Source: a virus. Taken from it: a DNA stretch of 64,000 bases. Below are positions 1 to 64,000 of the stretch, piece by piece; position 1 is the first letter of the stretch; the number at the start of each line of letters is the position of its first letter. The DNA lies in IMG/VR virus record IMGVR_UViG_3300045988_138952, positions 4,722 through 68,721 of that record. One strand, 5' to 3'. The notes beneath the pieces were generated by a model. That model did no database searches and was not told the DNA's origin. It worked only from the letters and a program-made list of their open reading frames with translations. Made by a program: the position numbers and the translations under genes.

Positions 1-503
1 GGAGCTATTCTCTCCAACCCCAACTTCCAAATTTCAATAATCCGGCAGAGTCTGCGCGGGCATGGGCGGACCAATACGAGAAGAACCAAATGCTTTCTTT
101 AGAAGTAAAGAAGAAAGAAGAGGAAAAACAGGCTATCATAGAGGAAACAAAACCAGCTGTAATATTCAAAGACTGCGTGACTGGCTCAGCTACAAACATT
201 CTTGTAGGAGACCTCGCAAAACTCATTACCCAAAACGGATATAACATCGGAGAAATAAGGCTTTACGACTGGATGGTAGAGAACAAATACCTTATCAGAA
301 AGCAAAGATACAGCAAGTCGAAGGATAAATACATAAATGACTATATGCCCACACAGCGGGCTATCGAAATGGGATTGTTCTTTGTAAGGGAAAGACCCAT
401 AGTGTCAGGTGATAGTCCCATATTCATAAAACATACATGTTATGTGACCGGGAGAGGACAAGTATATTTCTTGAATAAGTTTAAAACATTAATAGGAGCA
501 TAA
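1..503 (+). CDS. antirepressor C-terminal part with KilAC-like domain; 5' end outside window
   Basis: The frame of tracked ORF 90..503 stays open back to nt 3. The C-terminus (ILVGDLAKLITQNGYNIGEIRLYDWMVENKYLIRK..PTQRAIEMGLF..VTGRGQVYF) has the KilAC pattern also seen at 20024..20788 and 59739..60512. Confidence 0.6.
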   Translation, partial: SYSLQPQLPNFNNPAESARAWADQYEKNQMLSLEVKKKEEEKQAIIEETKPAVIFKDCVTGSATNILVGDLAKLITQNGYNIGEIRLYDWMVENKYLIRKQRYSKSKDKYINDYMPTQRAIEMGLFFVRERPIVSGDSPIFIKHTCYVTGRGQVYFLNKFKTLIGA

Positions 504-505
504 TT

Positions 506-1351
506 ATGAAAAGAGATGCAAGAACTCCGTTTTATGACATTATGTGCAGGGTAGAAGAAGATTGTACCTTAGCTATCTATTTTAATAAAGTTATTAACGA
601 ACTCGATATAGTAAAGATATTATTTGCTCCAAAAACATTTGAAGATACCAAGGAAGAAAATAGAGACTTTGCTGAACGGTTTTATCAGAGTTGTTTATGG
701 GAACTGTGGTTTTATCGCTCTTTATCAAGGCTTCATGAATGGGATGATACCCTCAATAAATACTTTTCTGAATACGAAGGGAAGTGGGAATTTTATGCTT
801 GTTCAAAAAGACTTGAAGCTATCAAGGAATATGGAGGTGAAGAAACTGATTACAATGAGGACGGTAGCATAAAAACGTTAAGCCTAACTGAAGATGATTT
901 GAGGTATCATACAGTTCTTGGCGAAATGGTGCAAGATGATTGGAGGGATATTGTGCAAGAAACTACCTGTGCCGATTTACAGTACATGATTTCTTGTTTG
1001 AAAACTCATGCAAGTTTTTCTTTATCCGATGCTTTTAAGGAATGTTTCGGAAAAGAAATTGCTACTTATAAGCAAGATGAAAACGGCAATATGGTTCCAA
1101 TGAGTTTTGCGGATAAGGCTATGGATAAGGCAGTAGAGCAATATACGGCTGACGGAATGGCTATTGGTATTACATTGGTTTGCGAATTTATCCAACGCAT
1201 AATCAGGGATATTAGGGCAATGGATAAGTTCAGTGACAATAGAGACAAACTTATCCAAATACACAAGGACGTAAGAAATATCCTTGATTTTAACCTCGAT
1301 GAAGTTTCCTATGTAGAGGAAATGCTCGAAGAGGAACGTAAAAACAAATAA
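506..1351 (+). CDS. hypothetical protein (281 aa)
   Basis: Long ORF starting 3 nt after the previous stop, on the same strand. No motif recognised. Confidence 0.7.
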   Translation: MKRDARTPFYDIMCRVEEDCTLAIYFNKVINELDIVKILFAPKTFEDTKEENRDFAERFYQSCLWELWFYRSLSRLHEWDDTLNKYFSEYEGKWEFYACSKRLEAIKEYGGEETDYNEDGSIKTLSLTEDDLRYHTVLGEMVQDDWRDIVQETTCADLQYMISCLKTHASFSLSDAFKECFGKEIATYKQDENGNMVPMSFADKAMDKAVEQYTADGMAIGITLVCEFIQRIIRDIRAMDKFSDNRDKLIQIHKDVRNILDFNLDEVSYVEEMLEEERKNK

Positions 1352-1481
1352 CATCAAGCTTTGCTCGCTTTATAAACGAGGTGGGCAAGCTTTATTCAAT
1401 TCGTTCCCAAACTACAAAATTATAGTTTGGCTGATTTACAACGAATTACATTTTAAATAAAAGACTAAACAAATATTCATC

Positions 1482-1715
1482 ATGGAAAGAAATACAACAC
1501 CCGCTAAGAAGAAATACGACCTTAGCGCAATAGACGAATTATTCAAAGACTGCATATCTCCCGAAGAATTACGGGAAGAGCTTATTGAACTGGCTTTTGA
1601 TTATGTGCAATACGTAGATGACGGGAATACAGATTTTGTCAAATCGAACATGAGCACCATATATGTATTGTGCTGTGCCCTACAAAAAGTAAAAGAATTA
1701 GAGACACCAAGCTAA
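1482..1715 (+). CDS. small acidic hypothetical protein; paralogue of 60502..60702
   Basis: Shares YDLS..LF...SPEELREEL..L.F.Y...VD.GN..F....STIY with the ORF that follows the other antirepressor gene. Confidence 0.6.
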   Translation: MERNTTPAKKKYDLSAIDELFKDCISPEELREELIELAFDYVQYVDDGNTDFVKSNMSTIYVLCCALQKVKELETPS

Positions 1716-1745
1716 TACCCTCACCAAAACAGCAAGCGGTATAAT

Positions 1746-1787
1746 CCAATGGAGAACCCGTTCAAAGCGTTCTAAACGTTCCATTGG
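1746..1787. terminator. hairpin between convergent genes
   Basis: CCAATGGA (1746-1753) pairs with TCCATTGG (1780-1787), with inner GAAC/GTTC pairing. It lies between the + operon end (1715) and the - operon end. Confidence 0.45.
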
Positions 1788-1847
1788 ATAACCCGGAAAA
1801 GGCGGCAATAGTCCATGTAAAGGACATTGTCCGCCAATTCAAGCAGT

Positions 1848-2018
1848 TCATCTATGTAATCCCTTTTTCGCATCACGTTCAAGTTTTCTACGTTGTTGGC
1901 GGTTTATACCATTTGCTATGGCAAGGCTGTTCAGCGTCTCTTTCTGTTCGGGAGAAAGCATGTTATATATTTCTTCCCGTGATTTGCCTGATAAAATGGC
2001 TTGTACTATTTTCCACAT
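1848..2018 (-). CDS. candidate small ORF (56 aa)
   Basis: My translation: MWKIVQAILSGKSREEIYNMLSPEQKETLNSLAIANGINRQQRRKLERDAKKGLHR. It overlaps the end of the upstream gene by 13 nt and is too short for the ORF track. Confidence 0.3.
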   Translation of the reverse strand: MWKIVQAILSGKSREEIYNMLSPEQKETLNSLAIANGINRQQRRKLERDAKKGLHR

Positions 2019-2428
2019 AAGCTACGTCTACAATGTTCACACAAAAATTTCTTCGCTACCGGGAACATCTTCTGTCCCACATATCCGCTAAGGTACTGCG
2101 CCTCTTCTCCATACGGGTCGATGCCGAACGCCCGTGAGATATGCCGGCATAGATGCCCCTTTTCATGGTCGAAAGAGTTCTGAAACTCTGCCGGGGAAGA
2201 GGTAAGGGCTATAACCATTACGGTTTGCCTGTTTCGGATATTGGAGTAAGTGATACCCGTATTCAGATTGCAGGAGCGCATGTTCTTATAGGCATTCACC
2301 AAATCCAGCCCCCTGCATCCCACCCGCTGAAGGTCAGCGATGATACGGTCGGTATAATAGCAGTCCACCGCATAATATACACGCACTTTCCAATCATAAT
2401 CCGGTATGTAAAATTCCTGTATTATCAT
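2006..2428 (-). CDS. small putative Zn-metallopeptidase (HExxH)
   Basis: Motif FDHEKGHLCRH followed by ..YGEEAQY about 20 residues later, which is a gluzincin-like arrangement. Same layout as 22878..23270. Confidence 0.5.
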   Translation of the reverse strand: MIIQEFYIPDYDWKVRVYYAVDCYYTDRIIADLQRVGCRGLDLVNAYKNMRSCNLNTGITYSNIRNRQTVMVIALTSSPAEFQNSFDHEKGHLCRHISRAFGIDPYGEEAQYLSGYVGQKMFPVAKKFLCEHCRRSLCGK

Positions 2429-2431
2429 AGG

Positions 2432-2851
2432 CTACATCATCTGTTCCCACATGATAGGATTGCCGGAGCCTATGCAGTCGGCATAGAACCGTGTGAAAGG
2501 CATTCCATTGTAAGCGTCCACATCATCTATGTAATCCTTAATGAACAATGCGAGATGGGCTTCGTCAGTGATAGAACTTTTGTAGTAATCCGACTTCGCC
2601 ATGTTTGCCACGTAAACGCTGTCGTACCCTGCGTCCTTCTCCAAGTTTATACTGTACTTTTTAAGAAGTTCCTCTACCTGCTCTTTGCTGATTGGTTCAA
2701 GTTTTTCCTCCTTGCCCGTAGATTTGTTTTCCATCTTCATGCGGGAAACAGCCCATAGGCACATCTTCTTGCTGAAATGCCATCCGTACTGGCTGAGATA
2801 GTCAGCCATTGCAGGCGGTATTCTGTCGTATGTATCTAATCTTTGTTTCAT
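2432..2851 (-). CDS. hypothetical protein (139 aa)
   Basis: ORF tightly packed with its neighbours (3-nt gap to the next gene). Confidence 0.7.
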   Translation of the reverse strand: MKQRLDTYDRIPPAMADYLSQYGWHFSKKMCLWAVSRMKMENKSTGKEEKLEPISKEQVEELLKKYSINLEKDAGYDSVYVANMAKSDYYKSSITDEAHLALFIKDYIDDVDAYNGMPFTRFYADCIGSGNPIMWEQMM

Positions 2852-2902
2852 ATTTTCCTGATTTTAAGTGATTGGCAAAAGAGGGGAATAATCCCCTCTC
2901 CA

Positions 2903-3235
2903 TTACATAAACTCTCCGTTGGCGCGTCTGCGTCTGCGTTCGCCCATATCATCACCGTAAGGCTGTGAATCGCGGCGTTCGTTGTAAACCGGATATTCCG
3001 GGAAGTAACCCGGCATACGACGTTCTCCCATATCCGAGCCGCCGCTATAGCTTCCACCGCGTGAACCACCGCTGTTACGATAGCCCATTTCACCGCCCTG
3101 CATCTCACGCATGGCTTTCTCGTAACCATGACGACAACCCTCTCTATAGGCTTCTTCCATAGGATTACCGCCTCTCATACCGAAGTCACGGTCATATTCT
3201 CCGCGTCCTTCTTCCAATATTTCCCACATTCCCAT
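2903..3235 (-). CDS. Gly/Arg/Tyr-rich low-complexity protein
   Basis: I chose the ATG at 3235, 1 nt after the upstream stop, rather than 3265. Sequence ..GYRNSGGSRGGSYSGGSDMGERR..DDMGERRRRRANGEF. Confidence 0.55.
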   Translation of the reverse strand: MGMWEILEEGRGEYDRDFGMRGGNPMEEAYREGCRHGYEKAMREMQGGEMGYRNSGGSRGGSYSGGSDMGERRMPGYFPEYPVYNERRDSQPYGDDMGERRRRRANGEFM

Positions 3236-3236
3236 A

Positions 3237-3779
3237 TTATTTCTTTGTTTTAGATGTTTCAGCAACTCCGAGCTGTTCCATAAGCCGTTTGTTCAAATCC
3301 ATAAGGTCGGACATATTTTTGCTCATTTCTGCCATTTGCCCTTTCAGAGAGGATATTTCCTGTTCCTGACGTTGTTTCTCTGCAAATTCGGGGTTCAAGA
3401 GCGTCAGCATCTTGTCACATCCCGCAATGACGGAATTGTGGAAGTCCATGCTGTTGATGATGTCTATGCTTTTCTGTTTCATAGAAGCGACCTCGTTATT
3501 CATCGCATCACGAGAGCATGACACTACGATATTGCCGTTCTGTCCGAAGTCGGCTATATCCATGCCGGCAGGTAGATTTTGGAAAGTCGTGTTCTGCCCG
3601 TTGATACAGACAACGACATCCACAACCATTTCCATTTGGGGCAACTGTCCCATAGGGGATGCCATAGGATATTTCGGCTTAGGAGCGGAAACGCTGACTA
3701 CCGGACCGTATTCGATAAACGGGTTAGCATCCTTATGAAGTATATACAACTGGTTATTGGTACGAAGTGATTGAAACAT
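3237..3779 (-). CDS. hypothetical protein with C-terminal coiled coil (180 aa)
   Basis: Long ORF with a heptad-like C-terminal part (EKQRQEQEISSLKGQMAEMSKNMSDLMDLNKRLMEQL). Confidence 0.7.
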   Translation of the reverse strand: MFQSLRTNNQLYILHKDANPFIEYGPVVSVSAPKPKYPMASPMGQLPQMEMVVDVVVCINGQNTTFQNLPAGMDIADFGQNGNIVVSCSRDAMNNEVASMKQKSIDIINSMDFHNSVIAGCDKMLTLLNPEFAEKQRQEQEISSLKGQMAEMSKNMSDLMDLNKRLMEQLGVAETSKTKK

Positions 3780-3796
3780 ATTGGTTTGATTTTAAA

Positions 3797-3838
3797 GGGG
3801 TGTGGCTATTCCCATTTTGGAAATAACCACAAAGCCCC
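3797..3838 (-). terminator. strong intergenic hairpin (partial terminator or processing site)
   Basis: Minus strand reads GGGGCTTTGTGGTTATTTCC-AAAA-TGGGAATAGCCACACCCC followed by TTTAAAA. It lies between 3846..4268 and 3237..3779. Confidence 0.45.
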
Positions 3839-3845
3839 ATGTTAA

Positions 3846-4268
3846 CTACTTGCTCTTTTGAGCGGTTGCTTCTGCTGTCGGAGTCGGTGTCGATGCGGTT
3901 GTCGGACGATACCCACCGTTAACAAGGAACAGTTCGTTGGTGTACTTGTTATAGTGGATTTCGTAGATACCCGTTCCGGCAAGGTTGCCGACAGTCACCG
4001 GCTCATTGTTGTAAGCCAGCAACGGTCTTGTATCCCCATTAGTCCCTATCAGTATCGGGAGTGTAGCAGTCGTACCGGCAGGTATCGCCTGGCGGAGACT
4101 GACATAGAAACCGCCTACATAGCTTCTGTTACGGAACGCATGGTTAGGCAGCTCTAAAGTCACGTTCTCCGTGCCGACCGTTACGGCTACCGTAGGAAGG
4201 GTATTGAAATTAGCCCTTCCAATAGTAGGGAACAAGAAAGGAAATCCTGTAAAAAAGTTAGGCCACAT
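3846..4268 (-). CDS. hypothetical protein (140 aa), beta-rich with Thr/Pro/Ala tail
   Basis: ORF followed by the strong hairpin at 3797..3838. No motif recognised. Confidence 0.65.
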   Translation of the reverse strand: MWPNFFTGFPFLFPTIGRANFNTLPTVAVTVGTENVTLELPNHAFRNRSYVGGFYVSLRQAIPAGTTATLPILIGTNGDTRPLLAYNNEPVTVGNLAGTGIYEIHYNKYTNELFLVNGGYRPTTASTPTPTAEATAQKSK

Positions 4269-4291
4269 AATTACCCCCTTTCTTACCGGAA

Positions 4292-5275
4292 TTAACCCCA
4301 GTAGTTGTTACAACCACAACCGCTACGCCCATACATTGCATCACCGGCGTAAGCACCGAAAGCCGCAGCACGAGCTATCTCAGGGTTAAATGCTTGCAAT
4401 TGCGGGTATGGCACTGCTACCGTAGGTGGCATCTTGCATTTTATTCCATCGACATCGGACTGCAATGCCTGCAAGCCTGCTGCCAAAGGAGCAATCTGTT
4501 GTCCTACTGAATTCAGGATAGTAGCATTCTGGTTACGTTGGGAGATTTCAGCGGTCAAAGTGGCTTTTTCTGCTGTAAGAGCCGCAATCTTGTCCTGCAA
4601 TGCTTGGTTCTGCATAGCGTCCAACTTTGCAAGGATAGCATTGGTATTGGCGGTCGCACCGTCACGCAATGAAAGTGCATTCTGATTGGCTGTGTTGACA
4701 AGCGCGTTGGTCTGATTGCACATCGCAAGCTGGTTCTCATAGCCCATTGTGGTAATGGCGTTCTGAGTCTTGCAGCAACAATCTGCAATCTGAGTAAGAA
4801 CAGCCTGATTTCCGGACTGGAATGCGTTGATGATTTGCTGGCTTGACATGCCCACCTGATTTCCTACATTGGCGATAAGTCCCTGGATGTTGCACAGGGC
4901 GCTCTGTAACTGTTGGGTAGAGCAGTTCAAAGAAGAAGCAAGCTGGTTGATGGCATTGCCATTGCCCTGAATGGCTGACATCAGGTATTCACGACCGACA
5001 TCACCGTTAAGCTCGGCAGGCAGACCTCCACCATTGCCAAAGCGGTTGCCGAAGCCGTTACCGCCCCAACAGAACCACAAAAGGATAATCCAGATGAACC
5101 ACCACGAGCCGCCCCATTGGTCTTGGCTGCCACGTCCCTGGTTCAGTAAAGCGAGAAGTCCGGGGTCTACACCCTTGCTTCCCATCAAGTTGGGCAACAT
5201 AGCCATGATGTCAAATTTGCTTCCGCCACCATTTCCGTTGTTCCCGTCTTGGTTGAAGACATACGTTCTTTCCAT
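4292..5275 (-). CDS. Gln/Asn-rich membrane protein with Cys clusters
   Basis: G/N-rich N-terminus, one Trp-rich TM segment (WWFIWIILLWFCWGG), a long Q/N/A-rich coiled-coil-like region, a CCC cluster and a GCGCNNYWG C-terminus. Confidence 0.7.
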   Translation of the reverse strand: MERTYVFNQDGNNGNGGGSKFDIMAMLPNLMGSKGVDPGLLALLNQGRGSQDQWGGSWWFIWIILLWFCWGGNGFGNRFGNGGGLPAELNGDVGREYLMSAIQGNGNAINQLASSLNCSTQQLQSALCNIQGLIANVGNQVGMSSQQIINAFQSGNQAVLTQIADCCCKTQNAITTMGYENQLAMCNQTNALVNTANQNALSLRDGATANTNAILAKLDAMQNQALQDKIAALTAEKATLTAEISQRNQNATILNSVGQQIAPLAAGLQALQSDVDGIKCKMPPTVAVPYPQLQAFNPEIARAAAFGAYAGDAMYGRSGCGCNNYWG

Positions 5276-5348
5276 AGAGATTTATATTTTGTATTACGGT
5301 CAAAATCAACCGCATCACAAAAGTATAAATACGCAATCTGCCATGAAA

Positions 5349-5642
5349 TCAGTTGTTTCCCAACGCTTTCCTAATGTTTTCCCAATATATTCTCAACATT
5401 TTCCCGCCTTCCATGCGTTCTTGGAAATTGGAAATCATGTAGTTTATCGCGCGTTTGGTCTTGTGAATTTTAGGAGCTATCTGTGAAGGATACATTCCCC
5501 TTTCGACAAGCAACTGTACAAGCAAATAGCGGGCGTCTACGGTTCCCGTATCCTTATCCGAAGATAGTATTCGGCTGGCGGGTATTTCGGTCTCCTGCGC
5601 CACGAGATTAATTGTTTCGGCAAAGATTTCTGACTTACACAT
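5349..5642 (-). CDS. small HTH protein resembling DnaA C-terminal (domain IV-like) DNA-binding fold
   Basis: ..VDARYLLVQLLVERGMYPSQIAPKIHKTKRAINYMISNF.. resembles the Bac_DnaA_C type helix-turn-helix. Recognised by eye only. Confidence 0.45.
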   Translation of the reverse strand: MCKSEIFAETINLVAQETEIPASRILSSDKDTGTVDARYLLVQLLVERGMYPSQIAPKIHKTKRAINYMISNFQERMEGGKMLRIYWENIRKALGNN

Positions 5643-5708
5643 AGTTTTTCTGAATTTTATATTTATCTTTGCCCTGCCACATAAAATATTTGATTATATA
5701 CGAACAAA

Positions 5709-5762
5709 GCATAAGATACCGTGTTGAAGATATTAAAGCCTCCAACGTGCGGTGTCTTATGC
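5709..5762. terminator. 13-bp-stem hairpin in intergenic gap
   Basis: GCATAAGATACCG (5709-5721) pairs with CGGTGTCTTATGC (5750-5762) with one G-U pair. Confidence 0.35.
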
Positions 5763-5801
5763 TTATCATGTTTTTATGTGGCAATATTAACGTGAAACGT
5801 T

Positions 5802-5829
5802 GGGGGCTTTCTTTTTACTCTAAGCCCCC
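5802..5829 (-). terminator. GC-rich hairpin downstream of 5877..6338
   Basis: GGGGGCTT pairs with AAGCCCCC (8 bp), about 50 nt after the stop at 5877. There is no clean U-run. Confidence 0.4.
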
Positions 5830-5876
5830 GAAAGAGTGTCAGCTACAAGCCAACTTCTACATCGTTAATTTCTTTT

Positions 5877-6338
5877 TTACCATACAAATAGATTATAACT
5901 TATTCCTGCGCCTACGTACATGCCGCCCGGATACCCATACCCAGCCTGCAACCCTAATCCCCAACGCTTCTTCTTCGGTTTGATGGGAACCGGATGATAG
6001 ATGTCATTTGTTACTGTCTGATAAACAGTTCTTGGATACACAGTCATACTATCCAGCCGTGGGGCTACATATCCGCTCACCACCGCACGATACAAGCTAT
6101 CTTCATACACAACCCGTTTGCGATGAAGCAGGGTATCACCTATACGCACTGTATCATTCGGCAATATCTGCCAAAAGACCGCTATCGGTGCGGAGATAAG
6201 AACCGTATCAGTCTTGACAACCGTCTGTATCTTTGTTTCGGTACGGATTTCTGCCGGCAAAGGCTCGAGCGGGCGGAACCACGCCGCCACACAAGCGATT
6301 GCCAGCAATACAACTAATAACCAGGGTAGTTTTTTCAT
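5877..6338 (-). CDS. secreted or lipid-anchored protein (possible lipoprotein, spanin-like candidate)
   Basis: N-terminus MKKLPWLLVVLLAIAC is a signal with a lipobox-like AIAC. Its start overlaps the stop of the preceding 2-TM gene (ATGA). Confidence 0.6.
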   Translation of the reverse strand: MKKLPWLLVVLLAIACVAAWFRPLEPLPAEIRTETKIQTVVKTDTVLISAPIAVFWQILPNDTVRIGDTLLHRKRVVYEDSLYRAVVSGYVAPRLDSMTVYPRTVYQTVTNDIYHPVPIKPKKKRWGLGLQAGYGYPGGMYVGAGISYNLFVW

Positions 6339-6541
6339 AACTTCAACAAATAATGATTAACAACCATGCCTGCACATATTGCGACAGCTCCACACAGCAA
6401 GTCTGCTTTGTTCCATTTGCCGTTATAGTAGTGGCAACGGTCGCTGTTCTCCTTGATAAAGAGCATCAGTAGTGCAGTGCTGCCACCGAATACTATAGCG
6501 GTGGATAGATAGACCACCGCACCTAAGATGTTATTTCTCAT
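6335..6541 (-). CDS. small two-TM membrane protein (68 aa; holin-like)
   Basis: I used the internal Met (MRNNILGAVVYLSTAIVFGG..) because the tracked start at 6730 overlaps the fibre gene. It has two hydrophobic segments. Confidence 0.5.
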   Translation of the reverse strand: MRNNILGAVVYLSTAIVFGGSTALLMLFIKENSDRCHYYNGKWNKADLLCGAVAICAGMVVNHYLLKL

Positions 6542-6569
6542 AACAATTAGTATATTTATGATATTAATT

Positions 6570-6598
6570 TCATCCCGGACTGTGAAGTGCCGGGATGA
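6570..6598 (-). terminator. hairpin after second fibre gene
   Basis: TCATCCCGG pairs with CCGGGATGA (9 bp), 14 nt downstream of the stop at 6612. The U-run is weak. Confidence 0.4.
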
Positions 6599-6611
6599 AT
6601 TTGTGTTAACC

Positions 6612-8969
6612 TCATTGGAAAGTAGGATCAACCCCATTATCCAACACTTCAATACTAACTTCAAGACCGCTTGTGTTTTCTGCGACTGAAATCGTATTAG
6701 TCCACTTTCTCGGCACATCACTTTCCACAATCAAATGGTCTCCCATATTAATCATCGTATGACAAGTCAAATGTATGGATGCAAGTGCGGTACATATATC
6801 CTGTACAGACATATCGTCAGTAGTGGCCACACTCCACGGCTTATTGGTGTATGAGATACCTTCTACCTCATTGTCTATATTTTCGCTTCTGAATAATGTA
6901 GTGGTATACTCTTTCAGAGTAATAACTCCATTGGTAGGAGAGCCTGTAAAAGAGATTTTTATTTTTTCCCTGGTGCCATAATCAGTGCACACCTTAACCC
7001 CTTCATCGAAATAAGCACTCCCGACAAACGGGAATACAGGCTTAATCATAGATATATTATTTCTCCAGGTTTTAAGCAGAGAAGTATATTGCGTATTAGT
7101 ATCAACGACGACAAGCAGCCCTTTGTCTGCATAATCTTTGATGGCATTTAAAATCCTCTCTCTGTCTGTCGTAGTAGCGGTATCATGGGCATACAGAGCA
7201 AGATGCTTTTTATACTTGACCGCTTCATCAAGTAAAGACAATGAATAATCTGCCAACTCTGCATTATCCATTCCGTGCCTTGGGATATACCATCTATTAG
7301 TGCTGGCAGTGATAAACCTGGCTTCACCGTTGAAATACCTCTGGCTGATTGTTCCGATGGAATAATTATAATACTTGGATAATATTACAGCACTATGGGC
7401 ATCCATATAATTCTCAGGAGGACACCAACCCTCGGTTTTCAGCCCTTGAGAAATAAAGTATTCTTTGGCCGATTTGATTGTATCTTCAAACTCAGCATCA
7501 CTGAAGTTATTGCTACCTTTATGTGTGGCCCAGCCATGAGCAATAAAACCATTCCCGGCTTGTATTAACGACTTGAATTTCTCCTTGTCCTGGATAGACC
7601 TGTTTTTATATATAAAGGCATTAAGGCAACAGGTAATTGGAATACCCATTGGATTCGCCACGTCACACCAGGAAAAAAAGGCATCAATGTAATCCAGCAT
7701 TATACTGACTGATGCTGTTTCTTGTACTGTCGGTATGTGCGTGTCTAATTTGTTTAACAACTTTATCTCTTTATTGGTCTCTTCTATTTTTTCATCAATA
7801 GTTGGAAAAGTGTATGATATAGATACAGTTGCATCCAAATCATATCCCTTATAAATTATATAAGGATAGTCAGATGGTGACGGCGCAACAATCTGTTTGC
7901 TGCCTGATTCAACCTTTTTACTTCTGTATATCTCTTGTACCCCATCCGTTTTATTATCACTTGACTTGCTGAAATAAACCTCAGTCCAAGTTGCTTTAGT
8001 ATTAGCATAGTCAACATTCAAGGTACTGTTGTCAGGAAATGTATTCTCTAATGACTGAAACTGCATCTTAAATGGATATATATCAACATTTATCTCTTTG
8101 CCGCCAATACTATCCTGTATGTCAGAGATAATTTGGCTCTGCTCTTCTATTTTCTGATTAACATTTTCATAAACCTTATTGATGTCGTCAAATATGTTTT
8201 TATTCTCACCGGCAGATATTGTCGTTTTAATGCTGCTGTCATCTGCTGCCTTAAAAAGTATATATGGATATTCTGACCTGTTAGGAGCTTTACCTGTTTT
8301 ACTAATAGTTTCATGATTCATCCCTTTAACGACAAAATCAAGATAGAAGTATTGTTGGCCTTGATATGGAGATACAGACGAGAACGCCAAGAATATAGTT
8401 TGCTTATTCGGGTTATCAATGTGAATGGTACAATCTTTCCCTTCGGGGAAAATATTCTCAAGGGATTGCCAAACTGCTGATGAAGACAGTTCTAATGTTA
8501 TCTCTTTGTCGTAAGTTCCATCTGTATCAATCTTATCGGCGTTTAAGTTGAATATATCGTTGTCAATTCGTTCAATCATTGCCTGATTGGGTATTTGCTT
8601 CCAGCTGCCGATATTTGTAAACGTCCCGTCCTGGAACTCCCACGTTTCTACCTTGCCGTCCGAATTGATGAATGACACCTTCAGTCCGATGTTTCTAAGT
8701 TCCTGCGGGACTTGGGCTATAGCGCCTTCCAGACTGTACTTGTTACTCCCGCCAATTCCCGAAGTAGGATGCTGGACGGAAACATTATACTCGGTGATGT
8801 AGTTCATATAGTCAGTGTTGCCACCAGTGCCACCACCAGTGCCGATGTATTCCTTCAATGTAGCGGTACTCATTGAGCCATTGCTACTACCTTGCTGAAA
8901 AGGTATCAGCTCGTTTCCTGTTAAGTTCTCCTTTTGAGGGAGTTCTCCTATTTGTAATCCTTCTGCCAT
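6612..8969 (-). CDS. second tail fibre / receptor-binding protein; C-terminal half possibly a carbohydrate esterase (NodB/CE4-like)
   Basis: Fibre-type N-terminus MAEGLQIGELPQKENLTGNELIPFQQGSSNGSMSTATLKEYI. C-terminal motifs IAHGWATH, WYIPRHG and LALYAHD resemble polysaccharide-deacetylase motifs (by eye). Confidence 0.55.
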   Translation of the reverse strand: MAEGLQIGELPQKENLTGNELIPFQQGSSNGSMSTATLKEYIGTGGGTGGNTDYMNYITEYNVSVQHPTSGIGGSNKYSLEGAIAQVPQELRNIGLKVSFINSDGKVETWEFQDGTFTNIGSWKQIPNQAMIERIDNDIFNLNADKIDTDGTYDKEITLELSSSAVWQSLENIFPEGKDCTIHIDNPNKQTIFLAFSSVSPYQGQQYFYLDFVVKGMNHETISKTGKAPNRSEYPYILFKAADDSSIKTTISAGENKNIFDDINKVYENVNQKIEEQSQIISDIQDSIGGKEINVDIYPFKMQFQSLENTFPDNSTLNVDYANTKATWTEVYFSKSSDNKTDGVQEIYRSKKVESGSKQIVAPSPSDYPYIIYKGYDLDATVSISYTFPTIDEKIEETNKEIKLLNKLDTHIPTVQETASVSIMLDYIDAFFSWCDVANPMGIPITCCLNAFIYKNRSIQDKEKFKSLIQAGNGFIAHGWATHKGSNNFSDAEFEDTIKSAKEYFISQGLKTEGWCPPENYMDAHSAVILSKYYNYSIGTISQRYFNGEARFITASTNRWYIPRHGMDNAELADYSLSLLDEAVKYKKHLALYAHDTATTTDRERILNAIKDYADKGLLVVVDTNTQYTSLLKTWRNNISMIKPVFPFVGSAYFDEGVKVCTDYGTREKIKISFTGSPTNGVITLKEYTTTLFRSENIDNEVEGISYTNKPWSVATTDDMSVQDICTALASIHLTCHTMINMGDHLIVESDVPRKWTNTISVAENTSGLEVSIEVLDNGVDPTFQ

Positions 8970-8990
8970 ATCTTTTTATTTTTTATCATT

Positions 8991-9197
8991 TTATTTTTTG
9001 TTATCTGCAAGTAATATCGGCTCTTCGTTAGCCAACAATAACGGAGTGCCATCCGATAATAATAAATACCTTCCATCAGGGGATGGGTTTGGTCCCGGTT
9101 TATTATCCTTGATATATGAATACCCTATAGTAAGTATACCGATAGTAGGAATACCGATTGTCGGGATGCTGATGTTGGGGATAGTGATTGGGTTCAT
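8991..9197 (-). CDS. small hypothetical protein with IPTIG repeats
   Basis: 68-aa ORF that fills the gap between two - strand genes. Confidence 0.45.
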   Translation of the reverse strand: MNPITIPNISIPTIGIPTIGILTIGYSYIKDNKPGPNPSPDGRYLLLSDGTPLLLANEEPILLADNKK

Positions 9198-9200
9198 AGG

Positions 9201-9491
9201 CTATCCCTCTTTAATCATTTTGGCTTCCAATACTTCGGTAGCGCTCTTGATTGTGACGTTTATGCCATTCGCTATCCCTGCGATACGGAAAATCGTATTG
9301 GACGCACCGTTATATTGGGATGCGTTGGGATAAAGAGGGGCGGGCTCCAAATCATCAATTCCTGCGAAAGCGGTCACATATCCGCCCTTGTTCTTTATCT
9401 GTATGGTAACGGGATTACCGTCACTGACAAACGTTGCGTAATACGCTGTTTTGCCTTCTTCTTGTTGAAATGATAAAACTTCTGCTGCCAT
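9201..9491 (-). CDS. hypothetical protein (96 aa)
   Basis: ORF packed between the endolysin gene and 8991..9197. Confidence 0.6.
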   Translation of the reverse strand: MAAEVLSFQQEEGKTAYYATFVSDGNPVTIQIKNKGGYVTAFAGIDDLEPAPLYPNASQYNGASNTIFRIAGIANGINVTIKSATEVLEAKMIKEG

Positions 9492-9503
9492 GATGTTTAC
9501 TTT

Positions 9504-9908
9504 TTAGAGTTTCAATACTTGGTTTCTGTTTCCTTCTCTTCGGTGACTGACGTGTACCCATGAGAAGTTTTTCTCATCAATAACCTGGTCAAAGGGAAGT
9601 TTCAATTCTTGTATAAGATTAAACAGTCTTTTGTTCTCTTTCGGGGTATTTGGAGTACCGACAATATCGGCAGCACATCCGTTCATGTGGTCGCTCGTTT
9701 TAGAGCCGCCTACTGCTTTATTAAGAGCAGGGCAACGGTATCCGCTTGTCACTGTGATAGGTTTTCCGTAAGCCTCTCTTAACGGGTCGAGGACATTGTC
9801 AACCAACGCTTGTGCATTGGGAAGCAGTTCTTGCGGCAATCTGTTATCTATAGCTTTCTTATCAGCCGTTTCGCTTTTAACCAGTTCTGCAATTGTAAAG
9901 TATCTCAT
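9504..9908 (-). CDS. endolysin, peptidase M15 family (D-Ala-D-Ala carboxypeptidase / L-Ala-D-Glu peptidase type)
   Basis: Motifs VTSGYRCPALNKAVGGSKTSDHMNGCAADI and SWVHVSHR are Zn-ligand H..D..H type. I chose the start at 9908, 1 nt after the stop of the upstream TM gene. Confidence 0.85.
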   Translation of the reverse strand: MRYFTIAELVKSETADKKAIDNRLPQELLPNAQALVDNVLDPLREAYGKPITVTSGYRCPALNKAVGGSKTSDHMNGCAADIVGTPNTPKENKRLFNLIQELKLPFDQVIDEKNFSWVHVSHRREGNRNQVLKL

Positions 9909-9909
9909 G

Positions 9910-10089
9910 TTATTTCTCTTTTCTAAAATATTTGTCATAAACTAAACGAGCCACCCATCCGGCAACAACACCGACACCGAATGATACAACAGTAGTCAGG
10001 TTCACCCAAAACGGTGTGTAGTGCATGTAAAGCATAACTCCCACGATGATAGCGATAACAATCGCTGCGATAATCAGTTTCTTTTTCAT
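9910..10089 (-). CDS. holin candidate (59 aa, two TM segments, charged C-terminus)
   Basis: My translation: MKKKLIIAAIVIAIIVGVMLYMHYTPFWVNLTTVVSFGVGVVAGWVARLVYDKYFRKEK. It lies immediately upstream of the endolysin and is too short for the ORF track. Confidence 0.6.
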   Translation of the reverse strand: MKKKLIIAAIVIAIIVGVMLYMHYTPFWVNLTTVVSFGVGVVAGWVARLVYDKYFRKEK

Positions 10090-10100
10090 TTTGTTACTCC

Positions 10101-10748
10101 TTATCTTTCATTCAAATTGTGATAAAATTCTAATCTTATATTCGCATAGACCGACTCTACATTCGTGTATGTCCTCCCGTTGTTCGCTCCGTTTTCATTG
10201 TAAATCTCCGCTTCAACGGCTTTGGCAACCTGTTCTATCCATTTCCTTTCCGTGTATTCGGAAAGCCTGTTCCCACGATACGAAAAGCAGTCAAGTTTTG
10301 AATTCCTGTCCTCGTGTATGTTTGTAAGCAATGTACGTATCTTTCTTGCAGTAGCTTCCTTGTCTGATATATGGTTTTCTTCACGCACTTTCTTGATAAT
10401 ACGGCACACCTTCTCAACGGAAAGGTCGAAGAATACATTGCTTAGCGTTTTTATACGCAGCTGCGTTTCGGGCATGAGACTTTCCGATAGCACGTTCAAC
10501 CGCTCGTTCTGCGCGCGGGTTTCTTCCAATAGCTGCCTCATGGTGTCCTTATAGTCTTGGTTTATCTCTTTCTGTGATGTCATAAGCTGGTTTACCATAT
10601 TCATAAACCAACGGAAACACGCCACCATCAACAAGGCTGATAACACAAGGAAAAAACCTGCGGTTATAGCCATCATTCCGAAATCACTAATACCCTTTCC
10701 TGTTTGAAGGGCTGCATTTACAACTTCTGTGTCCATGTTATCGTTCAT
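10101..10748 (-). CDS. single-pass membrane protein with coiled-coil domain (lysis-associated?)
   Basis: TM segment MMAITAGFFLVLSALLMVACF followed by a helical domain. It lies directly upstream of the holin candidate. Confidence 0.65.
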   Translation of the reverse strand: MNDNMDTEVVNAALQTGKGISDFGMMAITAGFFLVLSALLMVACFRWFMNMVNQLMTSQKEINQDYKDTMRQLLEETRAQNERLNVLSESLMPETQLRIKTLSNVFFDLSVEKVCRIIKKVREENHISDKEATARKIRTLLTNIHEDRNSKLDCFSYRGNRLSEYTERKWIEQVAKAVEAEIYNENGANNGRTYTNVESVYANIRLEFYHNLNER

Positions 10749-10834
10749 TTGTCAATTATTCATATCTTTGTGTCTCTTATCAAATAAGCGAACTACTGTC
10801 ATTCCGTTTTGCTCGTGAGAGTAGGACGGGATTT

Positions 10835-11296
10835 TCATATCTTGCCGTAATATCTGAACCATGCGCCCCACTTTCGCTCTTTCAGATAGTTCGGATTATC
10901 CTGGTTGAGTTTGGCTTCCATTTCAAAGGCGCTTGCATAATAGGCATTGGCGTTCACTTTCCCATCACCGATTTGTTTGTCCTTGAACAAATGATATATA
11001 AAACTGATAAACCATTCCACACCGTACATTATATAGTACAAGGTGGGAATAAGAAGCATCCACCACCAGCTCACATACAGAGAAAGGAAAACCGCCGGTA
11101 TCGTAGCAATTTCCATACATTCCTTGAACTGGAGCTGATGAATACGCTCCTCACGTTGTGCCTCAATAGGCAAACTTGCATGTTTGGTAATGATGAAACC
11201 AAAGAACATCATCGTACCGTAGTTCTTGAACAGAATGGCTTTAGCGAGCCAATTCTCATAAAATACTTTTACTCTCATAATCAAAAAAGTAAACAC
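10835..11296 (-). CDS. multi-pass membrane protein (153 aa)
   Basis: Several hydrophobic segments (e.g. IATIPAVFLSLYVSWWWMLLIPTLYYIMYGVEWFISFIY). Confidence 0.6.
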   Translation of the reverse strand: MFTFLIMRVKVFYENWLAKAILFKNYGTMMFFGFIITKHASLPIEAQREERIHQLQFKECMEIATIPAVFLSLYVSWWWMLLIPTLYYIMYGVEWFISFIYHLFKDKQIGDGKVNANAYYASAFEMEAKLNQDNPNYLKERKWGAWFRYYGKI

Positions 11297-11322
11297 TTTG
11301 TTATTTTATTAATATTATTGTT

Positions 11323-11783
11323 TTACGCATTCATTAGAACACAAACCAAACCGAAAATCCCTGTACTATCTGCAATATCAAATACACTATCGCCATTATT
11401 AACGACAGAATCAGTTATTTCTATAACAAAATTATTGGCTACAGACTCCTTTTTTGTAATAGCTCTTATTGGAGTATTATCTTCATTAAAAAGACTAATA
11501 GCAGTAGGTGCTCTAAATGAATACCATTCGATATGTTGTTTTTTTATTTCAGTTCTTACTGAATCTCGATATAAATAAATAGGGATACTACTAAGATTGC
11601 AAATAAGAACAAGTTGTACATTAATTTCTTTATGTACTAAATCATCTGCAAATTTGATATTATCAACAAGTTGTTTAATATCAAATTCTTTGCCAGCAAT
11701 AAGTTGATTTCCAATACGAATACTCGTATTACTTATACCTACTCTTACCCCCCCCCGTTAATATCTTTCGTATCTTTATCCAT
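11323..11783 (-). CDS. poly-G-interrupted gene B: 12-codon leader, G9, then a 141-codon -1 frame
   Basis: ATG at 11783, MDKDTKDINGGG then TAA. The -1 frame opens inside the tract (GGGVRVGISNTSIRIGNQ..) and runs to the stop at 11323 with no early start codon. Confidence 0.6.
11748..11756 (-). repeat. G9 homopolymer tract (C9 on + strand) in gene B
   Basis: Counted directly: ..ctctta CCCCCCCCC gttaatatc.. on the + strand. Confidence 0.95.
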
Positions 11784-11794
11784 ATCAATTGTAT

Positions 11795-12177
11795 TTATTT
11801 CTTTATTACTAAAACTAAATAAGAACCATAACCAGTAAAATTAAATAATACATTATTTGCTTTTGCTGTAATAGTATCATTAGCTTCTCCGTTATCGGCA
11901 TCACCAAAACGAAAATCATATACAATATCTGTATTAGTAGTTATTTTCCAATTGGAATAACTATATAAAAAGGAAATACTATTTGAAGCAACATTAACTG
12001 TATTATTATCTATATTAAAAGATTTAGTTTCTTGCGAATTATTAACTATAATACACGCAGAACCAGGGTCATTAAAGAAACCATCTTCATAATTAACTGT
12101 TACCCCCCCCCTAATATCTCAGTATTACCAATAAACAATCCTGCATTATTAGAACCAACTTTTAAATTACTATCCAT
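11795..12177 (-). CDS. poly-G-interrupted gene A: 25-codon leader, G9, then a 102-codon -1 frame
   Basis: ATG at 12177, MDSNLKVGSNNAGLFIGNTEILGGG then TAA. The -1 frame (GGGVTVNYEDGFFNDPGS..) runs to the stop at 11795 with no internal start codon. Confidence 0.6.
12103..12111 (-). repeat. G9 homopolymer tract (C9 on + strand) in gene A
   Basis: Counted directly: ..ctgtta CCCCCCCCC taatatctc.. on the + strand. Confidence 0.95.
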
Positions 12178-12189
12178 ATCTTTAAGTTT

Positions 12190-13935
12190 TTATTCAATTA
12201 CAGCATACATTGTAGAATTATCTTTAGTACCGATACTATCATATTCAGTTTTAGTACGTTTAACAACTCTTTGTAGATTATCGGAAGTGAGTATATCTTC
12301 TATAGAGGCAGCGCAGTCTTCATCATTGGGCATTAGTTTAAATCCCATACGCTTGGAAACAGGACCGTTATTAATATAATAACTGATATTGCATTGCAAG
12401 TTATATTCTTCAGTTTCAGGGTCGTGAAAAGAGTAAATGCTACTAAGTTCAATACAATTATCTTTGCTATTATAACTGTGAAAATAATACTTGGTGTGGT
12501 TCGCTATAATATCCTGGATTATTTCTTTCAGATTATCAACCGAACCAAAGATGGTGTTTATAAGGTCTATTGCTTCCCTGTCTCTTTCGTTTTTATTGGT
12601 AACAAGATAAGTGCCCACAGAAACGTTAATAACCTTACCATAACCGATATTATTCGCATACTCCTTCGTCGCTATATTCGCCACTATTCCCGCAGGGGTT
12701 TCAGTAGTTGGACTAACACTTTGGTCGCCTGGTGCATATGTATCAGTATGAAGAATAACTTTTGCTTCATGAGAAGCATAAAAGTGGTATTTGCCACCAC
12801 CTCGTACAAAAACATAGCATGTATCAAAGTGGCTCAAATTACCTAAACCCCTCACAGGGTCTATATCTGCATGAACGAAATCTGATAAGTATATAGTAAT
12901 ATTGCTATCACGATTAACGCCCCAAGCATTCGGAGCAAATTCCCAAATTTTACGAGTAGAAAAACCTCTCTCATGTTGAGACCATGACGGTTTTGTACCG
13001 CTATCTAATGATACCAGCACTTCTACTCGTATGTTCATTCTTTCTCCAGCAGCAATCGTAACCGGATACCATGTATTTTCATCCAACCCCGAAGTGTCAA
13101 TCTCTGTAAGCTGCATCATGTAGCCAACACTACGAGCGCTTGAAATACTGTCATCGACATATTTCTTATCAGGAACTTCCGCCCAATCCCCATTCTTACG
13201 ACCGTATGCCTTTCCATCAGTTGGCGCTTCGTCTATGCCGCCAATCTTCCCCTGGCTTACCCATTCACCGTTCACCCATGCGTAGTAATCATAAGGAGCT
13301 TCCGTACCTACAGCCATGAACCCGTCAACTGCCGAACCATCAGGAACAGCGGATTTCAAGGCTTCAAGGGTGGCGTATTCGCCGGCTACACGGAAAGAGC
13401 TTCCCGGCTCGCCCTTGCAATAAATATCCGTCTTGTCGAAACTTTCCGTATTCTTGTTGTACACATAGACATAGTGGTCTTTGCCGATGTATGTCGGATT
13501 GTTGGCAATCTTTTCGGCTTCCTGGGCGGCTACATTAGCGGCTGTGGCTTTTTCTTCGGCATTGGATGCAGCGTTGTTTGCGGATTGGGTAGCCGCTTCT
13601 GCTCCTTCTTTAGCTGCGTTGACATCGGATGCAGCTTGTGCCGCCAGTCCTGCTTTCTCATTGGCGGAATTTGCGGCTGTCTGTGCTGCTGTGGCGTTGC
13701 TTTCTGCTTTAGTAGCGGCTGCATTTGCTTTATCGGCAGCTTCCAAAGCGGGAGCGGCTAACAATTCAAGTGGGGCACGTACAATCTTCGGCATGTCCTT
13801 CCCCTCTACTTCTTGATATGCGGGCAGAGATGTGATACCGTCCAAACTTTCCGCTTCCGGCACATCGCCAACACCTTGTGAACCTTTTTTTAGCTCATCT
13901 TCTATTTCTCGTAAATCCTGTTCTGTCCAAGCCAT
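12190..13935 (-). CDS. tail fibre protein (581 aa)
   Basis: Ala/Asn/Glu-rich coiled-coil stalk (AAATKAESNATAAQTAANSANEKAGLAAQAASDVNAAKEGAEAATQSANN..) followed by a globular C-terminal domain. It lies downstream of the tail-tip gene. Confidence 0.65.
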   Translation of the reverse strand: MAWTEQDLREIEDELKKGSQGVGDVPEAESLDGITSLPAYQEVEGKDMPKIVRAPLELLAAPALEAADKANAAATKAESNATAAQTAANSANEKAGLAAQAASDVNAAKEGAEAATQSANNAASNAEEKATAANVAAQEAEKIANNPTYIGKDHYVYVYNKNTESFDKTDIYCKGEPGSSFRVAGEYATLEALKSAVPDGSAVDGFMAVGTEAPYDYYAWVNGEWVSQGKIGGIDEAPTDGKAYGRKNGDWAEVPDKKYVDDSISSARSVGYMMQLTEIDTSGLDENTWYPVTIAAGERMNIRVEVLVSLDSGTKPSWSQHERGFSTRKIWEFAPNAWGVNRDSNITIYLSDFVHADIDPVRGLGNLSHFDTCYVFVRGGGKYHFYASHEAKVILHTDTYAPGDQSVSPTTETPAGIVANIATKEYANNIGYGKVINVSVGTYLVTNKNERDREAIDLINTIFGSVDNLKEIIQDIIANHTKYYFHSYNSKDNCIELSSIYSFHDPETEEYNLQCNISYYINNGPVSKRMGFKLMPNDEDCAASIEDILTSDNLQRVVKRTKTEYDSIGTKDNSTMYAVIE

Positions 13936-13937
13936 AA

Positions 13938-14234
13938 TTATTCCTGTTTATCGGTTGCTTCTTCCGGTTGATTGTTGATAGCACGATTGAGCGCGTCAAT
14001 GAAGAAAGGTTTGCAAAAAGCATTTGCATGCTCTTGTATCAAGGATACTTCTTCATCGGTATACTCTGTCTCTTCATTGGAGTTGTATATCTTCAAAGCG
14101 AGTGCATGCGATGCGATACCGTTACCGTTCCGGTATAATACATTCGCAAAATTCTCTCTACAATCTATATTTTCACAATGCTTACGGGTAATGTCCGTAG
14201 CAATCAGTAATTGTTTAAAATTTATCTTTTTCAT
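13938..14234 (-). CDS. hypothetical protein (98 aa)
   Basis: ORF packed between the tail-tip and fibre genes. Confidence 0.6.
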   Translation of the reverse strand: MKKINFKQLLIATDITRKHCENIDCRENFANVLYRNGNGIASHALALKIYNSNEETEYTDEEVSLIQEHANAFCKPFFIDALNRAINNQPEEATDKQE

Positions 14235-14252
14235 GAGTTATAATTATTAGTA

Positions 14253-17200
14253 TTATCCACAGTAAAAATGAACCCAATAACTGCCGTCAAAAACGAAAAA
14301 GCAGGATATTTGACTGATTGAAGAAGCGTTCGTTGTGCCTCTGTTATTGGAATTCATTAGGTTTCCTTTTACCCAAACATTCCGGTTCAATTGGTTCTTC
14401 AAATATACAATCCGACCCGTAACAGCCGAACTTGGAAGAAACAGGGTAGGGTCAAATCTTATATCCGGTCCTCCATATATGATAATATCATCGGTATCAC
14501 TGACTGTATAGCTCGGTGGGGCAGACATTATACTGCTGCCTAAATTGCGGACGCCCGCAGCAAATCCGGAAGCCTGCAATCTGTTTATTCTTACCGATTC
14601 ACCGCTCCTGGCATTTAATTCTACATTGCCCAATGCTTCTATCGCACAAGTATCATATCCAGCCTGAGCTATTACTCTTACACCGATTGAATGGTCACCG
14701 TAGGCACTCAGACTAAGTGCCGTAATCCCATCTCCACGAATACCGCACATTACCCCGGAAGAGACATTCACTTCAAAAAATTTTCCACCATTCTTGCCTA
14801 TCCTCAATGTCGCAGTCGGATTTTCCTTTTCGTTTTCAAGTCCTCTGTCGGTTATTTTGAATGCACCGATATACCCGCTATCTGCTGTTATATCTCCCGT
14901 AAAAAAGCCATTATGACATTCGATAGAGCCATCTTCGTGTATCTTGATATTTCCATTGGCGGTAATTATACCTTCCAACTTAATATGTTGCGACTTTAAC
15001 GTTATACTTTCCGCCGACACATTAAACAAGGACGAAGCTTTTACTCCATTTTCAAACTCCGCAGCAGCCCAAATCTTGACACCATCCGCAGTGGTTAACC
15101 ATCCCGCGCTTTTGCTTTCAAGATTGGATGTTCTTTTTGCCACAGCTTCAATCTTTTCATTGGTTTGGCTTAGCTGGGTTTCAAACTTTGTTATCATATC
15201 CTCGTAGGCATTATCGGTCAATGCTAACGAATGTATGTATATATCCCCCGTAAACTTCAATTCAAAGTCGCCCGTTCCGTCCCATGTGCCGGAATACTCT
15301 TTCATTCCGTATTCCTCGCCCGGTTCAAGACGTTCAGTGAAATGCAGGTTCTGACCGGGAAATCCTATTGTCAGCGTTCCGGCTGTAGCTACCCTGTACC
15401 GGAAAGAGATAAAGAACTTCTTCGGTTCTTCTCCTTCCTCATAGGTAGGCTTATTGGCTAAGTCCGCATTGGACTGTTTTATTCCGGAAGAAAGAATACG
15501 AAGCACGTTTCTATCCCCGTCTCTGATAATGGCAGCCATAGCATCCTTGCGGGAATAGAACTTGTCGTTAACCAATAAGAACTTCCCGTTTACAGTAAAG
15601 AAACGAACATTGTTCTTTGTCTCCCAACCGTTCGTATTGCTTGCAAATGATGCGTTATACAGATAATTATCCTTTGCCTGCACCTCGTCAAGCACTTTGG
15701 AGATTTCAGAGTAAATCAAATCTTCCAATATCTTGAACTGGGTCATAATGTTTATTCCCGTTTTCAAGATAAAGTCTCCCATGAACTTATTGCCTTGCGG
15801 ACTGATAACCGTCACTTCCTTGCCTGCTAAAGAATAGGAATCTATCCCGGCATACTGATGGATACTCGGTGCATCATCGCCATACACGGACAAGGTGATT
15901 GCGTTCTGACGCTTCTTGTCTGTTCTGTTGCCGAGTTGTACAAGGCTATCGCCTTCCTGCGGTATGTCGCTGTTTGCGTCACAGTCCGTTTTGCTAAGGT
16001 CTATATAATCCTCGCCAACACCGACACATAAGCGCCAATAGTAACGGTTGGATACATTCTCATAGACACCCGGTTTGATATTGAACTCCTGGAAACGTAT
16101 TTGGTCTCCTTCCTTGAACGGGTTTTCAACGGCTGTTTCTTTATCATCAACCAACAGATAGCATCGCCAAAAACCTCCATGTTCTTCTACTTTGCCGCAT
16201 TTCATTCCGGCGGCAGTAAACATGTAGTTTCCGCCTGCATAAGAGAGTTTCTTTATCTCCAGTTCGGAGAACATCGCCTTGATACGCACAAAGAGTTCGT
16301 CCACTTCAATGTAGGATTTACCCGTCTTGCTGTCTACTTTAATGACAAAGCCTTCACCGAGAGCACCGGAAGAAAAGTTCATGGACTGGATGTAGTCTGA
16401 AAACAATCCACCTAAGAACTTTATTAAATAGCTGGTTTGGTCTGGTTTGGTTTTATTCAAAAACAGCTTTTCTCCAAAGGCTTTAATGATTGATTCCACT
16501 TGTTGGGTAGTTAATCCTCCACCGCCTTGCCCGCCTACAATTGAGTCTATCTGATTCTGTATCTTTTCTAAAGTTCCTACCGCTTTGTCATTGCGAAGGG
16601 TAATATCATGCGTTGGGATGAGAGCGTCTCCTTCCTTTATTGTAAGGCTGTCAATAATAATGCTCCCGTTGATGTTTAAGTCTTCATCCTCGAATAACAT
16701 TAAATCACCTTCCTTTATACTGTCATGCAGTTCCGGGTGACGCGCCATAAATATTTCGTCTACTTTAGGCTCGTAAGTATATCTTACATAATCATTTTTT
16801 GCAAGATATTCTTTGGAAGCTGTTAGCAATCTTTGGGAAGCGGCTTTTATATACACATCCGGCATATCAATGCCCAAAAGCACAAATTTATCTCCGGCCT
16901 TGATAGTAAAATCCTTATATGGGAAATAAAGATTCAAACCTTCATCATAGACTCTGTTGCATGTCAAGACCCACATGTCACCTTGTTTTACGGGCTTGTC
17001 TGCATCTCTAAGTATTTCAAATTCACGTCCACCACACATTCCGCCTTTCATGGATATGGTGGGAGTTTCATCGGTAAAGTAATCGTTTATGTCAAATCCA
17101 ATGTCTTTGAGATATATTTTGAACGGTGTGATGGTTTCCCCCTCTTCAAAGTAGCCATCATCCGCGATTGGCGTATTATCCTTATTCACAGAATCGGAAA

Positions 17201-18482
17201 CGATTTCATCCAACGCTCCGGTAGCATTTACGATTATTCCCGCGTCTTTCAACTGCTGTGCCGTCATTCCTTCCATAGACGGATATATTTCCGGCAAAGA
17301 AGTATCGCTCCCGTCAAAGAAAACCGAACCTTCCCGAACTCCGATAATATCTATGTTTTTACTATCAAGGTATGGGTCAAGTGTCTTTTCTGGAAAATCA
17401 GGAAGCATCAAGTTTTTAACAGCCATATTATTGGGGACTAATGCTCCGGAAGGTCTTTTGTACTTTCTTGGAACATTGTCCGTCTCAATGCCTTTTTCTA
17501 TCCGCATCTTTGCGCCTATGCGGACGTTGTCCTTGTCGGCTTCGCTATTCAACAAAACGTAGCATTTCCCAAGAAAGCTACCTCTTCTCATTTTATAAGA
17601 GTGCCCATTAATTGTCACATCATACAATGCTGTGTCGGATAGGAATTTCATATAAAAAGGAAGAGTCACAACAGCGCCGTCTATCAAATGTGTATTAGGG
17701 TCATATCCGTAAGATACATCCTCGATGGGAGCTTCGACAATAGGACTTCCATATGTTGTATAATAGTTGTACGGTAAGTTTTTGGTACCACCATATGCTC
17801 TTAGGCGGGTAATTATCTTCTGTGACGAGTCCGCGGTTTTTTGTATGGAGTACAGCCCTTTTCCCTTTCCATACCCGAACATGTTTCCTACTGCAATTCC
17901 GGCAGTGCCTATTGTTATCGTTCGCCCCCTTATGATAAAGTTTGCCTTAAACTCGCTATTTACTAAAGCGAGTGCGTCCCAAACGTTTATACTGCTTATT
18001 GATATGGATTTGTTAGTCTCATTAACATATTCGGGATGCACCGTAACCGTCCATTTTTGCTCTCCTTTATAGATACGGTCAAGGTTCACCTGTATTCTTT
18101 CTGCGAGAGCATTTATGCTTTCAGCGTAAAAACTGAATGTAGGTAGGGAAGAGTAGTGAATTAAGTTATCCTCTTTTACATAGTCCAGGAATTCGCATCT
18201 TGTCAGTTCATCTGCAAGAGAGTTGAAAACTACGTTCTCATATTTGAAAGCCTCTCCGTATGTATTTTTGGAGGCTTGCTTCAATTCAGTAGGGTCGTAG
18301 TTTATTTCAAATCTTTCTCCGCGATATATCAGATAGTCCCCGACTGTAAAATCAATCGGAGTGGGGGACGTAACGGTAATGTTAACGGAACAAGCTCCCA
18401 TGAACTCTCCGTTATACTCTAACTTGTTAGCGACACATCGTTGCATCCGCCCGTCTTTGCTGTATATTATAAACCGTCCCAT
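14253..18482 (-). CDS. tail-tip / host-specificity protein (Tal-like, 1409 aa)
   Basis: Size and position after the Dit-like gene. The N-terminus (MGRFIIYSKDG..VTVTSPTPIDFTVGDYLIYRGERFEINY) resembles the siphovirus tail-endopeptidase N-domain. Confidence 0.65.
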   Translation of the reverse strand: MGRFIIYSKDGRMQRCVANKLEYNGEFMGACSVNITVTSPTPIDFTVGDYLIYRGERFEINYDPTELKQASKNTYGEAFKYENVVFNSLADELTRCEFLDYVKEDNLIHYSSLPTFSFYAESINALAERIQVNLDRIYKGEQKWTVTVHPEYVNETNKSISISSINVWDALALVNSEFKANFIIRGRTITIGTAGIAVGNMFGYGKGKGLYSIQKTADSSQKIITRLRAYGGTKNLPYNYYTTYGSPIVEAPIEDVSYGYDPNTHLIDGAVVTLPFYMKFLSDTALYDVTINGHSYKMRRGSFLGKCYVLLNSEADKDNVRIGAKMRIEKGIETDNVPRKYKRPSGALVPNNMAVKNLMLPDFPEKTLDPYLDSKNIDIIGVREGSVFFDGSDTSLPEIYPSMEGMTAQQLKDAGIIVNATGALDEIVSDSVNKDNTPIADDGYFEEGETITPFKIYLKDIGFDINDYFTDETPTISMKGGMCGGREFEILRDADKPVKQGDMWVLTCNRVYDEGLNLYFPYKDFTIKAGDKFVLLGIDMPDVYIKAASQRLLTASKEYLAKNDYVRYTYEPKVDEIFMARHPELHDSIKEGDLMLFEDEDLNINGSIIIDSLTIKEGDALIPTHDITLRNDKAVGTLEKIQNQIDSIVGGQGGGGLTTQQVESIIKAFGEKLFLNKTKPDQTSYLIKFLGGLFSDYIQSMNFSSGALGEGFVIKVDSKTGKSYIEVDELFVRIKAMFSELEIKKLSYAGGNYMFTAAGMKCGKVEEHGGFWRCYLLVDDKETAVENPFKEGDQIRFQEFNIKPGVYENVSNRYYWRLCVGVGEDYIDLSKTDCDANSDIPQEGDSLVQLGNRTDKKRQNAITLSVYGDDAPSIHQYAGIDSYSLAGKEVTVISPQGNKFMGDFILKTGINIMTQFKILEDLIYSEISKVLDEVQAKDNYLYNASFASNTNGWETKNNVRFFTVNGKFLLVNDKFYSRKDAMAAIIRDGDRNVLRILSSGIKQSNADLANKPTYEEGEEPKKFFISFRYRVATAGTLTIGFPGQNLHFTERLEPGEEYGMKEYSGTWDGTGDFELKFTGDIYIHSLALTDNAYEDMITKFETQLSQTNEKIEAVAKRTSNLESKSAGWLTTADGVKIWAAAEFENGVKASSLFNVSAESITLKSQHIKLEGIITANGNIKIHEDGSIECHNGFFTGDITADSGYIGAFKITDRGLENEKENPTATLRIGKNGGKFFEVNVSSGVMCGIRGDGITALSLSAYGDHSIGVRVIAQAGYDTCAIEALGNVELNARSGESVRINRLQASGFAAGVRNLGSSIMSAPPSYTVSDTDDIIIYGGPDIRFDPTLFLPSSAVTGRIVYLKNQLNRNVWVKGNLMNSNNRGTTNASSISQISCFFVFDGSYWVHFYCG

Positions 18483-18952
18483 TATGCCGTAAGAATAATT
18501 TGTGTTTTAGGGTCGGTTACCCGAAATGTAATGTTGAAAGTTACGACATCTCCCTCATCCGTCTTGCGGACAAAAAGGTCGGGTTTTATAGATTTAAAAT
18601 AAACCCCCTGTCTGCCTATTTGGGTATAGGTGTCATAAACTTTTAATTCTGTTCCGTAACCGTCTTTTCCTATCAGATAGTCCAGGAAGGCGACAATCTT
18701 TTCATTGGCTGTTCCCATATCACCTTTATAGGCAAACTCTACTTCTATATCATAGGCTTGCACGTAGAGTTCTTCGGGGAAAAAGGTGTCTTCTCCGTCT
18801 TGGTCTATCCAGTCCCTTTTGGGCAAATCCTTAATATCTCCATATACAGTAAAAGGAAAGTCCTTGCACACAATCCCCCATTGGGATTTGGTGTCAATAA
18901 CAGGACTCCCCAGCTTACTTTTCTGAAAATAGATACTGTAAGGCTTTGCCAT
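18482..18952 (-). CDS. distal tail protein (Dit-like)
   Basis: 156-aa ORF whose stop overlaps the start of the Tal-like gene. Assigned by synteny. Confidence 0.5.
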   Translation of the reverse strand: MAKPYSIYFQKSKLGSPVIDTKSQWGIVCKDFPFTVYGDIKDLPKRDWIDQDGEDTFFPEELYVQAYDIEVEFAYKGDMGTANEKIVAFLDYLIGKDGYGTELKVYDTYTQIGRQGVYFKSIKPDLFVRKTDEGDVVTFNITFRVTDPKTQIILTA

Positions 18953-18974
18953 GTGTTATTTTGAGTTTGTGTTG

Positions 18975-19024
18975 TAAAAACAAAAAGAGCCAATCAACGG
19001 CATGCCCGTTAATCAGCTCTTTGG
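18975..19024 (-). terminator. intrinsic terminator upstream of Dit (family shared with 35437..35482)
   Basis: Minus strand reads CAAGCCAAAGAGCTGATTAACGGGCATGCCGTTGATTGGCTCTTTTTGTTTTT: a long hairpin plus a U-run. Confidence 0.7.
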
Positions 19025-19042
19025 CTTGTTATATCAATACTG

Positions 19043-19050
19043 CAAATATA
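19043..19050 (-). promoter_or_regulatory. Bacteroides-type -7 promoter box TATATTTG
   Basis: + strand caaatata. It matches TAnnTTTG on the - strand, about 20 nt before the terminator hairpin. Confidence 0.45.
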
Positions 19051-19130
19051 TGGTGTATTTTCTAAATAATCAAGTAAAAGGTTAGAAAATTGATATAGTT
19101 ATCCGGCTTACATTATATTTGCAATGAATA

Positions 19131-19304
19131 CTACCTTTCGGGTGACACGATTTTCATGTAGGGGTTCTTTACCCGCTTCTCTTTGAGCTTCCTTTCAAGT
19201 TTTTCCATCCTTTCGTACATCAGTTCAATATCTTCGGATAAGTGCAATAATTGAAGTTTGAGGAGCTTGTTCTCTTTCTGCAAGTTATGTATCTTTTCTT
19301 CCAT
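19131..19304 (-). CDS. small coiled-coil protein (57 aa)
   Basis: My translation: MEEKIHNLQKENKLLKLQLLHLSEDIELMYERMEKLERKLKEKRVKNPYMKIVSPER. Confidence 0.4.
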   Translation of the reverse strand: MEEKIHNLQKENKLLKLQLLHLSEDIELMYERMEKLERKLKEKRVKNPYMKIVSPER

Positions 19305-19645
19305 GATGAATATTTGTTTTAGTCGTTATTCCTGCCATCTGCCCGCCAGCCGTATTACTGACGGGGTATCATAACGTGAACGTTGGTCGAACCTCAACGT
19401 GCATCTATGCTAACATGTGGCAATATTTCCTTATTAAGGCTTCTAAGGTCGAAATCTGACTTAGAGGCGCTTGGGTTGTATTTTGATATAGACATAGGGG
19501 CAAGAAGCGCCATTATTTCCAGCTTCTCCTGCTGTATATCGAGTATTACTTCATCCAGTATTTCTTAATTCTTCCATTTTCGTTTTGGATATAGTTGTGG
19601 CTGTCGGGCATTGGAACCGACTGCCGGATGATTAAAATAGCGTGA

Positions 19646-19963
19646 TTAGTATTTTTTCATGCAGCTAACGAATAAGGCTATGATAGATATAAGGACGCCT
19701 ACAATGGCAAGTATTAAATTCCAATTGATAGGATTGTGTAAGTTGGGGTTAACGGCAAGATAGTGCTTGCCCTCTTCGGTGAGTTTGACACTCCATACAT
19801 AACCGCCAACCACATAATTGGCTTTCACCAATCCTTTCCTCTCAATGGAACGGATGGAAGCAGTAAATACATGCTTCGGGTATGTTGCCGGGCATTCTCC
19901 GCCAAACTCTGCAACAATCCGAAATGCTTGTTTCTCTTCCTTTGACAACCTTATCCGTTCCAT
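19646..19963 (-). CDS. small protein with C-terminal TM anchor (105 aa)
   Basis: C-terminus WNLILAIVGVLISIIALFVSCMKKY. The N-terminal part may be winged-helix-like. Confidence 0.6.
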   Translation of the reverse strand: MERIRLSKEEKQAFRIVAEFGGECPATYPKHVFTASIRSIERKGLVKANYVVGGYVWSVKLTEEGKHYLAVNPNLHNPINWNLILAIVGVLISIIALFVSCMKKY

Positions 19964-20023
19964 AACCTACTCGTTTTCTGCAAATTTACTAAATACTACG
20001 CAAATATGTGTTGTTGTGCTATA

Positions 20024-20788
20024 CTATTTTATAGGCGAAATCTTTCTGTCAGAAGGCTTTCCGCCAAATAGATGGTTGATGTAGGCAAGACCTTTTGGTT
20101 TGCAAAACACCTTTTGGCATAATATGTCTGGGTGGTTGTCTCTGCGTATTGGCGGCAACAGCGTCATTTCAAAGTAGCCTGCGTCAATATACTTTTGTTT
20201 CGGTTCGTTCCTGTCTTTAAAGAATATGCCCGCATCCCTTAGCTTCCCGAAAAGGGTGTTCCTCCCAAAACCGAGATTGAGTATCTTTGCGGCTTGACCT
20301 ATGTCTACTTTGCCCTCTGCTTTGAAAGCGGCTTCGGCAAAATCGGCTTTAGGCTGGAGTTTGGTAATCTTTGCATCTTTCTGCTCGATTTGCTTTTGTT
20401 GCTGCTCTGTTTCAATACGGAGTTGTTCCTTTTCCTTTTCAGAAGCTACTAACGCTTCCAATGCCTCAAGATAAGTTTGTGGAGTCTTGATAACTTTTTT
20501 CTCATTTTCGAGGTATTCTAAACGGTTGATTATTCTTTCGCGCAGAACCGCATCATAACCTGATGCAAGAATAAGACAACCTTTAGGGGTGAGATTAAAA
20601 CAAGGGCTTTGCCTATTAGATTTGTCAGTGTAAGAGGTCTCCACAAAATTGTGGGCAGCTACTCCTTGTTTGAGTAAGTTCCTGATGTCTCGTAAGATAG
20701 CATCATGCCTTTTACCCGTGACCTCTGCTATTTGAAGAGAGGTCATACCTTTCTGATTTGGAATTAACTCATTCGTTGTGTCAAGCAT
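20024..20788 (-). CDS. Rha-family regulatory protein fused to KilAC domain (antirepressor-like)
   Basis: MTSLQIAEVTGKRHDAILRDIRNLL.. is Rha-like. The C-terminus AAKILNLGFGRNTLFGKLRDAGIFF..KQKYIDAGYFE is KilAC-like. I chose the start at Met51 of the tracked ORF. Confidence 0.7.
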   Translation of the reverse strand: MLDTTNELIPNQKGMTSLQIAEVTGKRHDAILRDIRNLLKQGVAAHNFVETSYTDKSNRQSPCFNLTPKGCLILASGYDAVLRERIINRLEYLENEKKVIKTPQTYLEALEALVASEKEKEQLRIETEQQQKQIEQKDAKITKLQPKADFAEAAFKAEGKVDIGQAAKILNLGFGRNTLFGKLRDAGIFFKDRNEPKQKYIDAGYFEMTLLPPIRRDNHPDILCQKVFCKPKGLAYINHLFGGKPSDRKISPIK

Positions 20789-20964
20789 ATTATAACGAAT
20801 TATGATAAAAAGAAACCCTCCGTAGGTGTGCTTGACACAACATACGCAGGGCATAGAAGTCGCAGATTGTTTCCTTTCTGCCACCTTAGAGGGTTTCCCA
20901 ATATCTTGTACAAAATTTGTTCGCTTTATTTTGCCCAAGAGTTATTATGTTGTATCAAGCACCG

Positions 20965-20972
20965 CAAAGATA
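20965..20972 (-). promoter_or_regulatory. -7 box TATCTTTG (minus strand)
   Basis: + strand caaagata, in the divergent intergenic region. Confidence 0.4.
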
Positions 20973-20977
20973 GCCCT

Positions 20978-20985
20978 TATCTTTG
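20978..20985 (+). promoter_or_regulatory. -7 box TATCTTTG (plus strand)
   Basis: tatctttg lies upstream of the + strand genes 21190.. and 21703... Confidence 0.4.
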
Positions 20986-21189
20986 AAATAGCAAACTTCT
21001 TATAAGAAAATTAATTAATTTCGTTTGTTTTCTAAGTTGTTATGCAAATATATAGAAAATTGACCGATTTGTCTAATTTAGTACATTATAAAAACAATAA
21101 ACATGTTATATAACATGCTATATATAACGACAATGGATGTTAATAAAGAAGTATCTTTGCTACATGTTTTAATAAATAATAAAAGTAGT

Positions 21190-21672
21190 ATGGAAGATTT
21201 TATAATGGGACTTATTTACATCTTCTCATTTATATGGGGGATTCTTAGTATTATACTTTTCTTTAAAGTATGGGGAATGACAAATAGGGTAATTGACATT
21301 CAAAATCTATTTGAAAAGCATTCTAAGAACGTTGATGATAAATTAGGGGTTTTGATTTCAACATTAGAAAAGATGAAAGAAATGCCAAAAATAGAATTAA
21401 ATCCTAATAAAGTGGAAATAAAACAGCCGGAAGATTGTGAGGCAGATGTGGTTAAAAACACTAATATGAGTGTAAGAAAAAGAAGAGAAGCTAAAGTGTT
21501 GTCGCAAAAAATAGAAAAGGAAATTGATAAATCTTCTAATGAGTTTAAGCAAAAATTACATAAGTGGCAGGTTTTAAAAGAAAAAGGTTTTATAGAACAA
21601 GCTATTGAAGAATACCAAGAATATACAGGTCTTGATTATGATGAAGCTGTTGAATTTATTAAAGATTTGTAA
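21190..21672 (+). CDS. membrane-anchored protein with L7/L12-CTD-like tail
   Basis: TM segment GLIYIFSFIWGILSIILFF. The C-terminus GFIEQAIEEYQEYTGLDYDEAVEFIKDL resembles the L7/L12 C-terminal motif. The start is uncertain (21103 or 21190). Confidence 0.55.
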   Translation: MEDFIMGLIYIFSFIWGILSIILFFKVWGMTNRVIDIQNLFEKHSKNVDDKLGVLISTLEKMKEMPKIELNPNKVEIKQPEDCEADVVKNTNMSVRKRREAKVLSQKIEKEIDKSSNEFKQKLHKWQVLKEKGFIEQAIEEYQEYTGLDYDEAVEFIKDL

Positions 21673-21702
21673 TTAGTATTTATGTTTTAATTTTAGATTA
21701 AT

Positions 21703-22725
21703 ATGAGCCAAGAACAACAGAATAATGGTATGTCAGAAATTGGGGGTATAATATTAGGGGCAGGTATATTGATGGCAGCTATTGCAATATTTTCAGGTCA
21801 TTATATTTTAGGAGGGGCTTTAGGAGGGGTTGCTATTGCCATATCTAAGGCTGTGAGTAAATCAGATAATGAAAAAGAAAGAGAAGAAAGGCAACAAGAA
21901 TTGCGAAGAAAAAAAGAATTGGAAGATGAAAAAAGAAAGGAAAAGGAAGAAGCAGAAAAAGAAGAAAGAATAAAAAAATATGGTGAAATATCTTATGAAT
22001 ATCAGTCCAAATGTCCGTATTCCAAAATAGAGGTGTATGAAGCAACCAAAGTTGTATATCTTAAATATGGAGAAGAAACATGGATGTTTAATTTCTCTGA
22101 TGTCATAAAAGTAGATATATATGAGGACGGACGAATTAGTTCGTCTACTACTTCTGCAAGCGGGACTTCAAAAGCTAAAACCTCAAGCATGCTGGGTAGG
22201 GCGGCCGTAGGAGGTGTACTTTTAGGCGGCACAGGAGCGGTAATCGGAGGGGCTACAGGTAAAAGAGGGATTGAAGGAACTTCTACTACAAAAACGCAAG
22301 AAGTGGTTATTTACTCAATGGTTATAACGATTAACAACCTATCAATGCCAACCATTCAAATAAAAGCGAAGTATGAAGAAGCCAAAGAGTTTATAAAGAG
22401 AGTAAGTTCCATATTGTCTATCATAATAGAAAGGCAAGATAAAGATGCTGACGACGATGCTAAAATACAGATATTACATGAGGGGAATGAATATTCAGAA
22501 GTGAATATTGATATATTAAAATTATTATCTGATACTTATGGGGAAGGTAGAATAAAAGGCCTACCGAAAGCTCTTGAATTGTACAAAGAAAAAGTAAACA
22601 AAGATGGTTCTAATTTTACTGAATATTTGGAAGAAATAGTGACATTAGATGATGAGATATTGTCGAATAACGAAAAGAATGTTTTATTGTCTGATATATC
22701 ATTTATAAAACGCATGAATAAATAA
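21703..22725 (+). CDS. membrane protein with glycine-zipper segments and K/E-rich linker (340 aa)
   Basis: GGIILGAGILMAAIAIFSG..GGALGGVAIAI and GRAAVGGVLLGGTGAVIGGATG. Confidence 0.7.
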   Translation: MSQEQQNNGMSEIGGIILGAGILMAAIAIFSGHYILGGALGGVAIAISKAVSKSDNEKEREERQQELRRKKELEDEKRKEKEEAEKEERIKKYGEISYEYQSKCPYSKIEVYEATKVVYLKYGEETWMFNFSDVIKVDIYEDGRISSSTTSASGTSKAKTSSMLGRAAVGGVLLGGTGAVIGGATGKRGIEGTSTTKTQEVVIYSMVITINNLSMPTIQIKAKYEEAKEFIKRVSSILSIIIERQDKDADDDAKIQILHEGNEYSEVNIDILKLLSDTYGEGRIKGLPKALELYKEKVNKDGSNFTEYLEEIVTLDDEILSNNEKNVLLSDISFIKRMNK

Positions 22726-22877
22726 ATGTTTTGTATTTAATATCACATCAAGTCAAGCGGAGTTTCTCCGCTTTTCTTGTTTTGTGGCATATCGCTTGTT
22801 CTACCGATTATGGTAATAATTGCCACAATATTATAAATATGAGAAAGCATGGGAAAAAGTCAAAAGACATCCAAGCA

Positions 22878-23270
22878 CTACGCAGACCGAACATCGTCAG
22901 AGAAAGAAATAGGCAGCATCGCTAAAATCTTTTTCGTAAGAAACTCAATTAAGTAGGAATAAGCTTCGTCACTATCACTGGTTAAGTTTATTCCTGCTTT
23001 TTCCAATGTAAAGTTGGCGATGTGAAATATCTCGTGCGCTAATATTGACAATCCTTTTATGTCTTTCGGCAAATTTGGCATATACAAAATCATTTGTCCG
23101 CCAGGCAATAAAAAACTTTTTCCCTTTTCTTCTCCACTAATCATAGAAACGATTTCAGAAGACTTCTCGCACCCGAATATCTTTGATAGTCTTGCCTTCA
23201 AATGCTTTTTTTCTCCAAAATGAACCATTACATCCCGGTCATAAATGTCTATGCTTATTATCTTATTCAT
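22878..23270 (-). CDS. small putative Zn-metallopeptidase (HExxH)
   Basis: Motif SILAHEIFHIANF followed by ..SDSDEAYSY. Same layout as 2006..2428. Confidence 0.5.
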   Translation of the reverse strand: MNKIISIDIYDRDVMVHFGEKKHLKARLSKIFGCEKSSEIVSMISGEEKGKSFLLPGGQMILYMPNLPKDIKGLSILAHEIFHIANFTLEKAGINLTSDSDEAYSYLIEFLTKKILAMLPISFSDDVRSA

Positions 23271-23306
23271 AACGAATATGATGTTTGTGCTTTATATATA
23301 ATAATG

Positions 23307-23314
23307 CAAATATA
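23307..23314 (-). promoter_or_regulatory. -7 box TATATTTG (minus strand)
   Basis: + strand caaatata, 37 nt upstream of the ATG at 23270. Confidence 0.45.
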
Positions 23315-23433
23315 ACTAAAAATAATCAAGATGCTGTTCTTCGGCATATGAATTATAATTAATCGGATTTGTTAAAAAGCTGATTTATCGGATATTTATT
23401 TGTTTATTTGTTTGTTCTTTCGTTCGTTCTTTC

Positions 23434-23441
23434 TATATTTG
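23434..23441 (+). promoter_or_regulatory. -7 box TATATTTG (plus strand)
   Basis: 19 nt upstream of the ATG at 23460. Confidence 0.45.
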
Positions 23442-23459
23442 TGCATTAATATAATACAA

Positions 23460-23702
23460 ATGGGTAATTGGAGTGAAAGGCAAGAAGTAAAGAAAGAGGG
23501 CAAGGAAAAGGATAAGGTAAGACGTGAAAAACTTGCAGGATATTTCTTTGATTTATCTAAACTAATATTTGCGGCACTTGTTTTAGGAGGTATAACTCCT
23601 TTGTTTACCAATGTGACAAACGGAATAAACTGGAGTACTATTACATTAGGAACTATATCTACATATATGTTTGCTAACTTTGCTAATAGGATTTTAAAAT
23701 GA
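23460..23702 (+). CDS. small membrane protein (80 aa)
   Basis: MGNWSERQEVKKEGKEKDK.. followed by two hydrophobic segments. I chose the internal Met of the tracked ORF 23400..23702. Confidence 0.5.
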   Translation: MGNWSERQEVKKEGKEKDKVRREKLAGYFFDLSKLIFAALVLGGITPLFTNVTNGINWSTITLGTISTYMFANFANRILK

Positions 23703-23709
23703 ATATAAT

Positions 23710-23814
23710 ATGGATACGCTAACGGCAATATTTTTAATAACGGCTATTGTGAGTGTTACATTAGTTGTTTGGTCTCACACCAAATCGGGCAAGAAGTGGC
23801 TTGCAAGCTTGTAA
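23710..23814 (+). CDS. candidate 34-aa single-TM peptide
   Basis: My translation: MDTLTAIFLITAIVSVTLVVWSHTKSGKKWLASL. Confidence 0.25.
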   Translation: MDTLTAIFLITAIVSVTLVVWSHTKSGKKWLASL

Positions 23815-24061
23815 GCAGAAGGATAAAAAAGGGAACAGATAAATTCAATATCAAAACAATATGGAGAGTGTAATGGAAAGCAAGAAAGCAAAGTGTTCTT
23901 CAAAGCATCCACACCGTATAAAGTCTAAAGGCGATAGACTGGGATGGACGTTGAGAAGCGAAGTCAAGCACTCTTCCTTGCGTGAAATTATCGGAGAGGG
24001 AAGAATCGTTAGTAACTCTTGCTGTTTCATTTCAGCCAATACAAAAAGAATTATGCAATAA

Positions 24062-24082
24062 AGCCAGACATTAAGCCTGGCT
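24062..24082. terminator. bidirectional hairpin terminator
   Basis: AGCCAG pairs with CTGGCT, followed by TTTTTCTTT on the + strand. It overlaps the stop of 24071..24577. Confidence 0.5.
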
Positions 24083-24577
24083 TTTTCTTTGCATGACATC
24101 CCCAGCGGTTTCCACAATACAATCTTCTCCATGAATGTAAACATATACCGATGCTATATCCTTTTGGATAACATTTACTTTTGCCCGGTCGTACACGTTA
24201 ATGAATACCTTGCAATACTGTGAACAGTCAATGGTTACTTCGCTGTCATGGCGCACGTAAATATCACATACGGAAAAGCCATCAAATAGGAGAGTACCTT
24301 TACAATTTCCGTTCAAAACAGAAATTTGTGACATGTTGCGTTTCTGCACATCTTCATCCACAAAAATATTATTCTTGTGGAGAAGGTCTTTGTCGAAGTG
24401 TTCTTTTATGAAAGTGTTGGTAGGGTAATTGTGCTTAATGGCAAAATCAATCCCATGCAGATACTTGTCAATTAATCCTTGTTGGGTAGGATTCCCCCAT
24501 GCGTGTTGCCACGGTTGGCATAAACCAAACGTAATAGCTTGGTTCAGTAATGTTTTGCTTAAATCCTTTTCGTTCAT
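24071..24577 (-). CDS. hypothetical protein (168 aa) directly after tape measure
   Basis: ORF 7 nt downstream of the tape-measure stop. No motif recognised. Confidence 0.7.
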   Translation of the reverse strand: MNEKDLSKTLLNQAITFGLCQPWQHAWGNPTQQGLIDKYLHGIDFAIKHNYPTNTFIKEHFDKDLLHKNNIFVDEDVQKRNMSQISVLNGNCKGTLLFDGFSVCDIYVRHDSEVTIDCSQYCKVFINVYDRAKVNVIQKDIASVYVYIHGEDCIVETAGDVMQRKSQA

Positions 24578-24583
24578 AACATA

Positions 24584-27500
24584 TTATATTTTGATTTTTC
24601 TACCACTTCTGTCTATTACTATACTTAGCATATCTCTAACTTCTTGTACTAAAGCAACGTTTGCTTCGGTATTTTGGGCACTTCTTAACGTATTATTGGC
24701 TATCGCCCTCAATTGAGTAAGTTGTTGTTCGGCTATAACATTATATTTCGGAAGAATCTCGTTTCCCCACTTTTCAAGCAAAGCGCGTTTTACACTTACA
24801 TCTGCACGAATACCGTTTATGTAAGAAGCTAAAATATTGGCGGTTTCTTCTGTAATGTTTTCTTGTATCCCTTTGGAAAGAGTGTTTGAAGCGCTTGTCT
24901 CTTCAAGGCTTATTCCCATTTTTTTTGCAGCAGCATTTAGATAATCCCATATTTTCTTTGAGTCTGATATTGTCCCTCGAAGGCTTCCAAGTTGCTGCAT
25001 TAGTCCGGTAGCCTCTTGTTCCGTCAGATTTGTACCCCCAGCGGAACTGTCTGTAAATATACCTTTATCTCCAAACAGATAATCTCTTAGCTTATTCATG
25101 GCAGGTTTTATGACATTCAGAGAAATCATCTCCTTTATGACATTGCGCATTATATCAGCCACCGTATCATCAAAAGCCTTTGCTGCATCTTCTCCGTTGG
25201 CGAACGCATTGACTAACGCTTCTGATATTTGGTCTGACCATCCCTTTAAGTCTATACCGAATTGTTCGCTTGCCAAATCTTCATAGAAATACTTGATTTG
25301 CTCGCCTAACTCGATATACTGCTGCTTGTAGTCCTCTATTTTAGAAGCATCCGAATCTTTCTTGTCTTGTTCCGCCTTCATTTGCTTTTGCACCTCTTCT
25401 TGTTGCTTTTGAAGATTTGCAATCATCTCTTTGGATTGACTTTGGGTAACAGCACCCAATTGCCGTTCTATGACAGATTGAAGGTTCTTATAGTCGTTGG
25501 AAAGCTTTTTCACTTCCAGTTGCGAACGTTGGATTGCTTTATCCAGCTTCTTGTCATGGGCTTTGGCTATGCTTCCTATTATTCCGGTAATACCGCTGAC
25601 TACACCTGTAGCCCCTTGCATGATAGCCATCGGATTGCCGGAAGATATACCAGCGAAAAGGGTAGCTCCGCTTTGAGCTGTATTCAATAATCCACCCGCA
25701 ACTTCTTGTACAGCGCTTAGAGTGTCTCCCATACTATCATTCCCTAAGGCATCAAATGCTGACCCTAAATCTCCCAAAGTGCCGATAAGAAGATTAGCCA
25801 TGTCGACAATATCTCCAAAGCCTACTTGAACTTTATCGGAAGCCTCATTTTGTTCATCCTGCGCATCTGTTACTTCTTTTTCCGCATCTGCCAACGTTTT
25901 TAATTTTGGAGTTAATTTATCGACGACTTTAGCCTGATAAGATAAGCCGCCATCCGTTTTCTTGGTTTCCGTATGGCTCGTTTCAGAAACACCAGTAGTA
26001 ACTTCACCGCCATCCTGGATAAACCCAAGTTCTTTTTGAGCCTTTTTCAGTTTTTCAGTGGCTTCCGCATACTCTTTTATTCCGTCTGATAATGTCTTGA
26101 AAGGGTTTCTGCTTTCACTTTCGTCACGTAGCTTTTTTAATACATTGACAAGCTCTTTAAACTCGTTGACTTTTAGACTTTGCCCGGTCGTATTTTTAAA
26201 CTCTTCCAGGTTCTTGATTAGCCTGCTAAGAGTTGCAGAAGAAAGTCTGTCAAGGTCGTCAAAGGTCTTAGCCCAGTCTTCCGAACTCTTGAATTGTTCA
26301 AATTTGGTAGATGCAGCATCTTCGCTCGCTTTCTTTTTCCTTTGTGCTATAAGTCTGTCGGTCGCTTCTTCGCCTAATTGACCTCTTTGGCTTTCAATAT
26401 CTGCCAAGTCTTTTTGAAGATTACGTTCAATATCCTTTATCCTTTGGGCATAATCTTTATAATCCTCAATCATGCCTAAAAGGTTTTCAAGGCTTTCTGA
26501 ACGCATTTTCTTACTTTCCTCGTTGATTGATTGGTATAGTTTCAGAATTACTCCTTCTCCAAACTGCTTCTTTACATCATCCTCTTTCATGGCAAGGACA
26601 TCTGTAACGGAGAATTTACTTCCTGTATTTTCAAGCGCTTTGGAAAGTTGGTTGCGCAAATCATCTACTACACTTTTGAATGAGACCTCTCCGCCGAAAG
26701 CGATGTTCATGGAAAGAGATTTGTTGCCGGAAGCATTGAATAGCTTCTTATATAAATCCCACTTTTCTCCGGTTTGGGAAACGTACTTCTCTATCTCCTT
26801 TAAGGCATTATCTACTTCTTTCTTCGCACTGTCAATTCCCGCCTTGTCAATCTTGACACCAAGAGAAATGTATAAATCTTCCTGCTTCTCTTTGCTTCGG
26901 TCTAACTGCCCTTGAATGTATTTGTAAGCCTTGCTTGGGTCTTTTAAGTCCAAATTGACCCCGTTCTTATCAAAGATAGGGGCAAATTCAGAAATGCCCT
27001 TCACCCTTTGGGATGCGACTTCTTCTCCTTCTATCTTTCTCCATTTCTCATAGCTGGAAACGGCTTTATCTATGAGGTCGGTACGGGCTTCCCATTGTTC
27101 GGCAATAGGGTCTTTCGTGTTTTGGGTCTCTTTGGTTACACGCCCGAATGTTTTTAGTATTTCATCTGTAGCATTCTTTAACAGCTTGGCTTTATCTATA
27201 CTTTTACGAGTTTCTTCATTCCATTCGCCCTCTTTTTTAGTCCATTCGCTAAGAGTAGAGGACGCATCCTCATTAGCACCGATTATATTTTCTATGTATT
27301 TTTGCAGACCACCTTCTGCATCAGGCTTTAGCCTTTCTATACCGAATTTTTCATACAATTCGGTCGCTTTCTTGAACCAGGCAGAATTCTTGTCATCTTT
27401 CTTTATCTTGTAAGTTGAATAATTTTCTAATGCGTCATTCAGTGTTTTTTGAGCTTGCGATAAAACCTCTTCTTGTTTTTTTATATCTTCATCTAAGGAC

Positions 27501-29431
27501 TCTATGACATTCTCATACCCGTCCAGTGATTGATAATATTCTCTGCGAGATTTCAATCTGTTAAGTTCTCTTTGAGCTTCATTTCTATTATTGGTCGCGC
27601 CGATTACAAGCCCTGCGCTTTTGACTTTTTCTCTTTCTTTTGATGCAGATAACACTTTTTGGATGGCTTGATATTCCCCTTCTAAAAGAAATTGTTCAAA
27701 TTTCATATTCTCAAAGAGAGAGGGATATATTTTTTGAAGGTTTAGATATGCCCTTCTTTGAGCATCAATCCCGTTTGTTTTATCGAATATTCGAGAAATA
27801 TATCCTTTAGCCTTACTTTCCTCTTCTTTAATCTTCTCTATGTTTTTTGAGAACTCAATATTTAGTTTTTTTGTTTTTTCAGCAACTGTTTCAACTTTTT
27901 CTTGGAATACAGTCAATGTTGTAACTATAGCGCCTAATGTGGTTATCCAAAATACCCACGGATTGACTTTCATTGCTGAGTTAAGTGCCCATTGTGCTAC
28001 TGCGGCTGCTTTGGTGACTTTGACTCCTTTGTTTAACCATGTATAATACGCTTGCATTTGACTGATTGCAAAAGAAGACTTTTGTGCTACATTTACAGCT
28101 ATCACAGCCGTTTTATAAGAGCCATAAATTCCTACAAGTCTACCAAGTATATCTGCGACAGCCTCCCAATGTTTCATTAAATCAGTAAGCAGCTCTAAAC
28201 TATCTGAAAGTACACCGCTATTGCCTTCCGCAATGTCAGCCATCATGACATCCCATGCGTCCTGCAAGTTGCTCCATTTGCCAGCAAGGCTTTCTGCAAG
28301 AGCTTCCTGCATGTTGTAGAATTTGCCGCCTTCATCGGTCAGCTCCCAAAGAACATCTTTCACCATGCCGAAGCTGACCTCTTTCCGGCTGATTTTATCG
28401 AATACGTCTCCGGCGGAAGTTACCACTCCCGTAAGCTTAGTAAACCGTTTCGCCAACTCGTCCACCAACGGAATACCAGCCTCGGTAAACTGCCTCAATT
28501 CCTGCCCACGGAGAAAAGCTGCACTGCGCACCTGCCCGTACGCCAATATGATACGTCCCATATCGACACCCACACCTGCGGAAATGTCGGCAAGTCGTTT
28601 GGTCGTATCGTAAAGCTCTTCATACGGAATGCTGTATGCGGAAAGTTGCTTGGTGTATGAAGCCAGTTCTTTAAACTGAAACGGAGAGACAACCGCTAAA
28701 TCCTTAATGCGGTTGAATATGGTTTCCGCCTTCATACTATCTCCAAGAATGGAGGTAAGGGCAATGTGTTGTTTCTGAAACTCTCCGCCAATAGTATATA
28801 ATCCCCTTACAAAACGCTCTATGGTGTATATGGAATACACATTGGCGATTTGATTTTTCAATTCCCTGGCTATCCGTGATTGAGAAGATAGAGCCGTGTT
28901 TTCCTTTGTCATGGCGGCATTGTGTGTGCCGGAAGCTCTTGCAGCCTGCATCCGAGCATTGGTGAGTCTTTGTTCGGCGAGCGCTGCCCTTTCTGCCATT
29001 TTTGCCTGAATATCAAGAATGCGTTGCTGTCTTACATCGCTCGCTGTTGTGTTATATTTATATCCAGCTTTTTGTAATGCCTGTTTGACGGCATCACTGA
29101 CTTTAGCCTTATCTACGACTATGTTTATTTTGTATTTTTTCTTATTTACAGCACTGGATATACTATCTCTAAGAGAAGCATCGTCTATTTTCAGTTTTGC
29201 TTTAACTTCGGAGGGAATGTTAATTTTATTGACCCCTACATTGACTTTGAATATCTTACTTTTAAGTGCATTGTCTATCGACTCTCTAATAATTTGTCTG
29301 TCTACCTTAACTCCCAATTTAGTGTTAAGTTTGACTTGCTTTTCAACGAGTTTCTTTTTTATCTGTTCATAATCCTGCTCCGTGCAGTCTTTCAAGTGAA
29401 CGCTAAAATTGAGTGAACCTAAGTCTGCCAT
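24584..29431 (-). CDS. tail tape measure protein (1615 aa)
   Basis: Size, extended coiled coils, and the TMP core ..AGVGVDMGRIILAYGQVRSAAFLRGQELRQFTEAGIPLVDELAKRF... It follows the chaperone pair. Confidence 0.9.
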   Translation of the reverse strand: MADLGSLNFSVHLKDCTEQDYEQIKKKLVEKQVKLNTKLGVKVDRQIIRESIDNALKSKIFKVNVGVNKINIPSEVKAKLKIDDASLRDSISSAVNKKKYKINIVVDKAKVSDAVKQALQKAGYKYNTTASDVRQQRILDIQAKMAERAALAEQRLTNARMQAARASGTHNAAMTKENTALSSQSRIARELKNQIANVYSIYTIERFVRGLYTIGGEFQKQHIALTSILGDSMKAETIFNRIKDLAVVSPFQFKELASYTKQLSAYSIPYEELYDTTKRLADISAGVGVDMGRIILAYGQVRSAAFLRGQELRQFTEAGIPLVDELAKRFTKLTGVVTSAGDVFDKISRKEVSFGMVKDVLWELTDEGGKFYNMQEALAESLAGKWSNLQDAWDVMMADIAEGNSGVLSDSLELLTDLMKHWEAVADILGRLVGIYGSYKTAVIAVNVAQKSSFAISQMQAYYTWLNKGVKVTKAAAVAQWALNSAMKVNPWVFWITTLGAIVTTLTVFQEKVETVAEKTKKLNIEFSKNIEKIKEEESKAKGYISRIFDKTNGIDAQRRAYLNLQKIYPSLFENMKFEQFLLEGEYQAIQKVLSASKEREKVKSAGLVIGATNNRNEAQRELNRLKSRREYYQSLDGYENVIESLDEDIKKQEEVLSQAQKTLNDALENYSTYKIKKDDKNSAWFKKATELYEKFGIERLKPDAEGGLQKYIENIIGANEDASSTLSEWTKKEGEWNEETRKSIDKAKLLKNATDEILKTFGRVTKETQNTKDPIAEQWEARTDLIDKAVSSYEKWRKIEGEEVASQRVKGISEFAPIFDKNGVNLDLKDPSKAYKYIQGQLDRSKEKQEDLYISLGVKIDKAGIDSAKKEVDNALKEIEKYVSQTGEKWDLYKKLFNASGNKSLSMNIAFGGEVSFKSVVDDLRNQLSKALENTGSKFSVTDVLAMKEDDVKKQFGEGVILKLYQSINEESKKMRSESLENLLGMIEDYKDYAQRIKDIERNLQKDLADIESQRGQLGEEATDRLIAQRKKKASEDAASTKFEQFKSSEDWAKTFDDLDRLSSATLSRLIKNLEEFKNTTGQSLKVNEFKELVNVLKKLRDESESRNPFKTLSDGIKEYAEATEKLKKAQKELGFIQDGGEVTTGVSETSHTETKKTDGGLSYQAKVVDKLTPKLKTLADAEKEVTDAQDEQNEASDKVQVGFGDIVDMANLLIGTLGDLGSAFDALGNDSMGDTLSAVQEVAGGLLNTAQSGATLFAGISSGNPMAIMQGATGVVSGITGIIGSIAKAHDKKLDKAIQRSQLEVKKLSNDYKNLQSVIERQLGAVTQSQSKEMIANLQKQQEEVQKQMKAEQDKKDSDASKIEDYKQQYIELGEQIKYFYEDLASEQFGIDLKGWSDQISEALVNAFANGEDAAKAFDDTVADIMRNVIKEMISLNVIKPAMNKLRDYLFGDKGIFTDSSAGGTNLTEQEATGLMQQLGSLRGTISDSKKIWDYLNAAAKKMGISLEETSASNTLSKGIQENITEETANILASYINGIRADVSVKRALLEKWGNEILPKYNVIAEQQLTQLRAIANNTLRSAQNTEANVALVQEVRDMLSIVIDRSGRKIKI

Positions 29432-29432
29432 G

Positions 29433-29693
29433 TTAATTATTGTTTTGCGCCTTTTTGATAGCGTTAATGCCGTTTACCATAAAATCATTGAGGGAAATTC
29501 TTTGTCCTTTCATTTCCTGCTCTTTTCTCTTTTCTTCCCACTTCCTTTTTAAATCTTCCATTTCTTTGGCTGTGTGCGTTTTTTGTTCTGTGTCTGCTTT
29601 GTCATACACTACAATCGGGGCGTCACACATAAAAAGTTCATATTGGGCGCATGTCAATACCCAGTCCATATGCCAGTTGGGGATATTAACCAT
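29433..29693 (-). CDS. tail assembly chaperone, distal (T-like) segment
   Basis: It lies between the G-like ORF and the tape measure. Its frame is the -1 frame of 29720..30196 and stays open upstream past that ORF's stop. Confidence 0.45.
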   Translation of the reverse strand: MVNIPNWHMDWVLTCAQYELFMCDAPIVVYDKADTEQKTHTAKEMEDLKRKWEEKRKEQEMKGQRISLNDFMVNGINAIKKAQNNN

Positions 29694-29719
29694 GCCCCAA
29701 AGAAGAATTAACGGTCGTG

Positions 29720-30196
29720 TCAGTTCCGGATGTTTTTCTCCGTTTGCAAATGCTGCTCCTGCCGAAGTTCTTGAAGGATACGTTCTGCTTCCTTTCTCGT
29801 CATCGTCATTATCGTGTCTCTCATTCCGGTCAGTAATGTGAAAGCATTCAAGTATTCCAGTCTTTGAGATTCCACTTTTTTTTTACCTATAAAAAGTATT
29901 CCGTACAATTCGTCATCTGTGTATTTTTTCCATAGCATACGCCAGTATATCCAATGGAAAAGTCTTATCTTCCACCAATTATTCAGAATAATGAGAGAGG
30001 CACATTTGGCAGTAACTTCATCCTCGCTTTTGCAGGAATGTAAGACATGGGTCAATTTTCGTATTGTTCCACGGTGCAGCCATTTTATGCCGAACTTTTT
30101 TCCTCTTATCGTAATATAATCTATGCTGTTCTCCAGCACGTCGTCGAGTGTTTTCTGCTCTGCTGTGGTAGGTTGATTTATTGTTTTATCGTTCAT
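29720..30196 (-). CDS. tail assembly chaperone (G-like)
   Basis: Assigned by position between the major tail protein and the tape measure. Confidence 0.5.
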   Translation of the reverse strand: MNDKTINQPTTAEQKTLDDVLENSIDYITIRGKKFGIKWLHRGTIRKLTHVLHSCKSEDEVTAKCASLIILNNWWKIRLFHWIYWRMLWKKYTDDELYGILFIGKKKVESQRLEYLNAFTLLTGMRDTIMTMTRKEAERILQELRQEQHLQTEKNIRN

Positions 30197-30259
30197 ATTG
30201 TGTTATTGTGATGTGTGAAAAAGGAGAAGGCGGCGGCAATAACGCACACCGCCATATTT

Positions 30260-30526
30260 TTAAATCAAAGAACCGTCCTGGGTAACTTCCACCGCACTGA
30301 ACTCATTGGCGGTGAATACGCTGACTGTAGCAGTTCTTTTTGCTCCGCTATTCTCGTCGACTTTGACCGTCACCACTTTCCCGCTAACCGAGGTTTTGCA
30401 CCATGTTTCCGTTGATGAAGCAGAGACAGAGCTTTCCTTGGTTGTTGCGGTAATGGTTTTCCCTGTATTATCTGCCGCGCTGGTAAAAGACAGGGACGCT
30501 GGAGCTACGGTCAGTCGGCTTTTTTT
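30260..30526 (-). CDS. -1 frame C-terminal extension of major tail protein: Ig-like / BACON-like domain (86 codons)
   Basis: From the A7 site the -1 frame reads SRLTVAPASLSFTSAADNTGKTITATTKESSVSASSTETWCKTSVSGKVVTVKVDENSGAKRTATVSVFTANEFSAVEVTQDGSLI*. It has no own start codon. Confidence 0.6.
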   Translation of the reverse strand, partial: KKSRLTVAPASLSFTSAADNTGKTITATTKESSVSASSTETWCKTSVSGKVVTVKVDENSGAKRTATVSVFTANEFSAVEVTQDGSLI

Positions 30527-31080
30527 GTCAAGAAAGCGATATTATCTTCGGAAGAGGAGCCGGACGAAGCACCATCTTCAAGTTCAATAGTTCCGCTAAG
30601 CGCAAAAGCGAATGGGGTAGTGGACGCATTCTCAAACAAGGGGCGTGCGTAAACGGCCATTCTTTTTACAAGCAGACATTTTTCTCCGTCGTCACTTATA
30701 AGCGCAAATCCTACGTTCAGTTTCTTGCTGTTTAGCACAGCAGAGAATCCCTTGAATTGCTGGTTGTTGATAGTCGCTTGCGCAATTTCAGTGGTTTTCC
30801 CAAGAAAATATTCTACCAATTCCTTGCTTACACTTGGAACGGTAGCAGCGAAAGTAATATCTCCTGCTGTACTGGTGACAGCCCAATCTGCTTGCAGACC
30901 GTGCACCTTTGTACGGTTTAATGTCGGTTCTGCTTGGGACAAGGAAAGGGTATCTACGGTAACGGGCAAATCAAAATCCGGAGTTACCGTGGCAAAATTT
31001 GCAATGCCACCCTTTACCAACATAATGGATGAAAGACCGCTAAATACATCTTTCAATTCCTGCTTTGTTTTCATTGCCAT
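30511..31080 (-). CDS. major tail protein (189 aa, zero-frame product)
   Basis: Its position immediately upstream of the chaperones and tape measure. Beta-rich sequence. Confidence 0.6.
   Translation of the reverse strand: MAMKTKQELKDVFSGLSSIMLVKGGIANFATVTPDFDLPVTVDTLSLSQAEPTLNRTKVHGLQADWAVTSTAGDITFAATVPSVSKELVEYFLGKTTEIAQATINNQQFKGFSAVLNSKKLNVGFALISDDGEKCLLVKRMAVYARPLFENASTTPFAFALSGTIELEDGASSGSSSEDNIAFLTKKAD
30520..30526 (-). promoter_or_regulatory. -1 slippery heptamer A AAA AAA
   Basis: Zero frame reads ACA AAA AAA GCC GAC TGA, so X XXY YYZ is in register, 2 codons before the stop. Confidence 0.6.
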
Positions 31081-31111
31081 AATAAATAGTTTTAATCGTT
31101 TTATTTTATGT

Positions 31112-31516
31112 TTACTTTATCACAAGGTCAGCCCTTATCAATGTTGCGCTGAACCCTAATCCGTCATTTCCTTTCAAGGTCAATTTGGGGTTTGAGGCAC
31201 TTATGAAATTGTCGCTGATGGGGAATAGGGAAAGAAAATCTCCTACAATAGTGTCCATTTGTTCCAAATCTTCCGCACCTCCCTTTTTCTGTCTGACATA
31301 CACTTCAATGGCGCAATAGGTACGGATATTTCCAAATCCGCTGCCATAGGTCATGGAAGACAACAAGCCGGGCAATGACACCACAATGAAATTATCCATT
31401 TGCTTAGGCACAGCAGCGGGACGGTCATTTGTGAACACATTCTCACTTACTGTCTTTGCTGCGTCAAACAATGATTTAAGCGCGTCTTTGTATTTAAAAT
31501 CCTGTTCGTACCCCAT
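31112..31516 (-). CDS. tail terminator / tail completion protein (by synteny)
   Basis: 134-aa ORF directly upstream of the major tail gene. Confidence 0.35.
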   Translation of the reverse strand: MGYEQDFKYKDALKSLFDAAKTVSENVFTNDRPAAVPKQMDNFIVVSLPGLLSSMTYGSGFGNIRTYCAIEVYVRQKKGGAEDLEQMDTIVGDFLSLFPISDNFISASNPKLTLKGNDGLGFSATLIRADLVIK

Positions 31517-31517
31517 A

Positions 31518-32060
31518 TCATTTCATTGGTTTAAAGGTCATTTTAGCAATGCTTTCCGCGTAATCAAATGTATCTGACAATACATTTAACCCCTTCTTTG
31601 ACTCCAAGTAGTTAGAATATTCCGTACCTGTACACATCACTAATCCTATGCCGTCACTTGGAGTTTTATATGCTTTGAGGAAATTTACAGAAGTGGTTAA
31701 ACCGTACTCCCCGTTGGTGTCAACCAAGTTGTATTTTTTTATGGGAATAAACTTACCACTTTCGTAACTTTGGACCATTATCACGCCAATACCGTCTCCT
31801 CTGCTAAGCTTGGGGCGGGTGGGATTTTTTAATCCTTGTGTCACGACGGCGGTAATTATACGAGATAACCCACCTCTATAATAAATTCCAACAGCTAATG
31901 AAGTTAGAGTATTTCCGGTTACATTATGGTACTTGGCTGATACTACTCCGTCTTGCAGAAGTCTGATTCCGATTTCTGTTATTCTATCCAGCAAATATTC
32001 ATCAATGATATTTCTCATCTTTTTTTTGCCTTCTTCCAAGACTTTAGCATTATCTCCCAT
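31518..32060 (-). CDS. head-tail joining protein, HK97 gp10-like (by synteny and weak motif)
   Basis: TGTEYSNYLE resembles the gp10-family motif (..YA.yvE.G..). Position in the connector block. Confidence 0.35.
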   Translation of the reverse strand: MGDNAKVLEEGKKKMRNIIDEYLLDRITEIGIRLLQDGVVSAKYHNVTGNTLTSLAVGIYYRGGLSRIITAVVTQGLKNPTRPKLSRGDGIGVIMVQSYESGKFIPIKKYNLVDTNGEYGLTTSVNFLKAYKTPSDGIGLVMCTGTEYSNYLESKKGLNVLSDTFDYAESIAKMTFKPMK

Positions 32061-32064
32061 TTCC

Positions 32065-32388
32065 CTAATTCTTAGCCAGATTGAAATACAGCGTTGTTCC
32101 CATTTCCGTAGGATAACAATCCGTTACTACGCATGATTCAAAACTTCCTCCGTAATCGGTAACATCCACAAGGTCTCCCGCAATGATACCCTTCACAAGT
32201 CCAGGAATGTCTATTGCATAATCACTCTTTATGACATTACTTTTTGTAAATGTCCTAAGACTTGTGCTTCCGTACTTGTTGCATTTCCCTACATACAATA
32301 CGGTCTCGTTCCCTTCGTCAAAAGATGTTTCTCCGGAAATACGATACACTTTGCATGTATGCGGAAAACGTGGATTATTTACTTTCAT
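32065..32388 (-). CDS. head closure / adaptor protein (by synteny)
   Basis: 107-aa ORF in the connector block. Its start overlaps the upstream stop. Confidence 0.3.
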   Translation of the reverse strand: MKVNNPRFPHTCKVYRISGETSFDEGNETVLYVGKCNKYGSTSLRTFTKSNVIKSDYAIDIPGLVKGIIAGDLVDVTDYGGSFESCVVTDCYPTEMGTTLYFNLAKN

Positions 32389-32786
32389 AGCGGATACCTT
32401 TTATTCATGTTCATACCCAAGTTGACAATTCTGACAGATGATTTACGGACGTTCTCTCCATACAATGCGTATATGTCATTTGCCATTTGCCGAAGGTTAC
32501 GTTTGTCATAGGCAGAGCTTTGTGTACCACCCTCCTTGTGCTTCCATACACCATTGGCATCCTCTACGCTTCCAGTTACGCTCGGTGTACTTGCGCACCA
32601 CATATAAAGGTCTGCCCGGCACAAGTCTTTCTGGCGTTTTTCCAACGTGCTGACATCCGTCCCCGGTGCAATTCCCCTGTCAATCAGTATGGTGGAAATA
32701 GCACTGTCCGTAACTTCAAAACCGACACAACCACGGAGATATTCCTCTATGGTAGTGCCAGTATTTGTATTTTGAGAATCCTTCAT
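32385..32786 (-). CDS. head-tail connector protein (by synteny)
   Basis: 133-aa ORF immediately after the major capsid gene. Confidence 0.35.
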   Translation of the reverse strand: MKDSQNTNTGTTIEEYLRGCVGFEVTDSAISTILIDRGIAPGTDVSTLEKRQKDLCRADLYMWCASTPSVTGSVEDANGVWKHKEGGTQSSAYDKRNLRQMANDIYALYGENVRKSSVRIVNLGMNMNKRYPL

Positions 32787-32788
32787 GG

Positions 32789-33994
32789 TTATTTACCTTT
32801 AATGTTCAAGTAGTAGAACCAGCGAACCTTATTAGGAACAACCAATCCGGTCACTTCTGATTTGATTACCTGCGTCATGGTTTCATCATTGAATACCTGA
32901 CGTATCAGAGTGCGGCCGCCGTCATACAATGCCGTACGGGCACCCGGTGTTTCCATGAAAATAGGACGTCCACATTGTACATCACCCAGGTCTTCATTTG
33001 GAACATATGCCAATACTCCCTCTTCAAAGCTTTGCAAATTCTTGTATTGTATAGCTTTGGAAGATTTGTCATATTTCTCCACTACGGATATTGAATCGAC
33101 AATTCTGATTTCAGCACCGATACGCGTTTCAATGAAAGTTTTGATTGTTTCATCGGGGACAAGATTAGCAAATGCCAACTGCATGCCTTTATCGGAAATA
33201 TCCGGGCGTGTCGCAACTGTGTACATTTGGCGGAAATACGGAAGGTTAATCAAATCCTCAAAGGTCGTCTTGGAGCATTCCCAGTGACCAGCAGGGGCAA
33301 AATCCTTTTCTTGGGAATCGCGTCTTACCTGCCTCATGACTTTTATCGGGTCTATTGTAGTACCCAAAGCTTCTTTCTGCACCGCTTCGCTTTCCGGCTT
33401 CTTATACCAGATAGAATCCTTGATATTCTTTTTAGGCACACCGAAATCTATAGTCAATGCAATGCCAAGCGGGTTGTTAGCTGCGTCAATGATTAGCTTA
33501 CCTTTGTTGGATACAACTTGATTTCGTTGGTATAGGAATGTATTGTAGTTACCACCAAGTAAGCTGTCCACTCCATTAAACAGAAGCTCCATTATTGTAG
33601 ACTCAATTTCCGGAGTGGTACTGCCGATGGCATCCATCAGCATCATTTTTTCTCTTAGGATTTTGCGGCTCAGTACAATCTCATGCTTGAAGGTTGGCAA
33701 TCCACCCATTTGCAGGGACATTCCGTCTGTAGATTTGGTTGCACCATCACTGTCAATATCCACATAGGTAGCCAGCGTGTATGCACGGACTGTTGCTTCT
33801 ATCTGCTCATATGTGGGATTCAGAGGAATATTAGGATTTAACGGGAAACCCATTTGGGAGAACGTTTGTTCCGCATTGTATTTTTCGGCAAACATGTCAT
33901 TAATCCATGCTTCCAGCGGTTTATTCCCAGTATATCCCAATGCTGCAAGACCTTTCCCTACAATGTCGTAAAATTCTTTGTTTCTTGTGTACAT
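32789..33994 (-). CDS. major capsid protein (401 aa; lambda gpE-like order)
   Basis: Size and position after the scaffold and decoration-like genes. Confidence 0.6.
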   Translation of the reverse strand: MYTRNKEFYDIVGKGLAALGYTGNKPLEAWINDMFAEKYNAEQTFSQMGFPLNPNIPLNPTYEQIEATVRAYTLATYVDIDSDGATKSTDGMSLQMGGLPTFKHEIVLSRKILREKMMLMDAIGSTTPEIESTIMELLFNGVDSLLGGNYNTFLYQRNQVVSNKGKLIIDAANNPLGIALTIDFGVPKKNIKDSIWYKKPESEAVQKEALGTTIDPIKVMRQVRRDSQEKDFAPAGHWECSKTTFEDLINLPYFRQMYTVATRPDISDKGMQLAFANLVPDETIKTFIETRIGAEIRIVDSISVVEKYDKSSKAIQYKNLQSFEEGVLAYVPNEDLGDVQCGRPIFMETPGARTALYDGGRTLIRQVFNDETMTQVIKSEVTGLVVPNKVRWFYYLNIKGK

Positions 33995-34009
33995 ATTATT
34001 CTCCTTTCT

Positions 34010-34729
34010 TTATTCGTCAGATTCACGCACAAATTCAATCATAGGCAGCTGTGCTTCTACCGATTTGGGAATGCCACCACCGAACACCCTGTCTGCGTAA
34101 ATTCTGCCTGCGCGTACAACTGCGCATGTTGCAAGGATACAGCCTTCAGGGATACATACGTCTTCAAATACAAGGCCGTTGACATCGGTTAGCTTTCCGC
34201 TGGCGGGAACTCCTTTGACAGTTTCCTCAATATCTCCCGTTACTCCGGTATTTCCTGGAATAAACATGTACGCGTAAAGTTGCGCAGCGGTTTTTTGTGT
34301 GAAAGTCACAGTAGCCCCACTACGTTTTACATCCCATTCTGCAAAAGAAGATTTTGCTCCTTCGATTTTGGTAGCTACCAGTTCTGGGGTACTTTCTGAT
34401 GCGCTTGTTACGGCAACCGAATAGCTTTTTCCGCCTAACACAATAGACAAATCCCCGTTTCCGGATGCCTTTTTAGTGATAGTAAGCGTCACTACTGCCT
34501 TTACATCAGTCACTCCATCTGCTGTAATTACCTCTACCTGTTTGCCTGCTCCATTGAATTTTACCATTGTGCCGGCATGTATAATATCACCAGGCTTTAA
34601 TCCCATTCCGGCGACATCAATCATACCACCACCCTGATATAATTCTCTTACTCTTGACCAAACAGGAAAATTTCCGCCAAATCCCGACTGGGATTGACTG
34701 ATAGTGTTGAAAGTTCCTAATTGTCTCAT
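34010..34729 (-). CDS. head decoration-like protein with inserted beta domain
   Basis: Its position between the scaffold and capsid genes. The termini (..GDIIHAGTMVKFNGAGKQVEV.. and ..CILATCAVVRAGRIYADRV) look like decoration-protein halves. Confidence 0.35.
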   Translation of the reverse strand: MRQLGTFNTISQSQSGFGGNFPVWSRVRELYQGGGMIDVAGMGLKPGDIIHAGTMVKFNGAGKQVEVITADGVTDVKAVVTLTITKKASGNGDLSIVLGGKSYSVAVTSASESTPELVATKIEGAKSSFAEWDVKRSGATVTFTQKTAAQLYAYMFIPGNTGVTGDIEETVKGVPASGKLTDVNGLVFEDVCIPEGCILATCAVVRAGRIYADRVFGGGIPKSVEAQLPMIEFVRESDE

Positions 34730-34750
34730 TCTTTGTCTGTTTTAATGTGT

Positions 34751-35413
34751 TTATTGTTTTCGAGGAAGTTTTCCTTGCGCTCTTAGCCGGTCTTTGAATG
34801 CTTCACGGCGGCTTTTTGCCTGTTCTTCTCCGGTTTCTGCATATTGGTTGATACTTGGGGAAGCGCCATTCCCGAAAATTGCCTTGTATCTTTTTTCATA
34901 ATTGCGTTTGGCGCAACTGACAATTTCTTCCACTTCCATATCTTTGGTAATTTTCACGTCAGATATGGCGATATTCAGGATTTCATCGTTACAGATATTT
35001 TTGCCCCCGTTTTCAATTTGAGATTTCAACAAGTCCATAGACTGGACTTTTAAGTCATTGATTGACGCGGCGTTTTTCTCCACCTCTCTCTCTTCCTTCA
35101 AAAGCAAAATCTCATTTTCCATTTCCTTTAGCTTGTCGGCAAGGACGTTATCTCCTGCTCCTTCTCCTGAGTCAGGAGAACTCTGTTGAGGTTTGTAGTT
35201 TTTCTTAAAACTCTCAACTTGTGTTGCGACATCGTGATTGTACTGCCCTTGCATTCCTTGAAGAAAAGATGTCGCCTTGCTATAATAAGCGTCATCAGGC
35301 TCCACCCCTTCTGCTACCGGATTCAATTCTATGTACTTCATTAATGTCTGTGACGAAAGACTGGTTTGTCCTAATCTGGTCGTCAGTTCGGATAAGATTT
35401 GTTCTTTCTCCAT
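34751..35413 (-). CDS. scaffolding protein
   Basis: Acidic, helical coiled-coil ORF. It is the first gene of the - strand head block. Confidence 0.5.
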   Translation of the reverse strand: MEKEQILSELTTRLGQTSLSSQTLMKYIELNPVAEGVEPDDAYYSKATSFLQGMQGQYNHDVATQVESFKKNYKPQQSSPDSGEGAGDNVLADKLKEMENEILLLKEEREVEKNAASINDLKVQSMDLLKSQIENGGKNICNDEILNIAISDVKITKDMEVEEIVSCAKRNYEKRYKAIFGNGASPSINQYAETGEEQAKSRREAFKDRLRAQGKLPRKQ

Positions 35414-35436
35414 CGTGTTTATTTAGTTTGTGTTAT

Positions 35437-35482
35437 AAAAAAAAAGAGCCTATCAGTGCTTTGTGCACTAATAAGCTCTTAG
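35437..35482 (-). terminator. intrinsic terminator upstream of scaffold gene (family shared with 18975..19024)
   Basis: Minus strand reads CAAGCCTAAGAGCTTATTAGTGCACAAAGCACTGATAGGCTCTTTTTTTTTAT. Confidence 0.7.
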
Positions 35483-35501
35483 GCTTGCATATGTAAAATT
35501 G

Positions 35502-35678
35502 CTATTCTTCTATTCTGACGCTGATAAAATTACGACATCTTCGGCATACAGTCCTAAACAATACGCTACCGTGTATTATTTTTACATCGGTCAACTTTTG
35601 CCCGCACACCGGACATGTTACAAAATTCCCTTTTTCGCTGGTCTGTTTTTCATCCAGCTTAGCGTCTATCTTTATCAT
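35502..35678 (-). CDS. Com-like zinc-ribbon protein (58 aa)
   Basis: My translation: MIKIDAKLDEKQTSEKGNFVTCPVCGQKLTDVKIIHGSVLFRTVCRRCRNFISVRIEE. The CxxC..CxxC spacing is like phage Mu Com. Confidence 0.5.
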   Translation of the reverse strand: MIKIDAKLDEKQTSEKGNFVTCPVCGQKLTDVKIIHGSVLFRTVCRRCRNFISVRIEE

Positions 35679-35697
35679 ATCACATGATTTAGTATTG

Positions 35698-35705
35698 CAA
35701 ATATA
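35698..35705 (-). promoter_or_regulatory. -7 box TATATTTG (minus strand)
   Basis: + strand caaatata, 20 nt upstream of the Com-like ATG. Confidence 0.5.
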
Positions 35706-35779
35706 TAGTATATTTTCTAAAATACAATGCTTTATATGTATTTTTATATGAGAAATATTAGAAAATTTATAATAAATCG

Positions 35780-35787
35780 TATATTTG
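35780..35787 (+). promoter_or_regulatory. -7 box TATATTTG (plus strand), packaging operon promoter
   Basis: tatatttg lies upstream of terL. Confidence 0.5.
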
Positions 35788-35819
35788 CATTATATATAAC
35801 TCATAGAGCTGTGATTCAA

Positions 35820-35865
35820 GCCGGAGTGTGCGGATTTATACTGCATACGCCGGCTTATTTTTTTT
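35820..35865 (+). terminator. hairpin plus T-run between promoter and terL start
   Basis: GCCGGAGTGTGC (35820-31) pairs with GCATACGCCGGC (35843-54) with 1 mismatch and 1 G-U, followed by TTATTTTTTTT and the ATG at 35866. Confidence 0.55.
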
Positions 35866-37479
35866 ATGGAACACGACAAGATTGTATATACGAAAAAGGG
35901 GGAGGGTGTATTCAGTTATGAATACATAGACAGGTTGCGTAATTTGAAAAATGATTTCAATGTTATAGCTCAATCCGGCGGGCAGGAGAACTCATTAGCT
36001 TCCGATGCCGACATTGTTATTATGGGAGGGAATCGTGGCGGTTCAAAAACATTTACTTTATTAATGGAATCCTTGCCAGACATTAAAAATCCACGTTTTA
36101 ATGCCGTTCTTCTGCGTAACGAGAAAGATGACCTTAGAGATATGATTAACACGTCGTATCTTATTTACTCCCAATTTGGAACTTATAACCGTTCTATATC
36201 GGATATGACTTGGAATTTTGGAGAAAACGCTGGAAAACTGTGGTTTTCTTATTTTGCTGATAATTTTGAGGATTTCAAGAAGCGCTTTCAAGGTAAACAG
36301 TTCTGTTATATCGGTATAGACGAAATAACCCATTGTTCTTATGACAAGTTTAAATACCTTATCACTTGCAACCGTAACGCTTATGGTATTAAAAACCGTT
36401 TTTGGGGTACTTGTAATCCGGACCCGGATAGCTGGGTGCGCGTTTTTATAGATTGGTGGATAGGAGAGGATGGGAATCCTATACCAGAACGCGATGGAAA
36501 GAAAAGATATTGTTTTATGGATGGAGATTCTCCCAATAATATATTTTGGGGAGACACGCCAGAAGAGGTATATGAACAATGTAAATCCATCATAGACCCT
36601 CTTTGGAATGATGCTTACAAAAAATTGGGATTTAATAAGAAAACAATGTTTGTCAAGTCAGTCGTCTTTATACGGGCACGTTTGGAGGATAATATCAAAT
36701 TGATTGAGGCTGACTCAAATTATGCGGCTAATCTTGCCCAGCAGGATGAAGAATCCCGCGCTCGCGACCTCGAAGGAAATTGGAATTTTAAAGCGGCTGG
36801 AGACGATATTCTTAAAATCGAACACATGGAGCGGTTCTTCAACAACTCCGCCCAATATGGAGATAATAAGCGAAGGGTATCATGTGATATTGCATATGAA
36901 GGTGGAGATAATCTTGTCTTGTGGCTTTGGATTGGGAACCATATAGAGGACGTATATGTAAGTCGGGATAACTCCAAGCGGACGGAAGAGTGCGTCGCAT
37001 ATAAGTTGCGTGAATGGGGAGTCCTGGAGAAAGACTTTGTTTTTGACTTGAATGGACCTGGACAGGATTTTAAGGGCAAATTCCCAGACGCGGTCAAGTT
37101 TAATAATATGGCAGCTCCTATCCCAACGACAAAAGCTGACGAACAATCTATAAAATATATCTATTCTTCCCTGAAATCACAATGCGCTGATATTCTCGTT
37201 AAGAAGATTAAGAATGATGAAATTTCGATTAACCCCGATTTGTTGTCGCGTAAGTTTTCAGGAAACGGATATTCAGATATGACACTTTATAATATCCTGA
37301 TGAAAGAACGCAAAGCCATCCGGGATGCAGACACAGATAAAGGCTTCTCTTTAATTAAAAAGGAAGTGATGAAAAAGTACGTCGGCCATTCTCCCGACTT
37401 TATAGAGGCTATGATTTACAGACAGATTTTTGATATAAGAAAACAACACACTAAACCAAAAGGATTATGGAGAATATAA
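35866..37479 (+). CDS. terL: terminase large subunit
   Basis: Walker A GGNRGGSKT, Walker B-like FCYIGIDEITH, and 537 aa directly before the portal gene. Confidence 0.9.
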   Translation: MEHDKIVYTKKGEGVFSYEYIDRLRNLKNDFNVIAQSGGQENSLASDADIVIMGGNRGGSKTFTLLMESLPDIKNPRFNAVLLRNEKDDLRDMINTSYLIYSQFGTYNRSISDMTWNFGENAGKLWFSYFADNFEDFKKRFQGKQFCYIGIDEITHCSYDKFKYLITCNRNAYGIKNRFWGTCNPDPDSWVRVFIDWWIGEDGNPIPERDGKKRYCFMDGDSPNNIFWGDTPEEVYEQCKSIIDPLWNDAYKKLGFNKKTMFVKSVVFIRARLEDNIKLIEADSNYAANLAQQDEESRARDLEGNWNFKAAGDDILKIEHMERFFNNSAQYGDNKRRVSCDIAYEGGDNLVLWLWIGNHIEDVYVSRDNSKRTEECVAYKLREWGVLEKDFVFDLNGPGQDFKGKFPDAVKFNNMAAPIPTTKADEQSIKYIYSSLKSQCADILVKKIKNDEISINPDLLSRKFSGNGYSDMTLYNILMKERKAIRDADTDKGFSLIKKEVMKKYVGHSPDFIEAMIYRQIFDIRKQHTKPKGLWRI

Positions 37480-38951
37480 GTACACGACAGATTATGGTAC
37501 GCCGTCCGTTTCGGAGAATATTGCCAAATGGATACAAACAAGCAGTAGGGGTTATATCTGGCAGCTTGTCCGTTAATGAGCCTTTAGACAATCCAACATA
37601 TCAGATAATAACTCAAATGGATTTTTTGAGGGAATTTGAGCCGTCCGGACATGCTATAAATGACCCATTGGTATATCCGGACAGATTAAGACAAGACCCT
37701 GAAACAAAAGAGTGGTTTAGAGAGTCCGTTATCAGATGTGCTTTTGCGTTTCAGAGGATTATAACAATCAAACACCTGGTTCATCTTTGTGGAAACGACA
37801 TTCAATTTGAGCTGGAAGGGGATACCGAAAATGAAAAAGTAAAGGATACATTTTTTAAGTTTCGAACCGGATGGGCTGTAAAGGACATGGAGATAGCATG
37901 GTATGAAGCGGCAAAATCCGTAAAGATAACGGGGGACACAGCATTTGTAGGTTATCTCCGAAAAGGAATTTTCTATTGGAAAGTCCTTTCTTTTGAGAAA
38001 GGAGATACGTTATATCCCCATTTCGATAATGTTACAGGGGAGCTTACATTGTTTGCCCGTTCCTATTCCGATTTTGACAATAATGGAAATACAGTTACAG
38101 ACTGGCTTGAAGTTTGGGATGAGAAATATCTCCGTCGCTTTAGAAAAGGGAAAGGGGCGTACAACAAAATAAAGCAAGTGATAAAGAACTTGTTTGGATT
38201 AAGCGGATACGAACTCATATCTTCTCAGGAACATGGCTTTACATTTATCCCTGTGGCTTATCACAGAAATGAAGCCGGCGCTTGTTGGTCTCCTTCACAA
38301 GACAGCATAGAGCAATACGAACTTGCTTTCTCGCAATTGTCACAAAACAATACAGCTTACGCCTTCCCGATTATGTATTTCAAAGGAGAGGGAGATAGTA
38401 TTAATATAGAGGGAGGGATTGATGGCACTATAAAGTGTATATCAATGGGACCGGATGATGAAGCCGGTTATCTTAACAAGCAAGATGTTTCCACTGCCTT
38501 TACCAAGCAGCTTGATACTTTATACAAGTTAATTTATGAGCAGTCTTTTGCGGTAATTCCACCGGAAGTAAGAAGCGGAGACCTTCCAGGTGTAGCCATA
38601 AAGCTGCTTTATTCTCCTGCTTTTGAAAATGCCATGAAGGATGCCCAAGAATATAACCATCTCATTGACGATATGGTAAAGATATTCACTTATGGCTATG
38701 GGGTGGAAACCGAAAATCTTATTGACTTGCAAAATTTGAATGTATATGCCTGGATAAAGCCGTATATACATCTGAATGAATCTGAACTTCTACAAAATCT
38801 TGCAGTTGCTGTTCAAAACGGGTTCTTGTCCCGGCAGACCGCAAATGAGCAAATTCAGATGTACAGCAATCCTCGCGACTGGGATAGGATTATGAAAGAA
38901 AAGAAGGAAGAACAGCAGGCTGACATTCTTTATGAATTGAAATCCCAGTAA
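37467..38951 (+). CDS. portal protein
   Basis: 494-aa ORF that overlaps the terL end by 13 nt and is followed by a MuF-like gene. Confidence 0.7.
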   Translation: MENISTRQIMVRRPFRRILPNGYKQAVGVISGSLSVNEPLDNPTYQIITQMDFLREFEPSGHAINDPLVYPDRLRQDPETKEWFRESVIRCAFAFQRIITIKHLVHLCGNDIQFELEGDTENEKVKDTFFKFRTGWAVKDMEIAWYEAAKSVKITGDTAFVGYLRKGIFYWKVLSFEKGDTLYPHFDNVTGELTLFARSYSDFDNNGNTVTDWLEVWDEKYLRRFRKGKGAYNKIKQVIKNLFGLSGYELISSQEHGFTFIPVAYHRNEAGACWSPSQDSIEQYELAFSQLSQNNTAYAFPIMYFKGEGDSINIEGGIDGTIKCISMGPDDEAGYLNKQDVSTAFTKQLDTLYKLIYEQSFAVIPPEVRSGDLPGVAIKLLYSPAFENAMKDAQEYNHLIDDMVKIFTYGYGVETENLIDLQNLNVYAWIKPYIHLNESELLQNLAVAVQNGFLSRQTANEQIQMYSNPRDWDRIMKEKKEEQQADILYELKSQ

Positions 38952-39004
38952 ATATTCGCCACAGATAATGGAGTTGAACATAATCCGGAAGGAGATGACA
39001 AGCA

Positions 39005-39787
39005 ATGAAGCAACCTACAAAAAAACAGATACAGGATGCCAAGGATTTCATAAAATTACGTTTGCAGGCTGAAATATCTATGCAAAGTCATTTGGAGGAG
39101 CTTCTTGTACAAGCGGCAAAAGAGATTATAGATATATCATTCAAGTATGATATTCAGCCTGCAATGTTCCGGTTCTCTGCAAATGAGAACTTAAAGCGGG
39201 ACGTAAGCGAAGTACTCCGTAAGTTGCGTGAGTTAATTTACGATTACACGGAAACTCTTTCTGTATATGACAGAAAGGAGGAAAGAGATGCCATTGTCGC
39301 TTTTATAAACAGGGAAGACCACGGAAAGACATTATCAGAGCGTATTAGCATTTATTGCAACCGATTTCAGTATGAAGTGGAAGCTACCATTGCAGCCGGT
39401 CTGATAGCCGGAATCGGAAAAGATAAAATAAAGGATAGCGTAAGGTCTTATCTTAATTCACCTTATACCAATCCTTATTTTAAACGGGCGGTCTATAATG
39501 GCGGGGCTGCTGCCACACGTATTAAAACAGATGGTGTGAGTTATGGAGTAGGGAAGTCTAATTCCGCTTACAACTCGTTAAATACCCTTACCCGCTTCGC
39601 CGTAGGTTCTGCATGGATGTTGTTTTGGGGGCTTGAACATAAGGATAAAGGATATACGGGCTTTTATTCGTACCGTGGGAGCAGTTACCCATGCTCTTAT
39701 TGCGACAGCATGGTTGGCTATCATCCCATATCCGACTATCAGAACCAGTGGCATATAAGATGCTGCTGCTATTTTGTGTTTGTATAA
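39005..39787 (+). CDS. head morphogenesis protein (Mu F / SPP1 gp7-like)
   Basis: Its position after the portal gene. The C-terminal Cys/His motif ..YPCSYCDSMVGYHP..WHIRCCCY resembles the family's HPNCRC motif. Confidence 0.55.
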   Translation: MKQPTKKQIQDAKDFIKLRLQAEISMQSHLEELLVQAAKEIIDISFKYDIQPAMFRFSANENLKRDVSEVLRKLRELIYDYTETLSVYDRKEERDAIVAFINREDHGKTLSERISIYCNRFQYEVEATIAAGLIAGIGKDKIKDSVRSYLNSPYTNPYFKRAVYNGGAAATRIKTDGVSYGVGKSNSAYNSLNTLTRFAVGSAWMLFWGLEHKDKGYTGFYSYRGSSYPCSYCDSMVGYHPISDYQNQWHIRCCCYFVFV

Positions 39788-39804
39788 TTAAAAATCATAA
39801 TAAT

Positions 39805-40362
39805 ATGTTGAGAGGGAAGGAAGAAAAAATAACATTCAGTAAAGGATTGGGTTCTGAATGCAGAAAAGCGGGAATCAGTATAAAAGAGAAGGCTTTTGCC
39901 GACCTTTTAGCGTTAGGATGGAAAGACAAGGACGCCTATCTTATTTCCGGTCTTTACAATCCGGTATATAACCTGGAGATAAACAAGAAGAACATGAATA
40001 CCCTTTTGTCCGACGACAAAGACTTCATGGACTATTTGACCTCTGCAAGCAGAAAGATTAAACGCAGGCAAAAAGAGAGCGAGAAAGAGGATGATATATC
40101 GGTAGATGGTATCAGTGAGGAAGATATTGCTTCCGAGCTATCAAAAGAAAACCAACTTCGTAAACTTATCGCTGCCCGTAAGAAATATGCCGGGAAAGAG
40201 GGATGCAAGGAATGGATAGACCTTACTAAAATGATAGCAGACATTACGCAAATCAAAAAGGACGAAACAAAGGAAGAGGACACCACTGTGCATTTCTATC
40301 TGCCACTTTCATGCAATAATTGCTCCTTGTATCTTGCCGCTAAAAAGAAAGCCGGGAAGTGA
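39805..40362 (+). CDS. terminase small-subunit-like HTH protein (tentative)
   Basis: KEKAFADLLALGWKDKDAYLISG resembles the N-terminal HTH of small terminases. I chose the start at the internal Met of the tracked ORF. Confidence 0.35.
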   Translation: MLRGKEEKITFSKGLGSECRKAGISIKEKAFADLLALGWKDKDAYLISGLYNPVYNLEINKKNMNTLLSDDKDFMDYLTSASRKIKRRQKESEKEDDISVDGISEEDIASELSKENQLRKLIAARKKYAGKEGCKEWIDLTKMIADITQIKKDETKEEDTTVHFYLPLSCNNCSLYLAAKKKAGK

Positions 40363-40370
40363 TACCCGGC
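40351..40370 (+). terminator. hairpin at end of packaging operon
   Basis: GCCGGG pairs with CCCGGC. It spans the stop codon, and the genes beyond it are convergent. Confidence 0.4.
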
Positions 40371-40463
40371 TTAAGAAGTGTATTTCTGCTATATCAATTC
40401 GTGTAAGTATTTACTGCCGCATTTTGCGATAAAATATGTTCTTCCCGAACTCATTTTCCATAG

Positions 40464-40832
40464 CTAAATTCTTATTCCTAAAGAAACTGCAAACATTGGG
40501 GATTTTTTTTCTGTCTCCGCATCGGCTGTTTCATATTCCTTAATGGAAGCATCTATATGAATTCCGCCATACTGATATGAGAAGGATAAAAGCATTGATT
40601 CTATTTTCCTTTCCAACTCCTCTTTGTCTTTTCTTATCTGATAGCAAAAGTCTCTTTCATTTATCTGCTTACCTTTATCTAACGGTAGTACTGAAGCTAT
40701 ATCGGAGGGATAGTAATATTTTCCGTTTTCTCCTAAATATCTAACATTGTATCCGTTCTTGTCAAATAACGCATTCTCTATCGCTTTCAATTTTCCCCCA
40801 TTTTTAAGAGTTATTAGTATTGGCTCATTCAT
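40464..40832 (-). CDS. hypothetical protein (122 aa)
   Basis: ORF co-oriented with the primase-helicase operon. Confidence 0.65.
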   Translation of the reverse strand: MNEPILITLKNGGKLKAIENALFDKNGYNVRYLGENGKYYYPSDIASVLPLDKGKQINERDFCYQIRKDKEELERKIESMLLSFSYQYGGIHIDASIKEYETADAETEKKSPMFAVSLGIRI

Positions 40833-41202
40833 GATTATCCTCCATTTCCTTCTTCATCTCATACATCTTCCTTTCCTCCTCAATAATTTTGGTGTCCTCT
40901 TCGTCAGAAATAGGCTTGGCGTTTGCACGGTCAAGGGCGTTTCCGACTGCCTTCAACACATCCACCTGCAACTCTGCGTCAATGCAGTTTGCCACATACT
41001 GCGTATTGCGTATTATAAGCATCGGCAGATTGTCTACCTTATCTTCTATTGGGGCATTGTCGAGCAGCATGAACATCACACTTCCTGCCCCATATTCAAC
41101 AGAGAAGTCCCCGCTTACGGTCGATACCTTGATAAAGGGCAAATCTCCCTTCTTGTACTTGACAAAAGTCATGTTCCCGATTTGTGTCTTTCCGAAATCC
41201 AT
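40825..41202 (-). CDS. hypothetical acidic protein (125 aa)
   Basis: ORF with an 8-nt overlap with the downstream gene. Confidence 0.65.
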   Translation of the reverse strand: MDFGKTQIGNMTFVKYKKGDLPFIKVSTVSGDFSVEYGAGSVMFMLLDNAPIEDKVDNLPMLIIRNTQYVANCIDAELQVDVLKAVGNALDRANAKPISDEEDTKIIEEERKMYEMKKEMEDNHE

Positions 41203-41230
41203 AGTTTTGATATTTAATTAAGTAAATCTG

Positions 41231-42838
41231 TCAATCTTCATTCAAAAAATCATCGTCCGAGTACTCCCAACCTTCAAACAGATTGGTCTTCGCCTCTTCC
41301 GCAATATTGGGAACGTGCCTCATGAAGTTATTTACAATATCCTCGTTGCCACACCACAGCGTATAGACATTGCTGTATCCCTTATCTGCACGTTTTTCCC
41401 GTACGTATCCGAGTGAAAGCATGTCAATGCCCAACTTCCTTTGCGAAACCGGGATGACACCGTTCTTTTTACAGAACCGTTCATAGTTCTTGTATATATC
41501 CGAGGATGTCAGCTCTATGGAACCGCTTCCTTCAAATTCTTCCGGTTGGCACTCTTTGTATTTGAAATATTCCGAAATGCTCCCGTCCACGAGTTTTCCA
41601 TCCTTTCCCGTAACACTCGACCGTATCCGCTCCAGTTTCAAATCAATCTTCCCGCCCAAGTTCTCAGGCATCCGCCAATTGTTCTTTTTAAGTTCGCACA
41701 GCCCTTTCACAATCCAAGCCATTATACCGGCATGTTCCGCTTTCATTCTTTCTGCAAGCATGGTGTCTCTCTTTTCCACCGGTATTGTCTTGTCAAAGTT
41801 CAGCACCAGGGCGCGGCGCTGCATACTCTCGTCGTCAGGGTCGTCACGGTTCAGGAAATCTTTCGGCTGCCAGCGGTAGTTGGAATTACACAGCATAATA
41901 GGAGGTCTCTGCATCATTGTGATATTTCCACCTATTCCCCGACAGGCAATCGGCTCTCCACTGGATATTGCCTTGATGATGCTCATGTCCTTGAAATCAC
42001 CACGGTTGCTTTCCGTGCAGTACATAAGCCTTTTCCTTGACATAGAGTAGGCGGCGCGTAACTGCTCATCCCCACCTCTTGCAAACTGGCTCATCTTTAT
42101 GTTTAGTATTTCATCCTCTCCAAACATATCCTTTAGAACCCGGTAAATAACACTTTTACCGTTCGCACCAGTACCTTGCAATATAAGGAAATATTCAAAG
42201 CTTATATTTTTCCTATTGACAAGGCAAGCACCGAGGAACATCTGCAATATCCTGCGCTTGTGCTTTTCCGGCAATACGCCGTCCAACTCTTCCGTAGGTA
42301 TCCAGCTTTCTCCAAGAAAGCTTCTCCAGGTAGGACAATTAAAAATCTCCTTGCGGTCATACTTAAACGGATACATCTTCACGCAGTCAAACTTCGGAGA
42401 GTGCGGGTAAGTCTTTAAAGTATTCATGTCAACCACGCAATTAGTAAAGCACATAATGCTAAGGTCGGGTTGCAGCTCATGGTCTCTAATGACATTGATT
42501 ATCCGGTTCATGTAAGAATACATAATCTTATTAGTGCGGTCACGGGCGGCAACACCCATTTTCTCAAGCCACCTGTCTACGGCATCATAGAGCACATTGT
42601 AGTCCATGTACTCGTATATCTTTCCTGTAAAAACATACAGCGGAACACGGTAATCGGCAATGTCTTTCGTTACAACACCATACCCCTCCCGGAACAATCC
42701 TTCAAGACGCCTGCCGTATCTGTCTGTACGTTCCGGATTGCTTGTAACCAAAGATATATCCCTGAATGTAGAGGCGTATTCGTCGCAATGTTGCGACAGC
42801 AGACCGAGCACATAATCCTTTAATTCCCTTCTATTCAT
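41231..42838 (-). CDS. DNA primase/helicase, P4/D5 family (SF3 NTPase)
   Basis: Walker A LQGTGANGKSV, Walker B-like RLMYCTESN, and the D5-N-like element ..FNCPTWRSFLGE... Confidence 0.8.
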   Translation of the reverse strand: MNRRELKDYVLGLLSQHCDEYASTFRDISLVTSNPERTDRYGRRLEGLFREGYGVVTKDIADYRVPLYVFTGKIYEYMDYNVLYDAVDRWLEKMGVAARDRTNKIMYSYMNRIINVIRDHELQPDLSIMCFTNCVVDMNTLKTYPHSPKFDCVKMYPFKYDRKEIFNCPTWRSFLGESWIPTEELDGVLPEKHKRRILQMFLGACLVNRKNISFEYFLILQGTGANGKSVIYRVLKDMFGEDEILNIKMSQFARGGDEQLRAAYSMSRKRLMYCTESNRGDFKDMSIIKAISSGEPIACRGIGGNITMMQRPPIMLCNSNYRWQPKDFLNRDDPDDESMQRRALVLNFDKTIPVEKRDTMLAERMKAEHAGIMAWIVKGLCELKKNNWRMPENLGGKIDLKLERIRSSVTGKDGKLVDGSISEYFKYKECQPEEFEGSGSIELTSSDIYKNYERFCKKNGVIPVSQRKLGIDMLSLGYVREKRADKGYSNVYTLWCGNEDIVNNFMRHVPNIAEEAKTNLFEGWEYSDDDFLNED

Positions 42839-42968
42839 TGTAAGTCGCTCATTTTGTGTTTAAAAGAACATAACGCATGCTCCTATAGGCGCATTTTATG
42901 AAAATAACCTTTTTTCTTTTATCTGTAAAGGCTAAATACATATATCTATGTTCTTTATCTTCATTATG

Positions 42969-42976
42969 CAAATATA
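42969..42976 (-). promoter_or_regulatory. -7 box TATATTTG (minus strand) for primase-helicase operon
   Basis: + strand caaatata, about 130 nt upstream of the ATG at 42838. Confidence 0.45.
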
Positions 42977-43391
42977 CAACTATCTGATTATAAAACAAGT
43001 AAATTTTCTAATTAATATGCGTTAAAACATAGAAAATTACCCAATAATCATCCATATAGTGCAAAAATGTAAAAATACAATGGTTGACTTGTTGTAAAAT
43101 ATCATTACAAATTGGTAGAAAATGGAGAAAATAAAAAATTTTTAGGCGAGGTGACTACGCCGATTTCCTTACAAAAATAAAGGGGTGGGGGGTGGCTCTT
43201 TGCAGGGTGTTTGCAATGTATTTTGTTGTATAATAGCGGTTTGCGGTTTACATTATACATATAATATAAAGTTTGTGTTTGTTTACATTGTTGTCGCTCG
43301 TCAGTCCTGGACATAAAGTAAAGGCTATCACGGCGCAGCCAAAGACACCCAATCCGGTAAATAAATAAAATCAATATCACATGTATGTATT

Positions 43392-43562
43392 ATAGATAAT
43401 ATCTATTAATCATTGTGCTTTGTTAGCGTCCTATGCTTATTCGTGTTGTCTATATATATATCTTGTAATATAGATTAAATCTATTACGGCAGACACTCCG
43501 TCAAGAACCTGCATATATTTATATTATCTATATGTTTTATTGTTAATATAGATTATTTCTAT
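43392..43562. repeat. three ATAGAT-N3-ATCTAT-type palindromes at exact 78-bp spacing (putative origin or operator iterons)
   Basis: ATAGATAATATCTAT at 43392, ATAGATTAAATCTAT at 43470 and ATAGATTATTTCTAT at 43548, in a 1.2-kb AT-rich gap with no ORFs. Confidence 0.6.
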
Positions 43563-44061
43563 TGTATTTAAAGTGTTTATTATGTTTGTTGTGGTATTAT
43601 ATATTTACATATTCTTATGGCTGTGTTTTATGTTGTAAGTGTTTTATATATAGTGTATTATGTTGTATCTGTTGTATGTTTTATAATATGATTATTTTAT
43701 GAAAATATTTTGCAATATTCTTTGCTGTTTACAAAATAATTCGTACATTTGTAATGTAAGAAAGAGATAGATATAAGGTCCTGGTTCTTACAGGCGTGTT
43801 ATTAAGTGTTGGAATAAAAAAGAGAGCCTTAACACTGCAATGTTAAGACCCTCGTAGGTTGGGAATACTTAAAGAAGTACCCCCCCAAGCGGAGGCAAAA
43901 GTACTTCTTTAATTTCTCACCTGCAAATATTCTTCCATTTATTTACATACTTGATACAAATACGTTTTAGTCTTATTGTGTTAGGCTTCTGGTATCGTGT
44001 TGTATTGGTTTACGTGTACGCGCTATAATGTTGAATCATTAACAATTTAAACTATAGCATT

Positions 44062-45294
44062 ATGAAAGCAATGAATTTCTACACCGCAAACGGTTGGGCT
44101 GGTTCGAACTATGACAGTAATTTAAGTACAAAGGAAATCGCCGCAAAGGTCAGGGCTTTTGCAAAGAAGAATTTCCCGGACTTTAAATTCTCTGTACGTT
44201 CTGAATGGAGTATGTACACGGATTCAATGTATGTTGAGCTGAAAGAAGGCACTTGCATTCCTTTCGTTGAAGGTTCAAGAAGTGCAGAACGTGGCTATAT
44301 GTCCACGATGAACACCGTAAAGGGATGGGAAGATGAGTTAACGCCGGAAATGTTCAAAGTGTTGGACGCTGTTACGACTTACGCAAGTTCTTTCCGTTAC
44401 GATGATAGCGACGGTATGCAGGATTATTACGACACTAATTTTTATTTAAAGATAAAAGTGAGTGATGAATATAAGGTTGTAGAACCGAAAGCAAAGAAAA
44501 GCAGCGTTAAGACTGAAAAGGTTGAGGAAGCCAAAGAAGTGGAAGCCGTGACGGTTGAAGGTCTGGAAATCGTGGACTATTCAGAAAAGGCGGTTGCTGT
44601 GTTTGGCGATACGAAGGCTATAAAAGAGCACTTAAAGGAACTGGGCGGACGCTTTAACCCTTCTTTAAATTATAACGGAGAAAAGCGTGCCGGCTGGATA
44701 TTCAGCAAGAAACAAGCGGACAAGGTGAAAGAACTGATAACGCCTACAGGGTTGCCGGCGCTTCCTGAAGAAATATATATCCCGGAACTTGCGGAGGAAA
44801 CGGGACCATTTGAAAATATCCATTTAATCGAAACGGACAACTTTAACGGCGTGCGCTATTATGATATTGAAGGCGCGGGAATCATAACCAGCGCGAAAGT
44901 ACGTGCAGATATACAGCCGGGCGATGTTTTCAATGTATATACGGATGGAGAACGTAAGTTTCGCGTAACCTATGACGGTGTGAGCGTGAAAAGCAGCTTA
45001 AAAAAAGATTTACCCGGTATAATTGAGTTTAACGACAAGATAGAATCGGGCACGCTTAGCGCCTCATCACATTACACCCCGCTTGCGGAGGGTGTGGAAT
45101 TTTACGAGAAGAAAGTAAAAGGAAAGCGTTACACCGTAAAGGATAAGCCGTTAACACCTGGATATTATGGCGTATTAGATAATTTGGACAACTGTATAAT
45201 AGAATGCTATCCGACTAAGGAAGAAGCCGCAAAAGGGGCGGAGATGCTTAACACACATATAGGCGAAAACGGACGGTTAAGAAGTATTATATAA
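44062..45294 (+). CDS. hypothetical multi-domain protein (410 aa); N-terminus resembles polyvalent-protein LPD-type domain
   Basis: ..TKEIAAKVRAFAKKNFPDFKFSVRSEW.. and ..DDSDGMQDYYDTNFYLKIKV.., plus the middle domain VDYSEKAVAVFGDTKAIKEHLKELGGRFNPSL..GWIFSKK. Recognised by memory only. Confidence 0.6.
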   Translation: MKAMNFYTANGWAGSNYDSNLSTKEIAAKVRAFAKKNFPDFKFSVRSEWSMYTDSMYVELKEGTCIPFVEGSRSAERGYMSTMNTVKGWEDELTPEMFKVLDAVTTYASSFRYDDSDGMQDYYDTNFYLKIKVSDEYKVVEPKAKKSSVKTEKVEEAKEVEAVTVEGLEIVDYSEKAVAVFGDTKAIKEHLKELGGRFNPSLNYNGEKRAGWIFSKKQADKVKELITPTGLPALPEEIYIPELAEETGPFENIHLIETDNFNGVRYYDIEGAGIITSAKVRADIQPGDVFNVYTDGERKFRVTYDGVSVKSSLKKDLPGIIEFNDKIESGTLSASSHYTPLAEGVEFYEKKVKGKRYTVKDKPLTPGYYGVLDNLDNCIIECYPTKEEAAKGAEMLNTHIGENGRLRSII

Positions 45295-45313
45295 TTATAT
45301 AGGAGGATATAAT

Positions 45314-45538
45314 ATGAAGGCTAACGATATTGTTATAAATGAACGCGAATTGCTTAATACAAAAATATATAATCCGGGATTTGGTAGTATCAAAAGTATT
45401 CCGTGTACAATGGTGTTGCGGTTGATGGATACAGAGGAATACGGGTGCGACTATTGCGGGGCCTTGAATCTGGTTTTAGAACTGTTCCCAGAAATCGACC
45501 GGGCGGAGCTTGAAAAAGAGTTAGACCAGTTCGTATAA
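45314..45538 (+). CDS. hypothetical protein (74 aa)
   Basis: ORF preceded by AGGAGG 7 nt upstream. Confidence 0.55.
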   Translation: MKANDIVINERELLNTKIYNPGFGSIKSIPCTMVLRLMDTEEYGCDYCGALNLVLELFPEIDRAELEKELDQFV

Positions 45539-45627
45539 ATGTATGTTCTTTGTTATGTTATTGTTATTCGGTGCCGTGTTGTTTATCAGCGGTACCGATA
45601 TAGAGAGAATCAAGGAATTTATAAACG

Positions 45628-45900
45628 ATGAATCAGATAAATTTTAAGGATATGGATACTACAGTAATAAACGATACAAAACGGATTATTTCACAAATGA
45701 ATACGGGCAACGAATGCGATTATATGGAGGCGGGATATTTGTATTACGGAATGGGGTTGTACGGGTATTCCAACGATGTGATAAAATCCGGGTGCGAATA
45801 CACAAAAGGCAAAAATGATTTGTTTTCTCATCTGGTGCCTACAATTGAAAATGTATCGAAATTCATTGCTTACATACATAAGGAGCTGGGAATACTATAA
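45628..45900 (+). CDS. hypothetical protein (90 aa)
   Basis: ORF in the co-oriented module. Confidence 0.55.
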   Translation: MNQINFKDMDTTVINDTKRIISQMNTGNECDYMEAGYLYYGMGLYGYSNDVIKSGCEYTKGKNDLFSHLVPTIENVSKFIAYIHKELGIL

Positions 45901-46007
45901 CTATAATTATTCCGGCGTGGAGGACAGCAAGCGGAGCGACACCGCCGCCGGGAACTATTTACTAACTTAAAAACATACAGGTATTAACGAATTAAAATAA
46001 AACAATC

Positions 46008-46274
46008 ATGCAAACAATCATCGTAACAGTAAACCAGCAGGGCGAAAAAACAGCCCTGCAAATAGATGACAAGGTAATAGCAACCATAGCAAAGGATAGT
46101 TTCAATAAAGGGCGTTATTGCGGCTCTTTCGGAGCTTTCGGTTGTTGCAATAACAGCCGTTACCCTGATGCTGTGGAATTTATATCGGGGTGCATAGAAA
46201 ATCACTTTGCCGGTTTTGGTTTGAATGTGATATTTGAATATAGCCAAAACGAATTTAATATAAGGAGGAAATAA
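46008..46274 (+). CDS. hypothetical protein (88 aa)
   Basis: ORF in the co-oriented module. Confidence 0.55.
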   Translation: MQTIIVTVNQQGEKTALQIDDKVIATIAKDSFNKGRYCGSFGAFGCCNNSRYPDAVEFISGCIENHFAGFGLNVIFEYSQNEFNIRRK

Positions 46275-46275
46275 T

Positions 46276-46416
46276 ATGTATTTAGGTTTTATTCTTTGGG
46301 CAATTGTTCTGGTAGTAATACTATGGAACATCAACCCGGCGCTGGTTATTACGTCAGCTTTAATAGGAATCGCTATGGCGATAGGAAAAACAAAAGACAA
46401 TAAATCAGGTGAATAA
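46276..46416 (+). CDS. candidate 46-aa two-TM peptide
   Basis: My translation: MYLGFILWAIVLVVILWNINPALVITSALIGIAMAIGKTKDNKSGE. It is preceded by TAAGGAGG. Confidence 0.4.
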   Translation: MYLGFILWAIVLVVILWNINPALVITSALIGIAMAIGKTKDNKSGE

Positions 46417-46417
46417 T

Positions 46418-47260
46418 ATGGAGACTTTAAAGGAAGTGTTTTTGAAGAAATACCCGCAATACGGAAAGGTGTTGCGGGTGTATGAAGAGGTTAACGAAGT
46501 GGAATGTACATTCGACAGCATAACAAAACCGAGGTTGTACAACTTTGTTCAGGCTCTTAATGAAAGGGTGGCCACCAATAGCGCTAAAACCTATTGCGCT
46601 ATGCTTAAATCAATTCTTAACCTGTACAGCGATATGTATTCTTTTCCAAAAGGTTTTGAGGCTATATTGACCTTAAAAAAGGACGCTACGCAAAGTACGT
46701 GGCTAACGGATGACGAGATAAAAACGTTATTGGCGTATAATCCTATTAATGAAACGGAGCGCACTGTAAAAAATTGCTTTTTGCTCGGTTGCCTTACAGG
46801 CGCCAGACATTCGGATTATATAGAATTTACAGAGGACAACATAGTAGACGGAAGGCTGATATATGTTTCACGGAAAACCAAGATTAAAGCGGAGATACCG
46901 GCGGCTCCTGCTGTGCTCCGGATATTGAAAGAAAACCGGGAATACGGCATCAATGAACGAAAGGTTTCGGATGTGACCTTTAATGACACGATAAGAAGCA
47001 TATGCCGGCGATGTGGGATAAGCAAGCGTATAAAGCTGTACCAGGCGGGCGAATATATAACCGGTGAAAAGTGGGAATTTATTTCCTCGCATTCCGCCCG
47101 GAAGTCTTGCGCAACCAACTTATATTTAAGAGGTGCGGACTTGTATTCTATCAGCCGGATGTTAGGGCATTCCAGTGTAACGATGACTGAAACGTATATA
47201 TGCTGCGGGCTGCGTGAATTATCAGATAAAATAATGGGATATTTCAACGGGTTTAAATAA
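46418..47260 (+). CDS. tyrosine recombinase (short, no arm-binding N-domain)
   Basis: Catalytic-type motifs GARHSD, SSHSARKS and LGHSSVTMTETY (the R..HxxR..H..Y series). Confidence 0.75.
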   Translation: METLKEVFLKKYPQYGKVLRVYEEVNEVECTFDSITKPRLYNFVQALNERVATNSAKTYCAMLKSILNLYSDMYSFPKGFEAILTLKKDATQSTWLTDDEIKTLLAYNPINETERTVKNCFLLGCLTGARHSDYIEFTEDNIVDGRLIYVSRKTKIKAEIPAAPAVLRILKENREYGINERKVSDVTFNDTIRSICRRCGISKRIKLYQAGEYITGEKWEFISSHSARKSCATNLYLRGADLYSISRMLGHSSVTMTETYICCGLRELSDKIMGYFNGFK

Positions 47261-47337
47261 TATGCTTTAAAACATGCTGTATAAGATGAATTAAAGAAGG
47301 ATAAACGGTATTTTTGCAAACAATTAAAAACAAGGTT

Positions 47338-47538
47338 ATGAAAACTTACGATGTATATTTCAATGACTCCAATGATTCTAATAACAAGGGTTTTAACGAA
47401 TCATTCGAGTACTGCAAAAATTATATAGAAGCCTATAATGGTACCAATGAATCATATTTCGGGGATTATAAGGGAGGAATCGTCTCAATCGTGTGTAATG
47501 AAACCGGAGAAGAGGTTTACTCAGAGGATATAAGATAG
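47338..47538 (+). CDS. hypothetical protein (66 aa)
   Basis: ORF from the internal ATG of the tracked ORF 47314..47538. Confidence 0.5.
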   Translation: MKTYDVYFNDSNDSNNKGFNESFEYCKNYIEAYNGTNESYFGDYKGGIVSIVCNETGEEVYSEDIR

Positions 47539-47539
47539 A

Positions 47540-47779
47540 ATGGCACAAGAAAGTAAATACGCATACGACGAAGATAATGTAAAGGCTATTGTTCATTGGG
47601 CTTTAACGGCTCAATTACCTGCTCAAATAGAGTTGAGCGAGTCGGAGAATATATTGGATGTCAAGAAATACGTACAGGCGAATATACACGATATAAACCA
47701 GCATTTCCCCGACCCGTTTTATAACCCGTCAATTGACAGGCTGTACAGATTAAAAGAATTTATTGAAGGGCGAGAATGA
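47540..47779 (+). CDS. hypothetical protein (79 aa)
   Basis: ORF starting 2 nt after the previous stop. Confidence 0.55.
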   Translation: MAQESKYAYDEDNVKAIVHWALTAQLPAQIELSESENILDVKKYVQANIHDINQHFPDPFYNPSIDRLYRLKEFIEGRE

Positions 47780-47785
47780 TTTTAT

Positions 47786-47836
47786 AACCCAGTGGGTTGT
47801 TGCGCTTGTTTTGGGTTGAATTTAACCCACTGGGTT
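47786..47836. repeat. pair of near-palindromic 13-mers in inverted orientation (terminator and/or recombination site)
   Basis: AACCCAGTGGGTT (47786-98) and AACCCACTGGGTT (47824-36), each followed by GTT. They lie between convergent genes, next to the integrase 3' end. Confidence 0.5.
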
Positions 47837-47843
47837 GTTTGGA

Positions 47844-48977
47844 TTATAACTTGCTGTCCATCTTTTCAAATTCTTCCTGCACGGACTTATTCAACACCTT
47901 CGCGTATATCTGGGTTGTCTTTATATCTGTATGTCCCATCATTTTGGCAAGGTTTTCGATTGATACGCCCATATTCAGAGCCATTACCGCAAAACTGTGT
48001 CTTGCCATGTGGGAATGAAGGCTTTGCTTTATTCTTGCAATTTCCTGAACGACTTTCAACCTTAAATTATATTGGTAATTGCTTATTATCGGTAGCTTGA
48101 AGTCGTATTTTCTCAATATTTCCATTGCGGGCTTTAGGAGCATAAGAAAGTATTCTTCTTCTGTTTTTATTCTAATATCTCTAATAAAAAATTTGCTTCC
48201 TTTCTTGATTACTCCGCAGAAATCGAATTTGGATAAATCTGCATAAGACAGACCGGTGAAGCATTGGAAGACAAATAAGTCCCTAACCTTACTAATGCTT
48301 TCTGATGTTATTTCTAAGTTCTGTATTTGCTTTATTTGGTCCATGGTAAGGTATTTTATTCCTTCGCTTTTCCCACGGTCAAATTTGAGTCTATTATATG
48401 GGTTGTCTTTTAACAACTCATATTTAATAGCTTCGTTTATATATCTTTTCAAGCGTTTGTGATAGCCATGAACGGTTGTCTGTTTATTATATTTCTTATG
48501 TAGGAAATCATCATAATACATTATGTTGGCCGTTGTTATGTCGGAAAAATAAACGATTCTACCAAATTCTTCCAGAGAGTTTATTAATGTAGCATGGGTG
48601 TTTAAAGTTCCCTTTCTTAAATCTGTTCTTTCGCTTACCCGGCGCTTTATGAAGTCAAGAAAACTCTCTTTCTGCTGTGAATACTTTAGGAAATGCTCCA
48701 GCTTTTCAAAGTTAAAGGGTTCCTTGTTCTTTATAAGTGAGTTGATAAATTCGTTTATATTCTGTATCTGCGCATCGAGTCTTTCGTTCAGGTCTATGGA
48801 CTGAACTGTATTCTTGACTTTGTTTTTTTCGCTCCATTGGTCGGAATATAGCCTAACGCCTGTACTAATCCATTTCCTTTTCCGTTCAAATAATATTTCT
48901 ATCTGAACGGTTCCTTTTGTTGTCTTGCTTGCTGTGTGTTTCCGGTCAAACACAAATCTTACTGTTGGGTACTTCAT
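47844..48977 (-). CDS. int: tyrosine integrase (Bacteroides phage/CTn type)
   Basis: 377 aa. Arm-binding-like N-terminus MKYPTVRFVFDRKHTASKTTKGTVQIEILF. Catalytic C-terminus HMARHSFAV..MGHTDIKTTQIYAKV. Confidence 0.85.
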   Translation of the reverse strand: MKYPTVRFVFDRKHTASKTTKGTVQIEILFERKRKWISTGVRLYSDQWSEKNKVKNTVQSIDLNERLDAQIQNINEFINSLIKNKEPFNFEKLEHFLKYSQQKESFLDFIKRRVSERTDLRKGTLNTHATLINSLEEFGRIVYFSDITTANIMYYDDFLHKKYNKQTTVHGYHKRLKRYINEAIKYELLKDNPYNRLKFDRGKSEGIKYLTMDQIKQIQNLEITSESISKVRDLFVFQCFTGLSYADLSKFDFCGVIKKGSKFFIRDIRIKTEEEYFLMLLKPAMEILRKYDFKLPIISNYQYNLRLKVVQEIARIKQSLHSHMARHSFAVMALNMGVSIENLAKMMGHTDIKTTQIYAKVLNKSVQEEFEKMDSKL

Positions 48978-48991
48978 AATTTAAAAGATTT

Positions 48992-49013
48992 GGTATCACA
49001 CAAGGGTATCACA
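48992..49013. repeat. direct repeats GGTATCACA x2 just upstream of int (third copy at 49235..49243)
   Basis: ggtatcacacaagggtatcaca lies 15-36 nt upstream of the int ATG. Confidence 0.5.
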
Positions 49014-49238
49014 TTTGTTGCACATTTCATGAAATACAATGAAATATAGTGAACTAAAATGAAACAAATATAGAACCGCGTTTGTTCGTATAAATCATTG
49101 ATAATTACATAATATGCTGATAATAAGAAAAAAGGGGTTACATTTCTGTAATCCCTTGCTGTGATTCGCTTGGGATTGTGTTATAAAACTTATTTATTTG
49201 ATTATCACATTGTTATATAGGTTTATTACTGCATGGTA

Positions 49239-49556
49239 TCACAATAGTATCTTTTTTATTTTGCTAATCTGTTCTTCGTATTTCCAGGTATCATCTATCA
49301 TATTGCCTTTCCCAGAACATAGCCACTTAACATTAAGCATAGGGAATGCTTCGGAAATCCGGGATATTATATCACTTCCTATCGTTCCTCTGCCTTTTCC
49401 ACTTTTATCCGAATTACTGATATATCCATTTCCTATATTACAGTATACTTCAAAGGAGCTATATCCTTTTACAATTTTCAGTTCATACCTTGCATAGTGA
49501 GCAAATGTCTTTAGCCTGTCTATCGCCCTTTCGTTTTGTTCTGTATTTTTTTTCAT
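49239..49556 (-). CDS. HTH DNA-binding protein (repressor-family module)
   Basis: ..GSDIISRISEAFPMLNVKWLCSGKGNMI shares the motif repeated twice in 49932..50642. Confidence 0.55.
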   Translation of the reverse strand: MKKNTEQNERAIDRLKTFAHYARYELKIVKGYSSFEVYCNIGNGYISNSDKSGKGRGTIGSDIISRISEAFPMLNVKWLCSGKGNMIDDTWKYEEQISKIKKILL

Positions 49557-49682
49557 TAAATATTTAGTAATAATTTTATTTCACAAAAACATGCTTAATA
49601 ACATATTAATATTCAAAACATTTATTGAACAATGATGTTATATGTTATACAAACTATCATTTTTAATAAACAAAGTAATATC

Positions 49683-49892
49683 ATGGAAGAAGTTAACCTT
49701 TCTGCGCCCTGTATGATGAAGCAAATTAAAATTCTTACGCAACAATTACTACGACTATCCGAGGACCTTGAATTGGCCCACGAAAGAATTTCCGTATTGG
49801 AAAAAGACTTTGAAACGCATAAATCTGAACTGCACCATAAACATCCGGTTTATAAAATGAATATATTACATTCAAAAGTTACCGGATTTTAA
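49683..49892 (+). CDS. small coiled-coil protein (69 aa)
   Basis: MEEVNLSAPCMMKQIKILTQQLLRLSEDLELAHERISVLEKDFETHK... I chose the start at an internal Met. Confidence 0.4.
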   Translation: MEEVNLSAPCMMKQIKILTQQLLRLSEDLELAHERISVLEKDFETHKSELHHKHPVYKMNILHSKVTGF

Positions 49893-49900
49893 GAATAAGC

Positions 49901-49933
49901 AAGAACCGCCCCTACAAAATAGGGGTTGTTCTT
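49901..49933. terminator. bidirectional terminator
   Basis: AAGAACCGCCCCT-ACAAAAT-AGGGGTTGTTCTT lies between convergent genes. Confidence 0.6.
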
Positions 49934-50642
49934 AAGCTGTCTTTTTTTCTTCCAATACATTTTTTACGTCTAAAAGCGCTTGTTCAAGTTCGTCTCTTGC
50001 TTTCGCAATAGTCTGTTCAAGCTCGTTAAACTGTTTTTTCAGTTTACCAAAAAGCCTTTCGTATCTTGAAACGGTTGTTTCATACAGCCTTGACAGCTCA
50101 TCGCAAGAGAGAGACACGGAATCTGTGTCCTGCTGACTCGAACCGCTATCTTCATCTTCTATGAACATAGGTCCTTTGCCGGTGAGGATGTAGTTGGCGT
50201 TGACTTGGGGGTATGCTTCGCAAAGCTGAGCTATTATATCACCAGATATAGCCTTAGTAACCCCTTTTTTGTAATGGGATATTTTAGCTTGTGCATTTTT
50301 CACGCCACAATCTTTTTCAAGCAAATATGGACTAATCTTTAAGCACTCCATAACCTCTAAAAAGCGTTCACTTGCAGCCACGATGATACTTTCACCAATA
50401 TTTTCTTCGTTCTCATTTTTAGAAAAAGGTTGTCCTTCTCCTGTAATAAGCCACACCCGGCTATATTCAGGAAATACTGATAATATTTTATCCGCATAAT
50501 TAGCACTTATGGCTTTTATTTTCCCATCACGAATATCATACAATGGCTGTGCCCTCTTAATCCCCATCAACTGAGATAACTTAGAAAGAGTCACTTTCTC
50601 ATTATCAGTGATAAACTCTAATATTTCCCTACTGTTCATCAT
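49932..50642 (-). CDS. CI-like repressor with two tandem HTH modules
   Basis: ..KAISANYADKILSVFPEYSRVWLITGEGQPF.. and ..KAISGDIIAQLCEAYPQVNANYILTGKGPMF.., plus a C-terminal coiled coil. It is divergent from the operator-flanked promoter. Start is MMNSREIL. Confidence 0.65.
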   Translation of the reverse strand: MMNSREILEFITDNEKVTLSKLSQLMGIKRAQPLYDIRDGKIKAISANYADKILSVFPEYSRVWLITGEGQPFSKNENEENIGESIIVAASERFLEVMECLKISPYLLEKDCGVKNAQAKISHYKKGVTKAISGDIIAQLCEAYPQVNANYILTGKGPMFIEDEDSGSSQQDTDSVSLSCDELSRLYETTVSRYERLFGKLKKQFNELEQTIAKARDELEQALLDVKNVLEEKKTA

Positions 50643-50647
50643 AATAA

Positions 50648-50689
50648 TACTGTATTTATTTGGAGATACAGTAAAATACTGTATCTTTG
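50648..50689 (+). promoter_or_regulatory. early promoter with operators: TACTGTAT-N10-ATACAGTA-AAA-TACTGTAT overlapping -7 box TATCTTTG
   Basis: Half-site at 50648-55, perfect palindrome at 50666-84 and -7 box at 50682-89. The same architecture occurs at 52844..52886. Confidence 0.65.
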
Positions 50690-50693
50690 CACC

Positions 50694-50804
50694 CGTTGCA
50701 AGTAGAGAGGCAACAGACACATGATTAAACAATCGCCCTAACGTGGGCTTTTCTATATGGAAATCCGTTGCCTCTCTACTTTAGCAACGGATTTTTTATT
50801 TTAT
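50694..50804 (+). promoter_or_regulatory. leader with mutually exclusive antiterminator (14 bp) and terminator hairpins
   Basis: AGTAGAGAGGCAAC (50701-14) pairs perfectly with GTTGCCTCTCTACT (50767-80). The latter overlaps the terminator AAATCCGTTGC (50761-71) / GCAACGGATTT (50784-94) plus TTTTTATTTT. Confidence 0.55.
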
Positions 50805-51232
50805 AAAGTACAATCGGTTATTGTTTCCGCTTTACGAGCTACTGCGGAGGGCTATCGGGGAAAATACGTTCGACCAATAACAGATTTAAAACAACCTTCC
50901 GAAGCTTCACGGTGAAAGCCCGTGAGGGGATGCACGAAAGAAGGCAGTCGATTGAAATAAGCAGACTGGTGCGCAGGTGCAGGTTACGAGATAACCAACT
51001 CTGTAAAAGCTGAAAGCCGAGATTGGAAGCACCCAATTCAGAGCCGATGGGGTCGATACCTAACTTATACTGGTAATTTGCCATCGAATTATCCCTGAAC
51101 CGTTAGAGAGAAAAAACGCTCTCTACGGGTAAGGGGATGATTCACTCAAAAATCAACGTTTCCTTCAAACCTGGTAATTTGTAAGTTAACATAAAGTATA
51201 ATAATTACTTGATTAAATAATAACTACATATT
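50805..51232 (+). ncRNA. candidate structured non-coding RNA / long leader (family unknown)
   Basis: About 430 nt with no convincing ORF and visibly more GC than the other intergenic DNA. Many nested helices, e.g. TCACGG-TGAAAG-CCCGTGA, GCT-GAAA-GC, CTCTG..CAGAG and CCGTTAGAGAG-AAAAAACG-CTCTCTACGG. Confidence 0.35.
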
Positions 51233-51424
51233 ATGAAGAAAATAACAAAGATTGAAATTATAATGTCAGTAGATGAAGATTCTGATTTGTATTCAAGAGA
51301 TATATTTTTAAACGGGGAAAAAGTTTTTCACGATGAGTTCAAAAAAAATCTCTTAAATACAAAAGACTTTATTCATGAGTTTGCAAATAAGCTAATAAAC
51401 GGATTTAAGAATGATAGACCATAG
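51233..51424 (+). CDS. hypothetical protein (63 aa)
   Basis: Short ORF, AT-rich. Confidence 0.45.
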   Translation: MKKITKIEIIMSVDEDSDLYSRDIFLNGEKVFHDEFKKNLLNTKDFIHEFANKLINGFKNDRP

Positions 51425-51793
51425 CCATTTAAAAAACATTTGCGGCCACCCGGTCATCGAAAATATAGACAAAATCAAAGCTATTTTTGCTATACGAACG
51501 GATTTTATGGTGGCTTTCTTGCTTTTATTTGACAAGTTCCTATCATATTCATCTCTCTCAATCTGTTCTATTAGGTTGTCAAAGTGTTTAGTATCAATAA
51601 GCCGTTTGGCTTCTTGGGTGACTTGCAAATCTCCATATCCAATATTTTTGCCTGCTCCTAAACTTTTTAGCTTCTCAAAAACTACTGTACCACTACTACC
51701 AAATAATTCTTCGCACTTCTTTTGGGAAATGCTTTTGTTCCTAATAATGTATTCGGTAGCAGATTTGCACATCAAAATCAAATTTTTATCCAT
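51392..51793 (-). CDS. hypothetical protein with C-terminal TM anchor (133 aa)
   Basis: C-terminus IAKIALILSIFSMTGWPQMFFKWLWSII. Confidence 0.55.
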   Translation of the reverse strand: MDKNLILMCKSATEYIIRNKSISQKKCEELFGSSGTVVFEKLKSLGAGKNIGYGDLQVTQEAKRLIDTKHFDNLIEQIERDEYDRNLSNKSKKATIKSVRIAKIALILSIFSMTGWPQMFFKWLWSIILKSVY

Positions 51794-51843
51794 AAAATTA
51801 TATTATCAATTAACCGATTGTACAACATTTCAAAGAACGAATT

Positions 51844-52080
51844 ATGATTAATAAAAAAATTCAATTCAAAGCAGACGGCACACCTATTAAAGATGAATGC
51901 TATCTTCAGTATGAGAGAGAATGGCTTGACCTAAGAAGAAGGGCAGCAGAGTTTGGTCGCTTTTTACAATCAGAACTTGATAAGCGGTTTGATTTGTCTA
52001 AGAGCGAATGGTGCAAATTACATAGTCATTTGATTACCGAGTATTCCTCTGACAGCAAAATGCTTGACCACATCCTTTAA
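51844..52080 (+). CDS. hypothetical protein (78 aa)
   Basis: ORF followed by a clean terminator. Confidence 0.55.
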   Translation: MINKKIQFKADGTPIKDECYLQYEREWLDLRRRAAEFGRFLQSELDKRFDLSKSEWCKLHSHLITEYSSDSKMLDHIL

Positions 52081-52089
52081 TGTTTCTAT

Positions 52090-52127
52090 GGCTATTGATT
52101 TTACCATATCAATAGCCTTTTGTTTTG
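52090..52127 (+). terminator. intrinsic terminator
   Basis: GGCTATTGA pairs with TCAATAGCC (9 bp), followed by TTTTGTTTTGTTT. Confidence 0.75.
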
Positions 52128-52194
52128 TTTCTCTCTCATTATCACATTAATTTATTAATTATGAAATCAATATATCAAATCTACGCGGACACAT

Positions 52195-52788
52195 TTAAGG
52201 CTCGTTCTTTATTGGAACAACCGAAAGCAAGTTTACTAAAGGGACAACGCCCTCAACCCTTGAAATGTCCATTGCTGAAAGAAGCGTGTCCATTAAAGAA
52301 TCAATTTGAAATTTATGAAATTTCTCCGACATTAAAATTGGTTTTCTTGCAATTAAAATATTAACTATGCTCGTACATTCATTCTGCTTTCCTAAGCTAC
52401 ATAAATGATATATAGATGATATTCCATGAAGATACAACTGAAATATATCAGAATTGCTTTTCTCTTTTTTATTATCATACATCATAAACATTGCAGATTG
52501 AAATTCAAACAGATTGTTTGTTGAACGTATGTATATATCCCTTTCTTGCTTGTTTATTTCCTTTCTTAAGTCTTTTATATCTTTTAATTCCTCCTTTATA
52601 TTTATAGTGGTATATATCTGCCACCCGATAAGCACCGTTATAAGCAACGCTAATACTCCTACTATTATCCCTTGGTAGTCCATTCCCAATTCGGAAGTGT
52701 GCGGATAGGTTCTACATAGAGCTGCCACAGATACCATGATAGATATTGCAGACAATATTAGCGTTATTGTATTTCTATACTTATCCAT
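52195..52788 (-). CDS. two-TM membrane protein (197 aa), possible lysogeny-expressed moron
   Basis: ITLILSAISIMVSVAALC and GIIVGVLALLITVLIGWQIY. It is on the opposite strand to the early operon and is AT-rich. Confidence 0.6.
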   Translation of the reverse strand: MDKYRNTITLILSAISIMVSVAALCRTYPHTSELGMDYQGIIVGVLALLITVLIGWQIYTTINIKEELKDIKDLRKEINKQERDIYIRSTNNLFEFQSAMFMMYDNKKEKSNSDIFQLYLHGISSIYHLCSLGKQNECTSIVNILIARKPILMSEKFHKFQIDSLMDTLLSAMDISRVEGVVPLVNLLSVVPIKNEP

Positions 52789-52843
52789 ATCTATTTAATA
52801 ATTAAACATATACGCAAAACATGTTTTATAACATACATTTATT

Positions 52844-52886
52844 TACTGTATTAGTATTGTTAATACAGTATTTTACTGTATCTTTG
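52844..52886 (+). promoter_or_regulatory. second early promoter with the same operator set
   Basis: TACTGTAT (52844-51), ATACAGTA-TTT-TACTGTAT (52863-81) and -7 box TATCTTTG (52879-86). Confidence 0.65.
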
Positions 52887-53035
52887 CGTCGTTGTTAGAA
52901 CGAAAGAACGACAACAACAAGACATAAAAAATAGAAGCAACCATAAAAGCCGCTTGTATTTGTTTTTATGTCGGCGAATATAGCTATTTTCTATGAAAAA
53001 ACAAATAAAGTGAGAAAATTTATATAATAGATAAT

Positions 53036-53242
53036 ATGAAAATAACAAGAGAAGATATTTTGAAGATTAAACCAGGGACTTCGCTTACTGTACGTCTAAG
53101 TGATTACAGAGCTTGCGATTCGGCGAGAGCTGTTGCTTATAGAGCCGCATTAGCAGACCCAAGACCGGATGTAGAGAGGTATAAGGTGTCTATTAATACG
53201 AAAACATGGGAAATTACAATTACAGCCGTTAAAAAGTTATGA
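53036..53242 (+). CDS. hypothetical protein (68 aa)
   Basis: First ORF after the second early promoter. Confidence 0.6.
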   Translation: MKITREDILKIKPGTSLTVRLSDYRACDSARAVAYRAALADPRPDVERYKVSINTKTWEITITAVKKL

Positions 53243-53487
53243 CTCGCACAGAAGCAAGAATATTAGCAGAAGAACTGTACAAACTTATGCGCAAGGATGT
53301 GAAAAGGATTGTAGAGGAAACAGTGATTGAATGTTTGGATGAATGGGTTGGGGTAGGAGAGGCTGCTAATATTCTTGGGTGCAGTGTTGGTACTTTATAT
53401 AACAATATATCTAATATTCCTCATACAAAGAACGGCAGACTTCTTCGATTTAAGAAATCGGAATTGATTAAATATTTGGAAAGATGA
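53239..53487 (+). CDS. excisionase-like / MerR-type HTH protein
   Basis: ..WVGVGEAANILGCSVGTLYNNISNIPHTKNGRLLRFKKSELIKYL has the HTH_17/Xis pattern. Confidence 0.55.
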   Translation: MTRTEARILAEELYKLMRKDVKRIVEETVIECLDEWVGVGEAANILGCSVGTLYNNISNIPHTKNGRLLRFKKSELIKYLER

Positions 53488-53720
53488 AAACCTACGATTT
53501 AAACAGAGCCTCTCGGCTTGCTCTTCGGATTGCTCTAATAATAGCAATCATGGCGGGATGTATATACAGCAGCCGTGTAGAATACAACGATGATGTATTA
53601 TCCGGCATGAGTTCCGATAAGTATGACTTCATCAGAAGCCGGATAAACGACAGCTCACGGTCGGCGGTAGTATCCGAGTATATGAGTAACAAGCAGTATT
53701 ACGACAGTCTTGACTATTAA
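53484..53720 (+). CDS. small membrane-anchored protein (78 aa)
   Basis: LALRIALIIAIMAGCIY looks like a signal, anchor or lipobox. Confidence 0.55.
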   Translation: MKTYDLNRASRLALRIALIIAIMAGCIYSSRVEYNDDVLSGMSSDKYDFIRSRINDSSRSAVVSEYMSNKQYYDSLDY

Positions 53721-53745
53721 AACCGCGTTGTGTGAACAACGCTCC

Positions 53746-53855
53746 TTCCTCTTAGCTCAGCCAGGCAGAGCATCGCTATGGTTACTTGTTCGAAGGTTTA
53801 GTATCCGGTAATTTCCGGTTAGCGAAGGTCGCACGTTCGAGTCGTGCAGAGGGAG
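53746..53855 (+). tRNA. tRNA-like gene with about 36 extra nt in the anticodon arm
   Basis: Acceptor TTCCTCT/AGAGGGA (7 bp, one G-U), D arm GCTC-AGCCAGGCA-GAGC, T arm GCACG-TTCGAGT-CGTGC. The anticodon stem TCGCT/AGCGA encloses 43 nt instead of 7. Confidence 0.45.
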
Positions 53856-53929
53856 CAAAATACATAGTTCTTTGACGTATTGAATGTGAAATAAGGTTTA
53901 AGTATTTGATATTTAGACTTATTTCAATA

Positions 53930-54170
53930 TAACCGAGGATTGCGGATAGCGGAAACGCGGGGACTCCGTATAGGCTTGGTTATCGTAATTGTCTCTTCGC
54001 ACCGAAATGTCCTACGGTAGAGAGTATGCGGTTTGGGCACCCGTATCGCAAGAGACAAAGGTCATAAAGACAACATAGGCGTCCGATACAGTCTTAAATC
54101 GGTATAAAGTATGCGGTGGTAATGAAAGGCGCCCGTACACGCTTATTATATATACTCCCTTCCCGTCAAA
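53930..54170 (+). ncRNA. candidate structured RNA region (family unknown)
   Basis: ORF-free, relatively GC-rich. Long-range GTCTCTT/AAGAGAC helix, a duplicated GTATGCGGT..CCCGTA hairpin motif and a GCG-GAAA-CGC hairpin. Confidence 0.25.
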
Positions 54171-54249
54171 TTCGGGCACGCTGAAAGCTAAACACGTATT
54201 GTTGCATTGAAGGGAGCCAATATTTATTAATCTTTAAATATATAGAATT

Positions 54250-54540
54250 ATGATTGGGAAAAAAGTAATTATTAGAGCAGACAGAGCGGGCGTATTTTAC
54301 GGAGTATTGAAAGAAAAAAATGGTAGTGAGGTTACATTGACAGACTGCCGAAGATTGTGGTGTTGGTATGGGGCTGCATCTATCAGCCAATTAGCTGTTG
54401 AGGGAACGAAAAGACCTAATGATTGTAAATTTACATTAGTTGTACCGATAATCTCTATTTCGGGGGTTATAGAAATAATTCCTTGTACAGATGAAGCGAT
54501 AAAATCCATTGAGGAGGTAGCCGTATGGAAGAACAGATAA
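54250..54540 (+). CDS. hypothetical protein (96 aa)
   Basis: ORF that overlaps the next gene by 16 nt. Confidence 0.65.
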   Translation: MIGKKVIIRADRAGVFYGVLKEKNGSEVTLTDCRRLWCWYGAASISQLAVEGTKRPNDCKFTLVVPIISISGVIEIIPCTDEAIKSIEEVAVWKNR

Positions 54541-55298
54541 GAAAGTTTCTTAGTATATACTCTGGCGATGGCTCTGGCGATGGCTATGGCTATGGCTATG
54601 GCTATGGCTATGGCGATGGCTCTGGCGATGGCTCTGGCTCTGGCTATGGCTATGGCGATGGCTCTGGCTATGGCGATGGCTCTGGCGATGGCGATGGCTC
54701 TGGCGATGGCTCTGGCGATGGCTCTGGCGATGGCTCTGGCGATGGCGATGGCTCTGGCTATGGCGATGGCTCTGGCTATGGCGATGGCTCTGGCGATGGC
54801 TATGGCTCTGGCGATGGCTATGGCTATGGCTATGGCTATGGCGATGGAATTAAAACATTCAATGGCGACAAAGCATATATCATTGATGATATTCCTACAA
54901 TTATCAAGCATGTTCATGACAATGTAGCTAAAGGATATATACTGAACGATGACTTTACATTGACTGAGACATTTGTTGCAAAAAGGAATGGGAAATTCGC
55001 TCATGGAGAAACATTGCACGAGGCCTTTGCTTCGCTTCAAGAAAAATTGTATGACGATTCAACCGAGGAGGAAAGGTTGGAAGCTTTTAAAAAGCATTTT
55101 CAGGACTTTACTAAAAAGGTATCGGCTAAAGAATTGTTCCATTGGCATCATGTGCTGACCGGTTCGTGCAAGCAAGGAAGGCTGTCATTCTGTGCCAATA
55201 AGGGAATAGACATTGACAATGATACTTATACCGTACATGAGTTTATAGAATTAACTCAATATTCTTATGGCGGTGATATAATCAGAAAATTGAAGTAA
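54525..55298 (+). CDS. protein with N-terminal (G-[DSY])n low-complexity region and globular C-terminal domain
   Basis: MEEQIRKFLSIYS, then about 95 residues of GDGSGDGYGYGYG.., then an ordinary 150-aa domain. Confidence 0.7.
   Translation: MEEQIRKFLSIYSGDGSGDGYGYGYGYGYGDGSGDGSGSGYGYGDGSGYGDGSGDGDGSGDGSGDGSGDGSGDGDGSGYGDGSGYGDGSGDGYGSGDGYGYGYGYGDGIKTFNGDKAYIIDDIPTIIKHVHDNVAKGYILNDDFTLTETFVAKRNGKFAHGETLHEAFASLQEKLYDDSTEEERLEAFKKHFQDFTKKVSAKELFHWHHVLTGSCKQGRLSFCANKGIDIDNDTYTVHEFIELTQYSYGGDIIRKLK
54561..54847 (+). repeat. 287-bp tandem GGC-KMT trinucleotide/hexanucleotide repeat (GGCGAT/GGCTCT/GGCTAT)
   Basis: Only four codons are used throughout (GGC, GAT, TCT, TAT). Several reading frames are open across it, including frames on both strands. 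Confidence 0.9.
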
Positions 55299-55446
55299 TA
55301 TGTAATTATCCCGTGGCTCTCAATAGATGTTTGAGAGTAGTAAGGCAACCATCGGAACGCTCACGGGAACAAAAGCCTGTAAGGATGAAAATTCATGATA
55401 GCTTTTTAATGTAAACAGTCCCGTCTACGTGCTGGTCGGGAAACAC

Positions 55447-55550
55447 TGCGACATGGCGGAATGGTAGACGTAGCACTCTATGATAGGAATGTCAAACCTT
55501 AGATGTGCGGAGCTTGACAACTCGTCCCGGTTCGAGTCCGGGTGTCGCAA
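55447..55550 (+). tRNA. type-II-like tRNA-like gene with elongated anticodon arm
   Basis: Acceptor TGCGACA/TGTCGCA (7 bp), Leu/Ser-type D region GGCGGAATGGTAGACG, T arm CCCGG-TTCGAGT-CCGGG, variable arm GAG..CTC. The anticodon arm is 36 nt (GCACTCTA../..TAGA-T-GTGC with a 9-nt tip loop). Confidence 0.45.
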
Positions 55551-55644
55551 CATCTTCACTACAGATGAAGTATTTGTTTAGTCGTAGCCGGGCGGTCTGT
55601 GAAGATAGTCCGGTTTTTATTTGAAACCCATTAATAACAATTAT

Positions 55645-56121
55645 ATGAAAACATTACAATTAAGTGAACAAAAAGCCCGTGAACTATATCGGAGCGGTTC
55701 AAAAAAACCAAAAACAGTATTGGAAGAATCCTTTGGAAAAGATTTCTTTTCACAAGACGTTACAGAAAGAGTGAAAACCTACCTTGATGCTTGCCACGAG
55801 TTGGGAAGGGAACCACTCGATGAGAAAAAGCTATTGGAATTAGGCTTAACGGAACACGATATTGCTTACCAAAAGCTGACTCTAATTATAGAAGCCCTAA
55901 ACGAAGGTTGGAAAGCTGATGTATGCGATGCAAACGTGAGACGCTGGTATCCGTGGTTCGAGCCTAATGGGTCTCCTTCCTCTTTCGCTTTCGGCGTTTC
56001 GCTTTGCGCTTCTGCGTGTGCGAATGCGGGTAGCGGGTCTCGCCTTTGTTTGAAAAGCGAAAAGCTTTCCAATTATTGCGGGAAGCAATTCATTGATTTG
56101 TGGAAACAATTTATTCTATAA
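55645..56121 (+). CDS. hypothetical protein; paralogue of 56140..56613
   Basis: Shares ..EALNEGWKAD..SPSSFAF..AGSGSRLC.K..QFID.WK with the next gene. Confidence 0.7.
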   Translation: MKTLQLSEQKARELYRSGSKKPKTVLEESFGKDFFSQDVTERVKTYLDACHELGREPLDEKKLLELGLTEHDIAYQKLTLIIEALNEGWKADVCDANVRRWYPWFEPNGSPSSFAFGVSLCASACANAGSGSRLCLKSEKLSNYCGKQFIDLWKQFIL

Positions 56122-56139
56122 CCCTATAAACTTACAATT

Positions 56140-56613
56140 ATGACTTTAAATGTAGATAAAAAGAACGCTTTAAAGGCTTGGAGAGAAGCGGACAATAAAG
56201 GAAAGCAGATGCTTGAAAATCTATACGGCAAAGAAATATTTGCCAATCAAAACGTAATGGATAGAATCAAAACGTTTGAAGACGCAATGGAAGAAACAGG
56301 AAGAAAAGGTGTCCCTGATTTTTCAGATTTACCCAAAGACATGCGCAGGCATTTCATTGCGTTATATAAAATGGAAGTTATTACGGAAGCTCTGAATGAA
56401 GGCTGGAAAGCAGACTGGGATAACTCGGATGAGAACAGGTATTATCCCTATTTCATTATGTCTCCTTCCTCTTTCGCTTTCTACGCTTCGTCTTTCGCTA
56501 TTGCGTTTGCGAGTGCGGGTAGCGGGTCTCGCCTTTGTTATAAAACACGCGAACTTGCGGCATATTCGGCAAAACAATTTATTGACATTTGGAAAGACAT
56601 CCAGATAGGATAA
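56140..56613 (+). CDS. hypothetical protein; paralogue of 55645..56121
   Basis: Tandem duplicate, with the motifs listed for 55645..56121. Confidence 0.7.
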   Translation: MTLNVDKKNALKAWREADNKGKQMLENLYGKEIFANQNVMDRIKTFEDAMEETGRKGVPDFSDLPKDMRRHFIALYKMEVITEALNEGWKADWDNSDENRYYPYFIMSPSSFAFYASSFAIAFASAGSGSRLCYKTRELAAYSAKQFIDIWKDIQIG

Positions 56614-56661
56614 GCATACAAAGGTCGTCTGCCCTTGTCTCCTTCCTCTTAAAAATAAATT

Positions 56662-57225
56662 ATGGAACAAGAAATTTGGAAAGATATAATTGGATATGAA
56701 GGGATATATCAAATATCCAGTTTAGGTAGAGTAAAATCTGTGAGCAGATATGTAAACCATATAAATGGAGTAAGACATGTTCATAGTAAAATTTTAAAGC
56801 CTAATAGTTGTTCTCTTTATTTAAATATTAGTCTTAGTAGAAAATGTGTAATGAATAGATTCACTATACATAGGCTTGTAGCTAAAGCTTTTATTCCTAA
56901 CCCTAATAATCTTCCACAAGTTAATCATAGAGACGGTAATAAATTTAATAATAAAGTAGAAAATCTTGAATGGTGTTCTTCCTCTGATAATCAAAAACAC
57001 GCATATAGAATTGGGTTAAAAAAAACTCCTAATTTAGGCAGATTCGGCAGTCTAAATCATTCATCTAAAGTTATAATACAATATAGTTTAACAGGAGTGC
57101 CAATTCAAGAATACGGAAGCACAAGAGAGGCTTCCAGAGTTACTAAAATAAATCAAGGAACTATAGCAGCATGCGCAAGAGGGGAAAGAGCATCAGCCGG
57201 TTCTTATAAATGGAGATATAAATAA
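56662..57225 (+). mobile_element. free-standing HNH homing endonuclease (NUMOD4 + HNH_3 type)
   Basis: N-terminus EIWKDIIGYEGIYQISSLGRVKS, HNH core ..HRLVAKAFIPNPNNLPQVNHRDGNKFNNKVENLEW, and a C-terminal IENR-like HTH (YGSTREASRVTKINQGTIAACARG). Visibly AT-richer than its flanks. Confidence 0.8.
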
Positions 57226-57339
57226 CCAAATTCAGCCGCAGAAAAGGTCAGAGCTATTACCGTACTAAAAGCCGTGAGAGAAGCGAAGTGCGCACCGCTT
57301 CCCTTTAACCTTGTACGGGCGGTTTAAAAACACAATACA

Positions 57340-57576
57340 ATGGAAAATGAACTTGAAGAACTGTACAAGGAGCTGAACGAAGTCAAAGCTTGCGATTTGG
57401 ACTATCTTCCCAAATACGGCTATTCTTCAAAAGAAGAAATCATTCAGCTTATAGAGGAAGATATTGAGGAGTTGCGCGCAGAGATGGAATGTAACCAATA
57501 CGATTACACTCCTGCTGAACTTAAAGAAGAAAGAACTAATCTCTGCCTTAGTCAGGGGTTATCAAGATATTGTTGA
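57340..57576 (+). CDS. hypothetical acidic protein (78 aa)
   Basis: ORF upstream of the recombination genes. Confidence 0.55.
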   Translation: MENELEELYKELNEVKACDLDYLPKYGYSSKEEIIQLIEEDIEELRAEMECNQYDYTPAELKEERTNLCLSQGLSRYC

Positions 57577-57595
57577 ATTAAAAATTTATCATATT

Positions 57596-58450
57596 ATGGG
57601 ATTAGAAAATTACGAAGTGCTTCCTATAGAAGCGCAGGATGTACAAATCGTACAGGTGGATGCGGTTGAACGCGCCAGTGTTGACAGTCAAGTGGCAACA
57701 GCTAAACAATATCCAAGAAGTATTAAAAGATGCGTTGACAATTCTATCGCTATAGCAACAATGGATGTTGAGACGGCGCAAAGCTGCGGGTATGCGTTAC
57801 CTCGTGGTGGGAAACCTATTACCGGCCCATCTGTGCACCTCGCCAAGATTATTGTATCTAACTGGGGGAACATAAGGACAGAAGCCAAGGTGGTTCAAAT
57901 CACCGATAAGCAGATAATCAGTAGAGGAACCTGCTGGGATTTGGAAGCGAACGTAGCTTCCGCCTTTGAAGTTCGCAGAAGTATTGTCAATAGCAAAGGA
58001 CAACGTTTTTCTGATGATATGATTACCGTTACTGGGAATGCAGCAAACAGTATTGCATACAGAAATGCGGTGTTTGCGGTCGTTCCAAAAGCGGTCGTTG
58101 AGAAAGTTTATAGGGCTGCGCGAAAGTTCATCACTGGCGATTTGTCTGATGAAGAAAAAATAATCAAGAGAAGAAAAGGAGCAATAGATTTTTTATTTGA
58201 CGAATACGGAATTACAGGAGAGGAAACAATCAAATTGTGTGGTAAACAGACAATAAATCAGATTAAGGCGGATGAAATCGCACTACTTCTTGGAATTGTT
58301 CAGTCCCTGAAAGACGGAGATACTACTGTTGATGAACTTATGAAACCAATCAGAGGAAGTAAGGAAGCAAAGAAAGAAGCTATGAAAAAAGCAATGAAGC
58401 CAGTAATTGATAAGACAGCAGGTGAAATCTTTAGCCAGCCCGCACAATGA
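57596..58450 (+). CDS. putative single-strand annealing protein (by synteny)
   Basis: 284-aa ORF whose stop overlaps the start of the YqaJ exonuclease gene. The family was not recognised by eye. Confidence 0.4.
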   Translation: MGLENYEVLPIEAQDVQIVQVDAVERASVDSQVATAKQYPRSIKRCVDNSIAIATMDVETAQSCGYALPRGGKPITGPSVHLAKIIVSNWGNIRTEAKVVQITDKQIISRGTCWDLEANVASAFEVRRSIVNSKGQRFSDDMITVTGNAANSIAYRNAVFAVVPKAVVEKVYRAARKFITGDLSDEEKIIKRRKGAIDFLFDEYGITGEETIKLCGKQTINQIKADEIALLLGIVQSLKDGDTTVDELMKPIRGSKEAKKEAMKKAMKPVIDKTAGEIFSQPAQ

Positions 58451-59115
58451 TAGAACAAGGTTCAAAGGAATGGCTGGTGTCCCGCTTGGGAAAGATAACT
58501 GGTAGCCGCATTGGTGACCTTATGACAAGCGGAAAGAGAGGGGAATTGTTTGGAAAGACAGCCCTTTCCTATATATATGAAGTCGCAGCAGAGCGTAATA
58601 TTCTTCCTAAATATATTGAAGATGATTATCTGTTTGAGATATACCAAAACCAGGTAAGCATCAACAACAAGTTTATAGAGTTTGGGCATGATAATGAGGA
58701 TTTCGCAGCCGAATGTTATCAGCTTGTTACCGGATGCGAACTTGAAGAGTGCGAAAGCATACAACATCCTACAATACCTTATTTCTCAGCTTCTCCCGAC
58801 CGGATAGCGATTAGGAATGGCACAAGAAAGGTGGTAGAGGTGAAATGTCCTTTGCCTAAAACATTCATAGAATACATGGCAGAGGTTAAGGATAACAAAA
58901 CTCTGAAAGCTGTTAATCCTAAATATTTCTACCAAGTACAAGCGGAGATGTCTTGTACGGGTTTGGGCAAAGCCGATTTTGTCGTTTTCTGCCCGTTCTT
59001 GAAGCATAGCATTCACATTGTAGAGATAACAAGAGATGAAGCTGTAATAGCCGAATTTGAGAAGCGTATAACCGAAGCAAATAAAATTATTAATCAAATA
59101 CTCAATAAGAAATGA
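58447..59115 (+). CDS. YqaJ-like viral recombinase exonuclease
   Basis: N-terminal signature QGSKEWLVSRLGKITGSRIGDLM and ..ASPDRIA..VEVKCP.. (PD-(D/E)xK). Confidence 0.8.
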   Translation: MIEQGSKEWLVSRLGKITGSRIGDLMTSGKRGELFGKTALSYIYEVAAERNILPKYIEDDYLFEIYQNQVSINNKFIEFGHDNEDFAAECYQLVTGCELEECESIQHPTIPYFSASPDRIAIRNGTRKVVEVKCPLPKTFIEYMAEVKDNKTLKAVNPKYFYQVQAEMSCTGLGKADFVVFCPFLKHSIHIVEITRDEAVIAEFEKRITEANKIINQILNKK

Positions 59116-59492
59116 ATTTAACCGGAAACGTAAATTTGCTAAAGCTCGAAAAAGCGGGCATAGCAACAATCAAGAATAAGAAATGCGTTGTCATTCCTAT
59201 AGAAGAAAACGACCTTTATGTAAGTATGGACGAGAACCTGAAAGCAAAAGCCGTCTATCTTAACGTTAATATTAATGAGCGTAGAGAGCCGAGCCAATAC
59301 GGCAATACTCATTACTGCAAACAATACTTATCAAAGCAGTATAAGGATGCGAACAAGACAGAAGCAGAAGCCAAGTCAAAGGTTTACTTGGGAGACTTCA
59401 AGCCTTATGAGTTTGAGGGTTCAAGCAATGCGGCTGCTACGGTGGAAGCGCCTGTTGTGCAAGCCGAAGAAGATGACGGACTCCCATTTTAG
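59112..59492 (+). CDS. SSB-like protein with acidic C-terminal tip
   Basis: The C-terminus ..AEEDDGLPF resembles the SSB DDDIPF tail. It follows the exonuclease and annealase genes. Confidence 0.5.
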   Translation: MNLTGNVNLLKLEKAGIATIKNKKCVVIPIEENDLYVSMDENLKAKAVYLNVNINERREPSQYGNTHYCKQYLSKQYKDANKTEAEAKSKVYLGDFKPYEFEGSSNAAATVEAPVVQAEEDDGLPF

Positions 59493-59533
59493 GAAAAAAA
59501 CTCTGAATATTTTGGCATTTTAGAAAAAGGAAG

Positions 59534-59541
59534 TATATTTG
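59534..59541 (+). promoter_or_regulatory. -7 box TATATTTG upstream of antirepressor gene
   Basis: tatatttg in the intergenic region 59493..59738. Confidence 0.45.
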
Positions 59542-59562
59542 CAGCGACCTACATAATGAATG

Positions 59563-59582
59563 GCGAGTGACGCTCGCTTTTT
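59563..59582 (+). terminator. small promoter-proximal terminator
   Basis: GCGAG-TGACG-CTCGC followed by TTTTTAG. Confidence 0.45.
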
Positions 59583-59621
59583 AGTGAGCATTTTTTATGC
59601 TTGCAAGTTTGCTGCAATATA

Positions 59622-59704
59622 GCGGCTGTTACCCCCGAGTGGAGAAGTTAATGCTCTCCCTGCCATTCATTGGTGTAGGTCATCGGGAAAGGACAGCCGT
59701 TTTT
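59622..59704 (+). promoter_or_regulatory. compound stem-loop plus T-run in antirepressor leader
   Basis: The outer helix GCGGCTGT/ACAGCCGT encloses CCCGA/TCGGG and GGAGA/TCTCC helices, followed by TTTT. Confidence 0.4.
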
Positions 59705-59738
59705 CTGTCTATAATGCCAAAAAAAAAGACCTACAACT

Positions 59739-60512
59739 ATGGCAACAAATTTATTCCAAACGGGAAATTCCTATTTTGGAACATCCCTACCAAATGAAGG
59801 CGGTGAACTTATACCGCTACAAGACTACAACGGTAAGAAAGCAGTAAGCGCAAGACTTCTTCATTCGTTTCTTGAAAGCAAACAACAGTTTGCCGATTGG
59901 ATTAAAAACCGAATAGAGCAGTGCGATTTAATTGAGAACCAAGATTTTGAGGTTTTTCAGAATTTTATGAAAAACCCTAATGGAGGGAGACCATTGACAG
60001 AATATGCTCTAACCATTGATTCAGCTAAAGAAATATCAATGATGGAGGGAAACGAAAAAGGGAAGCAGGCTCGACGATATTTTATCGCTTGTGAACATAA
60101 GCTAAAGGAGCTTTCTTCTCCTTCCTACATGATTTCCGACCCAATCAAACGAGCCGAGAAATGGATAGAGGAAGAAAAGGTGCGCCAACAGCTTGCACTT
60201 GAAAACGAGATGAACAGACCGAAAGTTGTATATTTCGACAATCTGGTATCAAGAAACCTGCTTACCAATCTTAGGGACACAGCAAAGCAGATACACGTCC
60301 CTCAAAACAAGTTTATTTCATTGCTTATAGACAACAAATACCTATATAGAGACGCAAAAGAGAAGCTTAAACCGTATTCCCAATACGTACCGATGTACTT
60401 TGAGTTAAAGGACTTTGAGAAAAACGGGCACGCAGGTACGCAGCTTCTTGTCACTCCGAAAGGAAAGGAAACGTTTCGTCTTATGTGGGGAGGAGTTGGA
60501 TATGAGAACTGA
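59739..60512 (+). CDS. antirepressor (AntA/AntB N-domain + KilAC C-domain)
   Basis: ..AVSARLLHSFLESKQQFADWIKNRI..GGRPLTEYALTIDSAKEISMMEGNEKGKQARRYFIACE.. and the C-terminus ..LRDTAKQI..YSQYVPMYFE..LVTPKGKETF. Confidence 0.8.
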   Translation: MATNLFQTGNSYFGTSLPNEGGELIPLQDYNGKKAVSARLLHSFLESKQQFADWIKNRIEQCDLIENQDFEVFQNFMKNPNGGRPLTEYALTIDSAKEISMMEGNEKGKQARRYFIACEHKLKELSSPSYMISDPIKRAEKWIEEEKVRQQLALENEMNRPKVVYFDNLVSRNLLTNLRDTAKQIHVPQNKFISLLIDNKYLYRDAKEKLKPYSQYVPMYFELKDFEKNGHAGTQLLVTPKGKETFRLMWGGVGYEN

Positions 60513-60702
60513 AAAGCAGTATGATTTATCCGGGTTCAATCAGTTGTTCAACGAATCCTTGTCACCAAGGGAACTTGCAGACGAACTTGTTCAACTGCTG
60601 TTCAATTACGCTTCATGTGTCGATGAAGGCAATGCAGAGCTATTCAGAAATGATGCAAGCACTATATACCTTATTCATCAAGAGCTGATTAACATCAAGT
60701 AA
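60502..60702 (+). CDS. small acidic protein; paralogue of 1482..1715
   Basis: MRTEKQYDLSGFNQLFNESLSPRELADELVQLLFNYASCVDEGNAELF... It overlaps the antirepressor stop. Confidence 0.55.
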   Translation: MRTEKQYDLSGFNQLFNESLSPRELADELVQLLFNYASCVDEGNAELFRNDASTIYLIHQELINIK

Positions 60703-60771
60703 TGAATTATAATCAACCAAGCGTAGGTGGCATTATTATAATGTTACCTCGCTTTTTATATCATTAATCCA

Positions 60772-60969
60772 ATGAAACTCACCCTCACAAAACAGGAAGT
60801 GCTTCTCCTGCAAAAGCTTCTTTACTCCTACAAGGAATGCCTGCCAGATGGAACGACGGAGAAGCATGGACGTTTTGTCGGGAAACTTAACAAGAAAATT
60901 AAAAGACAAATTTTAAAACAGAACAATAATGTACTACGAACTAAAGCTGAAGGTAAACAAGACCAATGA
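60772..60969 (+). CDS. small basic protein; paralogue of 62118..62282
   Basis: MKLTLTKQE..KLNKKIKRQI compared with MKLTVTKSE..KLNKKIARQI. Confidence 0.5.
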   Translation: MKLTLTKQEVLLLQKLLYSYKECLPDGTTEKHGRFVGKLNKKIKRQILKQNNNVLRTKAEGKQDQ

Positions 60970-61327
60970 CAAAGGAGAAGAAAAAGAAGTCACCGAACAA
61001 TATATTACCGATGATGAACTTTTCGGTCATGTGGAATTAAAAGGAAATGAGTTATACAATGGTGATTGTGATGTTTTTGCAATCAGCCGAAGTAAGATAC
61101 GTGAGATTATCAATGAGAAACAGGAAGATGAGTTCTTTTATAAGGTCACTCTTGTTGAGATTTTCGTAGACGAAAACGGGAAAGAAAAAGAGAACAAATA
61201 TTATGTTCTAATAGCAGCAAAAGACATGGACGATGCCAACAGAAAGGCGGCGGAATACATGAAACAGGGGCTTCAAGACATGAAGCTGGACGCTATTGCA
61301 AAGACAAAGATTTTAGACTTGATATAA
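60929..61327 (+). CDS. hypothetical protein, DUF4494-like
   Basis: MYYELKLKVNKTNDKGEEKEVTEQYITDDELFGHVE.. resembles the Bacteroidetes DUF4494 N-terminus (from memory). Confidence 0.55.
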   Translation: MYYELKLKVNKTNDKGEEKEVTEQYITDDELFGHVELKGNELYNGDCDVFAISRSKIREIINEKQEDEFFYKVTLVEIFVDENGKEKENKYYVLIAAKDMDDANRKAAEYMKQGLQDMKLDAIAKTKILDLI

Positions 61328-61489
61328 TTAACCGAAAGCCCTCTGCTCACGCAGAAGTCCCGTGAAAGGTTCGGGTTAAGTGATTTAATTTCAGCTAACA
61401 GTTAACTATCCCGGTGTGGCTTGACCGCCTATCCGGGAACTATTTGTTAACCTGCCTGTCCGGTCTGCGAAGATGGGGCGGGTGAACAT

Positions 61490-61563
61490 GGGGCGTTTGG
61501 CTGGTGTGACTAATGTAATGCGCAGCATTGTAGAGGAGGGCAGTTCGATTCTGTCACGCCCCT
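61490..61563 (+). ncRNA. 73-nt tRNA-like element (perfect acceptor + T arm, non-canonical D and anticodon regions)
   Basis: GGGGCGT/ACGCCCC acceptor and GGCAG-TTCGATT-CTGTC T arm at canonical spacing. I could not fold a 5-bp/7-nt anticodon arm. Confidence 0.35.
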
Positions 61564-61653
61564 CATAAATGTGAGCCACACATAAATGGCAAGGGTTAGT
61601 AAATAATGGTTGTGCCCCGGAGAATACGCTTCGGGACTTTAATAAAAAACAGC

Positions 61654-62109
61654 ATGGAAACAAAAGAAATTACCAAGACTATTTACATTGCAAATGACGG
61701 GAAAGAGTTCTTAACGAAAGAAGATTGCGAAAAGCATGAAAGGTTTGTTGAAGAAATACTTTCACGTATTAAGTATTTCTGTATCAGATGTAATCCTGAC
61801 TTAACAGAAACAGGAAATTTCTCTCATAAAATATATGTGGCTGTGTTTTCTAAACATTACCTATATAAAGATATTGCATTTCAATGGGCTTTAAAGAAGT
61901 TTGGTACTTACTTAGGGGAAAGCGTAATGGGATATGGCTTCCAACCCCATTTTAATGTAAGTGAAGTTTCTAAAGAAGAATATGAAGAATGCCCTGCTAC
62001 TGTTTGGGGAGGCACTCCATTGAAGAGTGAGAAAATATTCCTTAGTCCCAAATCGGTAGAAGGATTTCCTGAAAACATTGACTACATGGAAGAATGGGGA
62101 TTCAAATAA
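61654..62109 (+). CDS. hypothetical protein (151 aa)
   Basis: ORF from an internal Met (METKEITKTIYIANDGKEF..). Confidence 0.65.
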   Translation: METKEITKTIYIANDGKEFLTKEDCEKHERFVEEILSRIKYFCIRCNPDLTETGNFSHKIYVAVFSKHYLYKDIAFQWALKKFGTYLGESVMGYGFQPHFNVSEVSKEEYEECPATVWGGTPLKSEKIFLSPKSVEGFPENIDYMEEWGFK

Positions 62110-62117
62110 AAACTTGA

Positions 62118-62282
62118 ATGAAACTTACAGTAACCAAATCCGAAGGTGCAATCATTCAGAAGCTTATCGCAGACCGAAAGTCAGACATTCATAATATTGG
62201 AGGTGACAGCAAGCAGGCAGAGCGTCTAAGTAAGTTGAACAAGAAGATTGCAAGGCAGATAAAGAAACAATACAAGACATGA
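62118..62282 (+). CDS. small basic protein (54 aa); paralogue of 60772..60969
   Basis: My translation: MKLTVTKSEGAIIQKLIADRKSDIHNIGGDSKQAERLSKLNKKIARQIKKQYKT. Its stop overlaps the next ATG. Confidence 0.45.
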   Translation: MKLTVTKSEGAIIQKLIADRKSDIHNIGGDSKQAERLSKLNKKIARQIKKQYKT

Positions 62283-62464
62283 GTCCTTACGTAATAACTT
62301 CTGCGATTCTTATTACCTATGACGGAAAGAAGATACCGTTGGAAAACATAGAAAGTGAAATAATGACCCGACCTATCCAGTTGACTAAGGAGAGGATACT
62401 CGATGCTTTCTCCATGATGAAAGATAAGCCGGTGGATGTGGAACTTAAAATCAAATATATATGA
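62279..62464 (+). CDS. hypothetical protein (61 aa)
   Basis: ORF coupled to its neighbours by overlapping start and stop codons. Confidence 0.5.
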   Translation: MSPYVITSAILITYDGKKIPLENIESEIMTRPIQLTKERILDAFSMMKDKPVDVELKIKYI

Positions 62465-62751
62465 AGAAAAAAAGAGAGTATATTACAATCACAACCGAGA
62501 CGGACATATATATAGAAGATTATCTCGATGATTTTATGACCGTTGCCTCTGATGAAGATTTGATTGAAGAAATAGAAAAACGAGGGCATGTGGTATATAA
62601 AAAAGGAATTCCCATTACTCCTTTTGGAGAGCAACCTATTGAATTTAACAATCCGACCGATTTAAAAAGGCATTTATGCGACATAGCTAATGCCGGCTAT
62701 TGTATATCCAATGAAGAACTTATCAATGAAATAAAATTAAAACTACCATAA
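62461..62751 (+). CDS. hypothetical protein (96 aa)
   Basis: Translationally coupled ORF. Confidence 0.55.
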   Translation: MKKKREYITITTETDIYIEDYLDDFMTVASDEDLIEEIEKRGHVVYKKGIPITPFGEQPIEFNNPTDLKRHLCDIANAGYCISNEELINEIKLKLP

Positions 62752-62752
62752 C

Positions 62753-63121
62753 ATGATATATAATAAACAGATAATAAGGGGCAAGATACCGAGTAAATCT
62801 AATTGTTATAAAGTTATAACAATCCGCGGTCATGGCAGTCTTGCCAAACAGCCGGCATTGAATGAATATGAAAAGTCGTTCTATCTACAATGTAACCAGT
62901 ACAGAGGCAAGATGATAGCAGGGTTGTTTGAACTTTATTTGAATGTATTCTATGAAAACCAACGCCCAGACCTCGACAATTGTTTCAAGACAGTACTTGA
63001 TTGTCTACAAGGATGCAAAGCTATCAAGAATGACCGTAATTGCGTGAAGATAGTAGCAGAGAAGTTTATAGACAAAGTAAATCCAAGAATAGAATTTATA
63101 ATCAAGGAAGTTGAATTATAA
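62753..63121 (+). CDS. rusA: RusA-family Holliday junction resolvase
   Basis: ..RPDLDNCFKTVLDCLQGCKAIKNDRNCV.. matches the RusA catalytic Asp motif. Confidence 0.75.
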   Translation: MIYNKQIIRGKIPSKSNCYKVITIRGHGSLAKQPALNEYEKSFYLQCNQYRGKMIAGLFELYLNVFYENQRPDLDNCFKTVLDCLQGCKAIKNDRNCVKIVAEKFIDKVNPRIEFIIKEVEL

Positions 63122-63166
63122 AAAATAGACAATTTGAAAGATGCATGAAAATAAAGATGAATAAAC

Positions 63167-64000
63167 ATGGCACGAAACAGAATGATTAAGCCAAAGTTCT
63201 GGGATGATACCAAAATAGGACGTCTTACAAGGGATGCAAGGCTTCTCTATATAGGTCTTTGGAATTTCTCTGATGATTCAGGGACTGTAATAGGTGATTC
63301 TATCTGGTTAAAGTCTAAAATATTTCCGTATGACCAAATCCAAATACAACAGTTTGAAAAATGGATGAACGAGCTTGTGATAAACGGATTTATATGTCTG
63401 CTTTCCTATAAAGGGGAAAGATTCATATATCTGCCAAATTTCACTCGGCATCAAGTAATCAACAAACCTAATTACGAGGATTTGAATATACCTAAATACT
63501 TGATAGACAAAATAAAAGATAATATTCACTTATTAATCACGGAACAATCACGTAATACTACCGTATCATTCACTGAACAATACGTGACTAAAATAGAAGT
63601 AGAAAGAGAAGAAGAATATCCCCCCTATAATTCCCCCCAAGGGGAAGTCTCGCCATCAGGGAACAATGAGAGTGATAAGATAAATTACAATGGTCTTATG
63701 GATACGTTCAACAAGATGTTTGAAGGACGGTTACCCAAAGTTACGGCAATGACAGAAAAACGTAAGAAAGCCGTAAAAGTAAGAGCCGCAGAATATGGAA
63801 AAGAGGCTATTATGGCTGTTTTCAACAACGTTTCTCAATCAGCATTTCTTTTGGGGCATAATAACCAAAACTGGCATTGTGATTTCGACTGGATATTCAG
63901 ACCGACAAATTTCATTAAGATTTTAGAAGGCAATTACAATGGAGAAAGACTTAGTAAAAATCAACAGGATAGCGAGCAGCGAAAACGTGATTCAGTTCTT
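63167..64000 (+). CDS. putative replication initiation / replisome-organiser protein, 3' end outside window
   Basis: ATG at 63167 with an open frame to the window end. N-terminus MARNRMIKPKFWDDTKIGRLTRDARLLYIGLWNFSDDSG is typical of phage replication proteins (from memory). Confidence 0.55.
   Translation, partial: MARNRMIKPKFWDDTKIGRLTRDARLLYIGLWNFSDDSGTVIGDSIWLKSKIFPYDQIQIQQFEKWMNELVINGFICLLSYKGERFIYLPNFTRHQVINKPNYEDLNIPKYLIDKIKDNIHLLITEQSRNTTVSFTEQYVTKIEVEREEEYPPYNSPQGEVSPSGNNESDKINYNGLMDTFNKMFEGRLPKVTAMTEKRKKAVKVRAAEYGKEAIMAVFNNVSQSAFLLGHNNQNWHCDFDWIFRPTNFIKILEGNYNGERLSKNQQDSEQRKRDSVL

Follow-up and report, generated by a model that had tools for sequence, protein, structure and literature searches.

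Two short genes behind a tail-fibre gene in the viral DNA analysed here (a stretch of 64,000 nucleotides, referred to below as the window) raise a question about how, and whether, they are expressed. Each begins with an ATG and a short leader, runs into nine consecutive G residues and is closed by a TAA immediately afterwards, and in each a long open frame, displaced by one nucleotide, continues beyond the run. These frames could be reached by a shift during expression, could be decaying, could owe their displacement to a miscounted base, or could be turned on and off as the run gains and loses residues. Having compared the locus with its relatives, we consider that the G-runs are probably (roughly three chances in four) hypermutable, slipped-strand contingency tracts that gate both genes by reading frame.

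Anatomy of the two interrupted genes

Both genes lie directly downstream of a gene for a 581-aa tail-fibre protein (12190..13935, minus strand). This protein contains an Ala-rich coiled-coil N-terminal part and a foldon-like motif in its middle, matches PHROG tail-fibre families with E values of 1e-6 to 1e-11 and gives weak Pfam matches to Phage_tail_C and Fibritin_C, and the 3′ end of its gene is AT-rich. On the downstream side, the cassette is bordered on the right by a conserved gene for a membrane protein of 146/153 aa (10835..11296, minus strand), at which the lysis module starts. A scan for promoters and terminators gave nothing informative.

Gene 1 starts 12 nt after the end of the fibre gene. 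Its leader (12112..12177, minus strand) comprises an ATG at 12177-12175 and 21 codons, MDSNLKVGSNNAGLFIGNTEIL, so that the 22 further codons counted in the preliminary description are 22 only with the ATG included. Tract 1 (12103..12111, minus strand) follows, and the TAA behind it (12100..12102, minus strand) closes a 25-codon leader ORF in the G9 state. The body occupies the -1 frame (11795..12103, minus strand); read as in a run of ten G residues, it begins at the last G (GTA ACA GTT ...), extends for 102 codons to a stop at 11797-11795 and encodes a predicted beta-sandwich domain. Eleven nucleotides separate this stop from the ATG of gene 2 (11783-11781), whose leader (11757..11783, minus strand) adds 8 codons to that ATG and reads MDKDTKDIN. 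Tract 2 (11748..11756, minus strand) is again followed directly on its 3′ side by a TAA (11745-11747, minus strand). The gene 2 body, also in the -1 frame (11323..11748, minus strand), consists of 141 codons and a stop at 11325-11323, and begins with an N-terminal segment, VRVGISNTSIRIGNQLIAGKEFD, ahead of a variable, predicted beta-sandwich. The existence of two G9-split, fibre-adjacent genes on the minus strand, with -1 frames of 102 and 141 codons, was thereby confirmed from the sequence.

A further putative start is present in gene 2: a TTG at 11786..11788 (minus strand), located 5 nt on the 5′ side of the ATG and in another frame, which is replaced by an ATG in some relatives (P0009, P0012, and P0014). 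Its product, in frame with the body when the run is G8 or G11, would begin LIWIKIRKILTGGV. The ORF listing of the window shows no self-starting ORF of at least 30 aa in either body frame, and the gene 1 body lacks any start codon of its own.

The G-runs stand out from their surroundings. They are placed 22 (gene 1) and 9 (gene 2) codons after the ATG and are the sole G or C homopolymers of 8 or more nucleotides in the 64 kb; in dinucleotide shuffles, a G9 is expected 0.09 times per window, and two of 100 shuffles reach two matches. The DNA around them had been described as visibly AT-rich, and the computed GC content is indeed 25-29% across 11300-12200 (27% for the DNA of the bodies) against 39.8% for the window. 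At this local base composition the probability of a stop is 0.092 per codon, corresponding to a stop every ~11 codons in a random frame, and the probabilities that 102 and 141 codons remain open are 5e-5 and 1e-6, respectively. GGG is the rarest glycine codon in the neighbouring genes (13.6%), and codon usage therefore does not explain the runs. The immediate contexts are similar but do not share the exact GATATTA[AC]-G9 pattern initially proposed: gene 1 reads GATATTA-G9-TAACAG and gene 2 reads GATATTAAC-G9-TAAGAG.

Run length among related loci

Relatives were gathered with the membrane-protein gene as the anchor. About 50 loci bearing poly-G were obtained from the isolate phage BS162P1 and from IMG/VR, ENA, and Logan assemblies, either by searching the leaders as DNA patterns against IMG/VR and metagenome contigs or by searching the exact ON proteins and neighbouring proteins in the ENA/Logan assemblies. 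The run lengths given below are therefore assembly consensus lengths, taken from independent Illumina assemblies (SPAdes or MEGAHIT) and one isolate phage, and were compared between identical 12-nt flanks. Most relatives, with 73% anchor identity, lack any poly-G.

With the same flanks, the ~50 loci carry runs from G5 to G11, some of them interrupted. For tract 1 (attaG(n)taacag), n is 7, 9, or 10 in the relatives. For tract 2 (taacG(n)taagag), the lengths are 7 (six loci), 8 (fourteen), 9 (eleven), 10 (three), and 11 (two), and the sister context taatG(n)taagag holds G7 (two), G8 (one), G9 (two), and G10 (six). Other body types have runs of G6-G11. Interruptions occur, as in GGGGGAGGGG, and appear at the protein level as the variants RGG, GGEG, and GERG; in loci L082, L093, L095, and L106, the gene 1 run has decayed to G5A and the gene is off. 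A set of 20 loci, picked solely by the identity of their gene 1 protein to P0125 or P0155 and hence unbiased for tract 2, contains G7 (three), G8 (nine), G9 (five), and G10 (three) at tract 2, so that all three frames are populated. The comparison of tract lengths called for in the preliminary description thus did not return a uniformly in-frame run; consensus sequences fall in every frame.

The change of tract 2 is also fast relative to its surroundings. Of 86 pairs of loci with no more than 1-3 substitutions between them over ~1.2 kb (runs excluded), 45 have different lengths at tract 2, indicating that these nine bases change at approximately the rate of the remaining 1,200 combined. Among backgrounds that are exactly identical over 1.2 kb, run length differs in a single non-duplicate group, L117 and L141, an otherwise identical pair with gene 1 runs of G10 and G7. 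Five contigs identical to the window (100% over 3-5 kb), drawn from at least two sequencing runs and different assemblers and including two with a different endolysin, are all G9/G9, so this state is stable enough to be retained from sample to sample; samples carrying the clone of the window include the runs ERR589440 and ERR589732. The genome of the window is itself G9/G9, with both genes OFF.

Homopolymers are error-prone and both runs of the window are off by the same single base, which would favour an in-frame sequence spoiled by sequencing or assembly. Nevertheless, the G9/G9 state recurs in the five assemblies just described, and the ~50 loci span consensus lengths up to 4-6 nt apart, with every frame represented and 3-nt differences (7 against 10) among them. 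An out-of-frame G9 is also found in the gene 2 homologue of the isolate phage, and two A7/T7 runs common to at least eight loci are both invariant, although they make a small and weak control. Because the same clone is consistent across assemblers and the differences between clones are wide and include steps of 3 nt, an artefact is very unlikely and we give it hardly any weight.

The isolate, Bacteroides phage BS162P1 (from sewage, grown on B. salyersiae), was the sole similar phage record, and no mention of it was found in the literature searched. Its nucleotide similarity to the window is confined to the borders of the cassette and forms three blocks: the 3′ end of the fibre gene with leader 1, stopping exactly at tract 1; the intergenic region, continuing through leader 2 and tract 2 to about codon 22 of body 2; and the downstream membrane-protein gene. 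BS162P1 has three G-runs at the cassette position. The run in its gene 1 homologue is a G9 in frame, since an extra A precedes it; that in its gene 2 homologue is a G9 out of frame by the same -1; and a third paralogue has a G8 just upstream of its ATG.

If the runs are contingency tracts, polymerase slippage on the homopolymer during phage DNA replication would add or remove G residues. With G7, G10, or G13, the short ATG leader would be fused to the 102- or 141-codon body and the gene would be ON; at other lengths translation would end at the TAA just past the run and the gene would be OFF. Gene 2 has the additional route noted above: G7 and G10 would be ON from the ATG, and with G8 or G11 a protein would be made from the second start 5 nt upstream (TTG, in some relatives ATG), so that G9, the length in the window, is the only fully closed state and the sole length class with neither start in frame. 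Genes 1 and 2 would switch independently and yield up to four or more expression classes per phage population, and all four ON/OFF combinations are present among the loci. The length changes themselves are probably due to slippage that is frequent and reversible within populations.

A different account would take G9 as the functional form and have the bodies expressed by programmed recoding, through -1 ribosomal frameshifting on G GGG GGG or RNA-polymerase slippage, with the length of the DNA run largely irrelevant. It was named as an alternative from the outset and has some appeal, as G GGG GGG in both genes conforms to the slippery heptamer X XXY YYZ, a 0-frame stop follows at once, and G9/G9 is the same in five contigs from several assemblies; consensus lengths are spread over all frames in approximately neutral proportions, which could be tolerated were any frame rescued by slippage on the RNA. 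However, the frame relation is not conserved: all three frames are occupied, G7 and G10, both in frame, are the commonest gene 1 alleles, and the G8 and G11 alleles would require a shift other than that of G9. The immediate TAA is not conserved either, the gene 2 homologue of BS162P1 reading G9-TTAAGGTAG. RNA folding downstream of the run gave z = -0.08 for gene 1 and z = -1.36 for gene 2, the latter with a modest hairpin ~17 nt after the run; at a spacing of 5-9 nt from the slip site neither gene shows a stimulatory structure, and no downstream structure is common to both. The best-documented cases of efficient transcriptional slippage involve A/T runs. A conserved out-of-frame template was not found at the locus. 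With the frame relation and the stop not conserved and no common downstream structure, a fixed programmed -1 frameshift finds no support, and recoding as the designed mechanism seems to us quite improbable, though leaky expression by RNA-polymerase or ribosome slippage on the run could still occur.

Conservation and diversification of the products

The frames beyond the runs correspond to proteins found in uninterrupted form elsewhere. Homologues of the fused gene 1 protein measure 126, 127, or 128 aa, are 87-97% identical to it, and show the ON junctions ...EILGGV.., ...EILGGGV.., and ...EILRGGV... The in-frame alleles are the most abundant gene 1 forms, the 127-aa G10 allele P0125 being present on 156 contigs and the 126-aa G7 allele P0155 on 101. 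For the fused gene 2 protein, ON homologues of 152 aa (MDKDTKDINGGV...) are 88-92% identical, a second body type has 160-aa ON forms (...INGGGV...), and forms of 154 aa start 5 nt upstream in the other frame (M/LIWIKIRKILTGGV...). Many relatives moreover lack a poly-G and encode the gene 2 body from a conventional ATG, as a protein of 142 aa that begins MLKIGELTSGLFAGDKLIAGKEFD (MLKIGEL...), which bears out the expectation that the downstream frames would be conserved at the protein level. Judged by this conservation, the bodies of genes 1 and 2 are real genes.

Gene 1 has a modular organization. Its 22-aa leader is nearly invariant, and at least seven dissimilar body types are joined to it directly behind the Gly run. 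Homologues of the leader motif LKVGSNNAGLFIGNTEILGG open the gene 2 body (VRVGISNTSIRIGNQLIAGK) and the third paralogue (MVKIGNLSISNLAVGNK), and the conserved N-terminal segment follows the pattern [LV][KR][VI]G..N.G.F.GN..I.G. By this homology, the shared N-terminal segment precedes the poly-G of gene 1 and follows that of gene 2, and the differing position therefore suggests that the tracts were gained or retained independently. Among the ORFs of at least 40 aa in the window, no copy of the motif was found besides that of gene 2; the gene 1 leader escaped this search because its ORF is shorter than the cut-off.

For gene 2, pooled pN/pS is 1.82 with the IKQL-type body (from 25 distinct sequences, always-ON versions among them) and 1.27 with the WSKLY-type body; it is 0.28 for gene 1, and 0.16 and 0.13 for the two flanking genes. 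A value above 1 for gene 2 is the pattern that would be expected of a surface interacting with the host.

These values bear on the possibility that the runs are neutral hot spots, and that dispensable accessory genes drift in and out of frame toward loss with no bet-hedging function. The fraction of ON alleles is ~1/3 for both genes in unbiased samples, near the expectation for neutral drift of run length, and on that ground this remains a rival to be weighed; the pN/pS of gene 2 above 1, the decayed G5A runs of gene 1, and the large share of relatives without poly-G are compatible with it as well. Against it stands the state of the silent alleles. In ~30 OFF alleles that are not cut by the end of a locus, the body (102-153 codons) is open over its full length and not one has a secondary stop or frameshift, although 9% of random codons would be stops, which favours recent or reversible OFF states. 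The pN/pS of 1.8 is also seen in the always-ON versions without poly-G and exceeds the value of 1 expected of pseudogenes, and the gene 2 ORFs stay open in 47 loci despite it. Finally, long runs of the rarest glycine codon are kept at 2-4 genes per locus, at differing positions relative to the N-terminal motif. Because the OFF bodies are intact, the runs of the rarest glycine codon are retained, and 2-4 paralogues are involved, maintained mutability is favoured, and we regard neutral drift as unlikely.

The contingency tracts proposed from the single genome have thus gained support, through identical flanks around G5-G11, abundant in-frame G7 and G10 alleles, and intact OFF bodies. Three features by which contingency loci are recognized occur together here: a homopolymer of at least ~7 nt in the 5′ coding region, a tract that is polymorphic among near-identical genomes and mutates faster than its flanks, and the presence in nature of both full-length and early-stop classes, the OFF alleles being intact.

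What the products do is suggested by their setting rather than by homology. AlphaFold models of gene 1 and gene 2 are beta-sandwiches with a low-confidence N-terminal segment (mean pLDDT 73.5 and 74.8, respectively), in keeping with the beta-rich appearance noted from the translations. The fused proteins gave no match in Pfam, PHROGs, or NCBIfam, profile searches of the PDB with both proteins returned chance-level matches only, and Foldseek against the PDB gave no match below E 1e-3. The best PDB structures by Foldseek (pilins, actinoporins, and VHL; E 3e-3 to 2e-2, TM <0.45) and the best BFVD structures, which are uncharacterized viral proteins, were rejected as a basis for naming a function. 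Neither protein matched known receptor-binding proteins or adhesins by homology or fold, and Tfa, gp38-like adhesin, and chaperone families were set aside, as no sequence or fold similarity to them appeared in the Pfam, PHROGs, NCBIfam, PDB-profile, and Foldseek searches. From their position by the fibre, their modular architecture, and the pN/pS of gene 2, we infer that the products are virion-associated accessories of host recognition. The conserved N-terminal segment could dock the product and the variable beta-sandwich could be presented, and switching would then hedge host range or adsorption.

More tentatively, and at less than even odds in our estimation, the whole cassette might be conceived as 2-4 accessory genes downstream of the fibre gene, gated by poly-G and switching independently of one another, each combining a conserved docking segment with an exchangeable, fast-diversifying beta-sandwich body (diversification being shown for gene 2), in which the G-run would act both as a switch and as the recombination junction for body swaps. 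Such a cassette would provide combinatorial bet-hedging of host range that mirrors the phase-variable capsules of the hosts, and would be the first contingency locus to be described in Bacteroidota phages.

Relation to known phase-variable systems

Repeats near the 5′ end of coding regions underlie bacterial contingency loci such as lic of Haemophilus influenzae, opa and pilC of Neisseria, and the polyG genes of C. jejuni. The present locus resembles them in having a simple-sequence tract just after the start, natural ON and OFF alleles with intact ORFs, independent loci that would give combinatorial phenotypes, and starts in two frames that would give more than two states. It differs in that the carrier is a virus, the phenotype would appear in the next infection cycle and in virions, which may package a genome of another state, and its tract lengths are consensus values. 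Bacterial loci of this kind have been reviewed (PMC11868660).

The closest phage parallel is found in the Fletchervirus phages of Campylobacter jejuni, in which hypermutable polyG tracts make the expression of receptor-binding proteins phase-variable (Sorensen et al. 2021, Cell Rep 35:109214, via PMC10877375 and PMC10579305). The likeness lies in a phage-encoded G homopolymer within genes of the structural or host-recognition module whose length shifts the frame, in several tracts per genome, and in a proposed role in the phenotypic diversity of virions. In contrast, the phage described here is a Bacteroidota gut phage, with a host of another phylum and unrelated proteins; its tracts lie within 9-22 codons of the start of small (~125-160 aa) tandem genes downstream of the fibre; tract 1 falls where a conserved N-terminal segment meets its interchangeable bodies; an additional, differently framed start precedes gene 2; and the switch is a prediction from sequence comparison.

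A looser parallel is offered by coliphages T2 and T4, for which contingency loci with reversible frameshifts at short homopolymers have been proposed to serve bet-hedging (Gomez, Barrick and Waters 2025, bioRxiv 10.1101/2025.10.21.683753). The likeness lies in homopolymer frameshifts in phage genes, which at the present locus would be reversible as well. Those of T2/T4 concern many short simple-sequence repeats spread over all gene classes and seen as minority variants in reads, whereas two long G9 runs, the sole ones in 64 kb, sit at the fibre-adjacent cassette here, and the population consensus itself differs between samples. The invertible G/C segment of Mu and P1 (fibre and accessory pairs) and the diversity-generating retroelements of Bordetella phage BPP-1 likewise diversify distal fibres or accessories stochastically and combine a conserved N-terminal with a variable C-terminal part; at the present locus no invertase, inverted repeats, or reverse transcriptase is involved, and expression would be ON or OFF by frame rather than altered in sequence.

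The principle of such a switch has already been published for Campylobacter phages. We found no report of a poly-G switch in phages of Bacteroides or other Bacteroidota in the literature search, which agrees with the statement of the preliminary description that none had been described for Bacteroidales phages. In a long-read study of gut phages from 2025, polyG tracts are raised as no more than a possibility, with reference to the Campylobacter phages. The features particular to this locus are the tandem array, the tract at the junction of conserved segment and body, and the second start in the other frame.

Bacteroides evade phages by phase-varying capsules and surface structures. If the reading given here is true, a corresponding stochastic switch in the phage would help to explain the long-term coexistence of phage and host in the gut, and the state of the runs would need to be considered in host-range predictions for Bacteroides phages and in therapy cocktails. 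The lineage carrying the locus is common in the human gut: the index of the assembly collection places one gene of the window, a 98-aa neighbour of the cassette, in 2,327 blocks. In searches for a host or prophage, the same gene occurs in one Bacteroides MAG only, and the gene 2 leader is absent from 185,579 reference genomes. Gene callers and GenBank miss or truncate genes of this kind, for example BS162P1_00128; in the isolate phage, the gene 2 homologue is annotated in GenBank as a truncated ORF of 104 aa alone.

Fibre tip, bodies and a possible trimerisation motif

The AT-rich block at window positions 11300-12650 (25-33% GC) reaches into the fibre gene at its 3′ end. When this region was compared with the Bacteroides phage BS162P1 locus (L001, 6001-7944), only three short homologous blocks were found, the first of which stops exactly at poly-G tract 1, the G9 run of gene 1 at 12103-12111. 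Because homology with BS162P1 is limited in this way, the fibre tip and the bodies of both poly-G genes act like exchangeable cassettes between conserved junctions. Within the fibre protein, encoded on the minus strand at 12190-13935, a foldon-like motif (GGIDEAPTDGKAYGRKNGDWAEV, about aa 232-255) gives a weak match to Pfam Fibritin_C, and lies mid-protein, C-terminal to an Ala-rich coiled-coil region. This order of coiled coil and foldon-like motif suggests that the fibre carries an internal trimerisation module.

Poly-G runs at further paralogues

Related loci contain a third poly-G run (G7-G10), and 13-18 nt downstream of it lies the ATG that opens a third paralogue, beginning MVKIGNLSIS. 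The run was found at 6932-6939 in BS162P1, and in other relatives at L082 5629, L085 2314, L087 12903, L093 1045, L095 619, L106 2578, L100 2278, L107 4468, and L098 9327. In-frame TAA codons between the run and the paralogue ATG make the run non-coding in most genomes; an in-frame ATG-G7 start, with G7 followed by CAA, was present in L098 only. The third run could be a leftover, could belong to an upstream ORF with re-initiation, or could act through a spacing effect.

Two loci contained a further poly-G-gated paralogue, with G8 between the leader MDSNNMNNIDTYNN and a body beginning GQVKVGENNSGVYIGDALVAGVKFD in one (L105, 5059), and with G9 placed immediately after an ATG, from which it reads in frame into a 90-aa ORF beginning MGGGNYADNVDG, in the other (L003, 629). 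In BS162P1, the 104-aa hypothetical protein deposited in GenBank as BS162P1_00128 (WAX08907.1; L001 6976-7290) covers only part of the gene-2 homologue, which is frameshifted there and was annotated in truncated form; G10 or G7 is required to give its full ORF.

Neighbouring modules, large contigs and other homopolymers

Two related contigs, L109 and L110, match the window at 100% identity from the fibre gene through the two G9 genes and into the genes that follow, yet encode an Amidase_3 endolysin (4389-4976) instead of the Peptidase_M15_3 endolysin of the window (9504-9938); the lysis module has been exchanged in an identical tail-fibre background. In some relatives (L113, L115, L120-L122, L137, and L139), an HNH endonuclease gene (NUMOD4/HNH_3) is inserted a few genes 3′ of the cassette array, at about 4570-5280.

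The 98-aa gene 5′ of the fibre gene was also present on contigs of 200-300 kb (L123-L132), whereas the long contigs of this phage group mostly end near 88 kb; the larger ones could reflect integration, concatemers or misassembly. Elsewhere in the window, the plus strand carries one C7 (43880-43886), which shows no obvious ORF gating, and two C6 runs (63620-63625 and 63633-63638) that lie eight bases apart.

Follow-up and report, generated by a model that had tools for sequence, protein, structure and literature searches.

Programmed frameshifting is known to append Ig-like domains to structural proteins of phages (Fraser et al. 2006), with examples in the T3 capsid, Lactobacillus A2 and Listeria A118, A500 and PSA (PMC5009743). 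Like the domain described here, these domains are C-terminal beta-sandwiches encoded in another frame with no start of their own, and in-frame copies occur in related and unrelated phages, a distribution explained by mobile Ig-like modules that insert either in or out of frame. Domain families catalogued as appended in this way comprise Big_1/Big_2, I-set and FN3, and the texts consulted (PMC9022992) do not list BACON (PF13004/PF19190). In phage SPP1, as at the present locus, a siphovirus tail-tube gene has a short and a long form (gp17.1 and gp17.1*), and the long form carries a single C-terminal Ig-like/FN3 domain of ~100 aa directly after the tube core, which decorates the tail sub-stoichiometrically (PMC9022992, PMC6669499). 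The TpeX extension of the lactococcal 936-group major tail protein is also made by programmed frameshifting and binds host cell-wall polysaccharide (PMC6669499). In gut phages, displayed BACON proteins raised epithelial-cell adherence and mucin binding in experiments (PMC13370021), and a survey of called ORFs reported that single BACON domains are not near tail genes (PMC6949934).

We analyzed a 64,000-nt stretch of a viral genome (IMG/VR record IMGVR_UViG_3300045988_138952, positions 4,722 to 68,721; hereafter the window). The initial annotation had proposed that an A7 run at the end of its major tail gene directs a -1 frameshift adding an Ig/BACON-like domain. Our analysis supports this reading: recoding at the A-run probably yields a tail-tube/BACON fusion, to which we assign a probability of roughly 0.8.

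The tail gene and its -1 frame

The features of the locus are as follows.

30511..31080, minus strand: 0-frame major tail (tail tube) gene, 189 aa, ending ..NIAFLTKKAD-stop (from the ORF list, fold and synteny)
30520..30526, minus strand: slippery run A AAA AAA, then G, two codons 5' of the 0-frame TGA and in register X XXY YYZ
30260..30520, minus strand: -1 frame extension of 86 codons plus TAA, predicted BACON-type beta-sandwich; predicted fusion 273 aa
30459..30497, minus strand: hairpin (U)UCCCUG...CAGGGA(A), weakly conserved, starting ~22 nt past the A-run
30221..30254, minus strand: terminator-like GC hairpin with T-run, directly 3' of the extension stop (pattern scan)

When the minus strand was re-read, the 189-aa ORF was found to end ..TTC TTG ACA AAA AAA GCC GAC TGA with the heptamer in register exactly as claimed, and the 86-codon -1 frame to the TAA at 30260 was confirmed. 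Translation of this frame gives ..RR-stop-YRFLDKK up to the junction and SRLTVAPASLSF...VTQDGSLI after it, ending in the TAA at 30262-30260, and the predicted fusion is 187+86 = 273 aa long. The upstream TAA closing the frame, which had been placed nine codons away, actually lies 7 codons 5' of the first new-frame codon. The statement that the frame has no start codon holds for ATG, GTG and TTG up to a mid-domain GTG but fails for CTG, which is codon 3 of the extension. The ORF list of the window contains no minus-strand ORF of at least 40 aa in the extension stretch. The apparent gap of ~250 nt 3' of the 189-aa ORF, otherwise unexplained, is an open, conserved and selected frame. Two antisense ORFs on the plus strand (30215..30415 and 30306..30590) were considered and set aside, as they show only the mirror-frame effect and acquire stops in the L106 lineage.

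The A7 run alone is not beyond chance because 42 such matches were observed in the window against 62 expected. What is beyond chance is the combination of an in-register heptamer at the gene end, an open, conserved and selected frame, and Lys codons that are exclusively AAA. The terminator-like hairpin follows the extension stop and not the 0-frame stop, which places the extension inside the transcription unit of the tail protein; hairpins with a T-run, differing in sequence, occupy the same place in L057, L068, L082, L084, L106 and L154.

The 189-aa protein has no Pfam match and no relevant PHROG match. Despite this, its designation as the major tail protein was borne out by fold and gene position. 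The AlphaFold model (pLDDT 87) has a siphovirus tail-tube fold, and Foldseek matched it to the tail-tube proteins of mycobacteriophage Douge, lambda (gpV), YSD1, T1 and Bxb1. The PDB matches include 8zdj_S (E 3e-7), lambda 8iyk_D, 9jgh, 6xgr from YSD1 and 9l0f from T1, and many BFVD entries matched are named 'major tail protein'. With the two-domain model, the matches include the lambda tail-tip/tail-cap structures 8iyk_D and 8iyd_A and a '936 MTP extension'. The gene order is MCP(401)-133-107-180-134-[189]-158/86-TMP(1615), so that the 189-aa gene lies 3' of the head-tail connector/terminator genes and 5' of a chaperone pair and the 1615-aa tape measure, with no sheath gene; the adjoining tape measure in relatives matches the Pfam family TMP_3. 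In the tail chaperone gene, one gene downstream, a conserved A9 (GGT AAA AAA AAA GTG) opens a canonical G/GT -1 frame.

A Pfam search of the extension, which the initial annotation had suggested, was negative for the window's own copy and positive for its orthologues. The 86-aa extension and that of P0001 have no Pfam match even at E<=10, whereas orthologous extensions scored 28.9 (P0002), 40.7 (P0004), 36.2 (L103) and 32.9 bits (L106) against BACON PF13004, whose gathering threshold is 25 bits. Over 99% of its length, the fusion as a whole shares 78% identity with P0002 and 72% with P0004, and phmmer linked the window extension to the Pfam-positive P0100 (E 8e-13) and P0102 (E 8e-9). Searches of the extension against PHROGs gave nothing usable, and phmmer against PDB sequences gave weak S-layer matches only (E about 0.02). 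In the AlphaFold model, residues ~188-273 have a pLDDT mostly above 90 and form 8 strands, and they superpose on the N-terminal BACON domain of the Bacteroides ovatus GH5 enzyme (3zmr_A; 89 columns, rmsd 2.5 A, 25% identity, E 9e-4) and also match 2mw1 of B. thetaiotaomicron. The proposed BACON/Ig-like fold is supported by the orthologue scores and the superposition, and the models give a BACON-like beta-sandwich after a siphovirus tail-tube fold. The supplements of PMC13370021 were scanned for a single-BACON test protein with the peptide motifs of the extension, and no match was found.

Conservation and selection of the extension

Exactly A7, in the same register, was present in all 80 IMG/VR loci (82-100% aa identity), each with the 0-frame stop two codons past the run and a -1 frame that stays open for 86-87 codons and contains no ATG. 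Human-gut metagenome contigs showed exactly A7 with the same arrangement in 38 of 39 cases, which brings the pooled count to 118 of 119 independently assembled contigs. The one contig that deviates, L133, carries an additional G besides its A7; this in-frame variant was discounted as a probable assembly error, the contig having 2.7x coverage and 32 gap openings when aligned with a relative of 99.5% identity. The -1 frame of relatives carries an in-frame 3-nt indel and stays open. Tail-protein lineages at 61-65% identity have ACA AAA AAA, TCA AAA AAA or CTG AAA AAA AAA followed by an extension of 80-83 codons. The A-run and the open -1 frame were kept in every examined relative bearing the extension, as the initial annotation had asked to be checked, and the X XXY YYZ register is retained in all of them, A9 variants included. 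In the codon before the Lys pair, the third-position A is constant while the amino acid varies (ACA, GCA, TCA). Relatives lacking the extension have no pure A-run at this place, showing AAG AAG AAG, ACT AAG or no Lys pair.

Searches of 50,697 GenBank phages, by megablast with the tail module and by tblastn with the fusion, detected no relative; a single 26% match was obtained. IMG/VR scans returned nothing for the query P0033 and one locus for P0047, and a scan of GTDB genomes found a single locus at 62% identity, in an uncultured Bacteroides MAG and without the extension. The assignment to a gut Bacteroidales phage agrees with the origin of the matching contigs in human-gut metagenomes and with cluster members annotated in the genomes of Bacteroides stercoris and B. 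salyersiae.

The -1 frame has a dN/dS of 0.07-0.24 (about 0.1), lower than that of any of the other five frames, with dS of at least 0.9, and it contains no stops. Its variable sites fall 48/42/79 on the three codon positions. The Lys codons at the A-run are AAA in 17 of 17 cases across 8 lineages, compared with 60% AAA elsewhere in the same genes, and a variant changing the 0-frame GCC GAC to GTA GAC leaves the Ser-Arg of the -1 frame unchanged. As comparative evidence, these patterns show the extension to be a genuine recoded part of the tail gene under purifying selection. Sequencing error and a pseudogene were rejected because the A7 state is consistent and the downstream frame is under selection.

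Alleles with A8 encode exactly the predicted 273-aa fusion in three lineages and several samples (P0001, itself the exact 273-aa fusion, P0125, P0126, P0129, P0130, P0002 and P0004). In unrelated gut phages, a BACON domain is fused in frame to the protein at the same gene position. The A8 alleles and these in-frame fusions indicate that the fusion is viable as a protein.

Proposed routes to a predicted fusion protein

In the reading we prefer for this Bacteroides prophage, most ribosomes would read ACA AAA AAA GCC GAC TGA and release the 189-aa tube subunit, while a fraction would shift to the -1 frame on A AAA AAA and read AGC CGA CTG.. for 86 codons. The product would be a 273-aa subunit with the BACON-type beta-sandwich right after the conserved C-terminal ..NIAFLTKK strand. 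The short and long subunits would co-assemble into the tube, so that sub-stoichiometric BACON domains would project from the tail. We infer the production of the fusion, its proportion, its incorporation into tails and any binding to glycans, mucus or the host surface; a role in glycan or mucus adherence is proposed by analogy with other phage BACON proteins (PMC13370021).

A -1 shift by tRNA-Lys on A AAA AAA is judged the likeliest step, and for a ribosomal mechanism specifically we consider the odds to be even. The heptamer A AAA AAG shifts far more readily in E. coli than A AAA AAA does (PMC5009743); the host here is Bacteroides. A stimulatory hairpin or pseudoknot ~5-9 nt past the heptamer, an element that is common but not obligatory, was not found. 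The fold after the A-run is no more stable than that of shuffled sequences (z +0.6), and the region has no Rfam match. For the hairpin at 30459..30497, RNAalifold gave 7 almost invariant pairs, a single compensatory change and a covariation term of -0.06; the hairpin lies too far from the A-run to be a classical stimulator, and it is probably not a frameshift stimulator.

The same 273-aa fusion would arise by standard translation if RNA polymerase added one A on the A7 (or A9) template, and such slippage may also contribute alongside the ribosomal shift. As the principal route we consider it possible, at well below even odds. Slippage on A-runs is an established source of alternative bacterial products (PMC5009743). 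Runs of 7-10 A occur at every candidate site (A7/A9 in the tail gene, A9 in the chaperone gene and A9-A10 in a clade at ~40% identity), the search for a ribosomal stimulator gave nothing convincing, and the A8 DNA alleles show the +1A product to be functional. However, by the standards of E. coli RNA polymerase, A7 is a short run for efficient slippage, and the 0-frame stop sits tight against the site, as in ribosomal frameshift sites. The X XXY YYZ register of every A7 run, which a polymerase does not need, also argues against slippage; this point is weak, as the register has about a 1/3 chance per independent origin.

A second alternative dispenses with the fusion: the BACON ORF would be translated alone, by termination-reinitiation or from a non-AUG start at the CTG overlapping the TGA (CUGA), to give a free protein of ~84 aa, with the A-run serving as an A-rich leader. 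A-rich leaders favor initiation in Bacteroidota. The sequence CTGACCG is invariant across lineages, the NCBI pipeline (PGAP) annotated an 84-aa CTG-start ORF here in a Bacteroides stercoris genome (P0122), and in the P0029 lineage an ATG belonging to the extension overlaps the stop (TGATG), and gene callers report an 83-aa ORF with a BACON match there. However, the window clade and the L103 and L106 lineages lack an ATG, GTG or TTG whose position is conserved, and the CTG encodes the conserved Leu of an LTV motif that also begins the in-frame BACON fusions. A bare 84-aa BACON domain would have no means of virion attachment, whereas the in-frame fusions, both the A8 alleles and those of other phages, show that the domain functions when attached at the C-terminus; moreover, a leader would not need strict purity of the A-run. 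Independent translation is therefore very unlikely as the explanation of the locus.

Most improbable of all is the absence of recoding, in which the window would carry a 1-nt deletion (a mutation or homopolymer error) in a true 273-aa A8 gene or one state of an A7/A8 phase variation: for all that A8 in-frame alleles occur in several samples and three lineages, that A6 alleles also exist in assemblies and that, outside one divergent patch of the tape-measure gene, L081 differs from an A7 relative by no indel other than that of the A-run, the A7 state persists in 118 of 119 contigs and across lineages with near-saturated synonymous sites, a broken gene would not hold a dN/dS near 0.1 downstream, and one A8 lineage, L110/L111, whose extension carries a nonsense codon and in which a connector gene is frameshifted, looks like decay. 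The A6 and A8 alleles show that the A-run is unstable at the DNA level too. Changes in A-run length recur in several lineages and samples.

Implications and comparison with known systems

If the recoding reading is correct, BACON joins the Ig-like modules attached to the phage tail tube by recoding, and temperate siphoviruses of the dominant gut genus Bacteroides are added to the phages that use such recoding. Gene callers overlook the extension domain or label it as a tiny orphan ORF; on the recoding reading, surveys of adherence domains in gut viromes would accordingly be biased, as would the reported lack of single BACON domains next to tail genes (PMC6949934). Missed cases would be recovered by scanning the 3' ends of tail-tube genes for an A-run followed by an open -1 frame. 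The presence of this prophage family in cultured B. stercoris and B. salyersiae genomes, such as those carrying RGZ41194.1 and WP_368109378.1, respectively, makes it a tractable test of sub-stoichiometric decoration in gut retention and host adsorption, and it would allow the first measurements of poly-A frameshifting or slippage in Bacteroides.

A wider conjecture, which we regard as a long shot, is that the A-run acts as a three-level switch, in which ribosomal or transcriptional slippage would provide a baseline of partly decorated tails and heritable A7/A8 (A6) phase variation would alternate a sparse with a full BACON coat, tuning retention in mucus or on the Bacteroides capsule. Together with the A9 of the chaperone gene, homopolymer slippage might then be a general recoding device of widespread Bacteroides prophages, and ORF surveys would undercount adhesin-decorated gut phages.

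SPP1 shifts by +1, whereas the shift on the A7 run of the present locus would be -1 (or +1A at the mRNA level), and the two also differ in domain and host, FN3 and Bacillus in SPP1 as against BACON and Bacteroides. Both SPP1 proteins were shown in virions, whereas the fusion here is a prediction from sequence. Like lambda gpV and the lactococcal 936-group tail protein, the predicted fusion combines a tube core with a peripheral Ig-like or carbohydrate-binding decoration; however, the Ig domain of gpV is encoded in frame. The TpeX extension, unlike the one described here, follows an existing in-frame adhesin domain in a much longer protein (470-530 aa in total). The lambda-type G/GT frameshift is likewise a conserved -1 recoding in the tail module, and the chaperone gene here uses A9 for it; the G/GT product is an assembly chaperone absent from virions, whereas the tail-tube site would modify a structural subunit. 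The BACON proteins of crAss-like and other gut phages share the Pfam family, the ecosystem and Bacteroidota hosts with our locus, but they are separate ORFs, often with tandem arrays in tail-fiber-like proteins, in contrast to the single domain behind a tail-tube frameshift. A literature search for a Bacteroides phage case of a frameshift-appended Ig-like domain found none. In summary, the system is a new, well-supported example of an Ig-like domain appended to a tail protein by frameshifting, and not a new kind of system.

The A-run and the -1 frame of the tail-tube gene

The 3' end of the tail-tube gene carries an A-run in register with the 0 frame:

30511..31080, minus strand: tail-tube open reading frame (ORF), 189 aa, with the 3' end ..GAT AAT ATC GCT TTC TTG ACA AAA AAA GCC GAC TGA
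30520-30526, minus strand: A7 run in the register A|AAA|AAA, with the stop two codons downstream

The -1 frame reads ..RR*YRFLDKK SRLTVAPASLSFTSAADNTGKTITATTKESSVSASSTETWCKTSVSGKVVTVKVDENSGAKRTATVSVFTANEFSAVEVTQDGSLI*, with 86 open codons past the shift and a terminal TAA at 30262-30260. Coordinates and translations agree with the 189-aa ORF, in-register A7 and 86-codon -1 frame to a TAA, without a canonical start, described in the initial annotation, except that the TAA closing the frame is seven codons upstream of the first codon in the new frame, and not nine codons away. No ORF of at least 40 aa initiated by ATG, GTG or TTG was found over the extension on the minus strand, and the remaining third frame is stop-rich there. 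The window contains 42 A7 matches, compared with 62 expected from shuffles; the A7 alone is therefore unremarkable, and its significance must rest on context and comparison.

The extension is followed by a putative terminator:

30221-30254 (hairpin at 30231-30254), minus strand: GC-rich terminator-like hairpin and then a T-run, directly 3' of the extension TAA and ahead of the chaperone gene

An equivalent hairpin and T-run, with unrelated stem sequences, occupies the matching place in divergent lineages (relatives' loci L084, L106 and L154). Since the hairpin comes after the extension stop, the extension lies within the tail-protein transcription unit, and the arrangement suggests attenuation after the abundant tail-tube gene, ahead of the tail genes that follow.

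Pfam searches of the 189-aa part and of the window's extension gave no match, and PHROG matches were negligible. AlphaFold2 was run on P0001, a full-length relative, with an alignment of 54 sequences. The model (mean pLDDT 87.4) has two beta-rich domains, and pLDDT falls below 50 solely at residues 169-174, a Gly/Ser-rich stretch. For the N-terminal domain, Foldseek against PDB returned tail-tube proteins of siphoviruses, among them 8zdj_S from mycobacteriophage Douge (E 3e-7), the lambda tail structures 8iyk_D and 8iyd_A, 9jgh, YSD1 6xgr, Bxb1 and T1. The gene order, which runs from a major capsid protein (401 aa, phrog_29) through four small connector-type genes, the tail-tube gene and a 158/86-aa pair to a 1615-aa tape measure, fits a long non-contractile tail. 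Fold and gene order bear out the proposed major tail protein.

The C-terminal domain matched 3zmr_A, a GH5 xyloglucanase of Bacteroides ovatus with BACON at its N-terminus (89 columns, rmsd 2.5 A, 25% identity, E 9e-4), and also 2mw1 (B. thetaiotaomicron). BFVD returned two-domain major tail proteins, including the lactococcal 936-group 'major tail protein extension'. Orthologous extensions exceed the 25-bit gathering score of PF13004, the Pfam BACON family (P0002, 28.9; P0004, 40.7; L103, 36.2; L106, 32.9 bits). The window's own extension is below PF13004 detection; compared directly, it is similar to domains that are Pfam-positive (P0100, E 8e-13; P0102, E 8e-9). The BACON/Ig-like assignment is supported through the orthologues and the fold, and not through a Pfam match of the window's extension itself.

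Conservation of the site and of the predicted fusion protein

When the conceptual 273-aa fusion was searched against the protein database, most relatives were 182-198 aa long with the C-terminus ..FLTKKA[DAS], and a few were full-length (272-274 aa; P0001, P0002 and P0004 at 99%, 78% and 72% identity). The latter have the junction ..IAFLTKK-S[RLI]LTVAP.., precisely as predicted for translation across the two frames, and their DNA (L081-L084) has A8 in place of A7, so the fusion is a protein directly encoded by some genomes.

In all 80 contigs kept from an IMG/VR scan (82-100% aa identity), the run is exactly A7, in identical register and with TGA two codons on, and the -1 frame stays open for 86 or 87 codons; a 3-nt indel that preserves the frame accounts for the two lengths. 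A JGI/ENA metagenome pattern scan that tolerated A6-A10 yielded 39 human-gut contigs, 38 of them with A7. The odd one has A7 plus an extra G and is probably an assembly or sequence error, given its 2.7x coverage and the 32 gap openings in its alignment to a relative that is nearly identical. The conservation named as a check in the initial annotation was therefore found in 118 of 119 contigs, and the lineages of 61-65% identity keep an A7 or A9 run with an open -1 frame.

Tail-protein gene ends in relatives, with identity to the window protein and -1 codons after the 0-frame stop
P0033 lineage: 61% identity; ACA AAA AAA GCC TCC TGA; 80 codons
P0027 lineage: 65% identity; CTG AAA AAA AAA GCC TCC TGA; 81 codons
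P0029 lineage: 65% identity; TCA AAA AAA GGC TGA; 83 codons
P0036/L109 and L112: end ..FLEKDTNADAPTE; no extension
L088: AAG AAG AAG; no extension
L097/L098: ACT AAG; no extension
L102: AAA AAG; no extension

Extension-less relatives, which also include L156, are without a pure A-run. Tail proteins of the P0089 clade (L085-L095, L101; ~40% identity to the window protein) end in CTA AAA AAA AAG/AAA (A9-A10; A8 instead of A9 in L092 and L093), with a hydrophilic, poorly conserved -1 extension of only 13-22 codons that may be vestigial, may function as a short tail or may be due to chance.

Between relatives and the window, the extension has a dN/dS of 0.07-0.24 at dS of at least 0.9, with 48/42/79 variable sites by codon position out of 87, and the claimed frame has the lowest pN/pS and zero stops among six frames compared. 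The Lys codons at the site are AAA in 17/17 cases (eight lineages) versus 60% AAA elsewhere in the same genes. The codon before the run changes its amino acid (ACA, GCA, TCA) and keeps its third-position A, and where GCC GAC is replaced by GTA GAC, the 0-frame peptide differs and the -1 frame stays Ser-Arg. As read from these codons, the constraint at the A-run is on nucleotides rather than amino acids.

A similar site lies in the next gene:

29720..30196 (fusion region 29433-30196), minus strand: tail assembly chaperone gene, 158 aa
29876-29884, minus strand: A9 run within the chaperone gene, GGT AAA AAA AAA GTG

From the A9, 147 codons of the -1 frame contain no stop; they take in the 86-aa ORF, which is called as a gene of its own, and end just short of the tape measure. 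The predicted fusion is ~250 aa, with the shift ~51 codons short of the end of G. Every relative keeps the A9 and the open frame, down to the lineages at 61-65% identity; one contig has A8. From its layout this is the standard G/GT arrangement with the same kind of site as the tail-tube gene, and it gives general support to A-run recoding in the latter.

Proposed expression of the extension

On the comparative pattern, translation of the extension would have to run on from the tail-tube ORF through a -1 frame change at the A-run. Alternatively, the BACON ORF could be initiated independently. In the P0029 lineage (L154/L155, ~2030-2075; TCA AAA AAA GGC TGA TGA CCG), an ATG overlaps the stop (TGATG), and a CTG is conserved in other lineages. 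However, a canonical start is absent from the window clade, the CTG codes for the Leu in a conserved LTV motif that in-frame fusions have as well, and a bare BACON domain would be without means of virion attachment. The P0029 lineage keeps A7, its -1 frame ATG arising from a 3-nt insertion, and could also make a free 83-aa BACON protein by translational coupling.

DNA-level phase variation as the main expression mode is unlikely. A8 and A6 alleles exist in public assemblies (L110/L111 (P0007), L081-L084 and cluster members P0125-P0142), and L081 at least looks like a clean single-indel variant. A8 alleles, from several samples and lineages, give the in-frame 273-aa protein, and A6 alleles a ~203-aa product with a nonsense tail. 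In L110/L111, however, A8 occurs together with a nonsense mutation (GAA>TAA) 27 codons into the extension and with the loss of 1 nt, hence a frameshift, in a connector gene, so that this prophage looks to be in decay. Error or pseudogene is ruled out by the A7 in 118/119 contigs and purifying selection; an antisense ORF was also rejected, as the sole other low-pN/pS frame is the antisense mirror frame, which gains stops in L106.

For the -1 frame change, tRNA-Lys would slip by -1 on A AAA AAA on the ribosome, or RNA polymerase would insert one A, the resulting protein being identical. The ribosomal route may be slightly favored, because every A7 lineage has the classical register and a 0-frame stop within one or two codons. 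A 141-nt fold was not more stable than shuffles (z +0.6), and an Rfam search at the site gave no match. The only conserved helix found was the following:

30459-30497, minus strand: (U)UCCCUG/CAGGGA(A), starting ~22 nt downstream of the A-run

This helix is almost invariant, with one compensatory change, and overlaps the conserved SLSF and TGK codons; no candidate stimulator structure appears convincing. On E. coli ribosomes, frame shifts are less frequent at A AAA AAA than at A AAA AAG (PMC5009743).

Hosts, annotation and known systems

The matching contigs are from the human gut, and the length of several (110-233 kb) suggests that it is a prophage. Annotated members of the cluster come from Bacteroides stercoris (RGZ41194.1) and B. 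salyersiae (WP_368109378.1), and the single GTDB match is an uncultured Bacteroides MAG, in line with the gut Bacteroidales phage proposed initially. GenBank contained no cultured or annotated phage resembling this one.

The NCBI pipeline annotates the extension as an 84-aa 'hypothetical protein' from the CTG (P0121/P0122, RGZ41194.1, Bacteroides stercoris), and Prodigal-type callers give 54-83-aa fragments from internal GTG/ATG, some with a BACON Pfam match. These small ORFs are a systematic mis-annotation of the recoded domain.

BACON-bearing proteins P0100-P0120 (222-254 aa) have different N-terminal families (phrog_17745 and phrog_6767, annotated 'unknown function'). These models, 156-169 positions long, cover the first 150-160 residues of P0111 and P0120, excluding the BACON part. 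P0111 (L152 5001-5702) and P0120 (L153 5001-5750) occupy the same gene slot, between connector genes and a chaperone plus tape-measure-sized gene, indicating that other gut phages fuse the same domain in frame to the tail-tube-slot protein.

A survey based on called ORFs stated that single phage BACON domains are absent near tail genes (PMC6949934), a statement that the present case qualifies. It also connects with recent experiments that showed adherence to epithelium and mucin to be mediated by phage BACON proteins (PMC13370021); the extension's peptide motifs were not found in the supplements of that paper.

The feature is real, and the interpretation in the initial annotation is supported. 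As that annotation stated, programmed frameshifting is an established way by which phages add Ig-like domains to their capsid or tail proteins, as in T3, Lactobacillus phage A2, Listeria phages, SPP1 gp17.1* and 936-group TpeX; it is likewise established that such domains lie either in or out of frame, depending on the phage (PMC5009743, PMC9022992, PMC6669499). The tail-tube/BACON case matches this pattern in every tested respect, and adds to it the BACON domain family, Bacteroides prophage hosts and a poly-A site type common to the chaperone gene.
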